A stretch of 64,000 nt of DNA. Source: an uncultured SAR86 cluster bacterium (GTDB taxonomy: Bacteria; Pseudomonadota; Gammaproteobacteria; Magnimaribacterales; D2472). The stretch is from the NCBI GenBank assembly GCA_902547695.1, contig CACCOR010000005.1, positions 17,431 through 81,430 of the forward strand. Reading direction: 5' to 3'. The notes under the pieces were generated by a model. It worked only from the letters and a program-made list of their open reading frames with translations. It was not told where the DNA came from and did no database searches. How positions within the stretch are numbered: the first letter of the stretch is position 1; the number at the start of each line of letters is the position of its first letter. A program made the position numbers and the translations under genes. Positions 1 through 64,000 of the stretch are shown here, in pieces.

Positions 1-1206
1 ATCCACCAAACATCTAGTTTCCAGTTTGATGATTGTGATCATGCGGCTAATCTATTTGCATTATCAGAATTAGGGAACATTTATTCAAGGATCATGAATC
101 CTACATGCGCTGTTCTAGAAGATAGAATTGCAGCACTTGAAGGTGGAGTAGGTGCTCTAGCTGTTGCTTCTGGTCAAGCAGCATCCGCCTACGCTATTCA
201 AAATATTGCAAGAAAAGGAGACAACATTGTTGCTTCATCTCATTTATATGGAGGAACTTATAATCAATTTAAAAACCCTATGTCGGATATGGGAATTGAA
301 GTTAGATTCGTAGATCCTGCTGATCCAAATAATTTTGCAGAAGCCACTGATGAAAACACGAGGGCTTATTATGGCGAGGTTCTTCCAAATCCAAGTTTTG
401 AAGTTTTTCCTATAAGCGAGGTCGCTGAGATTGGTAGACCACTTGGCATTCCCTTAATTGTTGACAATACTGCGGCACCAGTAATTTGTAAACCATTTGA
501 TCATGGTGCGGCTGTTTTAATTCATTCGACAACTAAATTTATTGGAGGTCATGGAACTTCTATTGGAGGTATTATCGTTGATAGTGGTAATTTTGATTGG
601 GAGGCTTTCCCAGATAGACAACCTGCATTAAATTCACCAGATCCTTCTTATGGTGGTGCTGTATGGACTGAAGCTGTAAAACCTTTGGGACCTATTGCAT
701 ATATTCTTAAAGCAAGAACAACAATTTTAAGAGATATGGGAGCAGCAATGAGTCCATTTAATGCATTTATGTTTATTCAAGGGCTAGAAACCCTTGCTTT
801 AAGAATGAGAGAGCACTCTGCAAATGCTGAGGTAATTGCTAAGTATCTATCAGAGCATGATTCTGTTGAAAGAGTTATTTACCCATCTGTAATGGACGGT
901 TATGCAAAAGAAAGAGCTGAAAAATATCTTACTCGTGGCAACGGAGGTCTAATGGGTTTTGAGGTTAAAGGCGGAAGAGAGTCAGGTGAGAAGTTTATTA
1001 ACGCTCTTGAAATGGTTTATCATGTTGCAAACATTGGCGATTCAAGAAGTCTAGCTATTCATCCAGGTAGCACAACTCATAGTCAATTATCAGAGGAAGA
1101 ATTACTCTCTGCAGGTATAACACCGGGTTTTGTAAGGCTTTCAATTGGACTTGAGCATACTGATGATATTATCGCTGACTTCGAACAAGCTTTATCGAAA
1201 ATTTAA
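1..1206 (+). CDS. metY: O-acetylhomoserine aminocarboxypropyltransferase (sulfhydrylase), 5' end cut by the window edge
   Basis: Frame is open from base 1 (IHQTSSFQF...GNIYSRIMNPT). PLP-lysine motif HSTTKFIGGHG and the C-terminal ANIGD/RLSIGLE motifs are typical of MetY/MET17. Confidence 0.92.
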   Translation: MHQTSSFQFDDCDHAANLFALSELGNIYSRIMNPTCAVLEDRIAALEGGVGALAVASGQAASAYAIQNIARKGDNIVASSHLYGGTYNQFKNPMSDMGIEVRFVDPADPNNFAEATDENTRAYYGEVLPNPSFEVFPISEVAEIGRPLGIPLIVDNTAAPVICKPFDHGAAVLIHSTTKFIGGHGTSIGGIIVDSGNFDWEAFPDRQPALNSPDPSYGGAVWTEAVKPLGPIAYILKARTTILRDMGAAMSPFNAFMFIQGLETLALRMREHSANAEVIAKYLSEHDSVERVIYPSVMDGYAKERAEKYLTRGNGGLMGFEVKGGRESGEKFINALEMVYHVANIGDSRSLAIHPGSTTHSQLSEEELLSAGITPGFVRLSIGLEHTDDIIADFEQALSKI

Positions 1207-1212
1207 TTAATT

Positions 1213-1722
1213 TTGAGCCAAGGATTAGTAACTTATATAGTTCTTGGCTCTGAAAAAAGGCTAAAGACATTAAAGTGCCCCGTCTCTAATAAAGACGAAG
1301 AGTATATTTTTGCGAATTTTTCAAACAATATTTCTTATGAAAAAAAGTTAGATGAATTAGTAACTAATTCAAGTGGAAGTTTAATAGTATTTTTACCTCC
1401 CTCTGCATTTCCAAACCTAAAAGCTAAGAATGCATTGAAGAAGATTGCTATGCTTGATCTTTCAGCTTGGGGTTGGTTTCGATTTAAAGAGAAAAAGAAT
1501 TTTTTACAAAACATAAAAAAAATATCCACAACTTTAAGAAACATTCCTAAATTAGAACAGGGTATTTTTTTTAGTAAGAGGCTATATTTTTCAGTTGGTG
1601 GAATTGGAGATTTTGGTTCTGATCCCTTTAAGGAAATCTCAAAAAGATTTTATACAAGAATTGATCCACAAAATCCCTTACCAGCACTTATAATAAGGAC
1701 TACAAATCTTGAAATATTCTAA
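1213..1722 (+). CDS. Hypothetical protein, possibly a degenerate GT2 / TIGR04283-like glycosyltransferase fold
   Basis: TTG start. The segments AWGWFRF and EQGIFFSKRLYFSVGGIGD resemble the WGxF and DQGxFxxRxxFxxxGGFP motifs of that family. No DxD motif. Confidence 0.4.
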   Translation: MSQGLVTYIVLGSEKRLKTLKCPVSNKDEEYIFANFSNNISYEKKLDELVTNSSGSLIVFLPPSAFPNLKAKNALKKIAMLDLSAWGWFRFKEKKNFLQNIKKISTTLRNIPKLEQGIFFSKRLYFSVGGIGDFGSDPFKEISKRFYTRIDPQNPLPALIIRTTNLEIF

Positions 1723-2300
1723 TGAATAAAAACTCTTTAATAGTTGCACAAAATATTGGTTATAAAATTAATGAAAATAAGCTTTTTCATAATATATCTT
1801 TTGATATCAAGCATGGAGAGGCGCTGCATATTAAAGGTAGAAATGGATCGGGTAAATCTACATTAATTAGAATTATTTTAGGAATTACCGAACCAGTTAA
1901 AGGAACTTTAGAAAATAAATCAACAAAGGAGATATGCTACCTAGGACATAAAAATGCTTTAAAAACCTACTTAACTCTTGACGATAACATCAACTTAATG
2001 CAGCTAACTAATTGTGACATGCTTAAATCCTATCTTGATAAATTAGAACTCAATAAATATAGAGATGTCACTGTATCTAATTTATCATTTGGACAACAAA
2101 AAAAGCTAGCTTTGTTAAGAGTATTTCTAAATAATTCTGATTTAATAATCTTGGACGAACCTTTTGTGGGGTTAGATGATGGAGCTCACAAAGTACTTAC
2201 TTCATTTTTGAATAATGAATTAGATCAGAATAAGTCATTGGTTTTTACTTCACACATTCCTTGTAACATTAATTCTAAGGTTTTAGAGATACCAAAATAA
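1722..2300 (+). CDS. ccmA: Heme ABC exporter ATP-binding protein CcmA
   Basis: Walker A GRNGSGKST, YLGHKNALK, LSFGQQKK, ILDEPF. First gene of the ccm cluster. Confidence 0.9.
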   Translation: MNKNSLIVAQNIGYKINENKLFHNISFDIKHGEALHIKGRNGSGKSTLIRIILGITEPVKGTLENKSTKEICYLGHKNALKTYLTLDDNINLMQLTNCDMLKSYLDKLELNKYRDVTVSNLSFGQQKKLALLRVFLNNSDLIILDEPFVGLDDGAHKVLTSFLNNELDQNKSLVFTSHIPCNINSKVLEIPK

Positions 2301-2307
2301 AATAAAT

Positions 2308-2949
2308 ATGTTTAAGTTAGAATTTCTAAAATTAAGAAAGAAAACAAGAAGCTGGCTAGGACCAATTTTAGTTTTCTGGTTGATCATGCTTGCATATCCT
2401 TTAACTGTTGAATTCCTTCGAGATAAATTAGAAATAGGATTTTTTTCTGTACTTTGGATTGCCATACTAATATCAATGATGCTTGCTACAGAGGACATTT
2501 TTTCTGAAGATTATAACGATGGATCTCTTGAACAAACTCTAATTAAAAATCCATCATTTTCTATTATCATCGTAACTAAAATATTCACACATTGGCTTTT
2601 AATTGGATTGCCTATTTCAATCTTAAGTTTTGTTTTTTCTCTGGGTACTACAGAAGATTTATCTTTAAGCTTATCAATTCTTCCTCTAGCAATAATAAGT
2701 TCTTATATTTTCTTAAATTTATTTGTTTTAGGTAATGCACTTAGTTTAAATAAAGGTTCTGTTCTAGGAGCATTGGTTACTATGCCTTTAGCGCTACCTG
2801 TTTTGATCGTATTAGGAAAAGGACTTATCGCAATTCAATTAGATATAAATTATCAAAGTTTTATTTTTTTATTATTGGGAAGCTTATCTATTATAATAGT
2901 TGCAATACCCATAGTAGTATCCTATGTTATTAAGGCTCATTTGGAATAA
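2308..2949 (+). CDS. ccmB: Heme exporter membrane protein CcmB
   Basis: Hydrophobic protein with FSEDYNDGSLEQ and MPLALPVLI motifs; operon position. Confidence 0.9.
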   Translation: MFKLEFLKLRKKTRSWLGPILVFWLIMLAYPLTVEFLRDKLEIGFFSVLWIAILISMMLATEDIFSEDYNDGSLEQTLIKNPSFSIIIVTKIFTHWLLIGLPISILSFVFSLGTTEDLSLSLSILPLAIISSYIFLNLFVLGNALSLNKGSVLGALVTMPLALPVLIVLGKGLIAIQLDINYQSFIFLLLGSLSIIIVAIPIVVSYVIKAHLE

Positions 2950-2970
2950 AGTCTTTCAGTACAAAACAAA

Positions 2971-3702
2971 GTGATAAAAAAATTTATACATCAATTTGCA
3001 TCTCCAAAAACATACTTATATCAAGTAAGTAGGTTTTATAAATATATTTTTTACTTCTCTTTGGTAATTTATATTATGTCTATTATTTGGGGACTTTTTT
3101 TTACGCCAGAAGACTTTGTTCAAGGAAATTCATATAGAATTATTTATCTGCACGTTCCTGCCTCATTCTTATCTCAGACATTATATTTAGCAATGGCAAT
3201 ATCCAGCATCACGTATTTAATTTGGAGAGTTAAGCTTGCAGCATACTTAATCATTGCTATTGCTCCAATTGGAGCTATGACAACATTTATTGCATTAATA
3301 TCAGGATCTATATGGGGAATACCCACTTGGGGTACTTGGTGGCAATGGGACGCAAGAATAACATCTACTTTAATTCTATTTATTATGTATTTAGGTTTAA
3401 TATCGCTTCATAATTCATTTAGTAATCATGAAAAAGCAGATAAATTGTTGTCATGGTTAGTAATAGTTGGAGCAGTAAACATTCCAATAATTAAAAAATC
3501 AGTTGATTGGTGGAGCACACTTCATCAATCTGCATCTATAACATTAACTGATAAGCCCAGCATTGATCCAGTGATGTTGTATCCTCTGATGGGTTCAATT
3601 ATCGGATTTTTTGGCTTGGTAATTTGTTTAGTTTTACTTTCATCAAAATATCAAATACTCCATAGAGAAAAAAATAAATCTTGGGTGAAAGATTATGTTT
3701 AA
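2971..3702 (+). CDS. ccmC: Heme exporter protein CcmC
   Basis: RIIYLHVP, tryptophan-rich WGIPTWGTWWQWDARITS, and WWSTLHQ. Confidence 0.95.
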   Translation: MIKKFIHQFASPKTYLYQVSRFYKYIFYFSLVIYIMSIIWGLFFTPEDFVQGNSYRIIYLHVPASFLSQTLYLAMAISSITYLIWRVKLAAYLIIAIAPIGAMTTFIALISGSIWGIPTWGTWWQWDARITSTLILFIMYLGLISLHNSFSNHEKADKLLSWLVIVGAVNIPIIKKSVDWWSTLHQSASITLTDKPSIDPVMLYPLMGSIIGFFGLVICLVLLSSKYQILHREKNKSWVKDYV

Positions 3703-3862
3703 TTTTGCATTTAATTCTTTTTATGAGGCCTTATATATGAATGGTCATGGATTGTATGTTTGGAGCGTAGTAATACTAGTTTTTATTAGTTTATTAGGCT
3801 TTTTTATAGGCTACACTGTAAAAATTAAAAAAATTAAAGATAAATTAAATGAACCCAATTAG
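3695..3862 (+). CDS. ccmD: Heme exporter protein CcmD (55 aa, absent from the ORF track)
   Basis: Translated by hand: MFNFAFNSFYEALYMNGHGLYVWSVVILVFISLLGFFIGYTVKIKKIKDKLNEPN. MxGxxxYVW motif, one TM helix, basic tail; overlaps ccmC and ccmE. Confidence 0.88.
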   Translation: MFNFAFNSFYEALYMNGHGLYVWSVVILVFISLLGFFIGYTVKIKKIKDKLNEPN

Positions 3863-4259
3863 AAAGAAAAGAATATACAGCATTCTTTTTGTACTTTTAT
3901 TTTCAATTTCAGGTATTTCACTAATTCTTTATTCATTAAACTCAAATTTAGATTATTTTTTTACGCCAACAGAACTTAAAGATAGAAATATTCCGGCTGA
4001 TAAAAGAATTAAGGTTGGTGGCATGGTTTTAAGTGGATCAGTAGAAAGAATTTCATCTTCAATTTCTTTTGTCATCACTGATTATGAAAACTCAATTAAA
4101 GTTGAATATGAGGGTATAGTTCCAGATTTATTTAAAGAAGATAGCGGTGTAGTCGTTTTAGGAAATTTAAAAGATAAAATATTGTATGCAGAAGAAGTTT
4201 TAGCCAAGCATGATGAAAACTATATGCCTCCGAATATTGTGATAAGTGATGATAATTGA
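3849..4259 (+). CDS. ccmE: Heme chaperone CcmE
   Basis: MNPIRKKR N-terminus, PDLFKE, and heme-binding motif LAKHDENYMP. Confidence 0.95.
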   Translation: MNPIRKKRIYSILFVLLFSISGISLILYSLNSNLDYFFTPTELKDRNIPADKRIKVGGMVLSGSVERISSSISFVITDYENSIKVEYEGIVPDLFKEDSGVVVLGNLKDKILYAEEVLAKHDENYMPPNIVISDDN

Positions 4260-6144
4260 AATCTCTCATTTTTTATCAATTTTAGCTACTGGCTTATTTT
4301 TACTCGTTGGTTATTTTTCTATCCTTACTCCTTCATCAAATTCTAGCTACATATCAAACTTGATTGTTAGAACGTATTCGCATGGGTTCTTTTTTCTTCT
4401 ATCCTCATTTTTAATATATGTTTGGCTGGCTATTACAGATAATTTTAGTGTTCAATATATTGCAAATCACTCCAATACAGCCCTACCAATTTTTTATAAA
4501 ATTTCTTCGATATGGAGCGCACATGAAGGTTCAATGTTTCTTTGGATTGTTTTTTTATCTCTATGGGGATTCCTATTCAATATTAGGGTAAAAAATAGTG
4601 AAGTTTTAAAGCCTAAAACAATGGGAGTAATTTCCTTCATATTAGTTGGATTTTTAATATTTTTGTTAGCAACATCAAATCCTTTTGTAACAATACTTCC
4701 AATTCCACCTTTAAATGGAGCTGATATTAATCCAGTTTTGCAAGATCCTGCTTTAGCAATTCATCCTCCAACTCTTTACTTGGGATACGTCGGATTTGTA
4801 ATTCCGTTTGCTTGCGCAATAGCTTTTTTACTCTACGGCGATTCCAAAATAAACTGGGAAGCTTTAGTAAAAACATGGTCAGTTTCTGCATGGGTTTTTC
4901 TTACAATTGGTATAACTCTTGGCAGTTGGTGGGCTTATTATGAATTGGGTTGGGGAGGATATTGGTTTTGGGATCCAGTTGAAAATGTCGCATTAATGCC
5001 TTGGCTTGCAGCTACTGCATTTATTCATTCTCTTGGAGTATCAATAAAATCATCGCAACTTAGAATTTGGACAATTTTATTATCAATTTTAGTGTTTTCG
5101 CTCAGTTTGTTCGGCGCATTTATTGTTAGATCTGGAATTATTGATAGCGTTCATGCTTTTGCAAATGATCCTGACAGAGGTCTATATCTTCTTGGATTCA
5201 TTGGATTAATTGTTTTCATATCAGTTTCTTTGTTTATTTTGAGATTATCAAGCATTCAATCCCTATCGAGAATTAAGAAATTTTCAAAACAATCATTTAT
5301 TTCTATAAATAATATTCTTTTTGGAGCTCTTATCTTTTCCGTGATGTTGGGTGTTACGTATCCATTAATTTATGAATTTTTATTTGATCAAAAAATTAGT
5401 GTTGGCGCGCCTTTTTATAATGCAATATTTATCCCAATAGTTGTTTTAGCTGCAATTTTTTTGTTTTTCTCAGTCGATTCAAAATGGTCAAGAAGCATTA
5501 ACCTCAAACTCATTTCGACGCCAATATCTTTTTCAATTTTATTATCGTTAGCATTTACTCTATTTGTTATGCAATATTTTGAATCTAAGAGTATTTCAAT
5601 ACTTGCTTCGATATTTGCAGGCTCATTGATTATATTTAGATACATATATGAAATTATTAACTTTATTTTTAGTAAGAAATTTATAAATCCTTTTAGCGTC
5701 ATAGCTCATATGTCACTTGGATTACTTTTAATATCCATTTCATTCAATAGTCTTTTGAGTACTGAAAGAGCTTTAAGTATTGATTTGAATAGTACTGAGG
5801 CATACAAGGACTTAAAAATTTCTTTTAAAGATATTGGTGTGGAAAATAATGCCAATTATGATTCAATAAAAGCAACATTTCTTGTGGAAGATCAAACCGG
5901 AAGAACATTTAATCTCAAGCCAGAAAAAAGAAGATATTTTACTAGAGGTCAAATTACTACAGAAACAGCAATACATGTAACAGTTTTGAGAGATATTTAC
6001 ATAACAATTGGAGATCAACTTGATGATGGAAGTTGGATTGTGAATATCCAAATTAACTACTTAATAAGATGGATTTGGTTATCAGCATTATTGATGGGTT
6101 TAGCTGGAATAATATTAGTTTTTTCACACAGGGTTAAAACATGA
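4246..6144 (+). CDS. ccmF: Cytochrome c heme lyase CcmF
   Basis: WSAHEGS, HPPTLYLGYVG, WAYYELGWGGYWFWDPVEN, SVHAFA. Confidence 0.96.
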   Translation: MMIIEISHFLSILATGLFLLVGYFSILTPSSNSSYISNLIVRTYSHGFFFLLSSFLIYVWLAITDNFSVQYIANHSNTALPIFYKISSIWSAHEGSMFLWIVFLSLWGFLFNIRVKNSEVLKPKTMGVISFILVGFLIFLLATSNPFVTILPIPPLNGADINPVLQDPALAIHPPTLYLGYVGFVIPFACAIAFLLYGDSKINWEALVKTWSVSAWVFLTIGITLGSWWAYYELGWGGYWFWDPVENVALMPWLAATAFIHSLGVSIKSSQLRIWTILLSILVFSLSLFGAFIVRSGIIDSVHAFANDPDRGLYLLGFIGLIVFISVSLFILRLSSIQSLSRIKKFSKQSFISINNILFGALIFSVMLGVTYPLIYEFLFDQKISVGAPFYNAIFIPIVVLAAIFLFFSVDSKWSRSINLKLISTPISFSILLSLAFTLFVMQYFESKSISILASIFAGSLIIFRYIYEIINFIFSKKFINPFSVIAHMSLGLLLISISFNSLLSTERALSIDLNSTEAYKDLKISFKDIGVENNANYDSIKATFLVEDQTGRTFNLKPEKRRYFTRGQITTETAIHVTVLRDIYITIGDQLDDGSWIVNIQINYLIRWIWLSALLMGLAGIILVFSHRVKT

Positions 6145-6662
6145 ACTTATTATTAAAATTAATAGTTTTCATAGTTCCAACAACTTTTATATTATTATTT
6201 TTTATGATTTTAACTAATGAAGATACATATCCTGGTGCCGATTATAATCAATTTCAGATTCCTGAATTTGAATTAAAAGTTCTTGATAATTCAATGACAG
6301 TTGACAATGACCTTTTAGATGGCGACTACGTCTTAAATGTATGGGCTAGCTGGTGTATAACTTGCATCATAGAACATCCTTACCTAACAAGCTTAAGTAA
6401 AAATGGCGTACCTATTATTGGACTAAATTATAAAGATGAACAAGAAGATGCCATCTTTTGGTTAAAAAAATATGGCAACCCATATCAGACAATATTGCAT
6501 GATTATAAAGGAAACTTGGCACTTGATTTGGGTGTGACAGGGGCGCCAGAAACATTTTTGATAAGCGATGGCAAAGTTATTGCTCATTATCAAGGTGAGG
6601 TAAATGATCAAATATGGAATGATGTCTTTTTGCCAATCATTAAAGATAGGAAAATGTTTTAG
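6141..6662 (+). CDS. ccmG: Thiol:disulfide interchange protein CcmG/DsbE
   Basis: NVWASWCITC, GLNYKD, GVTGAPETF. Confidence 0.92.
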   Translation: MNLLLKLIVFIVPTTFILLFFMILTNEDTYPGADYNQFQIPEFELKVLDNSMTVDNDLLDGDYVLNVWASWCITCIIEHPYLTSLSKNGVPIIGLNYKDEQEDAIFWLKKYGNPYQTILHDYKGNLALDLGVTGAPETFLISDGKVIAHYQGEVNDQIWNDVFLPIIKDRKMF

Positions 6663-7031
6663 ATGAGATATTTATATACATTCATATTATTCTTATCATT
6701 TAATATTTCATCAGACAACTTATATTATTTTGAAGATGAGTATGATGAAAATAGATTTAATAATTTAATAAAAGATATAAGATGCCCTAAATGTACTTCT
6801 GGCTCTTTATCAAGTTCAAATGCTCCAATATCTGAAGATTTAAAAATCAAGATTGCAGAAATGATCAATGAAAACAAAACTGATCAAGAAATTAAAGACT
6901 ATGTTTCGTCAAGATTTGGACAAGATTCTTTATATGAACCTGAGTTAAATAATACAACCTATGTTTTATGGTATTCTCCATTCGTTTTTTTACTTTTAGC
7001 TTTTTTAATTTTTTTCTTTAGAAAAAAATAA
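6663..7031 (+). CDS. ccmH: Cytochrome c biogenesis protein CcmH
   Basis: IRCPKC motif and C-terminal LWYSP plus TM helix. Confidence 0.9.
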   Translation: MRYLYTFILFLSFNISSDNLYYFEDEYDENRFNNLIKDIRCPKCTSGSLSSSNAPISEDLKIKIAEMINENKTDQEIKDYVSSRFGQDSLYEPELNNTTYVLWYSPFVFLLLAFLIFFFRKK

Positions 7032-7816
7032 TGTTTATTTTTTATTTATTAACAATACTGGCTGCTTTGCCAATAATTGCTTATGTTTTGGCTCAAAAAA
7101 CCTTAAACAAAGGATTGATCTTTGGATCATCATTGTTAATCCTTTCCTTATGCCTATTTATATTTATAAGTAAATTTGCATTTGTTGGTTCCTTTGAAAA
7201 ACAAAAACTAAATAATAAAATTTTTGATGAAATTTATATTGACTCATCAATATCTGTTGAATATCTTCAACAACTAGAGAATATTCTTGATGAAGATGAA
7301 TTGAAGAATTGGCTATTAGGGCTAATTGGCAAATCAATAGATTTAAAGAAACTCAAGTCAGCTGAGAGTTTAATAGCTTTTTCAGAGAGATTCTTCATAT
7401 CAAATAATGAAAAACTTATCTTTTATAACTTATATTCTGCTTTAAGAGATGAGAAATTTCCTAAATTTAAGAACTCTAGTTTTCAGATAGACTCTAGTTC
7501 ATTGTATCCGTGCTCTATTAAAAATGTAGAAGTTACTCTTTTCATAACAAATGGTCCTGAAATACCGATTGCAAAAAAAGAATTCAAAAATAAAGATAAT
7601 ATTTCATTAAATAATCTTGATAGTGTGATACCTGGATTTGATTTAGCATCTGCATATTTAAATCAAGAATCTATTGAGATGAAAATCAAAATAAATTGCT
7701 TGGATGATCAGCAAACATTTTTTGTACAAAACATAATAGTTCTTAATCAAGATGTCCCCTCTAATTCATACAAAATTAATTTAAATGAATGGTTTAAAAC
7801 CCCACAAGAGTTATAA
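7031..7816 (+). CDS. Divergent CcmI/CycH-like protein
   Basis: Follows ccmH. Two N-terminal TM helices. C-terminal GPEIPIAKK...LNNLDSVIPGFDL resembles the CcmI GPxMPLA...LxDxxxMxPxxxL domain. Confidence 0.55.
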   Translation: MFIFYLLTILAALPIIAYVLAQKTLNKGLIFGSSLLILSLCLFIFISKFAFVGSFEKQKLNNKIFDEIYIDSSISVEYLQQLENILDEDELKNWLLGLIGKSIDLKKLKSAESLIAFSERFFISNNEKLIFYNLYSALRDEKFPKFKNSSFQIDSSSLYPCSIKNVEVTLFITNGPEIPIAKKEFKNKDNISLNNLDSVIPGFDLASAYLNQESIEMKIKINCLDDQQTFFVQNIIVLNQDVPSNSYKINLNEWFKTPQEL

Positions 7817-7841
7817 TAGTAGTATTAAATTGATTCTTTAA

Positions 7842-10040
7842 ATGCAGCTTAAACATATAAAACTTTCAGGTTTTAAAAGTTTCGTTGATCCAACGAAGAT
7901 ATCTTTCCCAACAAATATGGTTGGCGTTGTAGGTCCTAATGGTTGCGGAAAATCAAATGTAATTGATGCTGTTAGATGGGTGCTTGGTGAATTATCAGCA
8001 AAAAATCTACGAGGTGAATCAATGGTGGACGTAATCTTCAACGGTTCAGAGAACAGAAAGGCTTCTGGTCAATGCAGTATCGAGCTTTTATTTGATAACT
8101 CTAGTGCCAAAATTGGAGGAGAGTATGCGTCATTTAATGAAGTATCAATTAAAAGAGTTATGACAAGAGACGCTCAGTCTGATTATTTTATAAATAATAC
8201 GAAATGTAGAAGGAAAGATGTACAAGATATATTCCTTGGCACTGGTCTTGGACCAAGTTCTTATGCAATTATTGAACAGGGGATGGTCAGCAAGCTAGTA
8301 AGTGCAAAACCAGATGAGTTAAGAACGCATATTGAAGAAGCTGCAGGCGTATCAAAGTATAGAGAAAGAAGAAGAGAAACAGAATCTAGAATTAAAAGAA
8401 CCAGAGAAAATTTATCACGAGTAAAAGATATCAGAGATGAAATAGGAAGATTAATAAAGAGACTTGAGAATCAAGCAAAAGCCGCAGAAAAATATAATGT
8501 ACTTAAAAAAGATAAAGCAAAACTTGAACTAGATAAGGCCGTTCTTTTTTCTATTGAAGCCAAAAGTAGTAGAGATGATCTTCAAAAAAAATTAGACTCA
8601 CTAAACAGAGACTTGCAGATAAAAAATGCTGAATCTGAGACCATACAATCTCAAATAGATCAATTTAGAACCGAAAATGAATCTGTTCTAAGCGAATACG
8701 AAGAGGCTCAAAAGAATTTTTATGCAGTTGGTGCTGAAATAGCTAAAAGGGAAGCAAACCTTCAAAACATCAATAAAAACGAAAAAGAAACAAAGTCTAA
8801 TTTAGAAAAAGTAAAACAAAACTATGAAAAAGCTAAAGAAACTGAAAAGAATTTTGAAGAGTTAAGTCCAAGCGAAAAGGCAATGCATATTTTAGATAGT
8901 ATGATAAATACAATAGAGAAATATAGAATAAATAATGAAAATATAAGAGAAAAAGCGATTGAATTAAAGAGCTTACTTACAGATATACTTAATATAGCAA
9001 CTGCTCAATCAAAGACATTAACTGAGGAGTATTTATCAAGACAAAATGATCTTGAAGACCAAATTCTAAATGCTGAAAAATTGAAAAAGTCTATCGAAGA
9101 TGAAATGAGAGACTTTGTAGATAAAAGCTCTAGTGCTGAATCAGTTTTAGTTTCCCTTAGGCAAAAACAATCAAAATTTAATGAAGAGTTAAGAGAGTTT
9201 GAAAATAAAAAATCTATTGCAGATTTAGATGCTAGAACAATTTCTGAAAAGATCACAAATATAAGAATAGAGCAAAAAACTTACGAAATTAATTTAGATA
9301 ACTCAAACAAAAAAATTAAAGAAGCTGGAATAGACATAGATAAAATAGATTTTTCTGAATATGAAGACATGACTATTGAAGAGCTTGAAGACAAGCTGGT
9401 CAATATTGAGACAAAAATAATAAAATTAGGAGCCATTAATCTAGCTGCGCCAGAGGAAATTGAAGAGGAATCAAAAAGAAAAGAAGAGCTAGATGAACAA
9501 TATAATGACTTAACAGAAGCTTTAGAAAAGCTCACTGGTGCAATTAAGAAGATAGATCAAGAAACTAAAACAATTTTTAAGGAGAGTTTTGATTCTGTTA
9601 ACTTAAAACTAAAAGAGATGTTTCCAAAACTATTTGGTGGCGGGGTAGCTGAATTAACCTTAACTGAGGAGGATGCTTTAAATGCTGGTGTGATTTTAAT
9701 GGCAAGACCCCCTGGGAAGAAAAATTCATCAATATCTCAACTATCTGGTGGTGAAAAAGCCTTAACTGCATTGGCCTTAGTTTTTGCAATTTTTGACTTA
9801 AATCCAGCACCTTTTTGTTTGTTAGATGAAGTTGACGCTCCTCTAGATGACTTAAATACATTAAGATTCATAAATATGGTCGAGGAGATGTCAAAAACTG
9901 TTCAATTTATATTTATTACTCATAATAAAGTTTCAATGGAAAGAAGCGACTACCTTATGGGCGTGACAATGCAAGAGGCTGGAGTTTCAAGAATGGTATC
10001 AGTCGACGTAAATCAAGCTTTAGAATTAGCTGAATCCTAA
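7842..10040 (+). CDS. smc: Chromosome segregation protein SMC, unusually short (732 aa) with no recognisable hinge
   Basis: FKSF, Walker A GPNGCGKS, Q-loop IIEQG, LGAINLAAPEE, signature LSGGE, Walker B LLDEVD, ITH; lies upstream of zipA. Confidence 0.92.
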   Translation: MQLKHIKLSGFKSFVDPTKISFPTNMVGVVGPNGCGKSNVIDAVRWVLGELSAKNLRGESMVDVIFNGSENRKASGQCSIELLFDNSSAKIGGEYASFNEVSIKRVMTRDAQSDYFINNTKCRRKDVQDIFLGTGLGPSSYAIIEQGMVSKLVSAKPDELRTHIEEAAGVSKYRERRRETESRIKRTRENLSRVKDIRDEIGRLIKRLENQAKAAEKYNVLKKDKAKLELDKAVLFSIEAKSSRDDLQKKLDSLNRDLQIKNAESETIQSQIDQFRTENESVLSEYEEAQKNFYAVGAEIAKREANLQNINKNEKETKSNLEKVKQNYEKAKETEKNFEELSPSEKAMHILDSMINTIEKYRINNENIREKAIELKSLLTDILNIATAQSKTLTEEYLSRQNDLEDQILNAEKLKKSIEDEMRDFVDKSSSAESVLVSLRQKQSKFNEELREFENKKSIADLDARTISEKITNIRIEQKTYEINLDNSNKKIKEAGIDIDKIDFSEYEDMTIEELEDKLVNIETKIIKLGAINLAAPEEIEEESKRKEELDEQYNDLTEALEKLTGAIKKIDQETKTIFKESFDSVNLKLKEMFPKLFGGGVAELTLTEEDALNAGVILMARPPGKKNSSISQLSGGEKALTALALVFAIFDLNPAPFCLLDEVDAPLDDLNTLRFINMVEEMSKTVQFIFITHNKVSMERSDYLMGVTMQEAGVSRMVSVDVNQALELAES

Positions 10041-10664
10041 ATGAGCGTAAATTCAGAGATATATCTAATAGGACTGGCTATTTTGATATTTCTTATAATT
10101 ACTTTTTTGTTCATTAGAAAAGTCTCAAATGATGGTAAGTTAAAAGTTAAAATTGAGAAAGTCCAAGATTCATCCGATTTAAATATTTCAGATGAGCCAC
10201 ATAAAAATCAACAATCTTTTGATTTTGAAATAAATCAGTCAAAAGAACAGGAATTAGTAATACTAAATTTAATTTCTATGGATAGATCTATGTTTGACAT
10301 GGATCAATTGTTTGATTTTTTATCAAATTATGGAGCAAAAACTGTGAATAATTATTTTGCTTTTTATCAAGATAATAAACTAGAAAAATTTCGGGTTATA
10401 AACGCTTTAAAACCAGGAACTTTTGAAGATGAAACTAAATCATTTGCAATTGCAGTTGTATCTGATTTAAATGTTGTAGATGATCCTTTAAATACAGTGA
10501 AACAAATGATCGAATTTTCAATTAATTTTGCAGAAAAATTTTATGCAACACTTTGTGATCAAGATAGAACTCCAATAACAAAACAAATGATCTCACACAT
10601 AGAGTCTAGAGCTCAAGATATAGCAAGATTAAAACAACTAAATATTTCTGATGAGGAAAATTAA
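10041..10664 (+). CDS. zipA: Cell division protein ZipA (short form)
   Basis: N-terminal TM helix, short linker, C-terminal domain with NALKPGTF and LCDQDRTPITKQ; conserved position after smc. Confidence 0.78.
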   Translation: MSVNSEIYLIGLAILIFLIITFLFIRKVSNDGKLKVKIEKVQDSSDLNISDEPHKNQQSFDFEINQSKEQELVILNLISMDRSMFDMDQLFDFLSNYGAKTVNNYFAFYQDNKLEKFRVINALKPGTFEDETKSFAIAVVSDLNVVDDPLNTVKQMIEFSINFAEKFYATLCDQDRTPITKQMISHIESRAQDIARLKQLNISDEEN

Positions 10665-10668
10665 ATAA

Positions 10669-11955
10669 ATGATAGAACCTTGGAAGATTATTGTAGAACT
10701 TGAAAGTGATAACAGTCGATTGTTTAAAGAGGGAGTAATAGAAAAGTTCCTTAACGATAAAACCTTTCAAGAGGGGCTTGTTATGTGTTTAGATCCTTTG
10801 ACTACATTTGGAGTTAAACAAGTACCAGAATGCATTGAAGATGGAGCAGGTCTAGATTGGAGTGATTTTAAAAAAGCTGCAAATCAATTAATAGATAGAG
10901 ACAAAACTGGCCATGCTGCAAGAGATTTGATTATTGAATTAATTGAGTCATCAAAGACAGATCAGTGGAATGATTGGTATAGAAGAATTCTCATCAAGGA
11001 CCTAAGATGTGGAGTAAGTGAAAAGACAGTAAATAACGTTGCAAAAAAAATGGACTTGGAATTCAGAGTACCTATTTTTTCATGCATGTTAGCTCATGAT
11101 GGCGCTAAGCATCCAAAAAAAATTAGAGGCGATTGTTTGGTAGAGTACAAATATGATGGTGTAAGAGTTATTGCGATTGTTAAAAATGGAAGGGCTACTT
11201 TATACAGTCGAAATGGAAAGATATTTAACAATTTTCCACATATTGAAAGCGCTCTAAGTAAAAAAGAATTTAATAATCTTGTTTTCGATGGAGAGGTGAT
11301 GAGCGATGATTTTCAGGCTTTAATGAAACAAGTTTATAGAAAATCTGGAGCAAAAACTGACGATGCTTATCTTGCTTTGTTTGATATTCTTCCACTCAAA
11401 GAATTTAATAATGGAAAAAGTATACTAACTTCAATTGAAAGAAAAGAACAACTTAATGAATTAGCTAAATTATTTGATGATGCAATAAAGCTTGTAGATT
11501 ATGAAATTATTAACTTTGATAATGATGATGGAAAAGCTAAATTTTCTAATATGAACAAAGAAGCACTTGAAAAAGGCTTTGAAGGCCTAATGATTAAACC
11601 GAATGATAATTTTTATGAGTGTAAAAGAAGTCATGCTTGGTTAAAAATTAAACCTTTCATTGAGGTAACGCTTAAGGTTATTGATATTCAAGAGGGGTCA
11701 GGGAAGCATGAGGGTAAGTTAGGTGCATTTCATGTAGAAGGCAAAGATGATGGTAAGTTCTTTTCTTTAAGTGTTGGAAGTGGCCTTACTGATGATGACA
11801 GAGAAAGATTTTGGGCTGCTAAAGATAAACTTATTGGAAGAATGGTAGAAATTAGAGCAGATGCTATAACTCAAAGTATTGAGGGCGAGCACTATAGCTT
11901 AAGATTTCCAAGATTTAAAAACTTTAGAGGATTTAAAGAGGATGAAAAGATTTAA
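10669..11955 (+). CDS. ATP-dependent DNA ligase (phage-type architecture)
   Basis: Motif I EYKYDGVR, III FDGE, IIIa LFDIL, IV EGLMIK, V WLKIK, OB-domain VGSGL and VI LRFPRF. No Zn finger, HhH or BRCT domain as in LigA. Confidence 0.93.
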   Translation: MIEPWKIIVELESDNSRLFKEGVIEKFLNDKTFQEGLVMCLDPLTTFGVKQVPECIEDGAGLDWSDFKKAANQLIDRDKTGHAARDLIIELIESSKTDQWNDWYRRILIKDLRCGVSEKTVNNVAKKMDLEFRVPIFSCMLAHDGAKHPKKIRGDCLVEYKYDGVRVIAIVKNGRATLYSRNGKIFNNFPHIESALSKKEFNNLVFDGEVMSDDFQALMKQVYRKSGAKTDDAYLALFDILPLKEFNNGKSILTSIERKEQLNELAKLFDDAIKLVDYEIINFDNDDGKAKFSNMNKEALEKGFEGLMIKPNDNFYECKRSHAWLKIKPFIEVTLKVIDIQEGSGKHEGKLGAFHVEGKDDGKFFSLSVGSGLTDDDRERFWAAKDKLIGRMVEIRADAITQSIEGEHYSLRFPRFKNFRGFKEDEKI

Positions 11956-12547
11956 GTATAGTTACTTCCTATTAATAATATTGATCATTCAATCTTGTGC
12001 TACAAGACCTCCTGAGAATCCTGACAATATATGTCTGATTTTTAAAGAAAAAAGAAGTTGGTACAAAGCAGTCATTAAAAGCGAAAAAAGATGGAAAATA
12101 CCACCTTATGTATTGATGTCATTTGTTCATCAAGAGTCAAGTTTCCAAGCAGATGCCAGACCTGATAGAGATAAAATCCTTGGTTTTATACCTTGGTTTA
12201 GACCGTCTTCTGCTGTTGGATATTCTCAAGCACTTACTAAAACCTGGGAGGATTATAAGGATGAGACTGGAAATACTAGGGCGAACAGAAAAGATTTTGC
12301 AGATTCAGCAGACTTTATAGGTTGGTACGCAAGCAAGGGTTACTATCAAGGTTTTGAGAGGACTGATGCAAGGTCACTGTATTTAGCATATCACGAGGGT
12401 TATACAGGGTTTGAAAGAAAAACTTATCGAAAAAAACAATGGTTAATAAAAGTTGCAGATAGAGTTCAAGCAAGATCAACCAAGTATCAAAAACAGTATT
12501 GGGGTTGTGAAAAAGATTTAAAAAGGAAGAAATTTATATTTTTTTAA
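11942..12547 (+). CDS. Lysozyme-like (transglycosylase SLT-type) lipoprotein
   Basis: Lipobox IQSC; HQESSF catalytic Glu; SSAVGYSQA; LYLAYHEG. Confidence 0.8.
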   Translation: MKRFKYSYFLLIILIIQSCATRPPENPDNICLIFKEKRSWYKAVIKSEKRWKIPPYVLMSFVHQESSFQADARPDRDKILGFIPWFRPSSAVGYSQALTKTWEDYKDETGNTRANRKDFADSADFIGWYASKGYYQGFERTDARSLYLAYHEGYTGFERKTYRKKQWLIKVADRVQARSTKYQKQYWGCEKDLKRKKFIFF

Positions 12548-15412
12548 TTAAATATTTTGTATTTTGAAATTTAATTTTTTCATCTCATCAATATAATTTT
12601 CGCCAGCAATGACAGATTTCTTTGATTCATTAAACAAATATTTTTGAGAGACATTTACTAGATCATCAAGTGAACAGCTTTTTACTAATGATCTAATTCT
12701 TAATCTTGCGTCTAAATCTTTTTTATCAAGATTCATAGAGAAATCACTCATCGCCTCTCCAAATGGAGATAGCGGCTTATCTATACTTGATATTATTCCT
12801 AAAACACCCTCGTCAAGCTGCTCTTGAGTAATATTTTTGAGCGACCATTCTCTGGATTTTTGAAACTCTTCAAACGTTTCAGAACATCTTGGATCACGAT
12901 ATGAAAAGAATTTAAATACTTTGTTATTGGAGTCTTGCATCGCTCCGGAACCATAAGCCCCACCTTTCTCTCTGATTGCTGAATGTAAATACCCATTTCT
13001 TAAAACAGCACCTAAAACGCTCAAAGCCGGCGCATCTTTATGAAAAAAATCGACCGTCGGAAAAGCCTCAGCACAATAAGTAACTTGAGCACCTGTAATC
13101 CATCCTATGGATTCTTCTTGTATATCAAAATAATTCTGAACACTAAAGTTAGTATCTTTATCGTCAAACTCAAAGTTAATATTTGAGTGATCTATGTCAA
13201 GAGAAGATGCAGTAAATGAATAAGATGGGTTTGAATCAATTTTATTTTTTATACCATTTAATAATTGAATGTACTTATCAAGATTAGATTGCGTTTCGAT
13301 ATTCTTTGAGAGCTTGTTTGTATTGGTAATAAAATTTATACCTGATACGAAATCATTGGTAGCTGAAATGTTATTAATTTGAGCTGCAGCATTGCTCATA
13401 GAAAGAATATGTCCATTTTGTATTAAAGACTTTTCATTATCTGATGATATGAAGTTAAGCATATCTTTAATTCTATTTTTATCAGAAAAATTTGAGTTCT
13501 TTGCAGTTTCAATCATTAAATCTTGCATTTTCTTTTCATTATCTTCTAGTGATTTAGATGTGATTTTTAATCCTAAAGAATGAGTCGATTGATTATCATC
13601 TGGAATGAGTGTAAAACTTGCTGAAATACCCCCAGTTACCGCAGACTGCATTTTTTGTACATCCTCATAGCTTTTATCACCAATCCCAACATCAGTTAAT
13701 GTATTTGTAAATAACGAAGCAATTTTTAACTCCTCTTTAGTCAGCGGATCGCATGGAAGAATTATTGAATGATAAGTAATGCCATTTGTACCAACGTTGT
13801 AATAAAAATTTTTATTGTCATTTTTAAAAGATTGAGATTTTGCATATTCTCGAGATTTTGGTATGTCTGCTTTAGTTACCTTGGGTAAAATTTCTGGATT
13901 ATCAGATTTTTCTTGTCTAGCTTTTAGGTTTTTAGCTAGTTCAATTATTCTTTCTTTGTCATCAACGGACAAGTTTTTTGATTTTTGATCAATTTTTGCT
14001 TGGATTTCCATTTCTTTTTTTGAATTGAATTCAATATCAGGCGCAAGGCAGTAGTTCACTCTATGTTGATTATTAATAATTTTCTTTTCAATAAGATTTT
14101 CAATATAGTTTTCTTTTTTAAGATTATTTTTAATTACATCAAATGATGCATCTAGATCTAAGACTCTAAGAGGGTCATCATTGTGTAAGCAGGCTGGAAG
14201 ACAACCTAACATAATTTGAAGACCATAAGGCATACCGGAACCCGTTATCTCTCTTTGTTTTATTTCAAGTTGATGAAGTGATGATTGAACAAGTTCTTCA
14301 GAAATGCCATTTGAGACAACATTTTTTAAACAATTTAGAATTAATTCTTCAACCTCAAGTTGCTTATTGGAATCTACACCTTCAAGACCTGCAGCAAATA
14401 CTAGCTCTTTATGATCAGCTTCTAGACCAGTTAATGGAGATAAAGATTTACCTAAATCGGTATTTTCAAGCGTCTTTCTTAAAGGCGATGCAGAATTATC
14501 TAAAAGTATGTTTGAAACTAAATACGATTCTAATAACTCTACTGGATTATGACTTTCTCCCAAAAGCCAGCTTAATACGACATGATGATTATTTTCATCT
14601 TCTGGCATGGGATTATAGTATTCGGTAATAGTTTTTGGTTCACTTATTCTATTTTCGTTTTTCACACTTATAGTCTCAGATGATGGCTGAAAGCTTTTTA
14701 AAACATTCTCATTTATGAATTCTTGAATTTCAGTAGGATCAACGTTACCAAATGTAAAAAAAGTTGCATTCGACGGGTGATAATGTTTTTTATGGAACTC
14801 TACAAGGTAATCATGGGTTAGATCTATAATGTTTTCAGGATTTCCACCACTATTATGTTTATAAGTTGATGAGTTATATAGGTGCTTTGATAGACCATGC
14901 CACAACTGGCTAGTTATAGAGCTCATAGCTCCTTTCATTTCATTGAAAACCACCCCTTTAATTTCTAAATCGCTATCTGCGTTATTACTTTCGGAGAATT
15001 CGAGCCTATGGCCTTCCTGAAGGAAATCAAGTTCATCTAAATTTGGAAAGAAAGAAGAATCTAAATAAACACTTAAAAGGTTATTAAAGTCTTTATCATT
15101 TTGTGTGGCAAAAGGATATGCTGTCCAATCACTTGAAGTAAAAGCATTCATAAACGTATTTAAAGATCTTCTTATCATCATGAAAAATGGATCTCTGACA
15201 GGATACTTTTTTGATCCACATAGAGCTGTATGCTCTAAGATATGTGCAACTCCAGTTGAATCTTCAGGAATAGTTCTAAAGGCAACCATAAAGACTTTTT
15301 CATCACTTTTTGAATCTAGATGAATATGCTTGCAATTGAAATTAGATTCAGTATATATTTGAGCATTAAGGTCTAATAATTTAATATATTTCTGATCTTC
15401 TAAGTTAAACAT
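12548..15412 (-). CDS. M16C insulinase-family metallopeptidase (PreP-like)
   Basis: Inverted zinc motif HILEH, GVVFNEMKG, IREKGGAYG, SYRDP. Confidence 0.92.
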   Translation of the reverse strand: MFNLEDQKYIKLLDLNAQIYTESNFNCKHIHLDSKSDEKVFMVAFRTIPEDSTGVAHILEHTALCGSKKYPVRDPFFMMIRRSLNTFMNAFTSSDWTAYPFATQNDKDFNNLLSVYLDSSFFPNLDELDFLQEGHRLEFSESNNADSDLEIKGVVFNEMKGAMSSITSQLWHGLSKHLYNSSTYKHNSGGNPENIIDLTHDYLVEFHKKHYHPSNATFFTFGNVDPTEIQEFINENVLKSFQPSSETISVKNENRISEPKTITEYYNPMPEDENNHHVVLSWLLGESHNPVELLESYLVSNILLDNSASPLRKTLENTDLGKSLSPLTGLEADHKELVFAAGLEGVDSNKQLEVEELILNCLKNVVSNGISEELVQSSLHQLEIKQREITGSGMPYGLQIMLGCLPACLHNDDPLRVLDLDASFDVIKNNLKKENYIENLIEKKIINNQHRVNYCLAPDIEFNSKKEMEIQAKIDQKSKNLSVDDKERIIELAKNLKARQEKSDNPEILPKVTKADIPKSREYAKSQSFKNDNKNFYYNVGTNGITYHSIILPCDPLTKEELKIASLFTNTLTDVGIGDKSYEDVQKMQSAVTGGISASFTLIPDDNQSTHSLGLKITSKSLEDNEKKMQDLMIETAKNSNFSDKNRIKDMLNFISSDNEKSLIQNGHILSMSNAAAQINNISATNDFVSGINFITNTNKLSKNIETQSNLDKYIQLLNGIKNKIDSNPSYSFTASSLDIDHSNINFEFDDKDTNFSVQNYFDIQEESIGWITGAQVTYCAEAFPTVDFFHKDAPALSVLGAVLRNGYLHSAIREKGGAYGSGAMQDSNNKVFKFFSYRDPRCSETFEEFQKSREWSLKNITQEQLDEGVLGIISSIDKPLSPFGEAMSDFSMNLDKKDLDARLRIRSLVKSCSLDDLVNVSQKYLFNESKKSVIAGENYIDEMKKLNFKIQNI

Positions 15413-15432
15413 ATTTCAATAATAAATAATTT

Positions 15433-15945
15433 ATGAATAAAATTACATCACTTTTAAGCTTAATAATACTTATAGGCTGTACTGCAACTCAATCGAATAT
15501 TAAGACCGATTCAATCGAGACTTTTAATTTAAGTAATTATAACGAATTTAATATAAAGATAAACAATACAAATATAAGCGCTGAAGTTAACCCCATTGTG
15601 CTTGAAAGATTTAAAGAAAATCTCAAAACAGCAGTTGAACAAAGAGGTCTTAAATACAATAAAGATTCAAATATTGTGTTTGATATAAATTTTACTACAA
15701 AAGAAACAGTAGAGTCCGATCCATTGAATTTTTACTACTCAAGATATTACTATGATTATTATAGATATAGAGATGACGTATATAACGTTACTCAAAACAT
15801 ACTAAGAGTAAATCTAAGAAATCTTGATGATGACAAAACACTTTGGACTGTTGTGACAGTATGGAGAGATGGTTCTAGCAGATCAATATCTTCTGACGAT
15901 GCGTCGAATATGTTAGTGGATGAGATAATGATAAGCTTTTTATAA
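15433..15945 (+). CDS. Lipoprotein, DUF4136-like
   Basis: Lipobox LIGC, Tyr-rich central segment, and a LRVNLRN...TLW strand typical of DUF4136. Confidence 0.65.
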   Translation: MNKITSLLSLIILIGCTATQSNIKTDSIETFNLSNYNEFNIKINNTNISAEVNPIVLERFKENLKTAVEQRGLKYNKDSNIVFDINFTTKETVESDPLNFYYSRYYYDYYRYRDDVYNVTQNILRVNLRNLDDDKTLWTVVTVWRDGSSRSISSDDASNMLVDEIMISFL

Positions 15946-15954
15946 AAGTATATT

Positions 15955-17670
15955 TTGCATAAATTCTTTAAAATATTTTTAATACTTGTCGTCGTTACAG
16001 GATGTTCAAATTCTGATAGTAAAAAAATTGATATTCCTTATTCATCTGAAGTTGAAGATCTTATTCTTCATTCGGAAGAATTTGAGCAAAAAATATTATC
16101 TTATGATACTCCTGGCGGACTCATTCACTTTGCAATTGGATTTGGCATTGCAAATTCAATAATGGTTGAGGGTAATGGTGGCAACATCATTATTGATGCT
16201 GCTGATAGCATGTACGAGGCGGAAAAGGTCTATAACTTATTCAAACAAAAAAATTCAAATCCGATTAAAGCGATTATTTACACTCATAACCATGGAGATC
16301 ATACTTTTGGAACACAATATTATCTTAATATTCAAGAAGAAAGGCCACAAATCATTGCTCATGAAGATACTGACTTTTATGTTCAAAGAATAATGGGGAT
16401 TCTTAATCCTATTATTGCTGCTCGTAGCACAAGAATGTTTGGCACTACCTTACCTGAAGAAGATTTAATCAATGTTGGCATAGGTCCAAACTTAAGTGTT
16501 TCAAAATCACCAACAGGATATGTAAAGCCAGATTTAACCTTTGAAGATGAACTAAAAATCAATATTTCTGGTATAGAAATTGAGATGTATCATGCGCCTG
16601 GTGAAACAAATGATCAGATTTTTGTATGGTTGCCTAATCACAAGTCTCTAATGCCAGGAGATAATGTATATAAGACTTTTCCAAACTTATACACCATAAG
16701 AGGCACCACACATAGAGATGTAAAAGGCTGGATAGAAAGCCTAGATCATATGAAAACATTTAATCCAGAATTTCTTTTTCCAAGTCACACCAAACCAATT
16801 ATAGGAAAGGATGTAATACAAGATGTCTTAAATGTTTACAGAGATGCTATTCAATATGTTCACGACCAAACAATTAGATTAATGAATCAAGGAATGTATC
16901 CAGATGAGATTGCCGAAAAGATAGAATTACCCGATAGCATAGTAAATTCCCCATATTTAAAAGAATTTTATGGAACTGTTAGATGGTCTGTTAAGAGCAT
17001 ATTTAATGGATACTTAGGATGGTTTAGCGGTAATCCATCTGAATTAGATCCGCTTTCTAGAGAAGAAAAAGCAAAAAGAGTATTAAATCTTGCTGGAGAC
17101 ATAAATGTTTTGATTGAGGATCTAAGGATTGCGGTTAGTAATAATGATATGCAATGGGCACTTGAACTAAGTGATTATTTAATCGCATTAGATAATTTTA
17201 CCGAGGAAGTAAGAAACTTAAGAATAGATGCTTTGTTATACGAAGGTTCAAGATCATCAAATCCAAATAAAAGAAACTATTTTTTAACCTCAGCTTTTGA
17301 GTTGAGCTCAGATTATGATGAACCTTCATTGTTAGATAGGACTTCTGAAGAACTATTAGAATATATTTCAATGAGTACATTATTTGATGTTTTATCTACA
17401 AGATATAATCCGAAAAATATTGAAGAAAACATAACTGTTTGTTTTATTTTTTCTTCAGGATTAATAAAAAACATTACCATAAGAAATCAAGTAGCAGTTA
17501 TCAGTAATTCAAATCAAGATATTTGCTCGATTACTGTTTTGACCGACGAAATAGAACTTAAAAAAGTTTTAACTGGACTATCTAATCCCGTTACATCTAT
17601 TGCATCAGGAGACATGCAAATAGAAGGAGGTTCGGTTGAATTTCTCCAATTCCTAAGCAAATTTAGATAA
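15955..17670 (+). CDS. Alkyl sulfatase (SdsA/BDS1 family, MBL fold), lipoprotein
   Basis: THNHGDH, APGETND, FPNLYTIRGT, YLGWFSGNP, SCP2-like C-terminus; lipobox VTGC. Confidence 0.88.
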   Translation: MHKFFKIFLILVVVTGCSNSDSKKIDIPYSSEVEDLILHSEEFEQKILSYDTPGGLIHFAIGFGIANSIMVEGNGGNIIIDAADSMYEAEKVYNLFKQKNSNPIKAIIYTHNHGDHTFGTQYYLNIQEERPQIIAHEDTDFYVQRIMGILNPIIAARSTRMFGTTLPEEDLINVGIGPNLSVSKSPTGYVKPDLTFEDELKINISGIEIEMYHAPGETNDQIFVWLPNHKSLMPGDNVYKTFPNLYTIRGTTHRDVKGWIESLDHMKTFNPEFLFPSHTKPIIGKDVIQDVLNVYRDAIQYVHDQTIRLMNQGMYPDEIAEKIELPDSIVNSPYLKEFYGTVRWSVKSIFNGYLGWFSGNPSELDPLSREEKAKRVLNLAGDINVLIEDLRIAVSNNDMQWALELSDYLIALDNFTEEVRNLRIDALLYEGSRSSNPNKRNYFLTSAFELSSDYDEPSLLDRTSEELLEYISMSTLFDVLSTRYNPKNIEENITVCFIFSSGLIKNITIRNQVAVISNSNQDICSITVLTDEIELKKVLTGLSNPVTSIASGDMQIEGGSVEFLQFLSKFR

Positions 17671-17675
17671 ATTAA

Positions 17676-18899
17676 CTAAGAATTGCCAGATGGTATGTCT
17701 TTAAACGCAACACCTTTATCAGCCCGTGGATCTTGAGGAAGTCCAAGCACTCTTTCAGCAATGATGTTTCTTAGGATTTCATCTGTTCCACCAGCTATTC
17801 TCATTCCAGGTGCCCCCAACCAGGCATTTTGAAAACCTTTTACATCATTATTATCTGTTCTTAGCATGCCAGCCATGTCTAGTGAATCTATCCCAAAATT
17901 ACCAATATTTTGAAGTTTTCCAGCGCTGACAATCTTAGTTATTGATGCCTCAGGTCCAGGAGTATCTCCTCTAGAAAGTGCAGACATTGTTCTTAGCTTT
18001 GTATTTTTAAGGCCACTTTTTTCACAATACCAATCAGCAATAGATTCTCTTGCTGCTTTATTATTTAAAAGGGGCTCTCCTAGATTATCTTGAGTTTTTG
18101 CCCATCTAAAGGCATCCTCAACATCCGCTCCACCTGCATCACCAACGGCAAGTCTTTCATTCATTAATGTTGTTATAGCAACCTTCCAGCCATCACCAAT
18201 TTCTCCAAGTCTTTGAGAATCAGGAATTTCTACATCAGTGAAATAAACCTCATTGAAACTTGAACCACCAGTAATTTGCTTAATTGGCTTTACCTCAATG
18301 CCTGGTGATTTCATATCAACAAAGAAGAACGTCATACCCTTATGTTTTTCTAAGTCTGGATCATGTCTTACCACTAAAATTCCATAATCTGAAAAATGAG
18401 CACCAGATGTCCAGACTTTCTGACCATTAATAATCCACTTATCACCTTTTTGAACTGCTTTACTTCTAAGACCAGCCACATCTGAACCTGCTGAAGGCTC
18501 AGAAAACAATTGACACCATATTTCTTTACCTTCTGCCATTGGTGGTAAATATCTTTCTTTTTGTTCCTCTGAAGCATACTCCATCATCACTGGACCACAC
18601 ATACCTAAACCAATTTCAAAAATTCCCTTTGGTACATCAAACTTAGCTTCTTCGTTAGCCCATATAATTCTTTCCATTGAACTCGCACCAATTCCACCAT
18701 ATTCTTTTGGCCAATGAAGCATTGCCCATCCAGCATCATATTTCTTTTTTTGCCATGCTTTAGCTGCTTTCATTTTGTCTTTATTTGCAAAGTCATCATT
18801 TTGAGGTGTTGAATCCTCTTTATAGGTGGCATTTTTTTCAAGCCAATCTCTACATTTTTTTCTAAATTTTGCTTCTTCTTTTGTGTCGTTAAAATCCAT
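17676..18899 (-). CDS. Acyl-CoA dehydrogenase
   Basis: WCQLFSEPSAGSD, NGQKVWTS, LMNERL, IAGGTDEI. Confidence 0.93.
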   Translation of the reverse strand: MDFNDTKEEAKFRKKCRDWLEKNATYKEDSTPQNDDFANKDKMKAAKAWQKKKYDAGWAMLHWPKEYGGIGASSMERIIWANEEAKFDVPKGIFEIGLGMCGPVMMEYASEEQKERYLPPMAEGKEIWCQLFSEPSAGSDVAGLRSKAVQKGDKWIINGQKVWTSGAHFSDYGILVVRHDPDLEKHKGMTFFFVDMKSPGIEVKPIKQITGGSSFNEVYFTDVEIPDSQRLGEIGDGWKVAITTLMNERLAVGDAGGADVEDAFRWAKTQDNLGEPLLNNKAARESIADWYCEKSGLKNTKLRTMSALSRGDTPGPEASITKIVSAGKLQNIGNFGIDSLDMAGMLRTDNNDVKGFQNAWLGAPGMRIAGGTDEILRNIIAERVLGLPQDPRADKGVAFKDIPSGNS

Positions 18900-18909
18900 A
18901 TTTATTTTC

Positions 18910-20022
18910 CTAATTAATATTTGATTGTTCTAAACTAGTAACTAATTTTTCTCTCCAATTACTTAGAGACCCAAGATTTAATGATAAAAGCTTAGATCGT
19001 CTATAAAACATATGGCAATCATATTCCCATGTAAATCCATTTCCACCATGAGTTTGAATATTTTCTTGAGAACATAACTGATAAGCTTTGATTGCACTAA
19101 CACGAGCTGTTGCTGATGCTGATGGGAGATCAGCTGAATCAGTTGATAATGCCCAAGCTGCATAGTAACAATTTGATTTTGCAAGAGTAAGAGCAATGTA
19201 CATATCAGCAAGCTTATGTTTAATTGCTTGATAAGAGCCTATCGGTCGTCCAAAAGCATATCTCTCTTTTGCATAATTAACGGCCATATCTAGTGATGCT
19301 TGAGAACCTCCAATTTGCTCATAAGCAAAAAGAACTGCTGCTTGATTAATAATAGATTCATAAATATCCCATCCAGAAATATCATCACCAATAGCTTGAG
19401 TGTCAACACCGTCGAATGTTATTGAGAAATGGCCTCTGCTTTCATCAATATTCTCTTGGTGTTCAATTGAAACACCTTCATGAGATAAATCAGCAACTTG
19501 AAGGCAAATACCTTTTTCTGATTTAGCAACAACTAATGCATGAGTTGCAATGCTCGCATCAGGTACAGCAATTTTCTTGCCATTTATTTTTCCTGATTTG
19601 CAAGATAATTTAATATTATCTTTTGAAGGTGCAAAGAGATCTTCTGTTACTGCCAAGGTTCCAATGACATCACCAGATACTAATTTTGGAAGAAGATCTT
19701 TTTTCATTTCCTCGCTTCCATACTTAATTATTGCTTCTGTGAATAAATATACAGAAGATGAGAAAGGAACTGGGGCTAAAAATCTTCCAAGCTCTTCAGC
19801 AATAACACATAGCTCCAAATGTCCTAAACCAAGACCATCAAATTCTTCAGGAATTCTAATACCAGTCCACCCAAGCTCAACAATTTTTGACCATAGCTCT
19901 TGATCAAAATGTGACTGATTTTCTAAAACTGTTCTATTTCGCAATAGGGCATTTTCTTTTTCTAAGAATTTTCTTGCTTCTTCTTGAAGAAACTTTTGAT
20001 CGTCTGAAAAATCTAAATTCAT
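18910..20022 (-). CDS. Acyl-CoA dehydrogenase, short partner subunit
   Basis: RYAFGRPIGSYQAIKH and QTHGGNGFTWE; the N-terminal FAD motif is degenerate (LAVTED). Confidence 0.88.
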   Translation of the reverse strand: MNLDFSDDQKFLQEEARKFLEKENALLRNRTVLENQSHFDQELWSKIVELGWTGIRIPEEFDGLGLGHLELCVIAEELGRFLAPVPFSSSVYLFTEAIIKYGSEEMKKDLLPKLVSGDVIGTLAVTEDLFAPSKDNIKLSCKSGKINGKKIAVPDASIATHALVVAKSEKGICLQVADLSHEGVSIEHQENIDESRGHFSITFDGVDTQAIGDDISGWDIYESIINQAAVLFAYEQIGGSQASLDMAVNYAKERYAFGRPIGSYQAIKHKLADMYIALTLAKSNCYYAAWALSTDSADLPSASATARVSAIKAYQLCSQENIQTHGGNGFTWEYDCHMFYRRSKLLSLNLGSLSNWREKLVTSLEQSNIN

Positions 20023-20091
20023 TATAAAGTTTTAAGTTAAGGTAAAATAATCAATTATTATATGCTAAATACGTTTGAATTTTAATTATCA

Positions 20092-20745
20092 ATGGCTAGT
20101 AAACTTAAAATTACAAAAAATCTGCCTTCTTACCTTGAGAAATCATCAAAAGGGGGTCTTCTTATAGGATTTATATATGTAATTGCGTTTATGAGCATTT
20201 TATTTTTAGCTATATGGCAAACTTTTGAATCTGAAAATAATAAATCATCAATGAAATTAGTTGATGAGAGACTTTCACTTATTGAAGAACAAATTAATAT
20301 TGTTGATGAAACTAACAATGATTCTATGACTGATATAACCTCATCAATACAATTTCTTGATAAAGAAATAAGAAAATTGTGGGATTTAAGTAACAAAAGA
20401 AACAAAGTAGATATTCAAAAACTTACCGAACAAACCAATGAAATAGAAAACTTGTTGTTAACTATCAGAAATGATATCGAAATAAATCAAAAGAATCTTT
20501 TATCAACACAAGATAGTGTTAGTAAAAATATAAAAAAAATAGATGATCTTGGCCTGTCTTCGGAGGACTTAATTTCCTTAAAATTAAGTTTGAATAATAT
20601 TGATACTCAATTGATATTGCTTGATGATTCTGTTCAGGCACTCAATAACTACAGAAATCAACTAAATCAGGTGATATTAGAGATACAAACACAGATATCG
20701 AGTGTTCAAAATTCTCTAAACAGCGATAAAGTTGTTCAAAATTAA
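20092..20745 (+). CDS. Membrane-anchored coiled-coil hypothetical protein
   Basis: One TM helix followed by a heptad-rich region containing EIRKLWD. Confidence 0.6.
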   Translation: MASKLKITKNLPSYLEKSSKGGLLIGFIYVIAFMSILFLAIWQTFESENNKSSMKLVDERLSLIEEQINIVDETNNDSMTDITSSIQFLDKEIRKLWDLSNKRNKVDIQKLTEQTNEIENLLLTIRNDIEINQKNLLSTQDSVSKNIKKIDDLGLSSEDLISLKLSLNNIDTQLILLDDSVQALNNYRNQLNQVILEIQTQISSVQNSLNSDKVVQN

Positions 20746-20766
20746 CAATTTATTTAATATATAAGT

Positions 20767-20979
20767 GTGAATAGGTTTGTTTTACAGGTTTTTTTGTTCC
20801 TTGCATTTATTCCTTTAGCTATTTTAGTTGGTTATGGAATTCTTGTGATTGCGCCAATTTTTTGCTGTTTTCTTGCAATTAATTCCTATAAATTTAACAA
20901 TTATAAAGAAATGTACATATGGATGGCATTTGGAGGTCTTTCTTTCATGCTTGCTTTGTATATGTTGGGAGTTTTATGA
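20767..20979 (+). CDS. Small hydrophobic membrane protein
   Basis: 70 aa, GTG start, almost entirely hydrophobic; ATGA overlap with the next gene. Confidence 0.6.
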   Translation: MNRFVLQVFLFLAFIPLAILVGYGILVIAPIFCCFLAINSYKFNNYKEMYIWMAFGGLSFMLALYMLGVL

Positions 20980-21374
20980 GCGTTATAATTAAAGGATATT
21001 TACTTATAATTGGTGTTACTTCAATAGTAATGGGTTTATGGGCAATGTTTGGGCCAGAATTTGTGTCTTGGTATCCTGCCTTTGATGGTGTAGAAAGATA
21101 TACTCCTTTGGCAAATTTTATCAGAACAATGTCTGGAGTTTTTGTTGCATCTGGCTATATTCTTGTCCGGTTTATTTTTTCCTCATCAAAAGTTCAACTT
21201 GGCACAGTTTTAATATACATGTGTGCATTCATGCTTCTAGGTAAAGCTTGTGGATTATATTACGAGGGATATCATTTTCATGATGTCATTGCATCAATTT
21301 TAGGTGTACTTACTCTTATCGGTCTGACAATAGTTCACAGACAAAGAAAAAATTTACTTAATTACGATCTTTAA
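20976..21374 (+). CDS. Four-TM membrane protein, DUF4345-like
   Basis: Start moved to MSVIIKG (ATGA coupling). IRTMSG and LGK...EG patterns. Confidence 0.55.
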   Translation: MSVIIKGYLLIIGVTSIVMGLWAMFGPEFVSWYPAFDGVERYTPLANFIRTMSGVFVASGYILVRFIFSSSKVQLGTVLIYMCAFMLLGKACGLYYEGYHFHDVIASILGVLTLIGLTIVHRQRKNLLNYDL

Positions 21375-21419
21375 AAATTTTCCACTTAGACAATATAACT
21401 ATATATAATGCATATGCCT

Positions 21420-21504
21420 GGGGATGTGGTGGAACTGGTAGACACGCTTGGCTTAGAACCAAGTGCCGCAAGGCGTGGGGGTTCGACTCCCTCCATCCCT
21501 ACCA
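21420..21504 (+). tRNA. tRNA-Leu(TAG)
   Basis: Acceptor GGGGATG/CATCCCT, anticodon arm CTTGG-CTTAGAA-CCAAG, long variable arm, GTTCGA, encoded CCA. Confidence 0.96.
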
Positions 21505-21580
21505 ATTTTATATAAAAAATAGATACTTTTTTTATTAAAATACTAGTTAAATTGTTTTTTACATATATACTCGAAAGAGC

Positions 21581-21673
21581 ATGTTAAATGTTAACTTACA
21601 TAAAAGTCGGGGAGTATCAGCATAGCTGGGACCGCTTTTATTATTTAACCCAGCTATTGCTGGGTTTTTTTTT
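21581..21673 (+). promoter_or_regulatory. Candidate transcription attenuator with a 14-aa leader ORF (21581-21625)
   Basis: Leader MLNVNLHKSRGVSA*; hairpin 21601-21640; alternative 13-bp pairing of 21618-21630 with 21649-21662; downstream intrinsic terminator. Confidence 0.65.
21647..21673 (+). terminator. Intrinsic terminator just upstream of the TonB receptor start codon
   Basis: AACCCAGC-TATT-GCTGGGTT continuing into a T9 run (21665-21673). Confidence 0.85.
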
Positions 21674-21688
21674 GAGAGGATATGAATT

Positions 21689-24052
21689 ATGAAAAACTTT
21701 AAAACAATTTTGTGCACACTAGTTTTGGCACCATTTATTTTGATTTCACAAGAAGTTGAAGAAGTCATAGTAACAGCCAACAAAAAGGCTGAGACTGTGC
21801 AAGAAATACCTATGAATATATCTGTAATAACAGAATTAGCAATCGAGGAACGAGGTATAACTAACCCTGAAGACTACTTGAGATCTATTGCTGGTGTCTC
21901 AACACCTGGTGGCTCAAATTATTATACTTTCAGGGGTTTAAATACATCTACCTCTCAAAGATCTTCAGGAACGTCGTCTACATATATCGATGAAATTAAT
22001 GGATCTTTAATGGGCTTATTTGATGTTGAGAGAATAGAGGTTCTTAGAGGACCTCAAGGAACGCTTTATGGATCAAATGCAATCGGGGGAACAATAAGAT
22101 ATATAACTAATAAACCTGATTCAAGCTCAGCCTATGGAAAGATTAGAGTAGGTTATGGTGATAAAGTAAAAGCAGGAGATCCTGAAACAAGTATTGAAAT
22201 GATGTACAACATGCCTTTAAGTGAAAGTCTTGCTGTAAGAGCAGTATATTCTCAACTTGTATCACCTGGTATCTATAAAAATATACAAACTGGTAAAACA
22301 GTTGGTGAAGAAGATGATTCACAATTAATGATCACGCTTGGCTTCAATAATGGAGGCAAACTTACAGGAAGTTTGAGGTATATTAATTTCAACAACAAAG
22401 CATTTGGTATTTTAGAACCTGGTCAAAGTAAGCCTGGAAGTGCTGATGTTTATGTTGAGGGATGCCCTAAGGCAACTAGCTGGTTTTATAATTTTGATGG
22501 TGATCCAACATGCTCGCGTTTAGATGCAATATCTTCGTTTGCAGCCTCTGAGGGGGTAAGTGGAGTTCTCTCAAATTATGATCCTAAGTTTTCTCATGCC
22601 CTAGCTGCAGATGAATCTGAAGATATAACTAGAGAAACTTTAGTTGCGAACATTAAATATGATTTTGGCCTCTTTGATGCGAACTTAATCATTTCTGACA
22701 GAACGGTAACTGATGATTCAGTTACAGACTGGGCTAGAATTGATATGGATGATTATGTGCCAGCACCATTAATTGTTGATGGTGATGAGTATTATGAGGA
22801 GACAACAGAACTTAGATTAATTTCAAAGCCAGGAAAATTTGAATGGACTATTGGTTATTATAATTACAAGTTTAATGAGGAGCCTAATTCTATATCTCAA
22901 ACACAATACGCAATGGATCAGGATTGGTTAGAATATGTAATGCTTTATGCAGCTGGTTTGGGTCCTGATGACTATGATGCAACTGCTTATTGTCCTCCTT
23001 TTTGTGAAGGGCATCTTGGTTATCCATATTTCTACTATGGATCCTATACTGAATATAATGAACAAGAAGAGACATCAATGTATGGTCAATTCGATTACAA
23101 CGTTAACGATAAACTGACTTTAACGTTAGGAATTAGAGATTATGAAATTGAAGATGCTTCTAAGTCTTACCAGTATGGAATATTTTTTATGGGTAGTACT
23201 GGGTGCGATGGTAACGATCCATCAGGTACTGATTGTTCGGAATTATCAGGCTCGGAGTCTGATACTAGGATGAAATATGCAGCAAGCTATAGGGTCAATG
23301 AAGATCTAACATTGTATGCAACACAAGCAGCTGGTTACAGACCTGGTGGAAATCAGGCACCACTTCCTCCTTTCTGTAGCAGTGATGAAGCAGCTCAAGC
23401 AAACTTTTCAAGAAGATTTAATTCTGATGAAGCTGAAACTACAGAATTTGGTGTGAAAGCTAGAGGAGATAATTATACTGCTAATGTGACATATTTCGAT
23501 GTTGACTGGGATGGAATTATTATCCAAGTTACTCCTGGTTGTGGCTGGAGATATAATTTTAATGGCGGTAAAGCTGAAACTTCTGGTTGGGAATTTGACT
23601 TTACATATGCGGTTAATGATTCTGTTTCACTAGATTTTGCTGGAAGCACAATGACTGCAGAGACATCAATTGATATTGCCTCACTCGGAGCATCAGCAGG
23701 TGACAGACTTCCAAATACAGTTGAAAAACAATGGAATCTTGGATTGGTGTATGACACTTCAATAATGTCATATCCTACTTATGCAAGACTTGATGTAAAT
23801 TATTATGGAGATAGTTTTAATACTTTTGCTGAGAATCCAAATTCGAGCTCTCCAGATTATACAAAGTTAAACTTTAATCTTGGATTAGATTTGAATGAAA
23901 ATTCTAAATTACAACTATCTGTAGATAATCTTACAGACGAAAGAACTGAAGCATATGTTTATGCAGTTAATGACACATCTTGGAGACCAAGAAACTGGAT
24001 GCAGTGGATACCTCCAAGAACTGTTAGCCTAAAATATTCTTTTAGTTTCTAA
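21689..24052 (+). CDS. TonB-dependent receptor
   Basis: Signal peptide, TonB box EEVIVTA, plug motif RIEVLRGPQGTLYG, C-terminal PRT...YSFSF. Confidence 0.95.
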   Translation: MKNFKTILCTLVLAPFILISQEVEEVIVTANKKAETVQEIPMNISVITELAIEERGITNPEDYLRSIAGVSTPGGSNYYTFRGLNTSTSQRSSGTSSTYIDEINGSLMGLFDVERIEVLRGPQGTLYGSNAIGGTIRYITNKPDSSSAYGKIRVGYGDKVKAGDPETSIEMMYNMPLSESLAVRAVYSQLVSPGIYKNIQTGKTVGEEDDSQLMITLGFNNGGKLTGSLRYINFNNKAFGILEPGQSKPGSADVYVEGCPKATSWFYNFDGDPTCSRLDAISSFAASEGVSGVLSNYDPKFSHALAADESEDITRETLVANIKYDFGLFDANLIISDRTVTDDSVTDWARIDMDDYVPAPLIVDGDEYYEETTELRLISKPGKFEWTIGYYNYKFNEEPNSISQTQYAMDQDWLEYVMLYAAGLGPDDYDATAYCPPFCEGHLGYPYFYYGSYTEYNEQEETSMYGQFDYNVNDKLTLTLGIRDYEIEDASKSYQYGIFFMGSTGCDGNDPSGTDCSELSGSESDTRMKYAASYRVNEDLTLYATQAAGYRPGGNQAPLPPFCSSDEAAQANFSRRFNSDEAETTEFGVKARGDNYTANVTYFDVDWDGIIIQVTPGCGWRYNFNGGKAETSGWEFDFTYAVNDSVSLDFAGSTMTAETSIDIASLGASAGDRLPNTVEKQWNLGLVYDTSIMSYPTYARLDVNYYGDSFNTFAENPNSSSPDYTKLNFNLGLDLNENSKLQLSVDNLTDERTEAYVYAVNDTSWRPRNWMQWIPPRTVSLKYSFSF

Positions 24053-24060
24053 ATTTTTAA

Positions 24061-24089
24061 TGGATGAAGAGATAATATCTCTTCATCCA
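24061..24089 (+). terminator. Strong stem-loop after the TonB receptor (terminator or mRNA-stabilising hairpin)
   Basis: TGGATGAAGAGAT-AAT-ATCTCTTCATCCA, a perfect 13-bp stem with a weak U tract. Confidence 0.7.
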
Positions 24090-24148
24090 ACTTTAATTAG
24101 CTATAAAAATACTAATCTAGTATAGTTTTTAAAATTAGGTAAAACTAT

Positions 24149-25129
24149 ATGAGAATTATTTTTATATATTTTCTTACACTTTCCATCATTGTTTGTTCTG
24201 ATAATGAAGATATTGTCGAAACAAATATAGTTAATCTAAAAGAGTACTCTGTCGACAAAAGCTCATATTGCAAAGATAGAGCTGAACCAAAAAATTTAAT
24301 ATGGTCCCAGAATTTTGATGAAAATTATCTATCTCCAAATGTTTGGAATTATTCAACATCAAATGGTTTTTACGATGGAAAAGAATTTATTAGTGGTTGG
24401 GGCAATGGAGAACTTCAGTATTATACAAAGCCAAGAAATTCAGAAGGTAATACCAATACGTCTAAAAATCTTTTTATTGAAAATGGGTATTTAAAAATAC
24501 AACCTATATATAGAAAAGATAAATCAAGAATTAGCAGCGGTGAAGCTGCATATAACTTTACCTCAGCAAGAATTAATACCAAAAATCTTAAATCTTTTTC
24601 CTATCCATCAAAAATTTCAATATGCTTCAAGGTTCCAAAAGGAATTGGATTTTGGCCTGCATTTTGGTTGATGCCAAGTGAAGATATTAGATGGCCAGTT
24701 GGAGGAGAAATTGATATTTTAGAAAATAGAGGCAGAATATCTAATATTTCAAGCTCTGCTCTTCATTTTGGCAAACAATGGAACAAAAAATCTACACTTG
24801 TGGGTGAAGCTTTAATTCCAAGGCAGGTTCGCTTCCAGGACAAATTTCATTCTATATCTTTGGTATGGAAGGAAAATTACATTGCTTTTTATCTTGATAA
24901 TTCTCCAGATCCATATTTCACTATAAATTCTGATCATCCAGAATTTCAAAAATATAAGTACCCATTCAATAGAGATTACTACATGATTTTAAATGTAGCG
25001 GTTGGAGGTAAATATGATGATTATTGGGTTGATTTTGATGCATTTTGCAGTGATCGAGCCTGCTCAAATAAAGAAAATCCTGATAGTCATAGATTTATAA
25101 TTGATTGGATTGAATATGAGAGACTTTAA
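24149..25129 (+). CDS. Glycoside hydrolase family 16, laminarinase-like beta-1,3-glucanase
   Basis: GWGNGELQYY, WPAFW, catalytic GEIDILE, LNVAVGG. Confidence 0.9.
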   Translation: MRIIFIYFLTLSIIVCSDNEDIVETNIVNLKEYSVDKSSYCKDRAEPKNLIWSQNFDENYLSPNVWNYSTSNGFYDGKEFISGWGNGELQYYTKPRNSEGNTNTSKNLFIENGYLKIQPIYRKDKSRISSGEAAYNFTSARINTKNLKSFSYPSKISICFKVPKGIGFWPAFWLMPSEDIRWPVGGEIDILENRGRISNISSSALHFGKQWNKKSTLVGEALIPRQVRFQDKFHSISLVWKENYIAFYLDNSPDPYFTINSDHPEFQKYKYPFNRDYYMILNVAVGGKYDDYWVDFDAFCSDRACSNKENPDSHRFIIDWIEYERL

Positions 25130-25152
25130 AAATTATCAATTATAATTAGTGT

Positions 25153-26511
25153 ATGTCTAGGGGATTTATATTATCAGATGAAATTATTGATCATGAGATC
25201 AATTCTCCTGCTTTTGAAGAAAAGCATAACTTTGATGCATCAGGTAAATTAAATGATTTAGAACTCTTCACTAAAGGGCAACCCTTCAGTCTTTATAAAG
25301 AGCTTAGAGAAAATGCACCAATATATTTTCATGATCCTATGCCTATGGATCCTGAGCCGGGTTATTGGGTATTAACTAAATATGAAGATATAAAGTACGT
25401 ATCAATGAATCCAAAAATTTTTTCGTCGCAATATGCTACTGGCAATATGCTAACACTAGGATCAGAAGAAAATAGACATCCTAAATTATTTAAATCAACT
25501 ATAGACCATATGTTAAATTTAGATGGAGAGATGCATCTTAATCTCAGAAAAGAACATATGCCATTTTTTAAACCTGGGTACGTAGATGAATTAAAACAAA
25601 AAGTTTCTTTGAAAGTTACTGAGTTATTGGATCAAATTGCTCCAATGGGTGAGTGCAATCTTGTTAAAGAAGTATCTCAACAATTACCTATTTATACTCT
25701 CTCAGAAATACTTGGAATTCCGGATGAAGACAGACAAAAATTAGTCTCTTGGATGGAATTTCTTGAATTAGCCCAATACTTTACTTATGAAATGATAAAA
25801 GAGCAAAATGAGGGCAAGACAGATTCAACCCCAGATCCAGCGATGATAGATATGTTTAATGCAATGGTTGATGAAATGTTTGATTACGGAAGGTTCATTC
25901 TTAAAAACAAAAGAAAGAATCCCTCAAATGATCTTTTGAGTGCTATTGCTAACGCAAAAATAGAAGGTGAAGAGCTTTCTGATGAATTTCTAGATGGATC
26001 TTGGCTGTTAATAATTTTTGCAGGTAACGACACTACAAGAAATACAATGAGCGGCGGCATTAAACTTCTTCATGAGAATCAGCATCAAAAAGAGTTATTA
26101 ATTAATAATTATGACTTACTTTCAGGTTTTATAAATGAGACTGTAAGATGTGTTTCACCAGTAATTCATATGAGAAGAACATCTCTTATTGAAACAGAAA
26201 TAGGTGGTCAAAAGATTGGTCCTCATGAAAAGATAGCATTATGGTATGGAGCCGCAAATAGAGATCCAGAAATTTTTGATAAACCAGATGAATTTAATAT
26301 TCAAAGAGAAAATGCAGAAAAACATCTTGCTTTTGGTATAGGCAGGCATACATGCCTTGGTAAACCAATTGCTTTGATGCAATTGAATGAATTTTATTCA
26401 CAATTTCTTAAGAGATTTCCAGATTTTGAAATGAATGGTGAATGGAAGGTGGCTCCAAATAATTTTGTTCACGCTATCCAAGAAATGCCAATTAAATTCA
26501 CCAAAGAATGA
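25153..26511 (+). CDS. Cytochrome P450
   Basis: I-helix AGNDTTRN, ETVR (ExxR), heme ligand FGIGRHTCLG. Confidence 0.95.
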   Translation: MSRGFILSDEIIDHEINSPAFEEKHNFDASGKLNDLELFTKGQPFSLYKELRENAPIYFHDPMPMDPEPGYWVLTKYEDIKYVSMNPKIFSSQYATGNMLTLGSEENRHPKLFKSTIDHMLNLDGEMHLNLRKEHMPFFKPGYVDELKQKVSLKVTELLDQIAPMGECNLVKEVSQQLPIYTLSEILGIPDEDRQKLVSWMEFLELAQYFTYEMIKEQNEGKTDSTPDPAMIDMFNAMVDEMFDYGRFILKNKRKNPSNDLLSAIANAKIEGEELSDEFLDGSWLLIIFAGNDTTRNTMSGGIKLLHENQHQKELLINNYDLLSGFINETVRCVSPVIHMRRTSLIETEIGGQKIGPHEKIALWYGAANRDPEIFDKPDEFNIQRENAEKHLAFGIGRHTCLGKPIALMQLNEFYSQFLKRFPDFEMNGEWKVAPNNFVHAIQEMPIKFTKE

Positions 26512-27782
26512 TAATACCTTATAGGTTTAAAGTAGTTTTTTTATCATTCTTAGCAGTTTTTATTTGTTATATAGATAGAGTTAATATTTCTGTTGCAATC
26601 ATTCCTATGCAAGAGCAGTTTGGATGGTCTGAATCGCAGGTTGGTATTATTTTGGGATCATTTTATTTTGGATATATGATTACAATGATTCTTGGCGGAT
26701 ATTTAGCTGATAAATATGGCGGTAAAAAGGTTCTTGGATATGCTCTACTAATTTGGTCATTATTTACAATCATTACTCCTTTTTTTGCATACCAAGGATT
26801 GTGGTGGTTAATATTAATTAGAATTCTAATGGGTCTTGGAGAAGGGGTTACTTTTCCTTCATGGCATGCGATATATGCTAGATGGATACCATTTCAAGAA
26901 AGAACAAGAGCTATAGGTTTTACTAATAGTGGTATAGCTGCCGGTACACTATTTGGATTTGCAGTTGCAGCATTGATAATTGCAAATTACTCATGGGAAT
27001 GGGTATTTTATTCATTTGGATTACTAGGATTTTTTTGGTATTTTTTCTGGAATAGAATAGTTACATCTTTTCCAGAGGATAATAAGCTTCTTTCAGATGA
27101 GGAATTACATTATATAAAGACTGAAGCACCGTCTAAAGAATCTGCTCCAACAATTCCGCTTTTAAAACTTATAAGAAATGCTCCCTTTATGGCAATAGCC
27201 GTTGCAACATTTTGTAATAATTGGTCTTTATATACATTTCTTTCTTACTTACCAAAATATGTTAACGCTCCTGTTGCCCAAGGTGGAATGGGGATAGACT
27301 TAGGATCAAATGTATTCATTTATTCAATACTTATACCAAGTCTTGTTGCAATTTTTTCTTTAATATTGGGAGGCTTTTTAGCTGATGGTTTAATTAAAAG
27401 GGGATATGGCTTACTAAACGTAAGAAGAAGTGTAAATTCAATAGGCTTTTTTGGTTCGGCATTATTGTTATATCTAATATCGCTGGAGGATTCTCTTATA
27501 AATGTTGTCATATTATTGAGCTTAATTAATGTATGTTCTGGCATATGTGCAGGTGGTTTTGGAGTTAATCATGCTGATTTAGGTCCTAAATATACTGGTT
27601 CATTGGTAGGAATTGCAGGAAGCATTGGAATGCTTGCAGCGATTATAAGTCCAATAGCTGCAGGATATATTCTTGAAATAACTAACTCTTGGAGTTCTAT
27701 ATTTTATGTCTGTACATTTGTACTTTTATTCGGTGGAACCTTTTATTTACTTTTTGCAAGTGTTGAAAAACAATTCGATTAA
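26508..27782 (+). CDS. MFS transporter, anion:cation symporter (ACS/SLC17) family
   Basis: YIDRVNISVA, GGYLADKYGGK, GLGEGVTFP, VNHADLGPKY. Confidence 0.9.
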   Translation: MIIPYRFKVVFLSFLAVFICYIDRVNISVAIIPMQEQFGWSESQVGIILGSFYFGYMITMILGGYLADKYGGKKVLGYALLIWSLFTIITPFFAYQGLWWLILIRILMGLGEGVTFPSWHAIYARWIPFQERTRAIGFTNSGIAAGTLFGFAVAALIIANYSWEWVFYSFGLLGFFWYFFWNRIVTSFPEDNKLLSDEELHYIKTEAPSKESAPTIPLLKLIRNAPFMAIAVATFCNNWSLYTFLSYLPKYVNAPVAQGGMGIDLGSNVFIYSILIPSLVAIFSLILGGFLADGLIKRGYGLLNVRRSVNSIGFFGSALLLYLISLEDSLINVVILLSLINVCSGICAGGFGVNHADLGPKYTGSLVGIAGSIGMLAAIISPIAAGYILEITNSWSSIFYVCTFVLLFGGTFYLLFASVEKQFD

Positions 27783-28282
27783 TTTGTGACCATATTTTGG
27801 AAAAAATCAAATATTTCCTGACTTGATCTATCTCTAGCAGTTCTCCATTCTGTAGTATTTGAGTTATTTATAACATTTTTGTTTTTATCAAAGACCAAAA
27901 CTCTCGGAATCCCCTCTGCAGAAGCAATTCCAAATTCCTCCATTAAATTCATATTTATTTCATATCTAAGAACGTCTATGTAAAGAACATTAAATTTTTC
28001 ATTAATATGTTTTTCAATTTTAGGAATATTCATTGTTCCAGAGAATATCCTACAATCCGGGCACCAATTAGCTCCAAAAATAAGTATTGGTTGTTTTCCG
28101 TCTTTAATTGATTTATCAATAAAGTTATCCAGGAATTCAACACTGTAAATTTCTCCATTGTAGGGCAACGGAAGTGGTGTGGTTAATTTGTCATTTTCAT
28201 CAAGCATAATATTTCCATTAATATTAATACAAATTAAAAAAAAGTATGAAATATTAATATATTTGATTACACTCTTTAACAT
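27779..28282 (-). CDS. Thioredoxin family protein
   Basis: FGANWCPDC and cis-Pro motif GIP; the start may lie further downstream. Confidence 0.82.
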   Translation of the reverse strand: MLKSVIKYINISYFFLICININGNIMLDENDKLTTPLPLPYNGEIYSVEFLDNFIDKSIKDGKQPILIFGANWCPDCRIFSGTMNIPKIEKHINEKFNVLYIDVLRYEINMNLMEEFGIASAEGIPRVLVFDKNKNVINNSNTTEWRTARDRSSQEIFDFFQNMVTN

Positions 28283-28319
28283 ATTATTAATTTTATTTTA
28301 AAAAGTTGGAGAAAAAAAG

Positions 28320-28733
28320 TTGATCTGGATTATTAGATTGTACTTGTTATTTATGGCATTTATATATGCCTTGATTGGAGTTTGGGCAATATTAGATCCT
28401 TTACTTGGTGCTCTTGAGCTCGGGTATCCAAGTTTTTTAAATGCTGTAGGCCTCTCAATAACAGATCCATTAGGATATTCTGAAATAGCTGGATTATATG
28501 GTGGTTTAAACTTATGTTTGGGCATTATGTGTCTAGTGGGTATTTTTAAAAGAAACATTGGCATTTTCTCAATTAAATTTATAACCTTTCTAGTTGGATC
28601 AATTGCATTTGGTAGAGTTATCTTTTCTATGCTTCCAACAACCCCTGGCTTCTATAATCCTTACTTTGTTTTTGAAGTCATTGCTTTTTTTGTTGGAATA
28701 ACGCTGTTATATCTTCAAAAGAAATTAAATTAA
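28320..28733 (+). CDS. DUF4345-like membrane protein
   Basis: SEIAGLYGG and FGR motifs; four TM helices. Confidence 0.65.
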   Translation: MIWIIRLYLLFMAFIYALIGVWAILDPLLGALELGYPSFLNAVGLSITDPLGYSEIAGLYGGLNLCLGIMCLVGIFKRNIGIFSIKFITFLVGSIAFGRVIFSMLPTTPGFYNPYFVFEVIAFFVGITLLYLQKKLN

Positions 28734-29672
28734 ATTACTCAAACTTAATAAATATAAAATATAACTACTAACAAATAATATACCAATTAAGCGGATAGCA
28801 TTTATTGAAAATACTTTGTTTGAATAAAATAGTACTACCAACATAAAAACAATTGTTGCTGAGATCATTATTGTGTAGTCCCTGCTTAATAAAACTTGAT
28901 CTAGCTGAACGCTTGAAAAAAAACCAATAATTGGAACAACTAATGTAATGTTTAACACATTTGATCCAATAACATTTCCAACCACCATATCAGTTTTCTT
29001 TTTTAAAACCGCGCTTATTGTAGCTGCTAATTCTGGAAGGCTTGTTCCAATAGCAATGATAGTTAATCCAATAATCAATTCTGAAATATTTAACAAAATA
29101 GCAATTTTTTCTGCATAAATGACTGCATATCTCGAACCAAAGATTAATGAAATTAATCCTATGATCAAAAAAATTAAGGTAATTGAATTATTTTTATCTT
29201 GTTGCTCATCAATTAATGTTTGCGAATTTCTATTTGCATTTATTACATACAAAAAATAACAAAAGCTAAATAACAACAGGATTCCATCAAATTTTGAGAC
29301 GTTTAAATCAATTAATACGTATCCAAGAATTAATGCTGCAACTAAAAAAGGCATTAGCTGAATTATTGGTGTTTTTTTTGGTAAAAAAGAAATACCTATA
29401 CATGAAACTCCAAATATTAGTGCAATGTTAGATATGTTTGATCCAACAACTGCGCCCATCGCAATGCTTTCACTGTTATTTAAGACAGAAGAAATTCCTA
29501 CGAATATTTCAGGAGCGGAAGTACCCAATGCAACTATAGTCAATCCTATTGTTAATTCACTAACTCCAATCTTCTTTGCAATTAAAGATGAGTTATCTAC
29601 AAATTTGTCTGCACCCCAAATTAATATAGCTAAGGAAGCAACTAAACCTAGGAAGTTGATTAGGAAATCCAT
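28725..29672 (-). CDS. Calcium/sodium antiporter (YrbG/CaCA family)
   Basis: Repeated alpha motifs GTSAPE and GTSLPE, each followed by GSN. Confidence 0.92.
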   Translation of the reverse strand: MDFLINFLGLVASLAILIWGADKFVDNSSLIAKKIGVSELTIGLTIVALGTSAPEIFVGISSVLNNSESIAMGAVVGSNISNIALIFGVSCIGISFLPKKTPIIQLMPFLVAALILGYVLIDLNVSKFDGILLLFSFCYFLYVINANRNSQTLIDEQQDKNNSITLIFLIIGLISLIFGSRYAVIYAEKIAILLNISELIIGLTIIAIGTSLPELAATISAVLKKKTDMVVGNVIGSNVLNITLVVPIIGFFSSVQLDQVLLSRDYTIMISATIVFMLVVLFYSNKVFSINAIRLIGILFVSSYILYLLSLSNLI

Positions 29673-29760
29673 AATTTATTTTACCTTAGTTATTAATGGA
29701 GATTATGTTTCGTTCCGAAAAATACAATATAATTTAGTTTCAAATTTATAGGGAATACAA

Positions 29761-30558
29761 ATGGAAATAACAAGTTTATTTAACATATCTGGAAAAGTTG
29801 CTGTTGTTACAGGCGGTTCAAGAGGAATTGGAGAAATGATAACTGCTGGCTTTTTGGCGAATGGGGTAAAAGTTTATATTTCAGCAAGAAAAGCTCCGGC
29901 TTTGATTGAAAAGGCTAGAGAATTGTCAGAAAAATATAATCAAGAATGTATACCAGTTCCATGTGACTTGAGTTCAATGGATGGTATTGATGAGTTTGTT
30001 AATCAGATTACTGAAAAGGAAGATGCCATTGATTTTTTAGTTAATAATGCAGGAGCTGCATGGGGCGAACCTCTAGAAAGCTTCTCTGAAAAAGGCTGGG
30101 ATAAGGTAATGGATTTAAATGTGAAGTCTATTTTTTTCTTAACACAGAAATTTAAAAACTTATTGTCTAAAAATGCTAGTGATGATGATCCATCCAGAGT
30201 AATTAATATAGGCTCTATCGATGGGCTAAATGTTCCATCAATGGAAACATATCCCTATGGAGCATCAAAGGCTGCTGTCCATCACTTAACAAGAGTTTTG
30301 GCTGCAAAATTAGTTAAAGAAAATATTTTGGTTAACGCTATTGCTCCTGGACCTTATCCAAGTGATATGCTCGGACCAGCTGTAGGTTATGACTATTCTG
30401 AAATAGCAAAAAGAAATCCAAGAAAAAGAGTTGGAACTCCTGAAGATATGGCAGGATTGGCAATTTTCTTATGTTCTCGAGCTGGAGCATATACTGTTGG
30501 TGAGACCATAACATCTGATGGCGGAATAGTTAAAACCGCCAATCATGATCTTAGTTAG
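29761..30558 (+). CDS. SDR family oxidoreductase (RhlG-like)
   Basis: TGGSRGIG, NNAG, GSIDG, YGASK. Confidence 0.92.
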   Translation: MEITSLFNISGKVAVVTGGSRGIGEMITAGFLANGVKVYISARKAPALIEKARELSEKYNQECIPVPCDLSSMDGIDEFVNQITEKEDAIDFLVNNAGAAWGEPLESFSEKGWDKVMDLNVKSIFFLTQKFKNLLSKNASDDDPSRVINIGSIDGLNVPSMETYPYGASKAAVHHLTRVLAAKLVKENILVNAIAPGPYPSDMLGPAVGYDYSEIAKRNPRKRVGTPEDMAGLAIFLCSRAGAYTVGETITSDGGIVKTANHDLS

Positions 30559-30559
30559 A

Positions 30560-31462
30560 TTACCTTTGAGCGTCTTTGAAAGCCCTTATAATAAGATCTT
30601 TCATCCAAATGTGACCGCCATCACCTTCATCACTTTTATGCCAGATTAAAAAGTATTCCATTAAAGGAATCTCGATCGGTATTTCAACAAATGGCAGATT
30701 ATTTCTGTTAGCAAAACTTCTAGTCCCCATTAAAACTAGATCAGTTGACTGGATAATGGTAGGAGCAATCAAAAAATGTTGACATCTTAAGGCAACCTTT
30801 CTTCTATAACCAATTTTATCAAGCTCAACATCGATTAAATGAAGGCCTCTTTTTCTTCCAGAGACATGAAGATGTTTTTGTTCAAGTATGTCGTTTACAC
30901 TTGGATTTTTAATTTTTGATAAATCATGTCCTTCTCTATGCATAACAACAAAATCATCCTCAAAAACTTTCTCAGAATTGATTTCATCAGATCTTGGTAT
31001 AACTGGATCAACCACAAAATCTAAATTATTCGTAGAAAGGGCATGAACTTGATCGCTTCTAAGGTATGCATAACTTCCAATTGAGATATTTGGAGCTTCC
31101 TTATATATTTCTTTCATAAGGTAAGGTAAAACTCTTCCCTCAGAAACATCTCCCAACGATAATTTAAAGTTTCTTTTTGTTGTTGAAGGATCAAAAGTAT
31201 CAGGCTCATTGACACTTTGTTGTATCAAAGTCAGAGCACTTTGAACATCTTGAATCATGTTTTCAGTTTTCTGAGTAGGTACCATTCCTGAACCAGTTCT
31301 TACGAATAAGTCGTCATTGAACTTTTCTCTTAGTCTTGATAAAGCATTACTAACAGCAGGTTGTGTAATTCCAACGACTTCAGCAGCCTTAGTGAGACTT
31401 CCTTCTGTATAGATAGCATTTAGGATTACAAAAAGGTTTAAATCAAAAGAACTTATTTTCAT
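30560..31462 (-). CDS. LysR family transcriptional regulator (NodD/NahR-like)
   Basis: DLNL...TQPAVSNALSRLR HTH; divergent from an acyl-CoA dehydrogenase gene. Confidence 0.93.
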   Translation of the reverse strand: MKISSFDLNLFVILNAIYTEGSLTKAAEVVGITQPAVSNALSRLREKFNDDLFVRTGSGMVPTQKTENMIQDVQSALTLIQQSVNEPDTFDPSTTKRNFKLSLGDVSEGRVLPYLMKEIYKEAPNISIGSYAYLRSDQVHALSTNNLDFVVDPVIPRSDEINSEKVFEDDFVVMHREGHDLSKIKNPSVNDILEQKHLHVSGRKRGLHLIDVELDKIGYRRKVALRCQHFLIAPTIIQSTDLVLMGTRSFANRNNLPFVEIPIEIPLMEYFLIWHKSDEGDGGHIWMKDLIIRAFKDAQR

Positions 31463-31515
31463 TTTATCGCCTTAAATAAATATTTAGATCGTATAGATTT
31501 GTAAGTAACATAAAG

Positions 31516-31564
31516 CTATTATAAGTATGAATTACTTTAGTACTATTCATAGTATTTATAATAG
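31516..31564. promoter_or_regulatory. Possible LysR operator region
   Basis: Dyad CTATTATAA...TTATAATAG enclosing ATGAAT and ATTCAT half-sites in the divergent spacer. The AT-rich background lowers confidence. Confidence 0.35.
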
Positions 31565-31600
31565 TAACAAAATTTTTGATATAAAGGGAGATTTAACCTC

Positions 31601-32818
31601 ATGATGCCTGAATTAAGACCTGAAGCAGTTGAATTAGTTGAAAAAGTAAAAGATTTTATTGACTCTGAAGTTAGACCAAAAGAGCACGTATTTCATGAGC
31701 AAATTAATGTTGGCAAAGATAGATGGAGCAGTTATCCATCAGTTATTGATGAGTTAAAGGAAAAAGCAAGAGCAAAAGGCCTTTGGAACCTTTTTTTACC
31801 AGAAAGTGAATTTGGAGCAGGTCTATCCAATTATGAATATGCTCATCTTGCAGAAGAAATGGGAAAATCTCATATCGCCTCTGAGGCTATGAATTGTAGT
31901 GCACCAGACACAGGAAATATGGAGGTTATTGCAAGATATGGAAATGAGCAACATCAAGAAGAGTGGCTTAAACCATTACTTGATGGTGAAATTAGATCCG
32001 CCTTTAGCATGACAGAACCTGGAACTGCATCATCTGATGCAACAAATATGCAAGCAACAGCAGTTTTGGATGGTGATGAATATGTAATAAATGGTGAGAA
32101 GTGGTGGACGTCAGGAGCTGGTGATCCAAGATGTAAAATTCTTATATTTATGTGTGTAACTAATCCTGATAATCCAAAACATCAAAGACACTCAATGATA
32201 CTTGTACCAATGGAAACTGAGGGTGTAGAAATTGTTAAAATGATGCATGTATTTGGCTATGACGATGCACCTCATGGACATGCACATATGAAATTTACTA
32301 ATGTAAGAGTACCAAAGGAAAATCTTTTACTTGGTGAAGGAAGAGGGTTTGAGATTGCACAAGGTCGTTTAGGACCAGGACGTATTCATCATTGTATGAG
32401 AGCAATTGGTGCAGGTGAGGTTGCTATAGAACTAATGTGCAAAAGGGGCATGGATCCCAATAAAGTAGCATTTGGTAAAAACTTAGCACAACTTGGAGCA
32501 AATTTTGATTACATAGCTGAGTCAAGAATTGAACTTAATGCTGCAAGATTCTTAACATTGGATGCCGCAGTCAAAATGGATACAGTTGGAAATAAAATTG
32601 CAGCAAGCGAAATTGCACAAATCAAGGTATACGCACCTAATGTAGCCCTTAAGATTATAGATAGAGCAATTCAAATTCATGGTGGAGAAGGAGTTTCACA
32701 ACTCACACCACTTGCATCTATGTATGCTCATATGAGAACACTGAGACTCGCTGATGGTCCTGATGAAGTTCATAGAAGAGCCGTCGCAAGATATGAGCTA
32801 GGTAAATATATGAGTTAA
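31601..32818 (+). CDS. Acyl-CoA dehydrogenase (ACAD10/11-like)
   Basis: [42 protein letters not shown]. Confidence 0.94.
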
Positions 32819-32822
32819 AAAA

Positions 32823-34220
32823 TTGTCTCGCAATTTAATATTTTACGATACTGAAACAACTGGAATTCATAAAGATTTTAGTCAAATAATACAATGTGGT
32901 TCAATTTTTACTGATAACACATTAAAAGTTTTAGACGAACAGAATATTGGTAGCAAACCTTTGCCATGGATTATCCCTCAACCCAAAGCAATGCTTACTA
33001 ATAAAAAGATTAATTCCTTTTCATCCAATACTTCTCATTATCAAATGATGAAAGATATTCAACATCAATGGAAAGAATGGTGTATAGACTTGCCATCAAT
33101 ATTTGTAACATACAACGGACATGCTTTTGATGAAGAGCTCATCAGAAGGCAGTTTTGGTGCAATCTATTAGAGCCATACATAACAAATACAAATCAAAAT
33201 GGAAGACTTGATTTAATGTTGATGATTCATAATATAGCTGCATTTTTTTCAGACGAAATATCAATTCCCTTATTCGAAGATGGACCTGCTTTTAGTATTA
33301 AGTTGGAACATTTAGCAGATGAACATGGTATTGATGTCAGTGATGCACATGATGCAATTTCAGACTGCAAATTTATGATTGGGCTATGCAAAGTTATTAA
33401 AGATAAAATACCTGAAGTTTTTGATTCATTTTTGGATATTTCAACAAAGGAGGGTGTTAAAAATCTTTTATATTCTGATGAATTTCTTGCTCTTGGTGAG
33501 GTCTACAGGCGCCATCCTTTTAAGTATCCTGTTGTAATTTGTGGTGCTGATAACTCCAGACCTAATGATATTTGTTTCTTTGATTTGAGTTTTGATCCAG
33601 ATGAAATTATTGATCTAGACTTCACAGAAATTAATAAAATGATTCAATCTGGAGGAAGGGACTTACCTTTAAAAAAATATAAAATTAACAAAACTATTCC
33701 AATATGCTCAAGCAAACATCTTACAAAAAATAATCACTTTGATATAACTCATGAAGAGCTTCAAAGACGAGCGGATATAGTTAAGTCTAATCAAGACTTC
33801 TTCACACAAGTTTCTCAGGCTATGGAGGATAGAATTATGAATTTTCCAGAACCAGATTATGTTGAAGGAACCATATATTCAGGTGGTTTTCCTTCCTATA
33901 GAGATCAAGATCTGATGAAAGAATTTCACCATACTGATAATCTTGAGCAACTTATTAAAATCTCAAGAAATTTTGAAGATGAAAGATTTCGACTTTTAGC
34001 TGAAAGAATTATTTGTGATAAATATCAAACAGATATTCCTGATGATATTAAAACAAGATTTGATGATTTAATTAATGAGAGAGTTTATACAGATGGAAAA
34101 TGGGGCTCTGTTGATAAAGCGCTCAATGAAATTGAAAAACTTTTAGATGAAAGAAATAACAAAGAAGATAAAGCTATTCTCGTTGCAACAAAAGAACAAC
34201 TACTATCAATGCAAAAGTAA
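32823..34220 (+). CDS. sbcB: Exodeoxyribonuclease I-like DEDDh exonuclease
   Basis: FYDTETTG, YNGHAFDEE, AHDAISD, IYSGGFPS; length matches ExoI; TTG start. Confidence 0.8.
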   Translation: MSRNLIFYDTETTGIHKDFSQIIQCGSIFTDNTLKVLDEQNIGSKPLPWIIPQPKAMLTNKKINSFSSNTSHYQMMKDIQHQWKEWCIDLPSIFVTYNGHAFDEELIRRQFWCNLLEPYITNTNQNGRLDLMLMIHNIAAFFSDEISIPLFEDGPAFSIKLEHLADEHGIDVSDAHDAISDCKFMIGLCKVIKDKIPEVFDSFLDISTKEGVKNLLYSDEFLALGEVYRRHPFKYPVVICGADNSRPNDICFFDLSFDPDEIIDLDFTEINKMIQSGGRDLPLKKYKINKTIPICSSKHLTKNNHFDITHEELQRRADIVKSNQDFFTQVSQAMEDRIMNFPEPDYVEGTIYSGGFPSYRDQDLMKEFHHTDNLEQLIKISRNFEDERFRLLAERIICDKYQTDIPDDIKTRFDDLINERVYTDGKWGSVDKALNEIEKLLDERNNKEDKAILVATKEQLLSMQK

Positions 34221-34221
34221 A

Positions 34222-34947
34222 ATGAAAATATATTTGTGGATCATTTTAATAATTTCCTTTGATATAAAATCTGATATATCTCTTAAAGAGCTTGATTTAA
34301 AAGAGGTATTTAGTAGTGGAAGAAGTTTGATCTCTCTTGATAATGGTTTGCACTATCTTGAGGAAGAATCAGACATGCAAAATACACTTTTTATAGGTGT
34401 TCACGGTGGTGATAGTGAGGGGTATGAATGGGTATACCCATTAATAACATTAGACAACAAGCAAAATCTAGTCAGCTTCTTTCGTTACAATGATAATTTG
34501 TGTCCAAACAGAGCTTATGCAATTCTTTTTAGTGAAATTAATAGTGTATTAGATCAAAACAAAAACATTGATCAGGTAGTTTTAATGGGCCACAGTTATG
34601 GTGCAATGATCATAGCAATGTTTTCAGAGACATGGATAAATGAAATACCATTGACCTTGCATGCAGTGGCAGGACCTTTAACTGGACCTATACCATCTGA
34701 TTTTAGATTAGGTCTTTTTAATAAGATTTGTAATTATTCTGCACCTAAATTTGTTAGAGATAATGTAACTCTCTTTCAGTGGAGAACAATTAAAGAATTG
34801 GATGGCGCATTTAATAATCTAGATTACGATCCTCAAATTATTGAAGTTGAAGGTAGCAAAGTAACAAGATTACCTAAAACCTATAACGGAAGAAGACTTG
34901 GTCATAACTGGTCGATAAGTTGGGTTGCAGATCAACTTAAAAAATAA
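34222..34947 (+). CDS. Alpha/beta hydrolase, probably exported
   Basis: GVHG oxyanion motif, GHSYG nucleophile elbow, C-terminal GH. Start reassigned to MKIYLW. Confidence 0.7.
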   Translation: MKIYLWIILIISFDIKSDISLKELDLKEVFSSGRSLISLDNGLHYLEEESDMQNTLFIGVHGGDSEGYEWVYPLITLDNKQNLVSFFRYNDNLCPNRAYAILFSEINSVLDQNKNIDQVVLMGHSYGAMIIAMFSETWINEIPLTLHAVAGPLTGPIPSDFRLGLFNKICNYSAPKFVRDNVTLFQWRTIKELDGAFNNLDYDPQIIEVEGSKVTRLPKTYNGRRLGHNWSISWVADQLKK

Positions 34948-34953
34948 TTAAGT

Positions 34954-35030
34954 TGGTGGGCGAGGAGAGATTCGAACTCCCGACTTCCTGCGTGTCGAGC
35001 AGACACTCTAACCAACTGAGTTACTCGCCC
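34954..35030 (-). tRNA. tRNA-Val(GAC)
   Basis: Reverse complement GGGCGAGTAACTCAG...TCTGC-TCGACAC-GCAGG...GTTCGAATC...CTCGCCCACCA. Confidence 0.93.
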
Positions 35031-35072
35031 TTAAAGAGGAGTAATTTTACACAAAAAATTTATTAAATAATA

Positions 35073-35528
35073 TTAATTAATTTTTGCAAGATATTCATCA
35101 AGTCTTGTTTGATTCATTACAAATGTAGACTTAAATTGTATTGCAACATTTTTAGCAGTTTCTATATTTGAACTATCGTCACCTACTTGTATTACACCAA
35201 CCATAGCCATCATTGCATGAGGTGTACATTGGTATCCGTAAACACCTGGAATCTCAAAGGTTACTGAAATATTTCTACTTAATTGTCCGTTCCAAGGTGA
35301 AGCACCAGATGGAATCATACCAGGTATAGATGCAGAATTATGAGCAGCATCAGTAGACTCAAATGTAACGGTATCACCAACATTAATTTTCAAAAATGCA
35401 GGCTCAAAAACCATTACACCAGTAGCACCTTGATTAAGCATCTTAACAGTATGAGTTTCTGAATATAGATCCAAACTTGTAAAAGAAATTATTAAAGAAA
35501 AGATTAGGTTTTTTTGTATAGTGCCCAT
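35073..35528 (-). CDS. Pseudoazurin (type 1 blue copper protein)
   Basis: Signal peptide, MVFEPAF, HN, and Cu ligands CTPHAMMAM. Confidence 0.9.
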   Translation of the reverse strand: MGTIQKNLIFSLIISFTSLDLYSETHTVKMLNQGATGVMVFEPAFLKINVGDTVTFESTDAAHNSASIPGMIPSGASPWNGQLSRNISVTFEIPGVYGYQCTPHAMMAMVGVIQVGDDSSNIETAKNVAIQFKSTFVMNQTRLDEYLAKIN

Positions 35529-35647
35529 AGCATTATTATATTTATTTATAATTAAATATCAATATAATTTATATCATCAATCATTTGCTTTAAATATAAA
35601 AATGATTATATTAAACATATATTTTCTATATTTTTTAAATTTTTACT

Positions 35648-36853
35648 ATGAAATTAATCAATCATATTAGACCTTTTTTAATACTAATACTGTTACCTCT
35701 GCTTGCATTAAATGTTTTAGCAGATTACTTTCCAAATAAAGAAAATTGGGATATTTCATCACCTGAAGCAGAGGGTGTAAATCCCAATAAAATTGATAAA
35801 TTAATGGATTTATCATTTTCAGATGATGCAACTCAAGCAGTTGTTGTAATTAAAAATGGCAAAATAATTTCAGAAAAATATGCTGATGGATATGATCTTG
35901 ATTCTCATGGTACATCTTGGTCAATGGCTAAAAGTTATTATGCTGCGTTAATTGGAATTTCGCTTGACCGTGGTGAGATTAATAGTCTCGATGATAAAGT
36001 TTCAGATTATCTAGATTATTTTGATGACGAAAGGTCAGATATCACTTTAAGAGATCTTCTCGATATGTCTAGTGGTCTTGATTTTCCAACTCACGAACAT
36101 GAAAAAATGTTTTTTCAAGTAGACCATCTTCAATATGCAAAAAAAGTCGGTGTAGAAAAAGATGCTGGTGAAAAATTTGAATATAACAATGTCAATTCGA
36201 TGTTACTAGGTGACATTTTATTTCAAGCAACTGGTAAAAAAGCTGATGTACTTTTTGAAGAAAGAATCTTAGAACCTCTGGATATAGATGACTATAAGTT
36301 ATGGAAAGACGAAAAAGGAAATGTGATGACATATTGTTGCGTGGATATGTCAGCAAGAGATTATTCTAAGTTAGGTTTATTATTTGCTCGAGACGGTAAG
36401 TGGAATGATGAACAAATTGTGTCTAAAGAATTTGTAGATGAAACTTTTCAGGTGGTATGGGAAACACCAAGCAGATTTACAGATTATAAACGTTACTATT
36501 CTCTGCACTGGTGGGTCTCAAAGTATGATGAAGAATCAAAAATATTTAATACCAGTGGAAAGTTCGGACAATATACTTTTGTAGACAGAGAAAATGATAT
36601 TGTTGTAACAAGAATCTCTAAATATGCAGAACAAGACAATGGTTCTACTCAAAAGTGGGGCATAATGAAATATCTTAGATGGGCAGGCATAGATAATGCT
36701 ATTGCAATTGGCAGGATGTTGATAGCTTCAGGAACTATAGAGTCTGGATCAGATGTGATTACTCCTTTCACGGATGAGGAGGGAGAATCTTACGAATTCT
36801 ATGTAAAATATCCTGAAATTATTGATTCAATTGCTGATTTAAGTCGTAACTAA
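35648..36853 (+). CDS. Serine hydrolase, beta-lactamase/NylB family
   Basis: SMAK, YNN, GKFGQ; signal peptide. Confidence 0.88.
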   Translation: MKLINHIRPFLILILLPLLALNVLADYFPNKENWDISSPEAEGVNPNKIDKLMDLSFSDDATQAVVVIKNGKIISEKYADGYDLDSHGTSWSMAKSYYAALIGISLDRGEINSLDDKVSDYLDYFDDERSDITLRDLLDMSSGLDFPTHEHEKMFFQVDHLQYAKKVGVEKDAGEKFEYNNVNSMLLGDILFQATGKKADVLFEERILEPLDIDDYKLWKDEKGNVMTYCCVDMSARDYSKLGLLFARDGKWNDEQIVSKEFVDETFQVVWETPSRFTDYKRYYSLHWWVSKYDEESKIFNTSGKFGQYTFVDRENDIVVTRISKYAEQDNGSTQKWGIMKYLRWAGIDNAIAIGRMLIASGTIESGSDVITPFTDEEGESYEFYVKYPEIIDSIADLSRN

Positions 36854-37034
36854 TATTTAATTCATCAGCTTTGTTTATAAAAGTATTAATGTCTTTTTTC
36901 CATTCTTCAAGATAATACCCATCATTACCTTGTTTATTTAGATACCTAAGAAAAATTCTTCCAGTTTCATCTTGATAGCCTGCTTGAAATGGCTCTCCAG
37001 TTGCACTATTTAATCTTTTATATCTATCATCCAT
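36819..37034 (-). CDS. Small hypothetical protein
   Basis: Starts 3 nt after the upstream transporter stop; protein-like composition; 35-nt convergent overlap. Confidence 0.55.
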   Translation of the reverse strand: MDDRYKRLNSATGEPFQAGYQDETGRIFLRYLNKQGNDGYYLEEWKKDINTFINKADELNISYDLNQQLNQ

Positions 37035-37037
37035 TTA

Positions 37038-38804
37038 TCAAGTCCATACAAACAATATCATTGGTATAGACGCCAATATTATTAAAATATCCATAGGCAA
37101 GCCCATACGCCAGTAATCAGTAAATTTATAGTTACCTGGACCCATTACAACAGTATTACATTGATGTCCTATTGGAGTTAAAAATGCACAACTTGCCCCA
37201 ACTGCGACGACCATTAAAAAAGGCTCAATGGCATACCCTAATTCTAATGCTATTCCAGTTGATATTGGAGCCATAATCACAGCTGTTGCTGCATTATTGA
37301 TAATATCGGTTGTTACCATGGTAACAATTAAGATAATGAGGAGTATCCAAAACAAACTCAGGCTTGATGCATACGTGGATATTGAAGTTGCAATCAAGCT
37401 ACTCACTCCTGTTGTTTGAAGCGCAGTTCCGATTGGTATCATTGCTGCTAACATAACAATAATTGGCCAATCTATTTTTCTGTAAAAATCACTGTCAATA
37501 ATTTTAATTCTTGCAAAAGCTAAAACACATAATAAAAATGCTGGTGCCGCACTTAAATAGTTGAATGAGACTAAAAAGATTGATAATAAAAAGAATAACA
37601 ACCCCTTTATAAGCCTACTTCTACTTGGTATTGTTTGAAGTTCTCTTTGTCTTAGGGGCATTAAACCTAAATGTTTAATTTTATTAGAGACATCTTCTTC
37701 AGCGAGATCTCTAACTCCTAGAAGTAATACATCACCGGCTCTAAATTGTTCTCTTGTAAGTCTGGTTCTATATTTTGAACCCTTTCTCCATAGTCCAAGA
37801 AGATTTAACTCTTCAAAAGCGAGCTTTTGAAAAAAATCATACTTTCTTCCAATCAATCTAGAACCGGGAGTGATCATGACTTCAATTTCTTCAAGATCAT
37901 CTTCGTCAAATGAATGAAGTTCTTTGGGAATGGAGAAATCAAAAATATCTAGAATATTTGCAAGATCATCGGGAGGGGTCTTAATAACCAATATTTGTCC
38001 TGCTTTAATTCTCATATTATTTTGAACTTTCTTAATTGAGCCATTTTCGGATACTATTCCAAGGATTTCTGTATCTTCTCCAGCTTGTGTTTTAAATGCA
38101 TATAAAGTCATGCCAATTGAAGAGCTTTTTTCATTTACGAGCACCTCAAATAAGTACCCTTTAAGATCAATTAAATGCTCAGTTGAAGGCATCTCTTTTC
38201 TTAAAAAAATTAACCTATTTCCAATAAAAGCAATGAAAAGAACGCAAATTATTGTTACTACTAGACCAACATAAGAAAAATCAAAGAAATTAAACCCAGA
38301 GTTTGATATAGATGCCTTATATTCAGATATTATTATATTTGGTGGAGTTCCTATTGCGGTATTCATTCCACCTAAAATGCAAGCAAAGGCTAAGGGCATT
38401 AGGTACTTAGAGGGATGCCATTCCATCTTTTGACATATATTAAGTGTTATGGGCAAGAGAATTGCTAAAGCACCTATATTATTAATAAATGATGACAAAA
38501 TAGCAGCTATTAATAGCAGAGAAATCATAAATTGGATTTCTGTAAACTCCCTACCTCCAATAAGCTTACCTACAAGACCTGCTATACCTGAATTACTTAA
38601 ACCTTGGCTAATTATAAGAACAAGTGCGACGGTAATAACAGCAGGATGAGCAAATCCAGCAAAAGCTTCATTGCCAGGTATTATTTCGAGAACTACTAAA
38701 ACAAATAATGCACCGACCGCTAGCGCATCATATCTAATTTTTCCCCATATAAACAAACTCAGAAGAGCAATCAAAGTTGAGGATAATATGATTTGATCGT
38801 TCAT
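37038..38804 (-). CDS. SLC13/DASS family permease with TrkA-C domains
   Basis: SSFINN, GTPPNII, INNAA, FLTPIGHQCN...GPGNYKF. Confidence 0.9.
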   Translation of the reverse strand: MNDQIILSSTLIALLSLFIWGKIRYDALAVGALFVLVVLEIIPGNEAFAGFAHPAVITVALVLIISQGLSNSGIAGLVGKLIGGREFTEIQFMISLLLIAAILSSFINNIGALAILLPITLNICQKMEWHPSKYLMPLAFACILGGMNTAIGTPPNIIISEYKASISNSGFNFFDFSYVGLVVTIICVLFIAFIGNRLIFLRKEMPSTEHLIDLKGYLFEVLVNEKSSSIGMTLYAFKTQAGEDTEILGIVSENGSIKKVQNNMRIKAGQILVIKTPPDDLANILDIFDFSIPKELHSFDEDDLEEIEVMITPGSRLIGRKYDFFQKLAFEELNLLGLWRKGSKYRTRLTREQFRAGDVLLLGVRDLAEEDVSNKIKHLGLMPLRQRELQTIPSRSRLIKGLLFFLLSIFLVSFNYLSAAPAFLLCVLAFARIKIIDSDFYRKIDWPIIVMLAAMIPIGTALQTTGVSSLIATSISTYASSLSLFWILLIILIVTMVTTDIINNAATAVIMAPISTGIALELGYAIEPFLMVVAVGASCAFLTPIGHQCNTVVMGPGNYKFTDYWRMGLPMDILIILASIPMILFVWT

Positions 38805-38816
38805 AATTCATCAATT

Positions 38817-39902
38817 TTATTTTGGCATGGATTCAACATATAGAGAAGTTGAAGGGTAGGCAAATTCAGATTTGTTGCTCTTTACAATTTTCATTATATT
38901 GAAGATCAAGTTTTCTTTTACTTCGTTAAATGCAGCAAATCCCATTGGATCAGCATAAGCAACAATCATTAAATCAATAGAGCTACCACCCAATTCAACA
39001 ATTCTTACAACAGGATCTAAATCGCCCTCTGTAGTAAAGTCATTACTTTTAATTATGTAATCTTTTATTTCATTTCTTATTGACTCAAGTTGCTCAACGC
39101 TTGTTGAGTAAATAAGATTAATTTTCCAATTGATTCTTCTATTAATCATTTCACCATGGTTAATTACTTTAACGTCAGATAAATCTTTATTAGGTATAAC
39201 CATTGGTGCAGTGTCAAAAGTTCTAATGACAGTTGATCTAAAGCCAATACTTTCTACAATTCCATGGAGCTGTCCACTTACCTCAATTCTGTCACCCGGC
39301 TGAAATCTATGCTCACCAATTATTAATATTCCTGAGATTAGATTTTTGAAGAAATCTTGTGCGCCTAATGCTACTGCCACAGAAAATAATCCCAAACCAG
39401 CAACGAGTGGACCAATTTGAATACCAAATATATCTAATATTATTGCTGCTCCAATTACCCAGACAATAAATTTTGAAGCTCTCTCAAGCCACATTTGCAT
39501 TGATGCTGTAAGCCATGAGCTTGTAGAGAGAGCAGCAAAAATTGGTTTTACACTATTTGCAAGGGCGCTGAAAATTGTAAAAATGACAAAGGCTTTTACT
39601 ATATTTGTTGCTATGTCACCAATTAAACCTGAAAGAGGTAATATTAAAGTGCAAATGTATAAAGCAATCGTGATAGGCACTAATCCAATTGGCCTTCTTA
39701 ATGCATTAAGAATTTCGTCATCTATCTTTGATTTTGTTTTACTGGCCAGCCTTTCAAGAGAATTTAGAATAATTGAAATAATAAAACCTCTAAAAAGAAA
39801 TGCTATTAAAATTACTAACAAAGAAGAAATTATTGATCCTAGATCAATACCTAAGAACCCTTTGTTCCAGACTTCAGAGATAAGATTTATAAAATTTTCC
39901 AT
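38817..39902 (-). CDS. Small-conductance mechanosensitive channel (MscS family)
   Basis: ALGAQD, GIVESIGFRST, IPN, FAYPS. Confidence 0.92.
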   Translation of the reverse strand: MENFINLISEVWNKGFLGIDLGSIISSLLVILIAFLFRGFIISIILNSLERLASKTKSKIDDEILNALRRPIGLVPITIALYICTLILPLSGLIGDIATNIVKAFVIFTIFSALANSVKPIFAALSTSSWLTASMQMWLERASKFIVWVIGAAIILDIFGIQIGPLVAGLGLFSVAVALGAQDFFKNLISGILIIGEHRFQPGDRIEVSGQLHGIVESIGFRSTVIRTFDTAPMVIPNKDLSDVKVINHGEMINRRINWKINLIYSTSVEQLESIRNEIKDYIIKSNDFTTEGDLDPVVRIVELGGSSIDLMIVAYADPMGFAAFNEVKENLIFNIMKIVKSNKSEFAYPSTSLYVESMPK

Positions 39903-39953
39903 AATAATGTTGTTATTTTATGTTTATTTTATAAATTTAAGCAAAATTGCGAG

Positions 39954-40655
39954 TTATCTTGCAGCTTTATCTTTTATAAAATAAGGTAAATATATTAAGT
40001 AAAAAACTGCAATTGCAAGCGGAGTTATAACTAACAAATGCAATGGCGGTTCTGGAAATACATCCATTAGAGAAGCACCATCTGGTTTAGCCATCAAATA
40101 CCAAAAATTTGCAGGATCACCTAACATCAAATTAATCACATAGACTATTGGCAATAATATAAAAGCAGTTATTGCTGACACTTTTAATATATCTTTTGCA
40201 TAAGGTCTATTACCAAGAGAAACTGTTGCATACATTATTCCAACAATAATCATTCCATGACCAATCATAAAAAATATGTAATCTAAATCATGATGACTTA
40301 TGTCTGGTGTAAGAATTGCCATAGATGCTCCACCCAGGCCCCAAAAAAACGCACACAAATATAAAATCCTTGGCCCACCTAATAAAAACCAAATTAGAAA
40401 TATTTCAGAAAGATCACACATATGTAGTGGAATTGTTTCTCTCCAATCGTAGGGATTTGCTAACAGATAAAGATCTTTATATGGTGAAATAATGACATGT
40501 GCAGCTATTATTCCTGCGATTATTTTGCTCATAAGAGATTTATCACTTTCAGATTTATTTTTATAGAACTTTGGTAAAAATACTGAAACTATAATCACTG
40601 AAAATATAGTTATAAGGTGAACTGTGCCAAATATTTGAAAAGGTGTACCAAACAT
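39954..40655 (-). CDS. YwaF/TIGR02206 family membrane protein
   Basis: IPLHMCD, LTPD, ANFWYL..KP. Confidence 0.8.
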   Translation of the reverse strand: MFGTPFQIFGTVHLITIFSVIIVSVFLPKFYKNKSESDKSLMSKIIAGIIAAHVIISPYKDLYLLANPYDWRETIPLHMCDLSEIFLIWFLLGGPRILYLCAFFWGLGGASMAILTPDISHHDLDYIFFMIGHGMIIVGIMYATVSLGNRPYAKDILKVSAITAFILLPIVYVINLMLGDPANFWYLMAKPDGASLMDVFPEPPLHLLVITPLAIAVFYLIYLPYFIKDKAAR

Positions 40656-40697
40656 ATTATTCCCTGTTAAATTTATAAATTCGAATTATATTATTAT

Positions 40698-42677
40698 TTA
40701 AGAGTTGTTGAAACTTTCTAGTAAAATCTGTTCTGTTAAAATCGCAGGTAAAATTTTCGACTCGCTCATTCCAGGTTTCCAAAAAATATACAACGGAACA
40801 CCATTTCTATTATAGGATTCAAGAGTTTTTAGAATTTCATCATTTTTGTTAGTCCAATCAGCAACAATGTATTGGATGTTATTTTTATAAATATATTCTT
40901 TAACATTTGGTCTTGATAAGGCAATTTTGTCATTTGTTTGGCAAGTTATGCACCACGCAGCAGTAAAATTAATTAAATAAGCTTGATTTTTGTCTTTATA
41001 TTCATTTTCTATATTTTTATTCCATTGAACATAATCGTAACTCTCAAGTTTTACCGTATTTGTTGGTTGTATTTCGTTTGAAGGAATATCTCTGAATTGA
41101 AAGAAAATTACGAAAGCTGCAATAACAAAAATAACTAATTTATAACTAGATTTATTTAGTTTTGTAGAAATCCATATTAACAAAGAGATCATTAGAATCG
41201 TCATTAAAAGAAAAATCACTTCGTTTGAAGATGTTTGAACGCTAAATACCCATATTAACCATATTGATGTCGCAAACATGGGAAATGCAAAAAATTCTTT
41301 CAAAGCAACCATCCAGTTACCTGGTTTCGGTAGATAATTTATCAAACTTGGCGAGGCTGATAATACAAAATAAGGAAATGCAAAACCTAGACCTAGTGCA
41401 GAAAATACTGGTAATGTAATTCCAGAGGGTTGAATTAATGCATAACCAAGTGCTGCGCCCATAAATGGTGCTGTGCATGGTGAGGCAACAATAACAGCCA
41501 AAATACCTGTAGAAAAGGAACCTAGTAAACTTCCGTTGGTTCCTATGCTACCAAGTCTAGTCAATGATGAGCCTATGTTAATATCGCTTAGAAGCACTAA
41601 ACCAATTACAAACATTAATAAACTTAGTAATCCAACAATAAGTGGTGACTGTAATTGAAATCCCCAGCCTAAATATAAACCAGCTTGTTTTAGTAAAATC
41701 ATTGCAAATCCAATAAGAAGAAATGAAATCATCACTCCAGCACAAAACGATAGGGAATGAGCTCTAATTTTTGATGGAGATTGATTACTCATTGATACAA
41801 AACTTAGAACTTTTAATGAAATTATTGGAAAAACGCATGGCATTAAATTTAAAATTAGACCACCTACAAACGCAAAAATTAAAGCTTGTAAAAATGAAAT
41901 ATTAAGTGAGTTTTTAGTAGCATTTTCAATTTCAGTATCAATTATATAACTCTCGTTATCATTAATAGTTAATACTCCAGATAAATACTCAAAAGATTTA
42001 AGATCATCTAATTTTTTAATCTTAAGCAGATAATTATTTTCTTCTTTAATAAGCTTTTGATCTGCAGCATGCTCAATAATATCTTGGTTATCGATAAAAA
42101 ATGTTACGTAACCAACATCGAAAGGCCAAGAAAACCTTATATTTATGAACTCACTATCTAGTGATGCCCTCACTGGAAGTATCTGAGATGGAACTTTTAA
42201 AAACCAATCATACAGCTCAGCATCATTTTTAATTTCATTAAGATTTGTTTTGATTAATGCTTTTTCTGGAACACAAATATCATCACATATTAAAAAATCT
42301 ATATTTGCCTCAATAAATGAATTCTTATCATTAGAGTTATTAATCTCGTAGGGAAAAATTACAAAATTCTTATACCCATATGTCATTAGTGGTTCATATG
42401 GTATTAAAGTTGGGGTTGGCCAGTATAACTCGCTAATTGAAATATTGTCGTCATGAGACCATTTAACTTTTATTGGGCCTCCTGAATCACCAGGGTTTTT
42501 CCAGTAGGTATGCCAATTTTCTTGCATATCCATTTTAATACCAATAAGAGCTTGGCTTTTACCTTCTTTTACATTTTCAAACTTTACCAACGAGACATTT
42601 GCATGACCGGTATCAACAGTCACTGCATTTGTGGCTAAGCAAAAAAATAGTAGAAAGGATATTTTAAGAAATTTCAT
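40698..42677 (-). CDS. Protein-disulfide reductase, DsbD family
   Basis: WHTYWKNPG, CDDIC, NLMPCVFP, ASPCTAP, WCITC, GVP. Start reassigned to MKFLK because the upstream ATG lies inside a hairpin. Confidence 0.9.
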   Translation of the reverse strand: MKFLKISFLLFFCLATNAVTVDTGHANVSLVKFENVKEGKSQALIGIKMDMQENWHTYWKNPGDSGGPIKVKWSHDDNISISELYWPTPTLIPYEPLMTYGYKNFVIFPYEINNSNDKNSFIEANIDFLICDDICVPEKALIKTNLNEIKNDAELYDWFLKVPSQILPVRASLDSEFINIRFSWPFDVGYVTFFIDNQDIIEHAADQKLIKEENNYLLKIKKLDDLKSFEYLSGVLTINDNESYIIDTEIENATKNSLNISFLQALIFAFVGGLILNLMPCVFPIISLKVLSFVSMSNQSPSKIRAHSLSFCAGVMISFLLIGFAMILLKQAGLYLGWGFQLQSPLIVGLLSLLMFVIGLVLLSDINIGSSLTRLGSIGTNGSLLGSFSTGILAVIVASPCTAPFMGAALGYALIQPSGITLPVFSALGLGFAFPYFVLSASPSLINYLPKPGNWMVALKEFFAFPMFATSIWLIWVFSVQTSSNEVIFLLMTILMISLLIWISTKLNKSSYKLVIFVIAAFVIFFQFRDIPSNEIQPTNTVKLESYDYVQWNKNIENEYKDKNQAYLINFTAAWCITCQTNDKIALSRPNVKEYIYKNNIQYIVADWTNKNDEILKTLESYNRNGVPLYIFWKPGMSESKILPAILTEQILLESFNNS

Positions 42678-42704
42678 GAAATGTAATTTTATCCTATTTA
42701 ACAT

Positions 42705-42727
42705 ATGGGGTGCATTATGCACCCCAT
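42705..42727. terminator. Perfect inverted repeat downstream of ibpA
   Basis: ATGGGGTGCAT-T-ATGCACCCCAT, 15 nt after the ibpA stop; no clear U tract. Confidence 0.6.
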
Positions 42728-42742
42728 TTCACATTATATGAG

Positions 42743-43195
42743 TTATTTACTTGAGATTCTTTTTGGTGATTTAATCTCAATCATCCTAGGTTTCTTTTCA
42801 TCAGGAATAATTTTCTCAAGACTAATAGTTAATAAACCATTAATCAATTCTGCACCTTGAACAACGACATCCTCAGAAAGGGTAAATTGCTGTTTAAATG
42901 CTCTTTGAGCAATTCCTTGATATACAACCTTATTTTCACCATTAACAACCTCAGTGGTTGGCCCATCGTAACTTACTGAAAGAACTCCTTCAGCAAGCTC
43001 TATCTGGATATCATCTTTTGACAATCCAGCTACAGCAATCTCAATGGCAAAATAATTACCATTTTTGCTAATGTTATATGGCGGATAGCTTGATGATCTA
43101 TCATTAGACTCAGAGAGTCTTTGTAATCTATCAAACAAAGGTTCGAACCCTAGTACACGCGTTGTGAAAAATGGGTCTGTAAAGTTAAGTATCAT
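42743..43195 (-). CDS. ibpA: Small heat shock protein IbpA/Hsp20
   Basis: SYPPYNI, AVAG, YQGIAQRAF, NGLLTI, KKPRMIEI. SD AAGGAGG places the start at 43195. Confidence 0.93.
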   Translation of the reverse strand: MILNFTDPFFTTRVLGFEPLFDRLQRLSESNDRSSSYPPYNISKNGNYFAIEIAVAGLSKDDIQIELAEGVLSVSYDGPTTEVVNGENKVVYQGIAQRAFKQQFTLSEDVVVQGAELINGLLTISLEKIIPDEKKPRMIEIKSPKRISSK

Positions 43196-43285
43196 AATAG
43201 TCCTCCTTAAAAGCGACTTGATAAATGTGCATCTAATAAAAGCATACACTTATTAATGCGAAGATCCGTTATGGCATCTTCATCA
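43196..43285 (-). promoter_or_regulatory. ROSE-like RNA thermometer in the ibpA 5' UTR
   Basis: Minus strand AGUCGCUUUUAAGGAGGACU: UCGCU pairs over the SD with a bulged G. Upstream hairpin GAAGAUGCCAUAACGGAUCUUC. Confidence 0.75.
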
Positions 43286-43291
43286 ACTATT

Positions 43292-43319
43292 ATTTATAGC
43301 CATTATTAACTATTTCAAG
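43292..43319 (-). promoter_or_regulatory. Probable sigma32 promoter of ibpA
   Basis: Minus strand CTTGAAA matches the RpoH -35 element; the -10 (GCTATAAAT) is degenerate. Confidence 0.5.
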
Positions 43320-43389
43320 CTTTATTTTTTTGTAATTTTAAAATATCCTTATACAAGAACTTTATTTAAATTCAATTGTCAAAATTATT

Positions 43390-43794
43390 ATGAAAACCAA
43401 ATTTATTTTGCTTATATTTATATTTTCTTTTACTGCAGTTTTTAATGCTAAAGATGCACAACCTTCTATTGAACAGGGTCAAACATGGTATCTAGAATCA
43501 AGGAGCAATAAACTGACTCCTTCAAGTAGCAAGGTTTTATATTTTTTTTCTAATGATGCATATAACACCTACCAGGCACGAATATTTTCAGATTGGGATA
43601 GGTTTTCTATTATAGATTCAAGAAACTTAGTTAGATTAAATAAAGGCGACAGGATTGAAATTTTAAACTCCAAACATTTTGAAAAAATATATGAAGTTAA
43701 GCTTTTAGATGGCTTTGAGAAAAATAGAAAATACTATGTTATAAAAGATGATCTTATTAGACACTATAAACTATCGAAAGGCGAAGAAACTTGA
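43390..43794 (+). CDS. Exported hypothetical protein
   Basis: Signal peptide; overlaps the next gene. Confidence 0.6.
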   Translation: MKTKFILLIFIFSFTAVFNAKDAQPSIEQGQTWYLESRSNKLTPSSSKVLYFFSNDAYNTYQARIFSDWDRFSIIDSRNLVRLNKGDRIEILNSKHFEKIYEVKLLDGFEKNRKYYVIKDDLIRHYKLSKGEET

Positions 43795-44246
43795 AAAATT
43801 TTTTATTTATAGCACTTATTTTTATCACATCCTCATGTGTAAATAATTCATTGCAGCCAGATGTTGTTTCAAGATCAGATGCTCAAAAACAACAAAATGT
43901 TGTTTTTGGAACAATTAGAGATATTTCAATGTTAACAATTGAAGGTGACAGAGAAGTTGGTGCTGCTGCTGGAGCAGCTATTGGGGCGGCTGTTGGCAAA
44001 AATACAACTGATTCAGAACCAGAATCTGATATTGCTGCAGTTGTAGGAGGTTTGGTTGGTTCAGCTGTTGGATCTGAGATTGGTTCAGCATTAACAAAGA
44101 AAGATGGAGTTGAATTATTGATAGAGACCGAATCTGGTAGCTTTGTTTCCATCATTCAAGAGGCAGGTAATTTTTCATATAATACCGGTCAAAAAGTAAG
44201 AATCATAAAAAGAAATGGAAAATCTAGAGTTATTCCTTTTGAATAA
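43791..44246 (+). CDS. SlyB/Pcp-like glycine-zipper outer membrane lipoprotein
   Basis: Lipobox TSSC, glycine-zipper helices, SIIQE...GQKVR. Confidence 0.85.
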   Translation: MKNFLFIALIFITSSCVNNSLQPDVVSRSDAQKQQNVVFGTIRDISMLTIEGDREVGAAAGAAIGAAVGKNTTDSEPESDIAAVVGGLVGSAVGSEIGSALTKKDGVELLIETESGSFVSIIQEAGNFSYNTGQKVRIIKRNGKSRVIPFE

Positions 44247-44698
44247 TGTCAGATGATCTATTTAATATCATATATAACAAATCTCTAGATTTATTATCGA
44301 GAAGAGAACACTCATTTAAAGAAATTAAAGAAAAGCTTTCTGCGCGCTTTGAAAATAAAAAAATAATAGAATCTGTTATTGAAAAACTTAGTGACAATAA
44401 CTTAGTAAATAATACACGATATGCTGAAGCCTATGTATCGGCTAGAAAAAGAAAAGGATTTGGGCCTAAAAAGATTGCTTTTGAATTGTCATCAAAAGGT
44501 GTTGATGAATCAGTAACAAATAGCGTAATTATTGAAGAGGGCGATTGGGAATCGGCTGCTAAATTAGCTTTTTCAAAAAAATTCAAAGATGGTCCTAGTC
44601 CTGATATCAAAGAAAAATTAAAACAAAAAAGTTTTTTACAAAATAGAGGTTTTAGATTTAAAGAAATCGAATCAGTTTTTGGTAATGACATGTTATGA
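44246..44698 (+). CDS. recX: Regulatory protein RecX
   Basis: LLSRREHS, KGFGP, L..KGV, FLQNRGF. Confidence 0.9.
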   Translation: MSDDLFNIIYNKSLDLLSRREHSFKEIKEKLSARFENKKIIESVIEKLSDNNLVNNTRYAEAYVSARKRKGFGPKKIAFELSSKGVDESVTNSVIIEEGDWESAAKLAFSKKFKDGPSPDIKEKLKQKSFLQNRGFRFKEIESVFGNDML

Positions 44699-44707
44699 TT
44701 CAATGCT

Positions 44708-46288
44708 ATGTCTTATGAGGTTTTAGCTAGAAAATATAGACCATCATGTTTTGAAGAAGTTATTGGTCAAGAGCATGTCGTGAAGGCTTTGATAAACAGT
44801 ATTGAGTCTGAAAAAATTCACCAAGCATTTATATTTTCAGGTACAAGGGGAGTTGGTAAGACTACTATTGCGAGAATTTTAGCAAAATGTTTAAACTGTG
44901 AGAGTAGCACCAAACCAACATCAGTACCGTGTAATAAATGTTCTAATACTATTGAAATAACTGCCGGTAGAAGCGTTGACTTTCTAGAAATTGATGCTGC
45001 ATCTAACACTCAAGTTGAGAAAATAAGGGACTTAATAGAAACAGTTGAATATAAACCTGCTAAAGGTAGATATAAGATTTTTCTCATCGATGAAGTTCAT
45101 ATGCTTTCTACTGCAAGTTTCAATGCGCTTTTAAAGACCTTAGAAGAACCACCGCCTCATGTTGTATTTATATTTGCAACAACCAATCCAGAAAAAATTC
45201 CAAAGACAGTTCAATCAAGGTGTTTGCAGCTAAATCTTAAAACAGTTAATGAAGAAATGCTGAACAACCACTTAAATCAGATATTAAAAAAAGAAAAAAT
45301 CAAACATGATGATAAGAGTACTGAATTAATATCAAAATCTGCAAATGGATCTGTAAGAGATGCTTTGACAATTCTTGATCAAGCAATAGCGCATGGTAAT
45401 GGCGAGCTTAATAGCAATGAAGTAAAAAAACTGTTAGGAACAATTGATGATTCACTTTTATTTGAGCTCCTAGAGGGTGTAGTCGATGGAGATGGTAAGA
45501 AAGTTTTTGATAAGCTTGCTGAAATTGAACAGTTATTACCAGAATATGATGTTATTCTTCGAGATTTGATAAGCATTCTTCATCAAGTTTCACTTGAACA
45601 GGTTCTAAATAATTCAGAAAGTGAAAATATAATAAGCATATCAAAGAAAATTGATAAAGAGTTTTGTCAACTTTTATACGAAATTGGCATGAATTCTTTT
45701 ACTAGATTTTCTGTACATCCAAGTCCTAAAGAATGCCTTGAAATTTGTTTATTAAGAATGCTTACATTTAATCCTCTTCAGAAACTTTCAGAAAATAACC
45801 AAAACTCTAATCCAGGTAATGCAGAAAAAAAAAGTCTCAAAAAAGTTGATGAAGAAATAAAAAGAGATAACAGTCCTTCGTCTGAAGAATCAAGCGAAAA
45901 AAAGTTCCTTAACAATAATGAAGATTGGGTGAAATTATTTAACTCTCTAGAATTAAGCCCCTTTGCGAGAAATTATTTTGGAAATATGTCGTTACTTTTG
46001 CACAACGATGAGGGCATTATTTTAAAAGCAGATATAAATTTAGGTGAAGTCCCAGAGAATATTATGTCGGAATTTAAAACTACCTTGGAAAGTATATTTT
46101 TAAATAAAATTAATATTAAAATTGAGAAAGGAGATGTAATTAATTCTCCAATACAATTAAATGAAAGTAAAATAGAAGAAGAAGAAAACTTGGCAAAAGA
46201 TCAAATTAGCAAAGATAAAGAAATACAAGATTTCGTTGAAAAATTTAATGGAAAGATAAAACCAGAAACCATTAAACCCTCAAAGTAG
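44708..46288 (+). CDS. dnaX: DNA polymerase III subunit gamma/tau
   Basis: LARKYRP, GTRGVGKTT, DEVHML, LLKTLEEPP, SRC. Confidence 0.96.
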   Translation: MSYEVLARKYRPSCFEEVIGQEHVVKALINSIESEKIHQAFIFSGTRGVGKTTIARILAKCLNCESSTKPTSVPCNKCSNTIEITAGRSVDFLEIDAASNTQVEKIRDLIETVEYKPAKGRYKIFLIDEVHMLSTASFNALLKTLEEPPPHVVFIFATTNPEKIPKTVQSRCLQLNLKTVNEEMLNNHLNQILKKEKIKHDDKSTELISKSANGSVRDALTILDQAIAHGNGELNSNEVKKLLGTIDDSLLFELLEGVVDGDGKKVFDKLAEIEQLLPEYDVILRDLISILHQVSLEQVLNNSESENIISISKKIDKEFCQLLYEIGMNSFTRFSVHPSPKECLEICLLRMLTFNPLQKLSENNQNSNPGNAEKKSLKKVDEEIKRDNSPSSEESSEKKFLNNNEDWVKLFNSLELSPFARNYFGNMSLLLHNDEGIILKADINLGEVPENIMSEFKTTLESIFLNKINIKIEKGDVINSPIQLNESKIEEEENLAKDQISKDKEIQDFVEKFNGKIKPETIKPSK

Positions 46289-46291
46289 AAA

Positions 46292-46888
46292 ATGAACCAA
46301 GATCTATTAAATGAACTCATAAATGCATTGACAATCCTACCTGGAGTTGGCAAAAAATCTGCTCAAAGAATGGCATTATATTTACTTGATAGGAATAAAG
46401 ATGGCGCTAGTATATTAGCAAATACTTTATCTGATGCCATCGAAAGTATCCAAAGATGCTCAAATTGCAGAATGCTTACATCTAATAATTTATGTGGAGT
46501 TTGCTCCGACTCAACAAGAGACAAAAACAGCATTTGTGTTGTTGAGAGCCCATCTGATGTATTAGCTATTGAATCAACTGGTGGCTTCAGAGGCAGATAT
46601 TTTGTGTTATTAGGAAGGCTTTCGCCAATTGATGGTATTGGACCTGAAGATTTGGGTATTGATGACCTCTTAAACATTACTAATAATGATGAAGTAAAAG
46701 AAGTAATTCTTGCAACTAGTAGCACTGTAGAAGGTGATGCAACAGCAATATTTATAAAAGATCATATAACAAATGCTAAGGTTTCAAGAATTTCTTATGG
46801 TATTCCAATTGGAGGAGAGTTAGAGTATGTTGATGGAACTACAATTGCTCGGGCAATAGAGGGAAGGATAGAAATAGATGTCGATTAA
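46292..46888 (+). CDS. recR: Recombination mediator RecR
   Basis: [12 protein letters not shown]4 zinc finger, [16 protein letters not shown]. Confidence 0.96.
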
Positions 46889-47447
46889 ATCAGATAAATG
46901 GATTCAAAAAATGTCACAAGAGCACAATATGATTGATCCATTTTCAAAAAATCAAGTAAGGCTTGATAATAATGGCAATAAACTAATTTCTTACGGTGTG
47001 TCTAGTTATGGATATGACGTCAGATGCTCAAATGAATTTAAAGTTTTTACAAACATTCATTCTGCTATAGTCGATCCCAAGTCATTTGATGAAAAAAGTT
47101 TTGTGGACATTAATTCAGATGTTTGTGTTATTCCTCCAAACTCTTTTGCATTAGCTAGAACCGTTGAGTATTTTAAAATTCCCAGGAATATTCTCACTGT
47201 ATGTTTAGGAAAATCAACATATGCAAGATGTGGAATTATTGTAAACGTAACTCCACTTGAACCCGAATGGGAGGGTCATGTTACTCTTGAGTTCTCAAAT
47301 ACAACGAATCTTCCTGCAAAAATTTATGCCGGAGAGGGAGTTGCTCAAATGTTGTTTTTTGAATCAGATGAAGAGTGTGAGATAAGTTACAAAGATCGTG
47401 ATGGAAAATATCAAGGACAAACCGGGGTTACTTTACCCAAGACTTAA
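46878..47447 (+). CDS. dcd: dCTP deaminase
   Basis: [29 protein letters not shown]. Confidence 0.96.
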
Positions 47448-48119
47448 AACCTCTAGAAGCTTTAATGTATTAGTCCTTTCAGGACTAGCATCAATTATTT
47501 TAATGAACATGTATTCGAGCTCTTCAGCAAGATAATAAGTTACCTTTCTATTGCTATTTAATCTTGATCTTTCAAGTATTACGCATTTTAATGTTTCTCC
47601 ATTGAAGATACATTCCTCAAGTCCAACAACATTAAATTCGTAAGATTTAGATCCTCCTTCTTCCATGTCCACAATATTAATTTTGAAACTTTTTAAACCA
47701 TGTTTTACGTTTGTTCTTATCATAATTTGAACATTTAAAGGATCATATACTAAATCATCTTTCAAAGATGCAACCCAATTGTTTATGCCTTCAGAGCGAA
47801 CCTCCATAGTCTCATAATCAAAATTTAAGTATTGATCTCTATCTAGAAATTTTGGTCTGATTTTTATTTCATACGAATCTGAAATAACTTCGCTATTTTT
47901 AATTTCAAACTTAGATAAAAAAAATAAACTAGCAAAAAGATTTGATGCCTTGAATCTCATTTCAAAGCCATTTTCAGTTTTATAGAATTCTCTTATTCCA
48001 GAGATTGATATTTCTTCTGATTCAAAATTATATTTTGCTGAATAGGGAGGTATTTCAGATGAAACCACATTGATTGATAAAAAAATTATCAACAAAAAAT
48101 TTATAACTTTATATTTCAT
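47433..48119 (-). CDS. DUF3108-like exported protein
   Basis: Signal peptide, PYSAKY, YDPL, beta-rich; usual neighbour of purN. Confidence 0.6.
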
Positions 48120-48759
48120 AACTTCTTTTAATTAGCTTGTGGTTGTGTAAATTAATATTACGATATTTAACTTCGTTATTATCTAGATAAATATTTTCAT
48201 TGCAAATCTCATTGATAATTTCTGGAAGCAATAAGTGTTCAATCTTATGAATGCGTTTAATTATATTTTCCAAAGTTTCATCTTTACTTATATCTATAAA
48301 CCCTTGAGCAATTAATGGACCATCATCTAATTCAGATGAAACATAATGTATTGAAATGCCATGATGAGTATCTTTATTTTCAAGAACTTTTTCATGAGTA
48401 TGTAATCCTGGATACATAGGAAGAAGAGAAGGGTGAAGATTGATCATTTTATTGGAAAATTTAGATGTAATTTTAGTACCAAGTATTCTCATGAAACCTG
48501 CCAAAACAATTAAATCTGGACTGAGCGTATCTAGGCAATCTTCTAATGAATTTTCAAAATCAATTCTTGATGAAAACTTTTTATGATCAATAATTGTTGA
48601 TGGAATATTAAACTTTGCTGCCCTGGTTAGACCATAAGCATCTGGATTATTAGATATTACATGAATAACTCTCCCATTAATCTTTTTGGCAGCGCATGAT
48701 TCTATGATTGCTTCCAAGTTAGAACCACTGCCTGATATCAAGACTACGATTTTTTTCAT
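48109..48759 (-). CDS. purN: Phosphoribosylglycinamide formyltransferase
   Basis: SGSGSNL, LAGFMRIL, NLHPSLLP, LDDGP. Confidence 0.96.
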   Translation of the reverse strand: MKKIVVLISGSGSNLEAIIESCAAKKINGRVIHVISNNPDAYGLTRAAKFNIPSTIIDHKKFSSRIDFENSLEDCLDTLSPDLIVLAGFMRILGTKITSKFSNKMINLHPSLLPMYPGLHTHEKVLENKDTHHGISIHYVSSELDDGPLIAQGFIDISKDETLENIIKRIHKIEHLLLPEIINEICNENIYLDNNEVKYRNINLHNHKLIKRSYEI

Positions 48760-48768
48760 TTTAATTAT

Positions 48769-49800
48769 TTAGACAAATATTACAGAAGATTCTTCCTTTT
48801 TATTTTTGACTTTTCCAATGACGAAACTATTCATTTTTAATTCTTTTATTCTCGAAGAAATATTTAACTCTTCATCTTCATCAACAAAAAGCACCATGCC
48901 TATTCCACAATTAAATATTCTATACATATCATCATCAGAAATATTTCCATTTTCTTTTAACCATTTAAAAATATTTGGCATTTCCCACGAGTCAGTATCT
49001 ATTTCTACGCAGAGATTATCTGGTATGGATCTTGGTAGATTTTCTGTGAGACCACCTCCCGTAATATGTGAAAGAGAATTAATCTTATAATTTGAAATTA
49101 ACTCCATAATCAATTTGGGATAAAGCAAGGTTGGCTCAAGACATCTTTTAGCTATTATATTTTTTTCTTCTTCATTTACCTTTGATTCTTTAATGATTTT
49201 TCTTATTAAAGAAAATCCATTTGAATGTGGACCACTTGATTCTATTCCTATCAAGACATTACCGCACATGACATTATCATTTTTAATTATCTTATCTTTG
49301 CTAACGCATCCAACTGAGAATCCAGCAAGATCGAAATTATTATCAATATAATGGCCAGGCATCTCAGCAGTTTCACCGCCTAAAAGCGCACAGTCAGATT
49401 TGACGCATGCATCTGCAATACTTTTTACAACGGTAGTAGCTTCATTAACATCTAGCTTTGAAGATGCATAATAATCCAAAAAAAATAGAGGCTTTGCACC
49501 GCACACAATTAAATCATTAACACACATGGCTACAAGATCTTGACCAATGCCTGATAAATCATTGTACTGTTGAGCAAGCGAAACTTTTGTTCCAACTCCA
49601 TCTGTACATGCAACTAAAACTGGATTCTTAATATCCTTATCTAGCTCGTACATTCCTGCAAAGCCTCCAATATTATCTAAGACATTCTTATTATGAGAGG
49701 CGGCAACACTCTTTTTAATTTGATTAACTAAGCTGTTACCAGCATCAATATCAACTCCAGCTAATTTGTATGGATCATTTTCTATAATTTCTTTTGTCAT
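48769..49800 (-). CDS. purM: Phosphoribosylformylglycinamidine cyclo-ligase
   Basis: AGVDI, TDGVGTK, GGETAEMPG, HSNGFSL, HITGGG, FNCGIG. Confidence 0.97.
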   Translation of the reverse strand: MTKEIIENDPYKLAGVDIDAGNSLVNQIKKSVAASHNKNVLDNIGGFAGMYELDKDIKNPVLVACTDGVGTKVSLAQQYNDLSGIGQDLVAMCVNDLIVCGAKPLFFLDYYASSKLDVNEATTVVKSIADACVKSDCALLGGETAEMPGHYIDNNFDLAGFSVGCVSKDKIIKNDNVMCGNVLIGIESSGPHSNGFSLIRKIIKESKVNEEEKNIIAKRCLEPTLLYPKLIMELISNYKINSLSHITGGGLTENLPRSIPDNLCVEIDTDSWEMPNIFKWLKENGNISDDDMYRIFNCGIGMVLFVDEDEELNISSRIKELKMNSFVIGKVKNKKEESSVIFV

Positions 49801-49827
49801 TTAAAATACCTTCATATACTAAAAAAT

Positions 49828-50847
49828 ATGAGATTTTTAAAACATACTTTATTAAGCCTTATTATCTTTTCTAATACATGCTTTGGAAAGGAGTTTGACA
49901 AACTTTTTGTAGTTTTAGAACCAATTGATAGCGTATCGCAAATTGAGAAATCAATAAATAATTCATTTAATACTATGATTTATAGATTAAGCGGCAGTGA
50001 TTCTCCTTCAAATATATGGAAAATCATCAATGCTGGTAATGCACGAAAAAATTTTATAAAAAGTTATTCTATAAAGAATATTAATAACAAAAGTTATCTA
50101 GAGGTAAATTTTGATAAAGATTTGTTGATTGAAGTTTTTAATAGGCTTTCTATTCCAATTTTAAGCAATTCTAGGCCTATTGTATTATTCCTTATTGAAA
50201 TCGATTCTGGGACAGAAGAACCTTATTATTTAACAAATTCTCAAAACAACTCTGTATTAGATGAGTCTTTAAAAGATTATTTAAAAAATGAATCAACTTC
50301 AAGAGGAATTTTTCTTGAACTCCCCGAGCCAGATTTGATTGATGTCAATCAATTAAGGAACTATGAAAGACTTATTAATTATGAGGATATTATTAACGAA
50401 AAATATATTTTTGATGAATTAATTAAAATCAATGTATCTAAAACGGGTATTGATGAATGGTCAATCAGCGGTGATATAAATATGACCGTGGATGATAAAG
50501 ATTTTATTAGTCCTTTTATAGAAAAATTTAAAGAACATACTAATTCTATAATTAATAAAATACTTAAGAAAAATCTTATAAATACTTCAAAAAAAGGAGT
50601 AATTAATATTTCTGTTTCAAATATTAATTCTTTTCAAGATTATGAAAAATCTCGGAAGGTTCTTGAGAATCTAGTAGGATCAAGAAACATAGACATCAGT
50701 AGATTTCATATAGATACTATTTTTTATAGATTGGATATATTTGGGGACTTTGATTCAATTGTAAAAGAAATATCTGAAAATAATTTTCTTGAGATTATTA
50801 GTCAATATAAAGATAAATCTGAGATAAATATGAATTTCGTTAAATGA
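49828..50847 (+). CDS. DUF2066-like exported protein
   Basis: Divergent from purM, upstream of hda (conserved synteny); RLSG and RP..L...RG patterns. Confidence 0.65.
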   Translation: MRFLKHTLLSLIIFSNTCFGKEFDKLFVVLEPIDSVSQIEKSINNSFNTMIYRLSGSDSPSNIWKIINAGNARKNFIKSYSIKNINNKSYLEVNFDKDLLIEVFNRLSIPILSNSRPIVLFLIEIDSGTEEPYYLTNSQNNSVLDESLKDYLKNESTSRGIFLELPEPDLIDVNQLRNYERLINYEDIINEKYIFDELIKINVSKTGIDEWSISGDINMTVDDKDFISPFIEKFKEHTNSIINKILKKNLINTSKKGVINISVSNINSFQDYEKSRKVLENLVGSRNIDISRFHIDTIFYRLDIFGDFDSIVKEISENNFLEIISQYKDKSEINMNFVK

Positions 50848-51395
50848 AAAAGTATTTTATATTCATTCCCAACTTACTTACTATCGTAAGAATAGCTTTG
50901 GTTTATCCAATTTTAAATAATATTTATTTAGGAAATTTTGAAATTAGTATTATATATTTTATTGTCGCCTCAATAACTGATGGTTTAGATGGTTTTATTG
51001 CTAGAAAAATGAATTGGCAAACTGAGCTTGGTACTCTTTTAGATCCGGTCGCAGATAAAATTCTTCTGTCGGGATCTATTTTTATTCTTTGGCTTAATCA
51101 ATATATTCCTTTCTATATCTTTGTAATTTTTTTTAGCAGAGATGTTGCTATTCTTTTGGGAGCTGCTATCAGAATGACAATTATTGAATCTGATACACCT
51201 ACACCAAATTTTCTAGGGAAGTTAACAACTACTTTACAAATTATCTATATTGCAATTATTTTCCTTAAAGAAATTATTGATATAGATTTTGGATTGCTTC
51301 CCCTTGATGTATTTATAATTCTTGTAACTATCCTGAGCTTAGTTGTATACACATATAATTGGGTGAGAGATCTAAGGACTTATCATAATGAATAA
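50844..51395 (+). CDS. CDP-alcohol phosphatidyltransferase
   Basis: PNLLT and DGLDGFIAR...G..LDPVADK. Confidence 0.92.
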   Translation: MKKYFIFIPNLLTIVRIALVYPILNNIYLGNFEISIIYFIVASITDGLDGFIARKMNWQTELGTLLDPVADKILLSGSIFILWLNQYIPFYIFVIFFSRDVAILLGAAIRMTIIESDTPTPNFLGKLTTTLQIIYIAIIFLKEIIDIDFGLLPLDVFIILVTILSLVVYTYNWVRDLRTYHNE

Positions 51396-52065
51396 TCCGC
51401 AACAATTAACATTTCCATGGAGCAAACAAAATAAATTCACATTTGATGATTTTTTCTTTGATTCACCTAACAAAGAAGTTAAATTAGCTTTGAAAAATAA
51501 TGACGATGTTTTTTTGTATGGAGCTAAAGATTCAGGCAAATCATTCTTACTTCAATCCACATGTAATTATTATGCATCTGATTACAAATCTTCAGTTTAC
51601 ATACCAATTTCTGAAGCAATTAAGCATGGAACTAGTTTTATAGATTCATTGGAGGGACTGGATTTAATATGTCTCGATGATATCGATTTAATTGCATCAA
51701 ATAAAGATTGGGAAGTTGGAATTTTTAATCTTATAAATGACTGTCTTTCATCAAATTGTCGACTAATTTTTTCTTCATGCAAAAATCCATCGTCAATAAA
51801 TTTTGAGTTAGCTGACTTAAGATCAAGAATAAAAAGAATTGACCATATTGAACTCTATCCAATTAGTGATGCGAACTTGCCAGAAGCAATAAAATTTGTT
51901 TCTCAACTAAGGTCAATTAATTTGGGAGATAAAGAAATTAATTATCTTGTTACATATACAAAAAGAAATATGTCAGATCTCATTGAGATTATTAGCAAAC
52001 TAGATCAGCTTTCAATGGAGTTAAAAAGAAAAATAACAGTACCGTTAATAAAAGAAATTATTTAG
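51388..52065 (+). CDS. hda: DnaA regulatory inactivator Hda
   Basis: Clamp-binding QLTF, GKSFLL, CLDDID, DLRSR, RKITVP. Confidence 0.9.
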   Translation: MNNPQQLTFPWSKQNKFTFDDFFFDSPNKEVKLALKNNDDVFLYGAKDSGKSFLLQSTCNYYASDYKSSVYIPISEAIKHGTSFIDSLEGLDLICLDDIDLIASNKDWEVGIFNLINDCLSSNCRLIFSSCKNPSSINFELADLRSRIKRIDHIELYPISDANLPEAIKFVSQLRSINLGDKEINYLVTYTKRNMSDLIEIISKLDQLSMELKRKITVPLIKEII

Positions 52066-53896
52066 TATTGAAATATTCACACTCAAAGCAAAAAGATACC
52101 ATATCAACATCCTTCTCTTCGTTTATAAATCTATATTGATTGCTCATTAAATTTAATATTTTCTTTGATTTAGTACCAAAGTTGAATTCAATATCAAGAT
52201 TATCAAGAAGTTCACTTATAAAAATTTCAAATGGATCTAATTCTTTGAAATATCTTACTACTTTGTAGTTATCAATTTCGGCCATTGCTGATGCAGATTC
52301 TATCGCATCATCTAGCTCTCCAATTTTATCAATTAAGCCTAATTGTAAGGCTTTTTTTCCAGACCATATTCTTCCCTTAGCAATAGCATGAACCTCTTCA
52401 TAACGCATATTCCTATTTGCAGAAACTTTATTTACAAATTTATCGTATATATCATCAACCGTAGCTTGTATTGCACTTGTAACGTTTTCAGGCATTTCAA
52501 ATCTTGGATCCCAGTTGGCTGCATCTGTTGAACTAACTCCATCAACTTGAATTCCTACCCAGTCATATAAGTTTTCAATAGTTGTAAGCACACCATAAAC
52601 TCCAATTGAACCAGTCAAAGTTTCCTCTTTAGCCCATATTTCATCAGATAGCGTTGTTACCCATACTCCGCCTGATGCAGCAATATCTCCCATTGAGCTT
52701 ACTATTGGTCTGTTAGTATCTTTAAATTCATTTAGTGCATTTGTAATTAATTCGCTTGGATAAACTCCGCCACCAGGACTATTTACTTGAAGAACAAGAG
52801 CTTTAACATCATCATCCTTTATTGCTTTTCTGATATTTTTAACAATTGTATCTGAGCCTGCAATACCGTACATAGATTCACCAGTAGAGATCGCACCTTC
52901 AATGTTAATAACTGCAATTTTATTCTTGGAATCATTTTCTTCAGATTCAATAGTAGATAAATAGTCATATATCGATATTGAGTCAGGTAATTTATTTACA
53001 TCATTATCTTCATTTGGATATTCATCAAAGAACCAATGTCTTAATTCCTCTACTGTAAAAACCATATCCACTAACCCTTGATTAAGAGCAATTTGTGAAG
53101 CTTCTGGTTCTTCTAGTGTTAATTCCCAAAAAGAGTCACCATAATTTTGAATTGTTCCACTATTAAGATTTCTTCCACTTTCCATTAAATCTGTCATTTT
53201 TTTCCAAAGAGGAATAGCAAACTCATTCCATTGAGTTTTATCCTCTTCAGACATAGTGTTTCTAGTGAAATTTTCTGGACCAGTTTTCCATTCTCCAGCT
53301 ATAAATACATGTTGATTTAATTTAATATTTTCATAAAGATCTTTTACATACTCTCTTTTTCTTGAGAAACCAAAGGAAGATACTTGACCATATTTATTTA
53401 ATATAATTTCATTTGCTTGTGAACTAATTAAAAAAGCATTGTTTCCAAAGTTTTGACCATAGGCTATTACTCTTTTGCCCTTGTCTTTAATATTTTTAAC
53501 TGCTTTGGCAATTTCAAATGCTGAAGCGTAATACATTCCAAGTTCAGATACGTTAATATAAATTGCAGCAAGATTTTTATCATCAGCTGCATTTTCTAAA
53601 ACCTTAATGAGATCTTCTAATTCATGTTGCTGTATATCAGTTGAGCCAAGAAGAAGGGCATCAAGAGATGACGATGAGCTTGAAGAACTATCAACCACTA
53701 CTCCAACAGGTTTAAACCATAAAATTTTATCTTTTGTTGAAATACTCTCTTCTTCAGAAAACAATGAACCAATTCCGCCTATTAGTGAAAACGTAATTGC
53801 TATGAGCACGACAACTGTGAATAAGTTAACAATAATTTTTCTTGATAGTGTTAAAAATCTATCCGCTTTTGACCATACTGATTGAACTTTGCTCAT
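52058..53896 (-). CDS. sppA: Signal peptide peptidase SppA (67K type)
   Basis: NSPGG, AASGG, TGSIGV, GRIWSG, two S49 domains. Confidence 0.92.
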   Translation of the reverse strand: MSKVQSVWSKADRFLTLSRKIIVNLFTVVVLIAITFSLIGGIGSLFSEEESISTKDKILWFKPVGVVVDSSSSSSSSLDALLLGSTDIQQHELEDLIKVLENAADDKNLAAIYINVSELGMYYASAFEIAKAVKNIKDKGKRVIAYGQNFGNNAFLISSQANEIILNKYGQVSSFGFSRKREYVKDLYENIKLNQHVFIAGEWKTGPENFTRNTMSEEDKTQWNEFAIPLWKKMTDLMESGRNLNSGTIQNYGDSFWELTLEEPEASQIALNQGLVDMVFTVEELRHWFFDEYPNEDNDVNKLPDSISIYDYLSTIESEENDSKNKIAVINIEGAISTGESMYGIAGSDTIVKNIRKAIKDDDVKALVLQVNSPGGGVYPSELITNALNEFKDTNRPIVSSMGDIAASGGVWVTTLSDEIWAKEETLTGSIGVYGVLTTIENLYDWVGIQVDGVSSTDAANWDPRFEMPENVTSAIQATVDDIYDKFVNKVSANRNMRYEEVHAIAKGRIWSGKKALQLGLIDKIGELDDAIESASAMAEIDNYKVVRYFKELDPFEIFISELLDNLDIEFNFGTKSKKILNLMSNQYRFINEEKDVDMVSFCFECEYFNTK

Positions 53897-53954
53897 TAAT
53901 TACTCCAAAAAAGACTATGATGATATGTCATATATAAGACTAAGTAAACGCATT

Positions 53955-54287
53955 TTAGTTCATATTATTAATGATTCTTGGCCCATACATGGTGCTAATA
54001 AATAGTGAGCTTATAAGAAATAATTCAAGAATATCTAACCAGTATGCAGCTGTTCCAAAAACTCTCAATGAGCACAATAGAAAGTATATGATCAACAAAA
54101 AACAAAACCATTGATAGGCTTTGATTACTAATTTATTTATAAACACGTAAAAAATTAAAATAGGTACTGCCCAAAAGATATACATAAATATATCTATTCT
54201 ATCTTGAATAACATTGATAAATTTTGCAATAAACAAACATACAAAGATTAAATTTAAAAGAAGTTTGTAATTAGTAATACTAATCAT
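53955..54287 (-). CDS. DUF2069-like membrane protein
   Basis: KAYQWFCF..IIYF; conserved position downstream of wrbA. Confidence 0.7.
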   Translation of the reverse strand: MISITNYKLLLNLIFVCLFIAKFINVIQDRIDIFMYIFWAVPILIFYVFINKLVIKAYQWFCFLLIIYFLLCSLRVFGTAAYWLDILELFLISSLFISTMYGPRIINNMN

Positions 54288-54876
54288 TAATTTTCATTAC
54301 TAATTTGCCAAGCCTTGATCCAGTTTTTTTTGCAATTTCATATTCATCTTTTGTTAAATCACTTGAGGAATTAAAATTTTCAACGTGAGAGGGGCCATAA
54401 GGTGTTCCACCTGACTTTGTTTTATTTAGCTCATCAATAGAATAGGGCGTTCCAGCTACAACCATTCCATGATGTAACATGAAAGTAATTAAACTAAAAA
54501 GAGTTGTCTCTTGACCGCCATGCATAGAGCTTGTAGATGTAAATGCTATGCCTGGTTTATTCTCCAATGCATTTGTTGCCCACAAATCACCTGTAGAGTC
54601 CAAAAAATATTTTAATGGAGATGAAATTGAACCAAACCTTGTTGGAGAACCCAAAGCAAGACCACTACAGTTAATTAAATCATCCTTAGTACAATAGATT
54701 TCGCCAGATTCTGGAATATCATCTTCAATTTGTTCAACATTTGATGATATTTTTGGAACTGTTCTCAAGCGAACATCTAAACCAACATCTTCAATACCAT
54801 CTGCAATAGCATGCGCTAAATTTTTAACTGATCCAGATGCAGAATAAAATAATACTAATAAAAAATTCTTTTCCAT
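54280..54876 (-). CDS. wrbA: NAD(P)H:quinone oxidoreductase WrbA
   Basis: GSPTRFG, HGGQETT, GGTPYG. Start reassigned to MEKNF. Confidence 0.92.
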   Translation of the reverse strand: MEKNFLLVLFYSASGSVKNLAHAIADGIEDVGLDVRLRTVPKISSNVEQIEDDIPESGEIYCTKDDLINCSGLALGSPTRFGSISSPLKYFLDSTGDLWATNALENKPGIAFTSTSSMHGGQETTLFSLITFMLHHGMVVAGTPYSIDELNKTKSGGTPYGPSHVENFNSSSDLTKDEYEIAKKTGSRLGKLVMKIND

Positions 54877-54912
54877 GTTTACATTTAAAGTTTTAATTAT
54901 ATTATGTACGCG

Positions 54913-55365
54913 ATGAAGTCTAAAATTATACAACTTTTCTGTTTGTTACTACTTTTTGCTTGTCAAAAGAATGACATTGAAGTATTTAACGGATCAAATA
55001 CTAATCTTACCAAGCTTGAAGGTAGCTGGGTTGTAATAAATTATTGGGCTGATTGGTGTGCACCTTGCATAAAAGAAATACCAGAACTTAATGAGTTTGC
55101 GCATGAAAATAAAGATATATTTGTATTCACTTTTAACTTTGATCAACTCGATCAAGAAGATTTAGCACCAATTGCAAAAAAATTTAATATAGAAGTTCCC
55201 TCGTTGGTGACTCATCCTAGAGATATATGGGGTATTCAAACACCCCCAGCAGTTCCAGCTACTTTTTTCATAAATCCTAATGGCGAATTATCACTTTCAT
55301 TATTTAGACCACAAACAAAAGATGCGCTTAACGATATCTTGTTGGATTTAAAGCAGGCTTTCTAA
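54913..55365 (+). CDS. TlpA family thiol-disulfide oxidoreductase lipoprotein
   Basis: Lipobox LFAC, NYWADWCAPC, VPATF. Confidence 0.88.
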   Translation: MKSKIIQLFCLLLLFACQKNDIEVFNGSNTNLTKLEGSWVVINYWADWCAPCIKEIPELNEFAHENKDIFVFTFNFDQLDQEDLAPIAKKFNIEVPSLVTHPRDIWGIQTPPAVPATFFINPNGELSLSLFRPQTKDALNDILLDLKQAF

Positions 55366-56133
55366 AAAGTTATCCTGAATAATTGATTCTGGATTGATCC
55401 TTACTTTATTTAAATACACTGTCCAATGCAAATGGGGTCCTGTGACTCTTCCGGTTGATCCAACTTCTCCAATTTTTTGTCCCTTTTCAATTAATTCATT
55501 TTCATCAACCAGGACTGACGATAAATGACTGTATGAACTTATTAGACCATATCCATGATCTATTATTATGTAATTTCCTGCATAAAAGAAATCACCAACT
55601 AAAATTACTTTACCTTTTGAAGGAGATACAATTTTTGTTCCCTCAGCAGCAGCAATATCCAAAGATAGGTGAGGAGATCTAGGTTCATCATTGATGTATC
55701 TTTTTTTACCATATCTGCTTGAGATAATACCCTCAACAGGATTCATAAAATTTAAATCAGGCACTAAAAATTTTGAATAGTTATTAAGTGCTTTTTGTAT
55801 AATTTTAGATTCTTTGAAAGCCCTATCAGAATCTTCTTTACTTAGATTAACCATAGAATTGTTTTCAATAGTAATTCTAGATTCACCAAAATCTTTTTGA
55901 TTAATATTTATTTTTTCACCATCTACATATATTGAGTCATTTTGTTTTTCAAATGGCAGTGGTATCAATTTATATAGAGATTCATTAATTTCGACCGTTA
56001 AATATTTATCAAGATCATTACTTGAAGCTTTTATAGCAATTATTTCGCCAGGGTCTCCAAATCTTTCCGCATTAATAAAAAAAGAAATTAAACATATATA
56101 ACAAAGAGCAGAATTTTTAAGCTTATTTCTCAT
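55348..56133 (-). CDS. M23 family metallopeptidase
   Basis: HLSLD (HxxxD), YSHL, TGPHLHW. Confidence 0.9.
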   Translation of the reverse strand: MRNKLKNSALCYICLISFFINAERFGDPGEIIAIKASSNDLDKYLTVEINESLYKLIPLPFEKQNDSIYVDGEKININQKDFGESRITIENNSMVNLSKEDSDRAFKESKIIQKALNNYSKFLVPDLNFMNPVEGIISSRYGKKRYINDEPRSPHLSLDIAAAEGTKIVSPSKGKVILVGDFFYAGNYIIIDHGYGLISSYSHLSSVLVDENELIEKGQKIGEVGSTGRVTGPHLHWTVYLNKVRINPESIIQDNFLESLL

Positions 56134-57487
56134 TTTTTATTACTTCAACATCAAGCGTGCCTTTATTTAATCTTGTTTTTAAAATTTCTCCTTTGCTGAC
56201 ATCCTTGAAAGTCTTTATTGCTTCACCTTTACTATTAGTAACGATCGCATATCCTCTATCTAATATTGATAGTGGGCTGAGTATTTCTATATTTTTAAGC
56301 AATTTATCAACTAAATTTTTATTTAGCATTATCTTTTCATTAATATTTCTATGAAGTCTTTCGTTAGCTTGAATTAATTTATTTTTAATAAGATCTAATT
56401 TTCTAATTGGATTGTTAAAACTAATCTGAGAATCAATTTTTTCAATTCGATTCTTTTTATCATTAATGATTGATTTTTGTTGTTTTTGCATTCTTAGATC
56501 CAGATTATCTAAATATTGATTTTTCTCTCTTAATAGCGACAAAGGATCTTTCAATCTTGATTGATTAAAATCTAGATTTCGTTTTAAGTCTTCAATGAAA
56601 GTTTTTATATTTTTATTTATTTTTGATTTAAATTCTTCTAACTTGTCTAAGAGTTTAAAATTAAATTCAGTGACAAGCTCTGCTGATGCTGTAGGAGTAG
56701 GGACTCGAATATCGCAAACAAAGTCACAAATAGTAAAATCAATTTCATGACCAACTCCAGATATAGTTGGAATTGGATATGAAAAAATTTCTCTCGCTAA
56801 ATCTTCATTATTAAAGCACCAAAGATCTTCTATTGAACCTCCGCCTCTAGCAAGAATGACAACATCAATTTTGTTATTAGGATTTTTCTCATTGTGCAAA
56901 ATTATTCTATTAAGTGCATTGATAATACTGACGTGGGCATTGTCGCCCTGAACCAGAGCATCACTTAATGAAATTTTTGAGTTTGGCGCTCTTCTTTTAA
57001 CAGTTGAAATAATATCTTGAAATGCAGCAGTGGATGATGAGGTTACAATCCCAATGTGTTTAGGTGATTGAGGTATATCTTCTTTATTGTCCAAATTAAA
57101 TAATCCTTCGTTTTCTAATTTATTCTTTAGCTTTTCAAATTGTTGCATCAGATTTCCTGCACCTGCAGGCTCAATAGTTTTTACGATTAATTGATAGTCA
57201 CCTCGGGGAGCATAAATACTTACTTGACCCTTGAGCACACACTGATCTCCATTTTCAGGTGAAAAATTTAATTTCATGTTTTGATTTTTGAACATTGCAC
57301 ATCTTATTGCTCCTTCCTCATCCTTTAACGTGAAGTAGATATGCCCTGAACTAGGCCTTGAAAGGTTTGATATTTCTCCAACAACTGATACATTGTTGAA
57401 GTTATTTTCTAATAAGTATTTTGCAGATTTATTTAATTCGCCTACTGAGATAATTTCATCATTCTGCACTACAATGTCACTAGTCAT
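56123..57487 (-). CDS. xseA: Exodeoxyribonuclease VII large subunit
   Basis: SGHIYFTLKD, ARGGGSIEDLWCFN, VGHEID, PTPT, RGYA. Confidence 0.96.
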   Translation of the reverse strand: MTSDIVVQNDEIISVGELNKSAKYLLENNFNNVSVVGEISNLSRPSSGHIYFTLKDEEGAIRCAMFKNQNMKLNFSPENGDQCVLKGQVSIYAPRGDYQLIVKTIEPAGAGNLMQQFEKLKNKLENEGLFNLDNKEDIPQSPKHIGIVTSSSTAAFQDIISTVKRRAPNSKISLSDALVQGDNAHVSIINALNRIILHNEKNPNNKIDVVILARGGGSIEDLWCFNNEDLAREIFSYPIPTISGVGHEIDFTICDFVCDIRVPTPTASAELVTEFNFKLLDKLEEFKSKINKNIKTFIEDLKRNLDFNQSRLKDPLSLLREKNQYLDNLDLRMQKQQKSIINDKKNRIEKIDSQISFNNPIRKLDLIKNKLIQANERLHRNINEKIMLNKNLVDKLLKNIEILSPLSILDRGYAIVTNSKGEAIKTFKDVSKGEILKTRLNKGTLDVEVIKNEK

Positions 57488-57504
57488 GTTGAAAGTATAA
57501 CTTT

Positions 57505-58401
57505 ATGAAAACTAATTTTCAGCGAACAAATCACTTTCTTATCCTCACACTTGGAGCTGTACTAATTGGCTTTGCGCCAATTTTTGTTAAATGGAGCATG
57601 TTATCCTCATCAGCAATCAGTTTTTATAGGATGTTGTTAGCGATACCCTTTTTATTTTTACTAAACTTAAGATTAAATAAAAAATTTAAGTTCACTGTAA
57701 ATGATAGTAAAACAATTTTTTTTGCTGCACTTGCATCTTTAGCATTTACAACTGATTTAACTCTATGGCATTACAGTATGAATATAACATCCGTTTCTAA
57801 TGCAACTATAATAGTTAATTCTGCTCCTGTCTTTGTAGCTATTCTTGGATATATATTTTTTAAGGAAAAACTTTCAAGGAGTTTTGTTGTATCTTTCTTG
57901 ATTACCTATGTTGGAATACTGGGGTTAATTTATTTTTCAAATAATTACGCTACTGGGAGAGTTGTTGGTGACATACTCTGTTTAATTGCGGCTTTTTTTT
58001 ATGGAGTGTATTTGTTAATAATTGCAAAATTAGGTAAAGAAAATTCCCTAAATATAATTTTTTACACAACATTATTTTGTTGTTTATTTTCAATAATCCC
58101 AATGCTTATTCAAGGTGGAAATATGGTACCGTCCACTTCATTTGAATGGATAAACTTATTATTACTTGCAGTTTTATGTCAATTTGGAGGTCAATATTTA
58201 ATTACTCATGGAATTGGAAAAATATCTGCCTCTGAAGGATCTGTAGGACTTTTAATGCAACCCATTACAGCAACTATTTTAGCTGCATTTATATTTGGAG
58301 AAATTTTAAATATTACACAAATAATATTTGTACTTGTTGCACTTTTCGGCATCTATTTAGCAAGAATCAATCTAACTGGAAATCAACAAAAACAAACCTA
58401 A
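57505..58401 (+). CDS. DMT/EamA family transporter
   Basis: About ten TM helices in two EamA repeats. Confidence 0.88.
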   Translation: MKTNFQRTNHFLILTLGAVLIGFAPIFVKWSMLSSSAISFYRMLLAIPFLFLLNLRLNKKFKFTVNDSKTIFFAALASLAFTTDLTLWHYSMNITSVSNATIIVNSAPVFVAILGYIFFKEKLSRSFVVSFLITYVGILGLIYFSNNYATGRVVGDILCLIAAFFYGVYLLIIAKLGKENSLNIIFYTTLFCCLFSIIPMLIQGGNMVPSTSFEWINLLLLAVLCQFGGQYLITHGIGKISASEGSVGLLMQPITATILAAFIFGEILNITQIIFVLVALFGIYLARINLTGNQQKQT

Positions 58402-58468
58402 CAAATAATGTTATTTTTTTTCTAATAATAGTATTATTAGCACCCTTAATTGTTAATTAAGAAGGTTA

Positions 58469-58545
58469 GGGTGATTAGCTCAGTTTGGTAGAGCATCTCG
58501 TTTACACCGAGAGGGTCGGCAGTTCGAACCTGTCATCACCCACCA
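58469..58545 (+). tRNA. tRNA-Val(TAC)
   Basis: GGGTGAT/ATCACCC acceptor, TCTCG-TTTACAC-CGAGA, CCA. Confidence 0.96.
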
Positions 58546-58592
58546 TTTAGGTTGAACTTTTGTTAATAACATATATTATGCAACCTTGATGT

Positions 58593-58667
58593 GGTCCGGT
58601 AGTTAAACGGTTATAATTCCGCCCTGTCACGGCGGCGTTCGGGGTTCGATTCCCCGTCGGACCGCCA
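58593..58667 (+). tRNA. tRNA-Asp(GTC)
   Basis: GGTCCGG/TCGGACC acceptor, CCGCC-CTGTCAC-GGCGG, GCCA end. Confidence 0.95.
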
Positions 58668-58678
58668 CTGAATTTAAT

Positions 58679-59086
58679 ATGGATACTTTAATCGTAAGTC
58701 TTTTAATACTTTGCTATTCCTTGGTACTTGGAATCATTTTTGCACAAGTGCTTCTTACAGCTCCAGTGGTATTTAAGGTATTAGATGATCAAAATGCATC
58801 TAAATTCTTGAGAAAAATTTTTCCTCGCTATTATCTGTTACTGTTCTTAATCACCTTACTTGGTTTATTAATATCTTATTTATTTTTTGAGATGTTCGAT
58901 ATTTATATTGCACTTGTAGCTGTATTTTTTTCTTTCTTTGGATACATAATTATTCCTCTAACAAATAGTGCCAGAGATAGAGGTTGGGATAACCTTTTCA
59001 AATGGTTACATAATCTGAGTATATTTAATACAGTGGTAATTATGGCCATAGCTATAGTACAAATCTTTAGAGCAACAACTCTTTAA
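58679..59086 (+). CDS. DUF4149-like membrane protein
   Basis: APVVFKVL...FLRKIFPRYY and F..LH..S. Confidence 0.75.
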   Translation: MDTLIVSLLILCYSLVLGIIFAQVLLTAPVVFKVLDDQNASKFLRKIFPRYYLLLFLITLLGLLISYLFFEMFDIYIALVAVFFSFFGYIIIPLTNSARDRGWDNLFKWLHNLSIFNTVVIMAIAIVQIFRATTL

Positions 59087-59089
59087 GTC

Positions 59090-60100
59090 ATGGAAAATTC
59101 TGAAAGTGTTGCAGTTCTAGGTGGAGGAAGTTTCGGGACGGTTCTAGCAAATTTAGCAGCATCAAATGGATATAATGTTTCGTTGTGGGTAAGAGATTCT
59201 GAACAAGCTTTAAGAATAAATTCGGAGGGAGCTAACACCACATATCATCCCGAATTAAAATTATCAAAAAATATCATTGCATCCGATAACTTAAAAGAAG
59301 TTTTAGATAATAAATCTATAATTTTTATTGCAACACCAAGTATTGTTTTCGAACAAATTGTAATCAGAGTTTCTAATTACATAGATGAAAAACCATATTT
59401 AGTCTCATGTACAAAAGGTATTCTTGATGATCCATTTAGACCATTATCAGAAATTATTTCATCAAAACTCAAAAATACCATTGGTGTTTTGAGTGGCCCA
59501 AACCTAGCAAAAGAAATAGCGGATGAAAAAATAGCAGGCACAGTCATAGCAAGTCCAAATGAAAGTTTAATAAATATAGTTAAATCAGTTTTGTCTTCTG
59601 AAACTTTTAAAATATATTCAAGTAAAGATATGCAAGGAGTTGAAATGGCTGGCGCATTAAAAAATATTTATGCAGTAATATGCGGAATGGCTGAATCACT
59701 AAAAGTTGGCGAAAATGCTATCGGATTAATACTAACTCGTAGCATGGCTGAGATGAGTCGGTTTGCTGTTGCAAAAGGTGCAAATCCTATTACATTTTTA
59801 GGATTATCGGGAATGGGTGATTTGGTTGCAACATGCATGTCAACTTTATCAAGGAATTATCAACTTGGTTTTAATATTGGATCTGGCATGTCTTTGTCAA
59901 AGGCAAAGGAAAGCGTTGGTCAAGTTGCTGAGGGAGTAAGGACTCTTGAAGTTGTTTTAAAAGAATCATCAAAATTGAATATTAAAATGCCATTAGTCGA
60001 ATCTATGTATAATATAATTTACAATAATGCTTCACCAAACACACTTATTGATGATTTAATTAATAATCCAAATGAGGTTGATGTAGAATTTAATTATTGA
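59090..60100 (+). CDS. gpsA: NAD(P)H-dependent glycerol-3-phosphate dehydrogenase
   Basis: GGGSFGT, SGPNLA, GALKN, GMGDL..TC...SRN. Confidence 0.96.
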   Translation: MENSESVAVLGGGSFGTVLANLAASNGYNVSLWVRDSEQALRINSEGANTTYHPELKLSKNIIASDNLKEVLDNKSIIFIATPSIVFEQIVIRVSNYIDEKPYLVSCTKGILDDPFRPLSEIISSKLKNTIGVLSGPNLAKEIADEKIAGTVIASPNESLINIVKSVLSSETFKIYSSKDMQGVEMAGALKNIYAVICGMAESLKVGENAIGLILTRSMAEMSRFAVAKGANPITFLGLSGMGDLVATCMSTLSRNYQLGFNIGSGMSLSKAKESVGQVAEGVRTLEVVLKESSKLNIKMPLVESMYNIIYNNASPNTLIDDLINNPNEVDVEFNY

Positions 60101-60435
60101 GTATGGAAACTATTAACAAAGACGAAATTTTAAAATCAAGTAAGTGGATTAGATTCATTTTTATGGTTCTATACGCATTTGCATTAAATTTTGTTTTACC
60201 AATATGCATTGGGCTTGCAGTTATTCAGTTTTTATTTGTTCTTTTTACATCAAAAGTAAATCCATCAATAGCTAATGTAAATTCTTATGTTATTGAGTTT
60301 TTTCAAGATTCTTTATCATTCTTATTGTTTCAAACTGAACAAAAACCTTTTCCTTTTAAAAACAATTCAGAAGAAGAGGTTATAATTGAAGCGGAAGAAA
60401 TAGAGGACTCTTCCTCAAAACAAGAAACTAATTAA
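60097..60435 (+). CDS. DUF4389-like membrane protein
   Basis: W.RFIFM, QFLF.L, KPFPF; conserved position next to gpsA. Confidence 0.75.
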
Positions 60436-61274
60436 TTAGACGCTGCTCTTTCAGCTGATTGAAGTGTTTGAAGTATTAACGTATTAATTGTCATTGGTCC
60501 TACTCCTCCAGGAACTGGTGTATAAGCACTAGCAATCTCTTCAATATTATCAAGATCAATATCTCCGCATTTTTCTGGATGGTAACCAGCGTCAATAACA
60601 ATTGCATCTTTTTTAATCCAATCAGATTTTATAAATTTAGGTATTCCAACAGCCCCAACTATTAAATCTGCATTTTTAATTATTAAATCTAGATTTCTAG
60701 TTCTTGAATGACATATTGTCACTGTTGCATTCATATTTAAAAGCATCATTGCCATTGGCTTGCCCAAAATTGGACTTCTGCCAACAACGACAGCATTTAA
60801 GCCTTCTACTTTAATATTATGATGGTTAATTAATCTCATAATACCAGCAGGTGTGCATGAGCCATAAGCATCAAGCCCCATCGACATGTTTCCAAAACCC
60901 AGGCAAGTCACTCCATCTACATCTTTATTAATATCTATTTCATCAAAACACAATCTTTCATCAATTTGAGATGGAACTGGATGTTGAAGCAAAATGCCGT
61001 GTACATTCACATCATTATTTAAACTTCTAATTTTTTCCAAAAGTTCTTCAGTAGTTGTATCTTCAGATAATTCGACAGCTATAGACTCCATACCAACTCT
61101 TGCACAGGTATTTCTTTTCATTTTCACATAGGTTTCAGAAGCAGGATCATTGCCAACAAGAATAGTCGCTAAAGTTGGCTTTATATTTTTTGAAGATAAT
61201 TCTTGAACCTTCTTCTTTATAGATTCTTCAGAAATTCTTGATAGCTCTTTACCATCTAATACTATTGCAGACAT
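60432..61274 (-). CDS. folD: Methylenetetrahydrofolate dehydrogenase/cyclohydrolase
   Basis: [29 protein letters not shown]. Confidence 0.96.
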
Positions 61275-61315
61275 GATATTATTATCTCATTAATTGATAT
61301 TTATGCCCATGAAGA

Positions 61316-61344
61316 TTGCTTATTTATTATATTAACTTTAATAT
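61316..61344 (+). promoter_or_regulatory. Possible sigma70 promoter of the tRNA-Pro/Arg pair
   Basis: TTGCTT-17 nt-TAATAT ending 9 nt before tRNA-Pro. Confidence 0.4.
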
Positions 61345-61353
61345 TTGCATCCT

Positions 61354-61430
61354 CGGGGTATAGCGCAGTCTGGTAGCGCACTCGCTTTGGGAGCGAGTGG
61401 TCGTAAGTTCGAATCTTACTACCCCGACCA
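61354..61430 (+). tRNA. tRNA-Pro(TGG)
   Basis: CGGGGTA/TACCCCG acceptor, CTCGC-TTTGGGA-GCGAG, CCA. Confidence 0.96.
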
Positions 61431-61431
61431 A

Positions 61432-61508
<77 letters not shown>

Positions 61509-61520
61509 TTTTTTTTTGAT

Positions 61521-62453
61521 ATGTATAAAATTGCTACTTTATATAAATTTTCAAGGATTCAAAATCCATTAAAAACTCATAAAGATATTCGTTCAAATTT
61601 AAAAGAACTTTCTATTAAAGGAACAATTCTTGTTGGCGAAGAGGGCCTTAATGGAACTATTTCTGCAACATGTGAAAAAAAATTAAGCAGAGCAATTAAG
61701 TATTTACGAAGTATAGATGGCTTTGATGCTTTAGATGTAAAGTATTCTTCATCAGAAAAAAGCCCATTCATAAGAATGAAGGTTAAATTAAAAAAAGAAA
61801 TCGTAACCATTGGAGATAATTCAATAAATCCAACAGAAGAGGTTGGTGAATATGTTGACCCAAATAACTGGAACAAATTAATAGAAGACAAAAACACAAT
61901 TTTAATTGATACAAGAAATAACTATGAATATTCAATAGGGACTTTTAAAAACTCTATAAATCCTCATACAAATAAATTTAGAGAATTGCCAAAATGGATT
62001 AAAAAACAAAAGTTTTCCAATAAGGACAAAGAAACAAAAAATATAGCCATGTTTTGCACTGGTGGAATTAGATGTGAAAAAGCTTCTTCGTTTATGAAAA
62101 ATCAAGGGTTTAAGAACGTTTACCATCTCAAAGGGGGAATATTGAAATATTTTGAATTAGTCCCTGAAGAGCAAAGCAAATGGCAGGGAGAGTGTTTTGT
62201 ATTTGATGATAGAGTTTCTGTAAAACATAACTTATCTGAGGGAACATATGATATGTGTCATGGATGCAGAATGCCGATTACTGAAAAAGATAAAACTTCT
62301 AAAAAATATATCAAAGGTGTATCTTGTTCAAAGTGTTTTGATAAAACAACTGAAGAACAAAAATCGAGATACATGAGCAGACAAAAACAAGTAGACTTGG
62401 CAAAAAAAAGAAATCAGCGACATATTGGACCTAAAGAGGAAATACTTAATTAA
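61521..62453 (+). CDS. trhO: Rhodanese-domain tRNA U34 hydroxylase (TrhO/YceA family)
   Basis: EGLNGT, KLKKEIVT, DTRNNYE, MFCTGGIRCEK, LKGGILKY, CFVFDDR. Confidence 0.88.
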   Translation: MYKIATLYKFSRIQNPLKTHKDIRSNLKELSIKGTILVGEEGLNGTISATCEKKLSRAIKYLRSIDGFDALDVKYSSSEKSPFIRMKVKLKKEIVTIGDNSINPTEEVGEYVDPNNWNKLIEDKNTILIDTRNNYEYSIGTFKNSINPHTNKFRELPKWIKKQKFSNKDKETKNIAMFCTGGIRCEKASSFMKNQGFKNVYHLKGGILKYFELVPEEQSKWQGECFVFDDRVSVKHNLSEGTYDMCHGCRMPITEKDKTSKKYIKGVSCSKCFDKTTEEQKSRYMSRQKQVDLAKKRNQRHIGPKEEILN

Positions 62454-62458
62454 TTGCT

Positions 62459-63100
62459 ATGAAATATCCAATTTTATATTCGTTTATTAGATGTCCATAT
62501 GCAATGAGAGCAAGAATGGCATTGAAACTTACAAATACAAAATGCGAAATAAGAGAAGTAAGGCTTAACAATAAGCCCAAGCAGATGATAGACAAATCTC
62601 CTAAAGGAACCGTGCCGGTGTTAGTCCTTGAGAAAGAAGTAATTGATGAGAGTAATGACATAATTGAATGGGCTCTCAGCTCAAACAATATATTTGAAGG
62701 AAATTTAGATAATGATCAAATAGATTTAACAAACAATTTAATTGAGCTTTTTGATTCTAAATTTAAATATAATCTTGATAGATATAAGTATGCGACTAGA
62801 TATGAAAATATTAATAAAGACAAACACAAGAAGGAGTGTTTAGAGATTTTAATTAATTTAGAAAATTTAATTTCAAACGAAGGATGGATTCTTGGAAGCA
62901 AAATTAATAAATTAGACATATCAATCCTGCCTTTTATTAGACAATTTAGAATTGCAGATATTGAATGGTTTGATAAGCAAAATAAAATTAAAGGAGTTCA
63001 AAAAATTTTATTTAATTTTCTTGATTCAAATCTTTTTAAAGAAGTAATGTATAAATATGATGTTTGGGAAGAAAATGCTGAACCTCAATTTTTTCCCTAA
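62459..63100 (+). CDS. Glutathione S-transferase family protein
   Basis: YSFIRCPYAMRAR, SPKGTVPVL, DES, PFIRQF. Confidence 0.9.
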   Translation: MKYPILYSFIRCPYAMRARMALKLTNTKCEIREVRLNNKPKQMIDKSPKGTVPVLVLEKEVIDESNDIIEWALSSNNIFEGNLDNDQIDLTNNLIELFDSKFKYNLDRYKYATRYENINKDKHKKECLEILINLENLISNEGWILGSKINKLDISILPFIRQFRIADIEWFDKQNKIKGVQKILFNFLDSNLFKEVMYKYDVWEENAEPQFFP

Positions 63101-63154
63101 AACATATCAAAAAATAGATAATAATTTTATTTAAACTATAATACCGAATCTTGT

Positions 63155-63232
63155 GGCGGGCGTAGCTCAGTTGGTTAGAGCGCTGGATTGTGGCTCCGGA
63201 GGCCGTGGGTTCGAACCCCATCGCTCGCCCCA
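63155..63232 (+). tRNA. tRNA-His(GTG)
   Basis: G-1 plus GCGGGCG/CGCTCGC acceptor, C73, CTGGA-TTGTGGC-TCCGG, CCA. Confidence 0.95.
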
Positions 63233-63249
63233 GTTTTGAGAGAAAAATA

Positions 63250-64000
63250 ATGAAAGTAAGTATTAAAAAATTAAAAGATCTTGAAAGGAAGGTTTTAATT
63301 ACAATTCCAGTTAATGAATATGAATTAAAATTTTCTACAAAATTAAAAAACATTAAAACTAAAGCTAAAGTTGATGGATTCAGGAAGGGCAATGTGCCAA
63401 ATGATGTTTTAGAACAGAAGTATGGGGCTTCTATTCATAATGAAGTTATTAACGAACTCATTCAAGAGACATATCCAAAGGCAATATCAGAAAACAACAT
63501 AAGACCTGCATCATCACCTCAGGTATCAATTGATTCTGAAGATCCAAAAAAACCTTTAACTTATTCAGCAATTATCGAAGTATTTCCAGAAATTAAACCT
63601 AAGCTATCAAGGTGGACAAATTATGAAGAGTTTGAAATCGAGATTGAGGAGAATGACATAAATCTTGCAATAGATGATATCAAAAAGAGATATGGAGATT
63701 GGAATGATGTGCAAAGAGAAGCAAGATTAGATGATCAGGTTGTAATTGATTTCATTGGAAAAATTGATGGTAAAGAATTTGAGGGTAATACTGCAAATGA
63801 CTTTAAGTTAGTATTAGGAAGTAAATCAATGATTCCAGGATTTGAAGATAGTATTGTTGGGAAAAAACCATCTAAGTTTTCTATAGAATGTACCTTTCCT
63901 GAAGACTATTTCAAAAAAGATTTAGCAGGCGTTAAGGCTGAATTTGAAATTAATCTTAAAAATGTTCAACAAATGAAAGAGGCAAACATTGATAAAGATC
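63250..64000 (+). CDS. tig: Trigger factor, 3' end cut by the window edge (absent from the ORF track)
   Basis: MKVSIKKLKDLERK...VDGFRKGNVP ribosome-binding signature; FKBP domain IDFIGKIDGKEFEG...MIPGFE. Confidence 0.95.
   Translation, partial: MKVSIKKLKDLERKVLITIPVNEYELKFSTKLKNIKTKAKVDGFRKGNVPNDVLEQKYGASIHNEVINELIQETYPKAISENNIRPASSPQVSIDSEDPKKPLTYSAIIEVFPEIKPKLSRWTNYEEFEIEIEENDINLAIDDIKKRYGDWNDVQREARLDDQVVIDFIGKIDGKEFEGNTANDFKLVLGSKSMIPGFEDSIVGKKPSKFSIECTFPEDYFKKDLAGVKAEFEINLKNVQQMKEANIDKD

What the first reader, a model, noticed from the sequence alone, without database searches (positions are those of the whole stretch)
7842..10040. Hinge-less, half-length SMC at the canonical smc locus
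Seen: one uninterrupted 732-aa ORF with all SMC head motifs intact. Between the two coiled-coil arms there is only a ~60-aa segment that looks helical (from SPSEKAMHILD to EEYLSRQ, about nt 8865-9045). No glycine occurs from about residue 300 to 495, so the Gly-rich hinge signature (GX6GX3GG) cannot be present, and there is no CxxC zinc hook. Established: bacterial Smc is typically ~1150-1200 aa and dimerises through a ~150-aa alpha/beta hinge, and arm length is functionally constrained in Bacillus Smc. Inference: this is a streamlined condensin whose hinge was replaced by a small helical dimerisation element (RecN-like) or lost entirely. That would be a different architecture for chromosome organisation and loop extrusion.
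Basis: partly seen in the sequence, partly recalled or inferred. Interest (0 to 1): 0.88.

Follow-up and report, generated by a model that had tools for sequence, protein, structure and literature searches.

The report
Natural hinge-less, half-length bacterial SMC
An abundant group of small-genome marine bacteria carries a chromosome-organising SMC protein with arms about half the normal length, in which a short helical tip replaces the usual hinge domain, so it is a natural test case for which parts of this machine are needed.

Summary
Window 7842-10040 (+) is one 732-aa ORF. It scores as bacterial Smc (TIGR02168, 813 bits; cut-off 567) with intact head motifs. It has no SMC_hinge match, no Gly between residues 297 and 496, and no central Cys.

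About 500 residues of a canonical 1166-aa Smc (distal arms plus hinge) are replaced by about 65 helical residues.

It is not an artefact or a strain lesion:
- One independent metagenome contig spans the whole gene.
- 117 of the 120 closest database proteins listed are 732 aa.
- Every smc frame found in 54 of 57 high-quality genomes of the order is 729-1006 aa.
- SMC_hinge passed its cut-off in 0 of 121 genomes of the order.
- The 30 short forms make one clade (SH-aLRT 99).
- ScpA and ScpB were each found in 55 of 55 high-quality genomes. ParB is in the window's own genome.
- The gene is under purifying selection (dN/dS about 0.05 overall, 0.10 in the apex).

A homodimer prediction of the apex fragment passed (0.55 against 0.01 for the best control). 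Its interface lies only in residues 331-400.

Best reading: a working Smc-ScpAB with arms of about 25 nm, closed by a helical-bundle tip. Dimerisation is predicted, not shown. A hinge-less SMC clade was published in 2025 for marine Actinobacteria. This gammaproteobacterial clade looks like a separate case.

The parts
7842..10040 (+). smc gene: 732-aa short, hinge-less Smc (stop codon included)
   Evidence: ORF; translation; TIGR02168 813 bits against a cut-off of 567; SMC_N 1.2e-57
7842..8345 (+). N-terminal head lobe, residues 1-168 (Walker A 31-39, R57, Q-loop Q146)
   Evidence: invariant columns; strand/helix pattern; fold matches to Smc heads
8352..8843 (+). N-terminal arm helix, residues 171-334 (164 aa, about half a canonical arm strand)
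   Evidence: AF2 helix 171-334. Residues 1-329 align to residues 1-329 of a 1166-aa Porticoccus Smc
8844..9041 (+). Apex element, residues 335-400: loop with the conserved LSP motif, 17-aa helix a2 (344-360), turn, and the first half of helix a3. This is the predicted homodimer interface and it stands where the hinge would be.
   Evidence: no counterpart in full-length Smc; interface residues 331-400 only; conserved hydrophobic residues; dN/dS 0.10
9042..9521 (+). C-terminal arm strand, residues 401-560, with a helix break at 495-511 and again at 530-535 near the head (joint-like)
   Evidence: AF2 helices 366-494, 512-529 and 536-598. Residues 395-732 align to residues 829-1166 of the full-length Smc. 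Best fold hit is an Smc head with coiled coil and joint, 5xei
9522..10037 (+). C-terminal head lobe, residues 561-732 (signature LSGGEK 634-639, Walker B 660-665, H694)
10041..10664 (+). zipA, directly downstream. Context only: it marks the usual gammaproteobacterial smc-zipA-ligase locus.
   Evidence: ZipA_C 6.7e-12; same gene order in relative L043

Best explanation
This is the true smc orthologue of an order of small-genome, low-GC marine Gammaproteobacteria. In the ancestor of the order, the distal half of both arm strands and the whole alpha/beta hinge (about 500 residues) were replaced by an all-helical tip of about 65 residues.

Shown here:
- The protein keeps a complete Smc ATPase head and the head-proximal arm.
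- It is conserved and under purifying selection across the order.
- It co-occurs with the kleisin ScpA and with ScpB in every high-quality genome searched, and with ParB in the window's own genome.

Inferred:
- Two such Smc hairpins pair at the tip. Helix a3 packs in parallel and in register with a3' of the partner, and helix a2 packs antiparallel on a3'. This gives a four-helix bundle from which both arms leave in the same direction.
- With ScpA bridging the heads, this closes a ring or rod about 25 nm long instead of about 50 nm.
- The complex is then loaded by ParB and translocates on DNA like ordinary Smc-ScpAB, with a smaller lumen and reach.

Arm length remains under selection and can change. 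Two genera of the same family re-lengthened both strands by tandem duplications to about 1000 aa.

The confidence given is for the whole statement. The shown part alone I hold at about 0.9, and the tip pairing at about 0.55.
For: Identity as Smc:
- TIGR02168 scores 813 bits (cut-off 567) in two stretches, profile positions 1-384 and about 853-1181.
- The top fold hits are prokaryotic Smc heads with coiled coil and joint (5xei, E 5e-27); the first Rad50 is at rank 14.
- The gene sits in the smc-zipA-ligase locus.

Real and widespread:
- A DNA contig of run X2 (8606 nt) spans 7700-10200 with 9 differences, no gap and no joint. A contig of X5 covers 8781-9224. Contigs from RNA libraries cover 8118-8916 and 8985-9570 (X15) and 8879-9805 (X16).
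- 14 DNA runs from 9 studies hold at least 75% of the sampled words.
- 117 of the 120 listed closest proteins are 732 aa, from contigs up to 1.37 Mb.

Order-wide:
- P0001 matched 36 of 41 genomes, and 21 of 22 high-quality ones.
- smc was found in 54 of 57 high-quality genomes, and every listed frame is 1006 aa or shorter.
- SMC_hinge passed its cut-off in 0 of 121 genomes; the control found it in 10 of 14 known genomes.

Single origin: the 30 true short forms make one clade with SH-aLRT 99 among 93 rows. A second tree of 79 rows gave the same result for 13 short rows.

Partners: ScpA was found in 112 of 121 genomes and 55 of 55 high-quality ones. ScpB gave the same counts. ParB is in the own genome.

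Selection: median dN/dS is 0.016 (head N), 0.059 (N arm), 0.101 (apex), 0.085 (C arm) and 0.031 (head C) over 11 genus sequences.

Apex pairing:
- Two copies of residues 285-432 scored ipSAE 0.55, 0.55 and 0.56 against a best control of 0.01 (3 controls). That mark was reached by 20 of 30 proteins solved as homodimers and 1 of 23 solved as single chains.
- The runs agree in at least 90% of contacts, and partner pLDDT is at least 77.
- The interface is confined to residues 331-400, with same-residue contacts at 363, 379, 382, 386 and 389.
- Interface residues I350, L351, M/I354, I358, I363, I368, L375, L378, L379, I382, I385 and Y397 are conserved in 14 family-f1 sequences.
- The apex is more hydrophobic and less charged than the arms: ILMFVWY 0.31-0.35 against 0.23-0.27, and DEKR 0.29-0.31 against 0.41-0.45.

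Same tip topology elsewhere: in family f4, at 46% identity, the model shows a loop, a 17-aa helix, a turn and then a long helix.

Precedent: B. subtilis Smc stays functional when its hinge is swapped for a Rad50 zinc hook, and some shortened arms work (PMC5344682; passages and figure legends read).
Against: - Dimerisation rests on one structure predictor run with my own 26-row alignment. The tool warns that its calibration counts then hold only roughly, and that up to 19 in 100 single chains may reach the mark.
- Helical hairpins are easily laid side by side by such models.
- The apex has the lowest confidence of the arm region in the monomer models (pLDDT 59-73; 48-64).
- The apex sequence is poorly conserved between families of the order, so one shared pairing mode across the order is not shown. 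Only the f1 apex was tested for pairing.
- dS is saturated (1.4-1.9), so the dN/dS values are rough.
- Contigs from RNA libraries do not prove transcription.
- The window's genome is only 75% complete, so absences in it are weak.
- The arm-length classes of about 810-840 aa and about 1000 aa do not obviously fit the roughly 91-aa periodicity reported for B. subtilis (PMC5344682).
Confidence: 0.62

Rival explanations
1. The tips do not pair. Each Smc is a monomeric helical hairpin, and two of them are held together only by ATP-engaged heads and the ScpA bridge. This gives an open tweezer that clamps DNA at the heads without topological entrapment.
For: No hinge and no zinc hook. Apex sequences differ strongly between families, as expected if the tip is just a cap. 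Apex pLDDT is modest.
Against: The homodimer prediction passed with an interface limited to the tip. The apex is hydrophobic, conserved within the family and under purifying selection. A mere cap would not need a 17-aa extra helix kept in both f1 and f4.
Confidence: 0.2
2. A decaying or re-purposed relic: the protein no longer works as a condensin, for example it is only a DNA-stimulated ATPase or has a repair role replacing RecN.
For: Genome streamlining is evident (genomes of 0.9-1.8 Mb). RecN was not found in the own genome (75% complete).
Against: Strong purifying selection on heads and arms. Retention in 54 of 57 high-quality genomes, with ScpA and ScpB in 55 of 55. Matched re-lengthening of both arm strands in two genera implies that the arm is functional.
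Confidence: 0.08
3. Assembly collapse or a strain-specific deletion in this one metagenome-assembled genome.
For: The source is a 30-contig MAG, 75% complete.
Against: Independent contigs from other studies span the gene with no joints. 117 of 120 listed closest proteins have the same length. Relatives across four families are all short.
Confidence: 0.01
4. Not Smc but another SMC-like ATPase (RecN, SbcC/Rad50, MukB/MksB) that happens to sit at this locus.
For: Its length and all-helical middle resemble RecN or Rad50 more than Smc.
Against: RecN scores 37 bits against a cut-off of 408, and the Rad50 models score 50 bits or less against cut-offs of 700-1087. There is no CxxC. The heads nest within gammaproteobacterial Smc. 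MukB was not found in the genome. The genome also carries ScpAB.
Confidence: 0.01

Closest known systems
Bacterial Smc of Smc-ScpAB (for example B. subtilis Smc; NCBIfam TIGR02168)
   Same: Orthologous head and head-proximal arm, the smc-zipA-ligase locus, ScpA/ScpB partners, and ParB in the genome.
   Different: The arm strand is 164 aa instead of about 335. There is no alpha/beta hinge (PF06470) and no Gly-rich motif; an all-helical tip of about 65 aa stands in their place.
Hinge-less SMC clade of marine Actinobacteria (Environ Microbiome 2025, PMC12153180; section 15 and discussion passages read)
   Same: Ocean-abundant SMC variants predicted to lack the hinge and the zinc hook while keeping Smc-type heads.
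   Different: That clade is assigned to Actinomycetes. This one is gammaproteobacterial by tree and synteny. That paper's retrieval required 80% mutual coverage to roughly 1200-aa seeds, which a 732-aa protein would not meet directly. I hold none of their sequences, so relatedness was not tested, and their supplements were not seen. Partners, arm length, tip pairing and arm re-lengthening are not described in the parts I read.
Engineered Mini-Smc and Smc(Zn-hook) chimeras of B. subtilis (Buermann et al. 2017, PMC5344682; passages and legends read)
   Same: Shortened arms, and a hinge replaced by a small foreign dimerisation element, can still give a functional Smc. This is the natural counterpart of that idea.
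   Different: Those constructs are laboratory-made and keep arms of at least about 250 aa. Here the arm is about 164 aa and the tip is a natural helical element without zinc ligands.
RecN and Rad50/SbcC
   Same: SMC-like heads, an antiparallel coiled coil and no globular hinge. RecN pairs through its coiled-coil tip (recalled, not tested here).
   Different: Family models score far below their cut-offs. There is no CxxC hook. The heads are Smc by tree and fold ranking.

Membership tests
Bacterial Smc (TIGR02168, Smc-ScpAB condensin) | Family HMM score over the curated cut-off | tested here: met
   813.1 bits against 567.35; matched in two stretches, profile 1-384 and about 853-1181
Bacterial Smc (TIGR02168, Smc-ScpAB condensin) | ABC-type head with Walker A, Q-loop, signature motif, Walker B and H-loop | tested here: met
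   All present and invariant in 29 sequences; fold hits to Smc heads
Bacterial Smc (TIGR02168, Smc-ScpAB condensin) | Central alpha/beta hinge domain (PF06470) with a Gly-rich dimer interface | tested here: not met
   No hit at E<=1. None in the genome. 0 of 121 genomes of the order over the cut-off. No Gly between 297 and 496. All-helical models. hhalign of the apex against the full-length middle region gave 7% probability or less
Bacterial Smc (TIGR02168, Smc-ScpAB condensin) | Arm of about 330-345 aa per strand | tested here: not met
   N-arm helix 171-334, which is 164 aa; reference residues 330-828 are missing
Bacterial Smc (TIGR02168, Smc-ScpAB condensin) | Kleisin ScpA and ScpB encoded in the genome | tested here: met
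   Own genome contig C24, adjacent genes; 55 of 55 high-quality genomes of the order for each
Bacterial Smc (TIGR02168, Smc-ScpAB condensin) | Orthology: position in the Smc tree and conserved locus | tested here: met
   Clade with SH-aLRT 99 next to full-length gammaproteobacterial Smc; smc-zipA-ligase order
Bacterial Smc (TIGR02168, Smc-ScpAB condensin) | Constitutive homodimer through the end of the arm | tested here: inconclusive
   The prediction passed (0.55 against a best control of 0.01), but there is no measurement
RecN | Family HMM over the cut-off | tested here: not met
   TIGR00634 37 bits against 407.85
Rad50/SbcC | CxxC zinc hook at the coiled-coil tip, and family HMM over the cut-off | tested here: not met
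   Cys only at 35, 78, 122 and 659; Rad50 models 33-50 bits against cut-offs of 700-1087
MukB/MksB | MukB-type head (PF04310) | tested here: not met
   Not among the Pfam hits of the protein; no match in the genome (genome 75% complete)
Published hinge-less SMC clade of marine Actinobacteria (PMC12153180) | Sequence membership in that cluster | not testable with these tools
   No sequences of that cluster are held and supplements are closed. Taxonomy differs: Actinomycetes in the paper, gammaproteobacterial relatives here

The most novel reading that the evidence does not exclude
Hinge loss with arm shortening is a recurrent, adaptive redesign of Smc-ScpAB in streamlined ocean plankton. It arose independently in this gammaproteobacterial order, in the published actinobacterial clade, and in the lineage of the 906-aa hinge-less protein P0195. 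Each time it produced a new small helical tip that closes the ring, with arm length then tuned up or down by paired duplications. If so, the conserved hinge is dispensable in nature, and arm length scales with genome or cell size.
Probability: 0.4. Interest if true: 0.82.

Novelty: new variant of a known kind. Interest (0 to 1): 0.7.

Why it matters
The hinge and the arm of about 50 nm are among the most conserved features of SMC complexes. Current models of DNA loading and loop extrusion give both a role.

This order of abundant marine bacteria keeps Smc, ScpA and ScpB under selection, and ParB is in the window's own genome. Yet it has dropped the hinge and half the arm. That makes it a natural experiment. 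It asks whether ring closure by any small dimer element is enough, as the B. subtilis zinc-hook chimera suggested. It also asks how arm length relates to function.

The three length classes in one order (about 730, about 810-840 and about 1000 aa), and the paired tandem duplications that made the longest, give a ready comparative series for biochemistry.

Its limits: a hinge-less SMC is already in print for another marine clade, and pairing of the tip is only predicted here.

Tried and rejected
Hinge remnant. I looked for a remnant of the hinge in the apex by profile comparison: hhalign of the apex alignments of families f1, f4 and f3 against residues 300-860 of 62 full-length gammaproteobacterial Smc. 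The best probability was 7%, all within coiled-coil parts. The f1 and f3 query alignments were untidy: L043 inflated the f1 columns, and my motif-based cut was off in f3. The f4 query was clean. MAFFT had placed residues 379-394 opposite the start of the hinge, but nothing supports homology there, and I dropped the idea.

Other short SMCs.
- P0195 (906 aa, no hinge hit) falls outside the short clade, weakly next to a 1003-aa hinge-bearing protein (SH-aLRT 72; both are long branches).
- No close relative of P0195 was found in 400 genomes of the class at E<=1e-220. The tool notes that an empty answer shows nothing.
- P0228 (1003 aa) and P0252 (990 aa) do have hinges.

Self-similarity. BLAST of L043 against itself showed only the identity hit. 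A diagonal scan found the two duplications. No internal repeat reached the threshold in the 732-, 733-, 810-, 826- and 1166-aa forms.

Rows dropped before the trees. In the tree I dropped rows containing X, rows under 720 aa, and rows of 841-989 or 1001-1149 aa, treating them as cut by contig ends. L064_771, a contig-end fragment of a Halioglobus Smc, slipped in under the label 'short'. That is why the table there shows 2 changes for 31 rows. In one search I kept 11 of the short loci rows, added 6 database proteins and again left out rows of 1001-1149 aa.

Literature. Searches found nothing on this gammaproteobacterial clade. Only PMC12153180 (hinge-less SMC in Actinobacteria) and PMC5344682 were relevant. 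Supplements of both papers were not seen and may hold sequences or length tables that bear on novelty.

Name of the order. I recall that low-GC marine gammaproteobacterial MAGs of 1-1.8 Mb, related to Porticoccaceae and Cellvibrionaceae and split into four families, fit the SAR86 order. No call tested this. The records returned are titled only 'Gammaproteobacteria bacterium'.

Full report
**What is there**

Window 7842-10040 (+) is a single ORF of 732 aa. Pfam sees one SMC_N match that spans residues 3-716, i.e. the two head halves (1.2e-57), and no SMC_hinge even at E<=1. NCBIfam's bacterial Smc model TIGR02168 scores 813 bits against a cut-off of 567. The match is in two stretches: residues 2-389 on profile positions 1-384, and the C-terminal part on about 853-1181 of 1181. 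RecN (37 bits against 408) and the Rad50 models (50 bits or less against 700-1087) are far below their cut-offs.

- No Gly between residues 297 and 496.
- Cys only at 35, 78, 122 and 659.
- The stretch SPSEKAMHILD...EEYLSRQ is residues 342-401, which is nt 8865-9044.

Neighbouring genes are ccmE/F, a redoxin-family protein and ccmH, then an unassigned 261-aa ORF, smc, zipA, a DNA ligase and an SLT transglycosylase. This is the usual gammaproteobacterial smc-zipA-ligase locus, and relative L043 has the same order.

**How much is missing**

I aligned the protein with the 1166-aa Smc of Porticoccus litoralis, which has a hinge hit at residues 524-619. Residues 1-329 match reference residues 1-329, and residues 395-732 match reference residues 829-1166. 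The roughly 65 residues in between have no clear counterpart. So about 500 residues (the distal half of both arm strands plus the hinge) are replaced by a short segment, and both strands are cut at about the same level of the arm.

AlphaFold2 with a 29-sequence family alignment (mean pLDDT 75.7) gives:
- N-arm helix 171-334
- loop 335-343
- helix 344-360
- turn 361-365
- helix 366-494
- a break at 495-511
- helices 512-529 and 536-598, then the C-terminal head lobe

No beta structure lies between the head lobes. The best solved-structure matches are prokaryotic Smc heads with coiled coil and joint (5xei, E 5.4e-27); the first Rad50 is at rank 14. A profile comparison found no remnant of the hinge in the tip.

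**Not an artefact, not one strain**

- The gene's words are held at 75% or more by 14 DNA runs of 9 studies, nearly all labelled marine or seawater, and at 33-46% by 6 RNA-library runs of 4 studies.
- Of the four runs laid, a DNA contig of X2 (8606 nt) spans 7700-10200 with 9 differences and no gap. A contig of X5 covers 8781-9224 with one difference.
- RNA-library contigs cover 8118-8916 and 8985-9570 (X15) and 8879-9805 (X16). No joints were reported. RNA-library contigs do not prove transcription.
- A search with the middle of the protein (residues 300-470) found 1968 proteins at E<=0.001 among 4485 candidates. The 120 listed are 96-100% identical, and 117 of them are 732 aa, on contigs up to 1.37 Mb.

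**The whole order is short**

The window lies in a 1.01-Mb, 30-contig genome that is 75% complete. With P0001 as query, 36 of 41 related genomes matched, and 21 of 22 high-quality ones.

With TIGR02168 at E<=1e-60, 54 of 57 high-quality genomes of the order matched, and every open frame listed is 1006 aa or shorter. Lengths by group are taken from the rows:

| Group | Length (aa) |
|---|---|
| Genera g1, g10, g12, g13, g15 of the window's family | 729-745 |
| Genera g11 and g14 of the same family | 998-1006 |
| Family f4 | 733-759 |
| Family f3 | 809-817 |
| Family f2 | 825-843 |

SMC_hinge passed its cut-off in 0 of 121 genomes of the order. Four genomes gave chance-level hits (E 0.025-0.09) in unrelated frames of 274-290 aa. 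The same search passed the cut-off in 10 of 14 control genomes.

By contrast, the 62 full-length Smc proteins fetched from other gammaproteobacteria are 1156-1173 aa. Of the best 150 cluster representatives in a 1.84-billion-protein library, 139 are 1110-1220 aa.

**One origin, then re-lengthening**

A tree of 93 rows, built on the first 320 and last 330 residues only, puts all 30 true short forms in one clade with SH-aLRT 99, next to full-length Smc of Porticoccaceae, Cellvibrionaceae, Halieaceae and others. A 31st row that I had labelled short is a contig-end fragment of a Halioglobus Smc. A second tree of 79 rows gave one clade (99) for 13 short rows. Both are quick searches with LG+G4, and the tool flags long branches and skewed composition in the short clade.

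The 996-aa form (L043) nests inside the window's family beside a 727-aa form. It carries two tandem duplications:
- About 120 residues on the N strand (271-350 against 391-470; 36 of 110 identical).
- 143 residues on the C strand (506-665 against 649-808; 64 of 160 identical).

Together these account for the 264 extra residues. So both strands were lengthened by matched amounts, which argues that the arm is a working coiled coil whose length is under selection.

**Partners and selection**

The own genome has adjacent scpA and scpB on another contig and parB. It has no MukB, no second SMC-like match to P0001, and no RecN hit. These absences are weak at 75% completeness.

Across the order, ScpA was found in 112 of 121 genomes and 55 of 55 high-quality ones, and ScpB gave the same counts.

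Among 11 genus sequences, median pairwise dN/dS is 0.016 (head N), 0.059 (N arm), 0.101 (apex), 0.085 (C arm), 0.031 (head C) and 0.047 overall. dS is saturated at 1.4-1.9, so these are rough.

**Does the tip pair?**

Two copies of residues 285-432, given with the family alignment, scored ipSAE 0.55, 0.55 and 0.56 against 0.01 for the best of three controls. That mark was reached by 20 of 30 proteins solved as homodimers and 1 of 23 solved as single chains. The runs share at least 90% of contacts, and partner pLDDT is at least 77. The tool warns that with my own alignment these counts hold only roughly.

The confident interface is limited to residues 331-400. The flanking arm segments, 285-330 and 401-432, are not in it. 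Same-residue contacts at 363, 379, 382, 386 and 389 mean that the two a3 helices run parallel and in register. Helix a2 (344-360) lies antiparallel on the partner's a3 (for example 354 with 368, 371, 372 and 375). My reading is a four-helix bundle from which both arms leave the same way, like the rod form of Smc.

The interface residues are hydrophobic and conserved in the 14 f1 sequences. The tip is more hydrophobic and less charged than the arms.

Family f4, at 46% identity and with a different tip sequence (an FWxxGYxxGxGE-like motif), is modelled with the same order of elements: helix 170-339, loop, 17-aa helix 347-363, loop, helix 370-391, a short break, helix 396-505. Only the f1 tip was tested for pairing.

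**Mechanism, with status**

Shown:
- It is an orthologous Smc head and proximal arm.
- The hinge and distal arm are absent.
- The short form is retained across the order, together with ScpAB, under purifying selection.

Inferred:
- The tip homodimerises.
- ScpA bridges the two heads to close a ring or rod about 25 nm long (164 residues at about 0.15 nm each; the rise per residue is general knowledge).
- ParB loads it at parS.
- ATP cycles drive translocation as in ordinary Smc-ScpAB.

Supporting precedent comes from B. subtilis. There the hinge can be exchanged for the Rad50 zinc hook, arms shortened to 253-267 aa still work, and prokaryotic arm lengths show modes at 238, 341 and 515 aa with minor ones at 163 and 423 (PMC5344682; passages read). 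The 164-aa arm here is close to that minor 163-aa mode. The roughly 810-840-aa and roughly 1000-aa classes do not fit the reported 91-aa period in any obvious way, and I leave that open.

**What is known already**

A 2025 paper reports an abundant 'hinge-less' SMC cluster from ocean metagenomes. It assigns the cluster to Actinomycetes, with no CxxC, and separates it from Rad50/SbcC by structure comparison (PMC12153180; section 15 and discussion passages read; supplements not seen).

The present clade is gammaproteobacterial by its nearest relatives and its locus. I found no paper on it in five full-text searches. A third hinge-less form, P0195 of 906 aa, lies outside the clade, and its source is unknown.

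So the kind (an SMC without a hinge) is in print. The following are new as far as these searches reach:
- this order-wide case with half-length arms,
- its kept partners,
- the predicted pairing tip,
- the re-lengthening by paired duplications.

**Verdict**

It is a new variant of a known kind. Interest 0.7.

Noticed in passing
window 10669-11955 (+): A 428-aa ATP-dependent DNA ligase (PF01068 plus the OB_2 domain) sits right after smc-zipA, where relatives carry NAD-dependent ligA; L043 has a 725-aa ligA there. The NAD-ligase model TIGR00575 was not found in the own genome. It was found in 0 of 7 high-quality genomes of genus g1, 0 of 1 of g10 and 0 of 5 of g11, but in 41 of 57 high-quality genomes of the order overall. 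This looks like an in-place replacement of the near-universal bacterial NAD+ ligase.
   Followed up: partly
L043 6001-8988 (+); genera g11 and g14: Smc forms of about 1000 aa inside the short clade arose by two tandem duplications, about 120 aa on the N strand and 143 aa on the C strand. They occur in 5 of 5 high-quality genomes each of two genera (frames of 998-1006 aa).
   Followed up: yes
protein P0195 (906 aa): Another low-complexity, K/N/E-rich Smc with no hinge hit. It falls outside the short clade. No close relative was found in 400 genomes of the class. It may be a further independent hinge loss.
   Followed up: partly
window 7031-7816 (+): A 261-aa ORF between ccmH and smc has no Pfam hit at E<=0.001. 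It is conserved in length and position in L043. It may be a divergent last gene of the cytochrome c maturation cluster.
   Followed up: no
own genome G000 (outside the window): The RecN family model found no match in the own genome. P0001 found no second SMC-like gene there. At 75% completeness this is only a hint that RecN and SbcC may be lost.
   Followed up: no
run X10: One of the 14 DNA runs that hold at least 75% of the gene's words is labelled a freshwater metagenome, while all the others are marine or seawater.
   Followed up: no

Follow-up and report, generated by a model that had tools for sequence, protein, structure and literature searches.

A probably phage-derived ATP-dependent DNA ligase in the position of ligA in part of one SAR86 family

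The window, i.e. the whole stretch of 64,000 nucleotides analysed here, comes from a SAR86 assembly of 1.01 Mb in 30 contigs that is 75% complete. Between zipA and the gene of an SLT_4 lytic transglycosylase it contains a gene for an ATP-dependent DNA ligase, Table 1. The smc gene, zipA and the ligase gene follow each other on one strand, and smc codes for an unusually short form of the protein. The zipA stop codon (TAA, 10662-10664) is followed by four nucleotides (ATAA) and then by the ATG of the ligase gene, with a GAGGA about 12 nt 5' of this ATG. At the other end the ligase gene overlaps by 14 nt with the SLT_4 gene, which delimits the swapped slot on the downstream side. Both the coordinates and the gene order agree with the first-pass annotation, which had described a 428-aa frame starting 4 nt past the zipA stop and overlapping with the next gene. 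The ligase gene runs in the same direction as smc-zipA and SLT_4, with hardly any space between them, which makes co-transcription and translational coupling of these genes probable. A scan for promoters and terminators performed no better on the sequence than on shuffles, with 25 promoter-like sites found and 27 ± 5.2 expected.

Eight neighbouring open reading frames were scanned against Pfam. Seven match cellular families (ccmE, ccmF, redoxin, ccmH, M16 peptidase, DUF4136 and alkyl sulfatase), and one (7031-7816) has no match. No phage-type gene was found among these matches, as had been noted from the sequence before, and no Lhr/MPE operon among the scanned neighbours.

Table 1. Genes and protein domains around the ligase, in window coordinates.
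Feature	Position	Strand	Evidence
ccmE	3849-4259	+	Pfam PF03100
ccmF	4246-6144	+	Pfam PF16327/PF01578
redoxin/ccmG-like	6141-6662	+	Pfam PF08534
ccmH	6663-7031	+	Pfam PF03918
ORF without Pfam match	7031-7816		
smc, 732 aa	7842-10040	+	PF02463 SMC_N, 1.2e-57, residues 3-716
zipA, 207 aa	10041-10664	+	PF04354 ZipA_C, 6.7e-12
ATP-dependent DNA ligase, Pmar-Lig / AD-Lig P type, 428 aa, ATG start	10669-11955	+	PF01068 + PF14743
N-terminal alpha-helical DNA-binding domain, residues ~4-127	10678-11049	+	AF2 secondary structure; no Pfam model
Nucleotidyltransferase (adenylation) domain	11113-11652	+	PF01068
OB-fold domain (OB_2 type), C-terminal RFPRF motif	11692-11928	+	PF14743
SLT_4 lytic transglycosylase	11942-12547	+	PF19489, 7.2e-73
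M16-family (PreP-like) peptidase	12548-15412	-	PF08367, PF05193, PF22516, PF00675

The ligase matches two Pfam families, PF01068 (6e-23, residues 149-328) and PF14743 (5.6e-12, residues 342-420). In the AF2 model (pLDDT 90.6), the N-terminal domain is formed by seven helices, from H4-12 to H118-127, and corresponds in the alignment to the region of the DB domain in Pmar-Lig. Using phmmer, residues 6-428 align with residues 10-442 of PDB 6rau (E 3e-131), i.e. over the full length, 6ras and 6rar are matched as well, and the identity to Pmar-Lig / AD-Lig P is 49-52%. The top Foldseek matches are also Pmar-Lig structures, 6rar (E 1e-55) and 6ras, at 49% identity, followed by the T4 ligase 6dt1. 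The residue K161 (codon 11149-11151) lies within EYKYDGVR and is the lysine of motif I (KxDG). Among 24 diverse homologues the residues K161, D163, G164, R166, R181, D207-G208-E209 and F238-D239 are invariant, and so are E305-G306, K310, K326 and K328. In the RFPRF region of the same homologues, S410, L411 and F413 are invariant, while R412 and P414 are nearly so.

With PF01068 and its motifs, an OB_2 domain, a helical N-terminus and full-length collinearity, the protein is a ligase of the Pmar-Lig / AD-Lig P type, and its first assignment as an ATP-dependent ligase holds. Pmar-Lig (PDB 6RAR, 6RAS, 6RAU, 6RCE) has the same architecture of helical DB, PF01068 and PF14743. It is described in two sources as an ATP-dependent nick sealer with biochemical proof (10.1101/2020.05.11.089284; PMC6698739), the second of which also reports a compact helical DB domain, and a review assigns it to the NT-OB-2 group (PMC7470946). 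Judging from the identity of about 50%, the SAR86 ligase would likewise seal nicks in an ATP-dependent manner.

The ligase of phage T4, gp30 (PDB 6DT1), has the same fold of three domains, including the compact helical DB domain (TM 0.62), but the identity is 22% and phmmer aligns only residues 238-376 (7.9e-11). It is a structural relative and not an orthologue. The bacterial ligases LigB, LigC, LigD and LigE belong to the same nucleotidyltransferase superfamily as the SAR86 ligase. LigE consists of the catalytic core only (about 260-300 aa), carries an N-terminal signal peptide and is periplasmic. An assignment to LigE was rejected, as the protein is 428 aa long and has a helical N-terminal domain, its N-terminus (MIEPWKIIVELESDNSRL...) shows no hydrophobic leader by eye, in agreement with the first-pass annotation, and 4d05 is matched only partially (residues 261-379). 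According to excerpts of PMC7470946, LigE has the OB_2 domain type and accessory ATP-dependent ligases occur alongside LigA. An assignment to LigD or another NHEJ ligase was also rejected. The window genome has no match to Ku (PF02735), whose absence had been noted near the gene, and neither a PrimPol nor a phosphoesterase domain is among the Pfam matches of the ligase.

The gammaproteobacterial arrangement smc-zipA-ligA carries the NAD-dependent LigA. The SAR86 ligase shares slot, orientation and neighbours with LigA, and presumably the cellular job, but it has no sequence or domain kinship to it. None of the LigA domains (PF01653, PF03120, Zn finger, HhH, BRCT) is found among its Pfam matches, and its predicted cofactor is ATP, not NAD+. 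It is also the smaller enzyme, as had been claimed, with 428 aa compared with 661-740 aa for the LigA of relatives (open-frame lengths).

To describe the distribution, we call the family of the window f1, the three sister families f2-f4 and the genus of the window g1. In all 16 genomes of f2-f4 the slot reads zipA-LigA-SLT_4. In f1, the ligase gene comes directly after zipA in all of the 40 loci fetched, 21 with the ATP type and 19 with LigA. SLT_4 follows the ligase gene of either type in 39 of these loci, the remaining one stopping at a contig end, and smc is kept upstream of zipA in 39/40, again with one locus cut by a contig end. The cytochrome-c maturation genes belong to the conserved syntenic block and their order is repeated in the fetched f1 loci; the M16 peptidase on the opposite strand is a conserved neighbour as well (37/40). 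All 21 ATP-type loci have the same gene order, although they come from different species and include single-contig genomes of 1.2-1.3 Mb. The first-pass annotation had proposed both an in situ non-orthologous replacement and a mapping of the ligase behind zipA across the clade, and the mapping bears the replacement out.

Of the f1 genomes that are at least 85% complete (n=48), 23 have LigA only, 23 the ATP ligase only, none has both and two have neither. Across the order, at a completeness of at least 80%, the ATP ligase is found in 33/75 genomes of f1, 0/30 of f2, 0/29 of f3 and 0/20 of f4. The replacement is limited to part of one SAR86 family.

On both flank trees at least four changes of ligase type are required, and the LigA tree agrees with the flank tree. 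The ligase of one genome, G058 from genus g13, is nested in a subclade of g16 (100/100) and is 86-88% identical to the g16 ligases; its flanks pair with those of G059, a g13 genome with LigA, at 100. These switches, together with a G058 ligase that falls inside the clade of another genus, indicate that the ligase cassette moved laterally between SAR86 genera. In G058, zipA and SLT_4 seem closer to g16 in their outermost 30-residue windows, which is only a weak hint of the breakpoints.

The dN/dS of the ligase is 0.04-0.09 at a dS of 0.17-0.55, with similar values in the flanking genes, pointing to strong purifying selection. Its GC (0.327) and GC3 (0.217) match the neighbouring genes. Logan contigs of four marine metatranscriptome libraries span the gene together with its two junctions, with 1-2 of 30 bins left uncovered in X3, X5 and X6. 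These contigs show presence in RNA libraries, where DNA carry-over is possible, and are a weak hint of expression.

The same pattern recurs outside SAR86 in a clade of marine Alphaproteobacteria, where a homologue of the ligase is present and LigA is lost. Here the homologue adjoins a Cas4-like nuclease and an SPL-like radical SAM gene. The neighbours of the ATP ligase in this clade have no match at the LigA loci of more distant kin, i.e. no replacement in the slot was seen there. A single genome among its near kin, G101, has a LigA. It lies on a 16.5-kb contig with the order ccmG-ccmH-smc-zipA-LigA-SLT_4 and a GC of 0.34 compared with 0.27. We read this contig as a mis-binned gammaproteobacterial one.

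For the wider family, all 120 matches listed in the search for the closest homologues are marine and at least 84% identical. Since these sequences are near-identical, the diversity was taken from a library clustered at 50%, where 926 clusters match at E<=1e-30, far beyond the diversity of the three cellular clades. Related loci were searched with an alignment of six sequences (A2); an alignment of 24 sequences (A1) was too variable. The two peptide patterns of A2 misfit the Prochlorococcus sequence, and Prochlorococcus was reached via a phylum sample, in which 5/301 genomes matched. Among cultured phages 1448 records matched, the best being Lysinibacillus and Bacillus phages at 29-35% identity. 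No donor was found among the cultured phages, the best match having only 35% identity.

The nearest relatives of the ligase outside SAR86 are found on T4-like marine phage contigs, at 56-58% identity. In the careful tree, the SAR86 ligases fall into a single clade (100/99), whose sisters (97/88) are L024 and L041, two contigs with gp23 capsid genes (1e-145 and 1e-150), a polynucleotide kinase and RNA ligases. These are two of the five IMG/VR viral records searched for gp23; on the fragments L038, L039 and L020 it was not found, and L038 gave a single PHROG match, to a family of unknown function. Further IMG/VR clades surround the SAR86 clade (100/98, 97/94, 99/98), and the clade of SAR86 and phage contigs (99/98) leaves out the Prochlorococcus and alphaproteobacterial clades. 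From this nesting, the gene would have entered SAR86 once, from a T4-like marine phage lineage. A phage origin had been called probable from the sequence alone, together with a proposed phylogeny including T4-like phages and Prochlorococcus. The T4-like affinity stands for the marine contigs, which are the sister group, while T4 gp30 itself is distant (22% identity).

The origin could also be read differently, in that phages took the ligase from SAR86, or that SAR86 received it from Prochlorococcus, the alphaproteobacterial clade or another bacterium. All three cellular clades fall together with the viral contigs in one clade (98 in one tree, 84/94 in the careful tree), several of the "viral" contigs are short, and the phage-to-host direction relies on the nesting and on a root that depends on the chosen outgroups. 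We nevertheless find such an origin unlikely, given that the SAR86 clade lies inside four successive branches of viral contigs, that its clade with the phage contigs excludes the other two cellular clades, that L024 and L041 are genuine contigs of T4-like phages, and that the 926 clusters exceed the diversity of all three cellular clades.

What the ligase does in the cell depends on which other ligases are present. Of 11 genomes searched with PF01068, 10 have a single match, and in the eleventh, G066, the copy is cut by the contig end. In the window assembly the one match is the ligase of Table 1, the only recognisable DNA ligase gene there. As the sole ligase, it would be needed both for joining Okazaki fragments and for sealing nicks from repair. 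An enzyme for repair or recombination only, with the Okazaki fragments joined by an unrecognised enzyme, would fit with bacterial ATP-dependent ligases being mostly accessory repair enzymes, according to excerpts of PMC7470946, and with the nuclease and radical SAM genes beside the alphaproteobacterial homologue. This is very improbable, as the single PF01068 match is accompanied by no PF01653 or PF03120 match, the gene sits in the slot of the replicative ligase under strong purifying selection, and Ku, PrimPol and phosphoesterase domains are all missing. No other class of nick-sealing enzymes is known in bacteria.

The absence of LigA was assessed in the window genome and its relatives, as had been proposed from the sequence. 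PF01653 has no match in the whole window assembly or in any of the 27 g1 genomes (G000-G024, G065 and G066, i.e. the window genome and 26 congeners), and none in the single-contig genomes G064, G072 and G061. PF03120 is absent from the window assembly and from all five genomes searched. Nor does the slot hold a remnant of ligA, as already noted, since the spacer of 4 nt between zipA and the ligase leaves no room for one. The absence rests mainly on the relatives, because the window assembly is only 75% complete. Seven of the 26 congeners are at least 90% complete, among the g1 genomes G002 reaches 97%, G019 96%, G066 94% and G010 93%, and two congeners are in 2 contigs. All compared SAR86 genomes are MAGs or SAGs. 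In G019 the ligase gene has a 1-nt deletion in a T run, which we read as an assembly error, although a true frameshift, in a genome without another ligase, is conceivable.

That an intact ligA is present but unassembled or too divergent, with the ATP ligase as an accessory enzyme, is slightly less probable still. In its favour are the incomplete window assembly, five g1 MAGs without the entire ligase locus, and the very divergent LigA of G025, another genome of the order. However, even this LigA is detected by the search (67 bits compared with about 300 typically), which also finds LigA in 16/16 sister-family genomes as a positive control and in 11/14 control genomes. Moreover, the ancestral slot is filled by the ATP ligase, and the two ligases never occur together in the 48 f1 genomes. 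An assembly or binning artefact, or a part of a prophage or island instead of a stable chromosomal gene, can be practically dismissed: the closest outside relatives are on phage contigs and MAG bins do hold foreign contigs, such as that of G101, but the gene order is constant in the 21 ATP-type loci, single-contig genomes included, the Pfam-matched neighbours are cellular, and GC, GC3 and dN/dS are those of a gene at home among its flanks. In contrast to the phage ligases, the SAR86 gene is a fixed chromosomal gene.

We consider it very likely that a phage-derived ligase of the Pmar-Lig family is the only DNA ligase of the cell, that it displaced ligA between zipA and SLT_4, and that it spread between genera. 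According to this model, an ATP-dependent three-domain ligase (helical DNA-binding, nucleotidyltransferase and OB) would have taken the exact place of ligA. By homology, the enzyme would first adenylate itself on K161 with ATP, then clamp the duplex and pass the AMP to the 5' phosphate of the nick, and finally seal the nick. In this way it would both join Okazaki fragments and close the nicks left by repair. Following the single entry, the cassette would have spread between SAR86 genera into the same slot, most likely via recombination in the conserved flanks.

In high-light Prochlorococcus the full-length NAD ligase is missing, and an ATP ligase is found at the position of the NAD ligase of relatives, downstream of recA, in genomes with 2-3 ATP ligases (10.1101/2020.05.11.089284). 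Among CC-licensed PMC papers and bioRxiv, this 2020 preprint is the sole report of a LigA replacement that we found, and nothing was found there on a loss of LigA from SAR86 or from marine Alphaproteobacteria. Both organisms are streamlined surface-ocean bacteria with an ATP ligase in the position of the NAD ligase. They differ in phylum and in slot (zipA-X-SLT_4 in SAR86), and the acquisitions appear separate, each ligase having its own sister group of phage contigs. SAR86 has neither a truncated NAD-ligase fragment (no PF01653 match) nor a second ATP ligase, and its ligase gene is polymorphic and laterally mobile among genera. Because SAR86 keeps one ligase only, the inference of a sole ligase is cleaner here than in Prochlorococcus. 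The first-pass annotation had suggested a possible parallel to Prochlorococcus; the same replacement, acquired separately, is what we see, but "parallel" says too little, as the two enzymes belong to the same ligase family (E 3e-131, 49-52% identity).

NAD-dependent LigA is regarded as an antibacterial target and as the ligase that all bacteria need for replication. The SAR86 locus breaks a rule that is believed to hold for nearly all bacteria, and it would represent a case in which a core function of replication passed from phage to host. SAR86 is, according to excerpts of PMC9771814, among the most abundant heterotrophic groups of the ocean. The even split between the two ligases, their mutual exclusion and the exchange of the cassette make a natural experiment on ligase choice. 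As close genomes differ only in the ligase of the slot, the long-standing question of why bacteria ligate with NAD+ becomes testable. A broader reading, in which this phage-borne ligase family repeatedly displaces LigA in the most abundant streamlined surface-ocean bacteria (at least three unrelated lineages: high-light Prochlorococcus, part of SAR86 and the marine alphaproteobacterial clade) and is still spreading in SAR86, seems to us evenly balanced between right and wrong. If it is true, possible drivers may be a protein that is about 35-40% smaller, no zinc finger, the sparing of NAD+ and a higher specific activity. The SAR86 cassette would then be spreading like an advantageous allele, and the choice of the ligase cofactor would be under ecological selection, not frozen.

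The ligase ORF begins 4 nt (ATAA) after the zipA stop codon, with a GAGGA sequence about 12 nt upstream of its ATG, and overlaps the SLT_4 transglycosylase gene by 14 nt. The G+C content of the window is about 31%, and both GC and GC3 of the ligase gene match those of its neighbours. The first-pass annotation had described an ATP-type ligase of 428 aa, 4 nt past zipA and overlapping the next gene; this is correct, as gene order, junction spacing and Pfam domains all agree. The neighbouring SMC has only 732 aa, both here and in genera g1 (the genus of the window), g14, g15 and g10, while in g16, g11 and g13 about 1000 residues can be aligned; some SAR86 lineages seem to have a shortened coiled coil.

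Positions of the ligase locus in the window and of the other loci discussed (L-numbers are fetched loci or contigs).
Feature	Position	Strand	Remarks
ccmE, ccmF, redoxin gene, ccmH, ORF without Pfam match		+	upstream, in this order, ahead of smc
smc	7842-10040	+	
zipA	10041-10664	+	
Ligase ORF	10669-11955	+	428 aa; PF01068 (6e-23), PF14743 (5.6e-12)
SLT_4 transglycosylase gene	11942-12547	+	
M16 peptidase gene		opposite	after SLT_4 gene
Split ligase gene, genome G019	L107: about 7400 (G019:C1)		
Divergent NAD-type ligase, genome G025	L145:1244-3103		
Kinase and RNA ligases, phage contigs	L024:11811-15784; L041:6682-7770		beside the sister ligase
Alphaproteobacterial ligase, genome G081	L141:6001-7317		conserved synteny
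Further alphaproteobacterial ligase loci	L060-L068, L071, L077-L088, L140-L144		conserved synteny
Cas4/DUF83-like nuclease gene	L141:5274-6005		
Spore-photoproduct-lyase-like radical SAM gene	L141:3769-4734		

According to phmmer against PDB chains, residues 6-428 match residues 10-442 of 6rau, 6ras and 6rar at full length (E 3e-131). Foldseek titles these chains Pmar-Lig, and a passage of PMC6698739 attributes them to Prochlorococcus marinus, as its ATP-dependent ligase. In the AF2 model (pLDDT 90.6), seven helices at the N-terminus precede an adenylation domain and an OB domain; its best Foldseek matches are 6rar and 6ras (49% identity), then the T4 ligase 6dt1 (22% identity, TM 0.62). An alignment of 24 diverse homologues shows no variation at the catalytic residues K161 (in EYKYDGVR), D207-G208-E209, E305-G306, K310, K326 and K328.

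We searched for the LigA adenylation domain (PF01653) and found no match in the window's own assembly, which is 75% complete, or in 26 further g1 genomes, including genomes that are 97, 96, 94, 93, 91, 90 and 90% complete. The same method detects LigA in every one of the 16 genomes from the three sister families and in 11 of 14 controls. The LigA OB domain (PF03120) was found in none of five genomes, two of them single-contig, and Ku (PF02735) was not found in the window's own assembly. Of the 11 genomes searched with PF01068, 10 have exactly one match, at the ligase locus; in the other (G066), a contig end truncates the ligase gene. In G019 (96% complete, two contigs) the ligase gene is split by one missing T in a T run, to which the reported stops reduce, but is otherwise intact on both sides. 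Either the assembly is wrong at this point, or the frameshift arose very recently in a genome without another ligase.

In each of the 16 outgroup genomes, the LigA adenylation domain adjoins zipA and SLT_4 on one strand. We fetched 40 loci from the window's own family, f1, and in all of them a ligase gene lies directly 3' of zipA, 21 of the ATP type and 19 LigA. SLT_4 comes next in 39 of the 40, the remaining locus stopping at a contig end. Among the f1 genomes at least 85% complete (n=48), 23 have LigA only, 23 the ATP ligase only, none both and two neither. With the completeness cut-off set at 80%, 33/75 genomes of f1 have the ATP ligase, and 0/30, 0/29 and 0/20 of the sister families f2, f3 and f4. 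By genus, at the same completeness, it occurs in g1 (17/19), g16 (13/15), g15 (1/1), g13 (1/6) and g14 (1/5), and in no other. Five g1 MAGs lack it, and since zipA and SLT_4 are also missing from these, the whole locus is unassembled. By record title, the carriers in the genome scan include SCGC AAA076-P13 and AAA168-P09; a passage of PMC9771814 ranks AAA076-P13 and D2472, both SAR86 cluster genera, with the genera most prevalent in its samples. In one f2 genome (G025) the slot between zipA and SLT_4 holds a very divergent NAD-type ligase of 619 aa, where PF01653 scores only 67 bits vs about 300 in relatives, and OB and BRCT domains are recognised with no zinc-finger or HhH match. The earlier proposal of in situ non-orthologous replacement is supported by the shared slot, the missing LigA and the single ATP ligase, and displacement of the replicative ligase by a putatively functional ATP-type enzyme is a well-supported reading of these genomes.

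To follow the gene within SAR86, we built flank trees from concatenated upstream (ccmG-like, ccmH, unknown ORF, smc) and downstream (SLT_4, M16 peptidase, DUF4136) genes. Both reproduce the genus codes, and ligase type needs at least four changes on the starred branches of both. The ligase of G058 (g13) falls within a subclade of g16 (100/100), to whose members it is 86-88% identical; g16 ligases alone form a clade in 0/200 bootstrap trees. For the seven genes that flank it, identity is 48-88% to G059 (g13, LigA) and only 31-75% to g16. Likewise, the ligase of G061 (g14) groups with g1 and g15 (96/94), while its flanks group with g14. As the LigA tree tracks the flank trees, LigA is the state passed on vertically, and it is the ATP cassette that is mobile.

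The phylogeny was based on a 50%-cluster library with 926 clusters at E<=1e-30, from which we built a quick tree of 154 rows and a careful one of 54; the two have four results in common. The ligases from SAR86 form a single clade (100/99), whose sister is the IMG/VR contig pair L024/L041 (97/88). Further IMG/VR clades enclose these two (100/98, 97/94, 99/98), and this SAR86-plus-phage group (99/98) leaves out the cyanobacterial and alphaproteobacterial clades, in line with the suspected phage derivation. On L024 (137 kb) and L041 (65 kb) there is a gene for the T4 capsid protein gp23 (1e-145 and 1e-150). Both contigs also encode a polynucleotide kinase and a pair of RNA ligases resembling T4 Rnl1 and Rnl2, which together with the DNA ligase make up an RNA/DNA end-repair gene cluster. 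Contig L020 has PhoH, an exonuclease and glycosyltransferases. In four small cyanobacterial genomes from a 301-genome phylum sample, the ligase sequence is almost that of 6rau (947 bits); the sister of the cyanobacterial ligases (99/96) is another IMG/VR clade, in which contig L035 has a T4 gp9/10-like gene. Since each has its own phage-contig sister clade, SAR86 and Prochlorococcus appear to have taken the gene from different T4-like phage lineages, with the phage-to-host direction inferred from tree nesting. The ligase of a 12.7-kb contig (L058), binned into a MAG titled Candidatus Pacearchaeota archaeon, differs very little from the ligases of IMG/VR contigs L025-L027, and this contig is probably viral.

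The genome scan also picked up homologues (48-50% identical) in marine Alphaproteobacteria, on long contigs with the titles Pelagibacteraceae bacterium, Rickettsiales bacterium MED715/MED657, AG-892-K07 and others. PF01653 is found in 0/8 carrier genomes; it is missing from 24/25 near kin of G081 and present in 16/16 farther kin (all genomes of unstated completeness). The full-length ligase occurs in 17 of the 25 near kin. In many carriers there is also another ATP ligase, about 530 aa long. The ligase start overlaps the nuclease gene by 4 nt, the radical SAM gene lies just upstream, and the three may form a repair module. LigA in the sole near-kin exception, G101, sits on a 16.5-kb contig (L139, G101:C24) with the order ccmG-ccmH-smc-zipA-LigA-SLT_4 and a GC of 0.34 vs 0.27; it looks gammaproteobacterial and is probably mis-binned from the SAR86 order.

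Where dS is unsaturated, ligase dN/dS is 0.04-0.09, similar to smc, zipA and SLT_4. Contigs of four marine metatranscriptome libraries cover the ligase gene and bridge both junctions, a weak hint of transcription.

The same type of replacement, by Pmar-Lig, is reported from high-light Prochlorococcus, where it was called the first example (10.1101/2020.05.11.089284), but the phage sources appear to differ. A passage of a 2020 review states that bacterial ATP ligases are 'in all cases' additional to the NAD ligase (PMC7470946), and our literature searches gave nothing on ATP-ligase replacement in SAR86 or the marine alphaproteobacterial clade. The SAR86 case is a new example of a replacement that has barely been documented, and adds evidence for independent phage origins and ongoing cassette exchange.

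Follow-up and report, generated by a model that had tools for sequence, protein, structure and literature searches.

The locus analysed here raises the question of what kind of RNA element lies directly before a TonB-dependent receptor gene, and which signal it would pass to the genes behind it. In the window (the whole stretch of 64,000 nucleotides that was analysed), this receptor gene is followed by a GH16-like, a cytochrome P450 and an ACS-type MFS transporter gene, all assigned by Pfam/NCBIfam matches. The four genes (21689..27782) share one strand and are presumably co-transcribed; the first two intergenic gaps measure 97 and 24 nt, and the last two genes overlap by 4 nt. The original prediction had described the element in front of them as a candidate leader-peptide attenuator or riboswitch. 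The features of the locus are the following.

21420..21504, + strand: tRNA-Leu(UAG), conserved left neighbour, outside the switch
21544..21549, + strand: -35-like hexamer TAGTTA, putative promoter part, aligned to TTTACA of the copies linked to argF' (see below)
21566..21571, + strand: -10 hexamer TATACT, putative promoter part by its conservation
21581..21625, + strand: leader ORF of 14 codons plus UAG, MLNVNLHKSRGVSA; ATG at 21581, UAG at 21623-25
21600..21641, + strand: hairpin P1/P2 (hairpin A), segments 1:2; AUAAAAG-U-CGG / CCG-CUUUUAU, apical UCAGC-AUA-GCUGG
21608..21610, + strand: CGG (Arg), codon 10 of the leader ORF, putative control codon by its conservation and rarity
21622..21630, + strand: antiterminator strand AUAGCUGGG, segment 2, a copy of the terminator 3' arm that includes the stop codon UAG
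21618-30 with 21649-62: pairing B (antiterminator), 13 bp with one bulged U
21647..21673, + strand: intrinsic terminator, segments 3:4; AACCCAGC-UAUU-GCUGGGUU at 21647-66
21674..21691, + strand: receptor ribosome-binding site GAGAGGA (21674-80) and start codon ATG (21689-91)
21689-24052, + strand: TonB-dependent receptor
24149-25129, + strand: GH16-like protein
25153-26511, + strand: cytochrome P450
26508-27782, + strand: ACS-type MFS transporter

The leader ORF, hairpin A, pairing B, the terminator with its nine U and the Shine-Dalgarno sequence of the receptor were all found where the original prediction had placed them. The conserved promoter, ORF, hairpin, antiterminator strand and terminator lie together within 21544-21673. 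The last two U of the terminator open the nine-U run (21665-21673), and the terminator ends 15 nt before the receptor ATG. Hairpin A and the terminator are both part of the minimum-energy fold of 21505-21700, which has a z-score of -4.76, and none of 200 shuffled sequences folded as well. A terminator scan found the terminator at 21647-73 as the only one in 1.5 kb. The energies of the antiterminator and the terminator in the window are -11.7 and -13.8 kcal/mol, respectively. All 26 unique receptor-linked copies have TATACT, as do 22 of the 28 unique copies linked to argF'. Alignment with the argF'-linked copies gives a 16-nt spacer between the two hexamers; TAGTTA is weak in the window's genus (3 of 6 letters) and was not called by a simple promoter scan, but its position is conserved.

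To find further copies, a covariance model (R1) was searched in 139 family genomes and 110 sampled genomes of three sister families. One full-length match per genome, scoring 54.6-102.8 bits, was found in 66 of the 139 family genomes, and no element was found in the 110 sampled sister-family genomes. The next-best matches scored at most 42.9 bits and were short and partial; the two examined were bare terminators. No genome had two full-length copies, which does not agree with a leader duplication; a candidate second copy in the window's own genome (contig C4) proved to be a two-way terminator after a proteorhodopsin-like gene, and the candidate copies L034 and L036 were bare terminators. A corrected sequence pattern matched 68 loci, to which L075 and L077, with differing -10 boxes, were added by hand, and L084 was excluded from the counts because it contains N. 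G056 (genus g6) was left out since its contig looks chimeric or contaminant (59% complete). The leader of G056 matches the copy of G125 over the stretch compared, and a truncated transporter-like frame follows it.

In the window's genus the element lies just upstream of the receptor in all 27 genomes that have a receptor ortholog. The gap from terminator to receptor is about 15 nt here and within about 40 nt across these 27 genomes, so there is no room for a separate receptor promoter. At receptor orthologs outside the window's genus, no element was found upstream at 11 loci from 4 other genera (sampled: g3, g6, g7, g9 and g10). The 37 other copies examined, from five other genera and three genomes of the window's genus, all lie directly before argF' (30 of 30 loci, plus seven more, five from genus g7 and two from g1). 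argF' encodes an N-acetylornithine carbamoyltransferase (527 bits to NF003384) and is the first gene of argF'-argG-argB-argC-argH. tRNA-Leu(UAG) is found upstream at receptor-linked and argF'-linked loci alike.

Because a plain MAFFT alignment placed the 3' arm of P1 wrongly, RNAalifold recovered nothing but the terminator from it; single-sequence folds and a covariance-model alignment were used in its place as structure evidence. In the covariance-model alignment of 54 unique copies, P1 shows covariation (both sides are changed in 8 of 9 modelled pairs), although these pair counts lean towards the model to which the alignments were fitted. Over P1/P2 and the terminator together, 83% of the cells are paired, as opposed to 34-52% in slid controls; both sides differ in 11 pairs, and none of 500 shuffles reached the covariation score. 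The receptor-linked copies alone gave 77% versus 33-52%. The terminator pairs are kept in 98.6% of the cells, with one compensatory C-G to U-A change in two copies. The pairing of GCUGG with CCAGC at the core of the antiterminator is kept in at least 52 of the 54 copies, and the minimum-energy folds of 48 of the 54 copies sequester segment 2. With a ribosome stalled at CGG simulated in the folding, all 54 copies form the antiterminator. The three pairings 1:2, 2:3 and 3:4 are thus mutually exclusive, as in attenuators of the trpL/hisL type, and pairing B excludes both hairpin A and the terminator as had been proposed. The homologue comparison called for in the original prediction found both pairing B and the leader ORF conserved.

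A short ORF of 13-16 codons upstream of the terminator is present in 55 of 55 unique copies. Of 54 unique copies, 52 keep its frame open, compared with 6 and 9 of 54 for the other two frames. Indels within the ORF are either in frame or compensated by a new stop codon nearby: each of the three out-of-frame copies (L042, L066 and L028) has a replacement in-frame UGA or UAA at most 4 nt away, and two independent 3-nt insertions in the window's genus keep the frame. The distance from the start codon to AGCUGG is 43 nt in 43 of 54 copies and 3 or 6 nt longer in seven; the spacer after the stop codon varies freely (17-22 nt). CGG and UAG are nearly invariant across the copies, and CGG at codon 10 is invariant in all 48 unique copies with 14 codons. 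The stop codon, which the original prediction had placed in the antiterminator strand, lies there (UAG 21623-25 inside AUAGCUGGG) and is conserved; its U and A are invariant while their pairing partners vary. Part of the CGG invariance could be structural, since CGGG also belongs to helix P1b. No excess of third-codon-position variation was observed (entropies of 1.21, 1.27 and 1.22 by codon position), which means that selection does not act on the peptide as it would on a protein. A leader peptide would behave in this way, but the result gives no separate proof of translation.

GAAAGAG, taken in the original prediction for a Shine-Dalgarno sequence before the leader ORF, is not conserved, and no other conserved Shine-Dalgarno sequence was found there across the copies. 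In the relatives the start codon lies 6-10 nt past the -10 box (9 nt in the window), so the leader ORF is probably leaderless or nearly so, with a predicted 5' UTR of about 0-4 nt. The start codon is GUG in six unique copies; translation from a leaderless GUG is inefficient in E. coli.

The arginine codons connect the leader with the genes behind it in the relatives. In line with the expectation that it is rare, CGG is used less often than any other sense codon of the genome, with 49 occurrences in 467 long ORFs (0.23 per thousand). A tRNA-Arg with anticodon CCG was not found in the assembly, which is 75% complete; those with UCG, ACG, UCU and CCU were found. At least two Arg codons are present in 26 of 28 unique argF'-linked leaders, where they stand next to each other as AGA-CGG, CGG-AGA or CGA-AGA-CGG before argF'GBCH, while the window has a single Arg codon and non-arginine genes downstream. 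A single Arg codon is also seen in 20 of 26 unique receptor-linked copies, in which the second Arg codon (AGA, codon 9) is lost. Two argF'-linked leaders of genus g7 also have a single CGG, and genus g5 has a different leader ORF ending in ...RRRRSI just before argF'.

A riboswitch would require no translation: P1/P2 with the conserved CGGG and AUAGCUGGG would form an aptamer for arginine or a related metabolite. The compact conserved hairpin with an internal loop beside an expression platform, the invariant purine-rich letters in and around this loop, and the link to arginine genes, which would suit a metabolite sensor equally, are all in line with such a switch. However, cmscan against Rfam 15 (20800-22200, E up to 10) returned the tRNA alone above threshold, with no riboswitch or amino-acid leader family, and the faint likeness to yybP-ykoY that had been remarked on gave no match even at this E value. 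The invariant letters correspond to the Arg codon, the stop codon and the copy of the terminator arm, and are thus explained by the codons plus the triple pairing constraint. The start codon, open frame, frame-keeping indels and replacement stops have no role in a riboswitch, and genus g5 exchanges the whole structure for an ORF with a run of Arg codons, which points to the codons as the sensor. A riboswitch is therefore very unlikely, and the attenuator half of the original prediction is the one supported here, with the ORF, CGG, stop codon and layout conserved across 54 copies.

Another explanation is an independent, iron-responsive sRNA gene like RyhB or PrrF; alternatively, the 95-nt RNA released by an attenuator could act in trans. 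Promoter and terminator are both part of the unit, which resembles RyhB (RF00057) and PrrF (RF00444) in size, in having a GC-rich terminator hairpin after a U-rich stretch, and in lying near a TonB-dependent receptor gene. Sub-threshold Rfam matches were found over 21535-21674, but the scores were far under the gathering scores (PrrF, 34 bits versus 90, E 0.0013; RyhB, 27.8 bits versus 55, E 0.012), and the alignments mostly cover the terminator and U-rich stretches. The terminated RNA of a trp attenuator is reported to act in trans in Sinorhizobium (bioRxiv 10.1101/606483). Unlike RyhB and PrrF, the unit in the window has an ORF and an antiterminator, and in other genera the element is tied to arginine genes rather than iron genes. 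Moreover, the downstream gene starts within about 15-40 nt and has no promoter of its own. An sRNA of this kind is very unlikely. The ORF, CGG, frame and UAG, together with the Arg codons before argF', point to an attenuator with Arg codons and not to a riboswitch or a RyhB/PrrF-like sRNA.

We therefore consider the element as most probably (about 70%) a ribosome-mediated transcription attenuator of the trp/his type with an Arg control codon, derived from the leader of argF'GBCH. Its start of transcription, the translation of the ORF, the stall at CGG and the response to arginine are what we infer from the conserved layout. Transcription would start a few bases after TATACT, which would place the ORF at or within about 4 nt of the 5' end of the RNA. 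With charged tRNA-Arg, the ribosome would reach the UAG inside AUAGCUGGG and mask this strand, the terminator at 21647-73 would form, and transcription would stop 15 nt ahead of the receptor gene. Without translation, P1/P2 would hold the AUAGCUGGG strand and the terminator would form as well. A ribosome stalled with CGG in the A site would cover the 5' half of the hairpin and leave AUAGCUGGG free to pair with CCCAGCUAU, the 5' arm of the terminator; the terminator would be blocked and RNA polymerase would read into receptor-GH16-P450-MFS. The start of CGG precedes AUAGCUGGG by 14 nt and UAG lies inside it, a geometry that fits attenuators of the trpL/hisL type; the footprint of a ribosome reaches about 12-13 nt beyond the A site. 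In four metatranscriptome runs from four studies, available as contigs, the receptor gene, the upstream gene and the tRNA are covered, while 21587-21668 is uncovered and leader and receptor are not bridged; contigs are blind to transcript ends, and a hairpin with a U-run is hard to assemble.

Leader-peptide attenuation is textbook knowledge for the Trp, His, Leu, Thr, Phe and Ile/Val operons, and arginine genes are usually regarded as controlled by the ArgR repressor. A literature search found no attenuator for an operon of arginine biosynthesis. Like trpL, hisL, leuL, thrL, pheL and ilvL of Proteobacteria, the leader has an ORF with codons of the amino acid whose genes it would regulate in the relatives. 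It shares with trpL/hisL-type leaders the three exclusive pairings 1:2, 2:3 and 3:4, a stop codon placed so that a terminating ribosome would mask segment 2, and the place of the intrinsic terminator immediately ahead of the first structural gene. In contrast to the classical attenuators, the amino acid is arginine, the control codons number one or two and do not form a run, the ORF has no Shine-Dalgarno sequence and is leaderless or nearly so, and the genes behind the switch in the window's genus form an outer-membrane receptor cluster and not a biosynthetic operon. No sequence homology to the classical leaders was seen, and the Rfam leader families were unmatched. Arginine is sensed by two consecutive Arg codons in Salmonella orf34 upstream of speF, where ribosome pausing at low arginine in the short upstream ORF refolds the downstream mRNA (Ben-Zvi et al. 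2019, PMC6386406). orf34-speF differs in having a 34-codon ORF and a role in polyamine synthesis, and its action is reported to involve Rho-dependent termination, RNase G sensitivity and how accessible the ribosome-binding site is, whereas the leader of the window has an intrinsic terminator and an antiterminator and no homology to it.

How an arginine leader came to stand before a receptor cluster is seen from the order of genes. The window has up217-DUF4345-tRNA-Leu-leader-receptor-GH16-P450-MFS-trx167. The orders in the relatives are tRNA-Leu-GH16-leader-argF'GBCH-MFS-amn-trx167 (G132), GH16-leader-argF'GBCH-MFS-trx167 (G081) and tRNA-Leu-receptor-leader-argF'GBCH-MFS-trx167 (G123), and the 167-aa neighbour in the window shares 58% identity with that in G132. 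argF' is present in 3 of 40 genomes of the window's genus, and a true argH (above the curated cut-off of its family) in two of these three; argF' and argH are missing even from genomes of the genus that are 90-97% complete. The window's genus has lost the arg operon, and receptor-GH16-P450 fills the slot between the leader and the MFS gene. The element would thus have originated as the leader of the argF'-argG-argB-argC-argH operon of the same family and been retained after the loss of the operon in this genus. The absence of the operon fits a report that a part of SAR86 lacks arginine synthesis and is nevertheless syntenic (PMC3358033). The row of genes behind the switch ends with the MFS gene whether or not it includes arg genes.

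Descent from an arginine attenuator does not by itself mean that arginine is still sensed. The element could be a relic, working just as a promoter followed by a constitutive, leaky terminator, which would hold the receptor operon at low expression. AGA at codon 9 is lost in most receptor-linked copies as described above, the -35 box is degraded in these copies, and their hairpin and antiterminator are on average weaker than those of argF'-linked copies (-13.2 and -11.4 versus -15.9 and -14.2 kcal/mol). Also, a link between arginine and GH16 or P450 is not evident. However, a plain leaky terminator needs neither an ORF nor an antiterminator, and CGG, UAG, the open frame, the compensated P1 pairing and the AGCUGG repeat are kept in 26 of 26 unique receptor-linked copies, across receptors that diverge down to 62-69% identity. 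The two frame-keeping insertions also speak against a relic, as does the single CGG in the genus g7 leaders, which still stand before argF'. These results make a relic unlikely.

If the attenuator of arginine origin is still functional, the genus may have turned into an arginine auxotroph that kept its starvation sensor and rewired it to uptake: uncharged tRNA-Arg, acting via CGG, would open the receptor-MFS operon, and the cluster would serve arginine or nitrogen scavenging. This proposal is tentative, and we hold it to be somewhat less probable than its contrary. An arginine signal has no obvious physiological sense for a GH16/P450 cluster. The MFS transporter may carry an arginine-related substrate, given its constant place behind the switch.

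The family, which seems to resemble SAR86, consists of small genomes (about 0.7-1.5 Mb; 32% G+C here) of proteorhodopsin-bearing marine Gammaproteobacteria, which would use an attenuator for arginine, normally the domain of ArgR. The design would be unusually minimal: a 14-codon ORF that lacks a Shine-Dalgarno sequence and holds just one or two control codons, including the least used codon of the genome. The genus without arg genes keeps this switch under selection before a nutrient-uptake cluster. If arginine is no longer sensed, the element would be a dated example of a regulatory relic. If arginine is still sensed, a biosynthetic regulator would have been captured for scavenging in an auxotroph, and it would provide a handle on uptake by an abundant, mostly uncultured group under starvation. 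If true, this would show that amino-acid sensing can outlive its pathway in genome-streamlined ocean bacteria.

The leader studied here (21544-21673) lies between a tRNA-Leu gene and a TonB-dependent receptor gene, and the features of the locus are as follows.

21420-21504, plus strand: tRNA-Leu(UAG)
21505-21541, plus strand: A+T-only hairpin with a U-run, directly 3' of tRNA-Leu
21544-49, plus strand: -35-like TAGTTA
21566-71, plus strand: -10 box TATACT
ATG at 21581 to UAG at 21623-25, plus strand: leader ORF of 14 codons, MLNVNLHKSRGVSA
21600-21641, plus strand: hairpin (P1/P2)
21647-73, plus strand: terminator AACCCAGC-UAUU-GCUGGGUU running into U9
21674-80, plus strand: GAGAGGA, just before the receptor start
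21689, plus strand: start codon ATG of the TonB-dependent receptor
3' of the receptor, plus strand: GH16-like gene, then cytochrome P450, then ACS-type MFS transporter (26508-27782)

The A+T-only hairpin separates tRNA-Leu from the leader promoter and is probably tRNA-Leu's own terminator. Upstream of the locus, two adjacent acyl-CoA dehydrogenase genes occupy the minus strand (17676-20022). All the pairings described in the original prediction were found in the window sequence. The 196-nt leader region folds with z = -4.76, none of 200 shuffles was as stable, and its minimum-energy fold includes the P1/P2 hairpin and the terminator.

Relatives of the element were collected by DNA search of 139 genomes of the same family, which we take to be SAR86, and a covariance model (R1) was built from their alignment. 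R1 found exactly one full-length copy per genome in 66 of the 139 genomes (54.6-102.8 bits). The runner-up matches (at most 42.9 bits) were short and partial, and two that were inspected were bare terminators. No family genome with two leader copies was found by R1, and 110 sampled genomes from three sister families of the order gave zero matches. The element is therefore single-copy and family-specific. A two-way terminator with about the same stem as the attenuator's terminator ends a proteorhodopsin-like gene (C-terminus ...NKIAFGLAIYVAAVSDSE) on another contig of the window's own genome (C4, about 1400-2240; locus L002), and this terminator sequence is recurrent in most family genomes. One locus from genus g6 (L099, genome G056, 59% complete with 2% contamination) carries tRNA-Leu and a leader matching that of a g9 genome (G125) over the printed stretch, followed by a truncated transporter-like frame in place of the argF' gene described below; this contig is possibly chimeric or foreign.

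The gene behind the element is not always the same. In g1, the genus of the window, the element lies at most about 40 nt 5' of the receptor gene in 27/27 genomes having a receptor ortholog (62-100% identity over the first 500 residues), and no such leader was found upstream of receptor orthologs at the loci examined in other genera. Outside this setting, the gene behind the element encodes a 332-aa protein, identified as N-acetylornithine carbamoyltransferase (argF') by an equivalog-level match to NF003384 (527 bits). The element was directly 5' of argF' in 30/30 fetched loci (g9, g4, g8, g2 and one g1 genome), and also preceded it in 5/5 g7 loci and two further g1 loci; argG, argB, argC and argH come after argF'. 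Both argF' and argH are common in g4, g5, g7, g8 and g9, and none was found in g3 and g6 genomes. Three of 40 g1 genomes have argF', two of these with a true argH, and both genes are missing even from g1 genomes that are 90-97% complete.

In genus g5, 10/13 argF' loci do not have the 14-codon attenuator (argF' upstream regions L068-L074 and L080-L083). In those ten, an alternative ORF with an Arg-rich tail (...NRRRRSI, ...KRRRRSI, ...KRRLRSI, ...QKLRSL or ...TQRIRSV) ends 35-41 nt 5' of argF'; at three loci (L071, L072 and L082) an upstream panD-like gene supplies this tail as its own C-terminus, ...TQRIRSV or ...TQRLRSL. No clear intrinsic terminator was found in these regions before argF', and argF' may here be under a distinct second control by arginine codons, perhaps at the level of translation. 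That g5 has an Arg-rich ORF before argF' independently supports the idea that arginine is sensed by way of translation.

A leader ORF of 13-16 codons starting with ATG or GTG is present in 55/55 unique copies, and codon 10 is CGG in 48/48 copies with 14 codons. The leader frame is open through the fifth codon past CGG in 52/54 copies (6/54 and 9/54 for the other frames), and in the two exceptions the stop comes merely one codon early. AGCUGG follows the start codon at a distance of 43 nt in 43/54 copies and at 3 or 6 nt more in seven, the result of two independent insertions within g1; in each of the three copies whose shift is not a multiple of three, an in-frame stop at most 4 nt away replaces the usual one. 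In the clearest of these, an argF'-linked copy (L042, G132), a 1-nt deletion throws the usual UAG out of frame and the otherwise invariant GCUGGG has become GCUGAG, making an in-frame UGA 4 nt later, which looks like a compensating pair keeping the stop in place. The spacer 3' of the stop takes all lengths of 17-22 nt, and the U and A of UAG are invariant though their pairing partners vary. Variation is equal across the three codon positions, as expected if the leader peptide itself is without function. In its pattern of change the ORF resembles a reading frame in which only arginine and stop have fixed meaning.

The number of arginine codons differs between the two settings. The argF'-linked leaders have AGA-CGG (..RR..) or CGA-AGA-CGG, or CGG-AGA in g7, with at least two Arg codons in 26/28 unique copies; CGG was kept as the sole Arg codon in 20/26 receptor-linked copies, and the window's own leader has this single control codon. 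CGG was expected to be rare and is indeed the rarest sense codon of the window's genome (0.23 per thousand). In this assembly, which is 75% complete, tRNA-Arg UCG, ACG, UCU and CCU are present and CCG is absent.

The antiterminator strand, AUAGCUGGG, holds the leader stop codon and duplicates the 3' arm of the terminator, and can therefore form a helix with the 5' arm. The five core pairs of this antiterminator are present in at least 52/54 copies, so the pairing that the original prediction had named for checking in homologues is conserved together with the ORF. The strand is otherwise held in a hairpin with upstream RNA, whose outer stem P1 diverges in sequence between lineages and keeps its pairing. 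In the model-based alignment 83% of cells were paired versus 34-52% with slid partners (77% versus 33-52% for the 25 receptor-linked copies alone), although alignments fitted to the model lean towards it. Both-side changes occurred in 11/25 pairs, 0/500 shuffles matched the covariation score, and independent single-sequence folds agreed with the alignment-based structure. In fold simulations the antiterminator strand was sequestered in 48/54 copies; when a stall at CGG was simulated by removing the 5' RNA, with the terminator 3' arm not yet made, the antiterminator formed in 54/54. The window energies are -11.7 kcal/mol for the antiterminator and -13.8 kcal/mol for the terminator. The terminator stem shows one compensatory C-G to U-A change, which the antiterminator accommodates as a G-U pair.

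The TATACT box occurs in 48/54 unique copies. The argF'-linked copies have a TTTACA box 16 nt 5' of it, and the -35 box is weak in the receptor-linked setting. Since the start codon lies 6-10 nt 3' of the -10 box, the predicted 5' UTR is about 0-4 nt, with no space for a Shine-Dalgarno sequence; the one proposed before the leader ORF is also an unconserved motif and was discarded. We infer that transcription starts at or just upstream of the leader start codon, and in six unique copies the start codon of this predicted leaderless message is GUG. Metatranscriptome contigs from four marine runs of four studies contain the receptor gene (21684-22500, several pieces at least 99% identical), so the organism and this gene are represented in RNA libraries; they do not cover 21587-21668, and as contigs they carry no information on expression level or transcript ends.

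The mechanism proposed here draws on this anatomy and on the established logic of trp/his attenuation. When charged tRNA-Arg is ample, the ribosome would get to UAG and mask AUAGCUGGG, and the terminator would form. Without translation, the P1/P2 hairpin would hold AUAGCUGGG and the terminator would again form. A ribosome stalled on CGG would cover the 5' half of the hairpin and leave AUAGCUGGG, which begins 14 nt past the codon, free to pair with CCCAGCUAU, and transcription would proceed into the receptor gene. Of the two options first proposed, a leader peptide or a riboswitch, the leader peptide is supported by the ORF, CGG, stop and exclusive pairings kept across relatives. The suggested Rfam scan gave no family at threshold, showing only weak likeness to PrrF (34 bits versus 90) and RyhB (27.8 bits versus 55), which rests on the terminator and U-rich stretches, and both were rejected. 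The element has the same working logic as trpL and hisL but shares no sequence with Rfam leader families. The nearest published logic (PMC6386406) lies upstream of Salmonella speF, where orf34 carries a pair of Arg codons; the downstream mechanisms there differ from the terminator/antiterminator described here. No attenuator of an arginine-biosynthesis operon was found in the openly accessible literature searched.

The two settings are one locus because they share gene order. The window reads up217-DUF4345-tRNA-Leu-leader-receptor-GH16-P450-MFS-trx167; G132 reads tRNA-Leu-GH16-leader-argF'GBCH-MFS-amn-trx167, the g1 genome G081, which has the arg genes, GH16-leader-argF'GBCH-MFS-trx167, and G123 tRNA-Leu-receptor-leader-argF'GBCH-MFS-trx167. 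The window and G132 share 58% identity in the right neighbour, a thioredoxin-like protein of 167 aa. A leader directly 3' of tRNA-Leu persists in many g9 genomes, and the simplest reading is that receptor-GH16-P450 took the place of argF'GBCH behind a leader in this position. Comparison of loci L112 (G123), L110 (G132) and L111 (G081) marks the tRNA-Leu-to-trx167 slot as a rearrangement hot spot: a receptor or GH16 gene is 5' of the leader in these genomes and 3' in the window's genus, and the AMP nucleosidase gene (amn) occurs in G132 only. The ACS-type MFS gene is last behind the leader in both settings (window 26508-27782; L110 9137-10429; L111; L112), directly 3' of argH in arg-operon genomes and 3' of P450 in the window (58-73% identical), and may be part of the arginine-controlled unit in both. 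According to PMC3358033, SAR86 genomes with otherwise syntenic contigs lack arginine synthesis in one lineage and keep it in another.

Arginine and GH16/P450 have no evident metabolic link. The leader could possibly be a relic that is now just a leaky terminator; against this, the ORF, CGG, stop and pairings are fully retained across the whole of g1. The evidence supports an arginine attenuator captured before a receptor operon in a lineage that lacks the arg operon. For an arginine auxotroph, the level of charged tRNA-Arg would signal the external supply of arginine, and the receptor cluster would then be switched on by arginine hunger.
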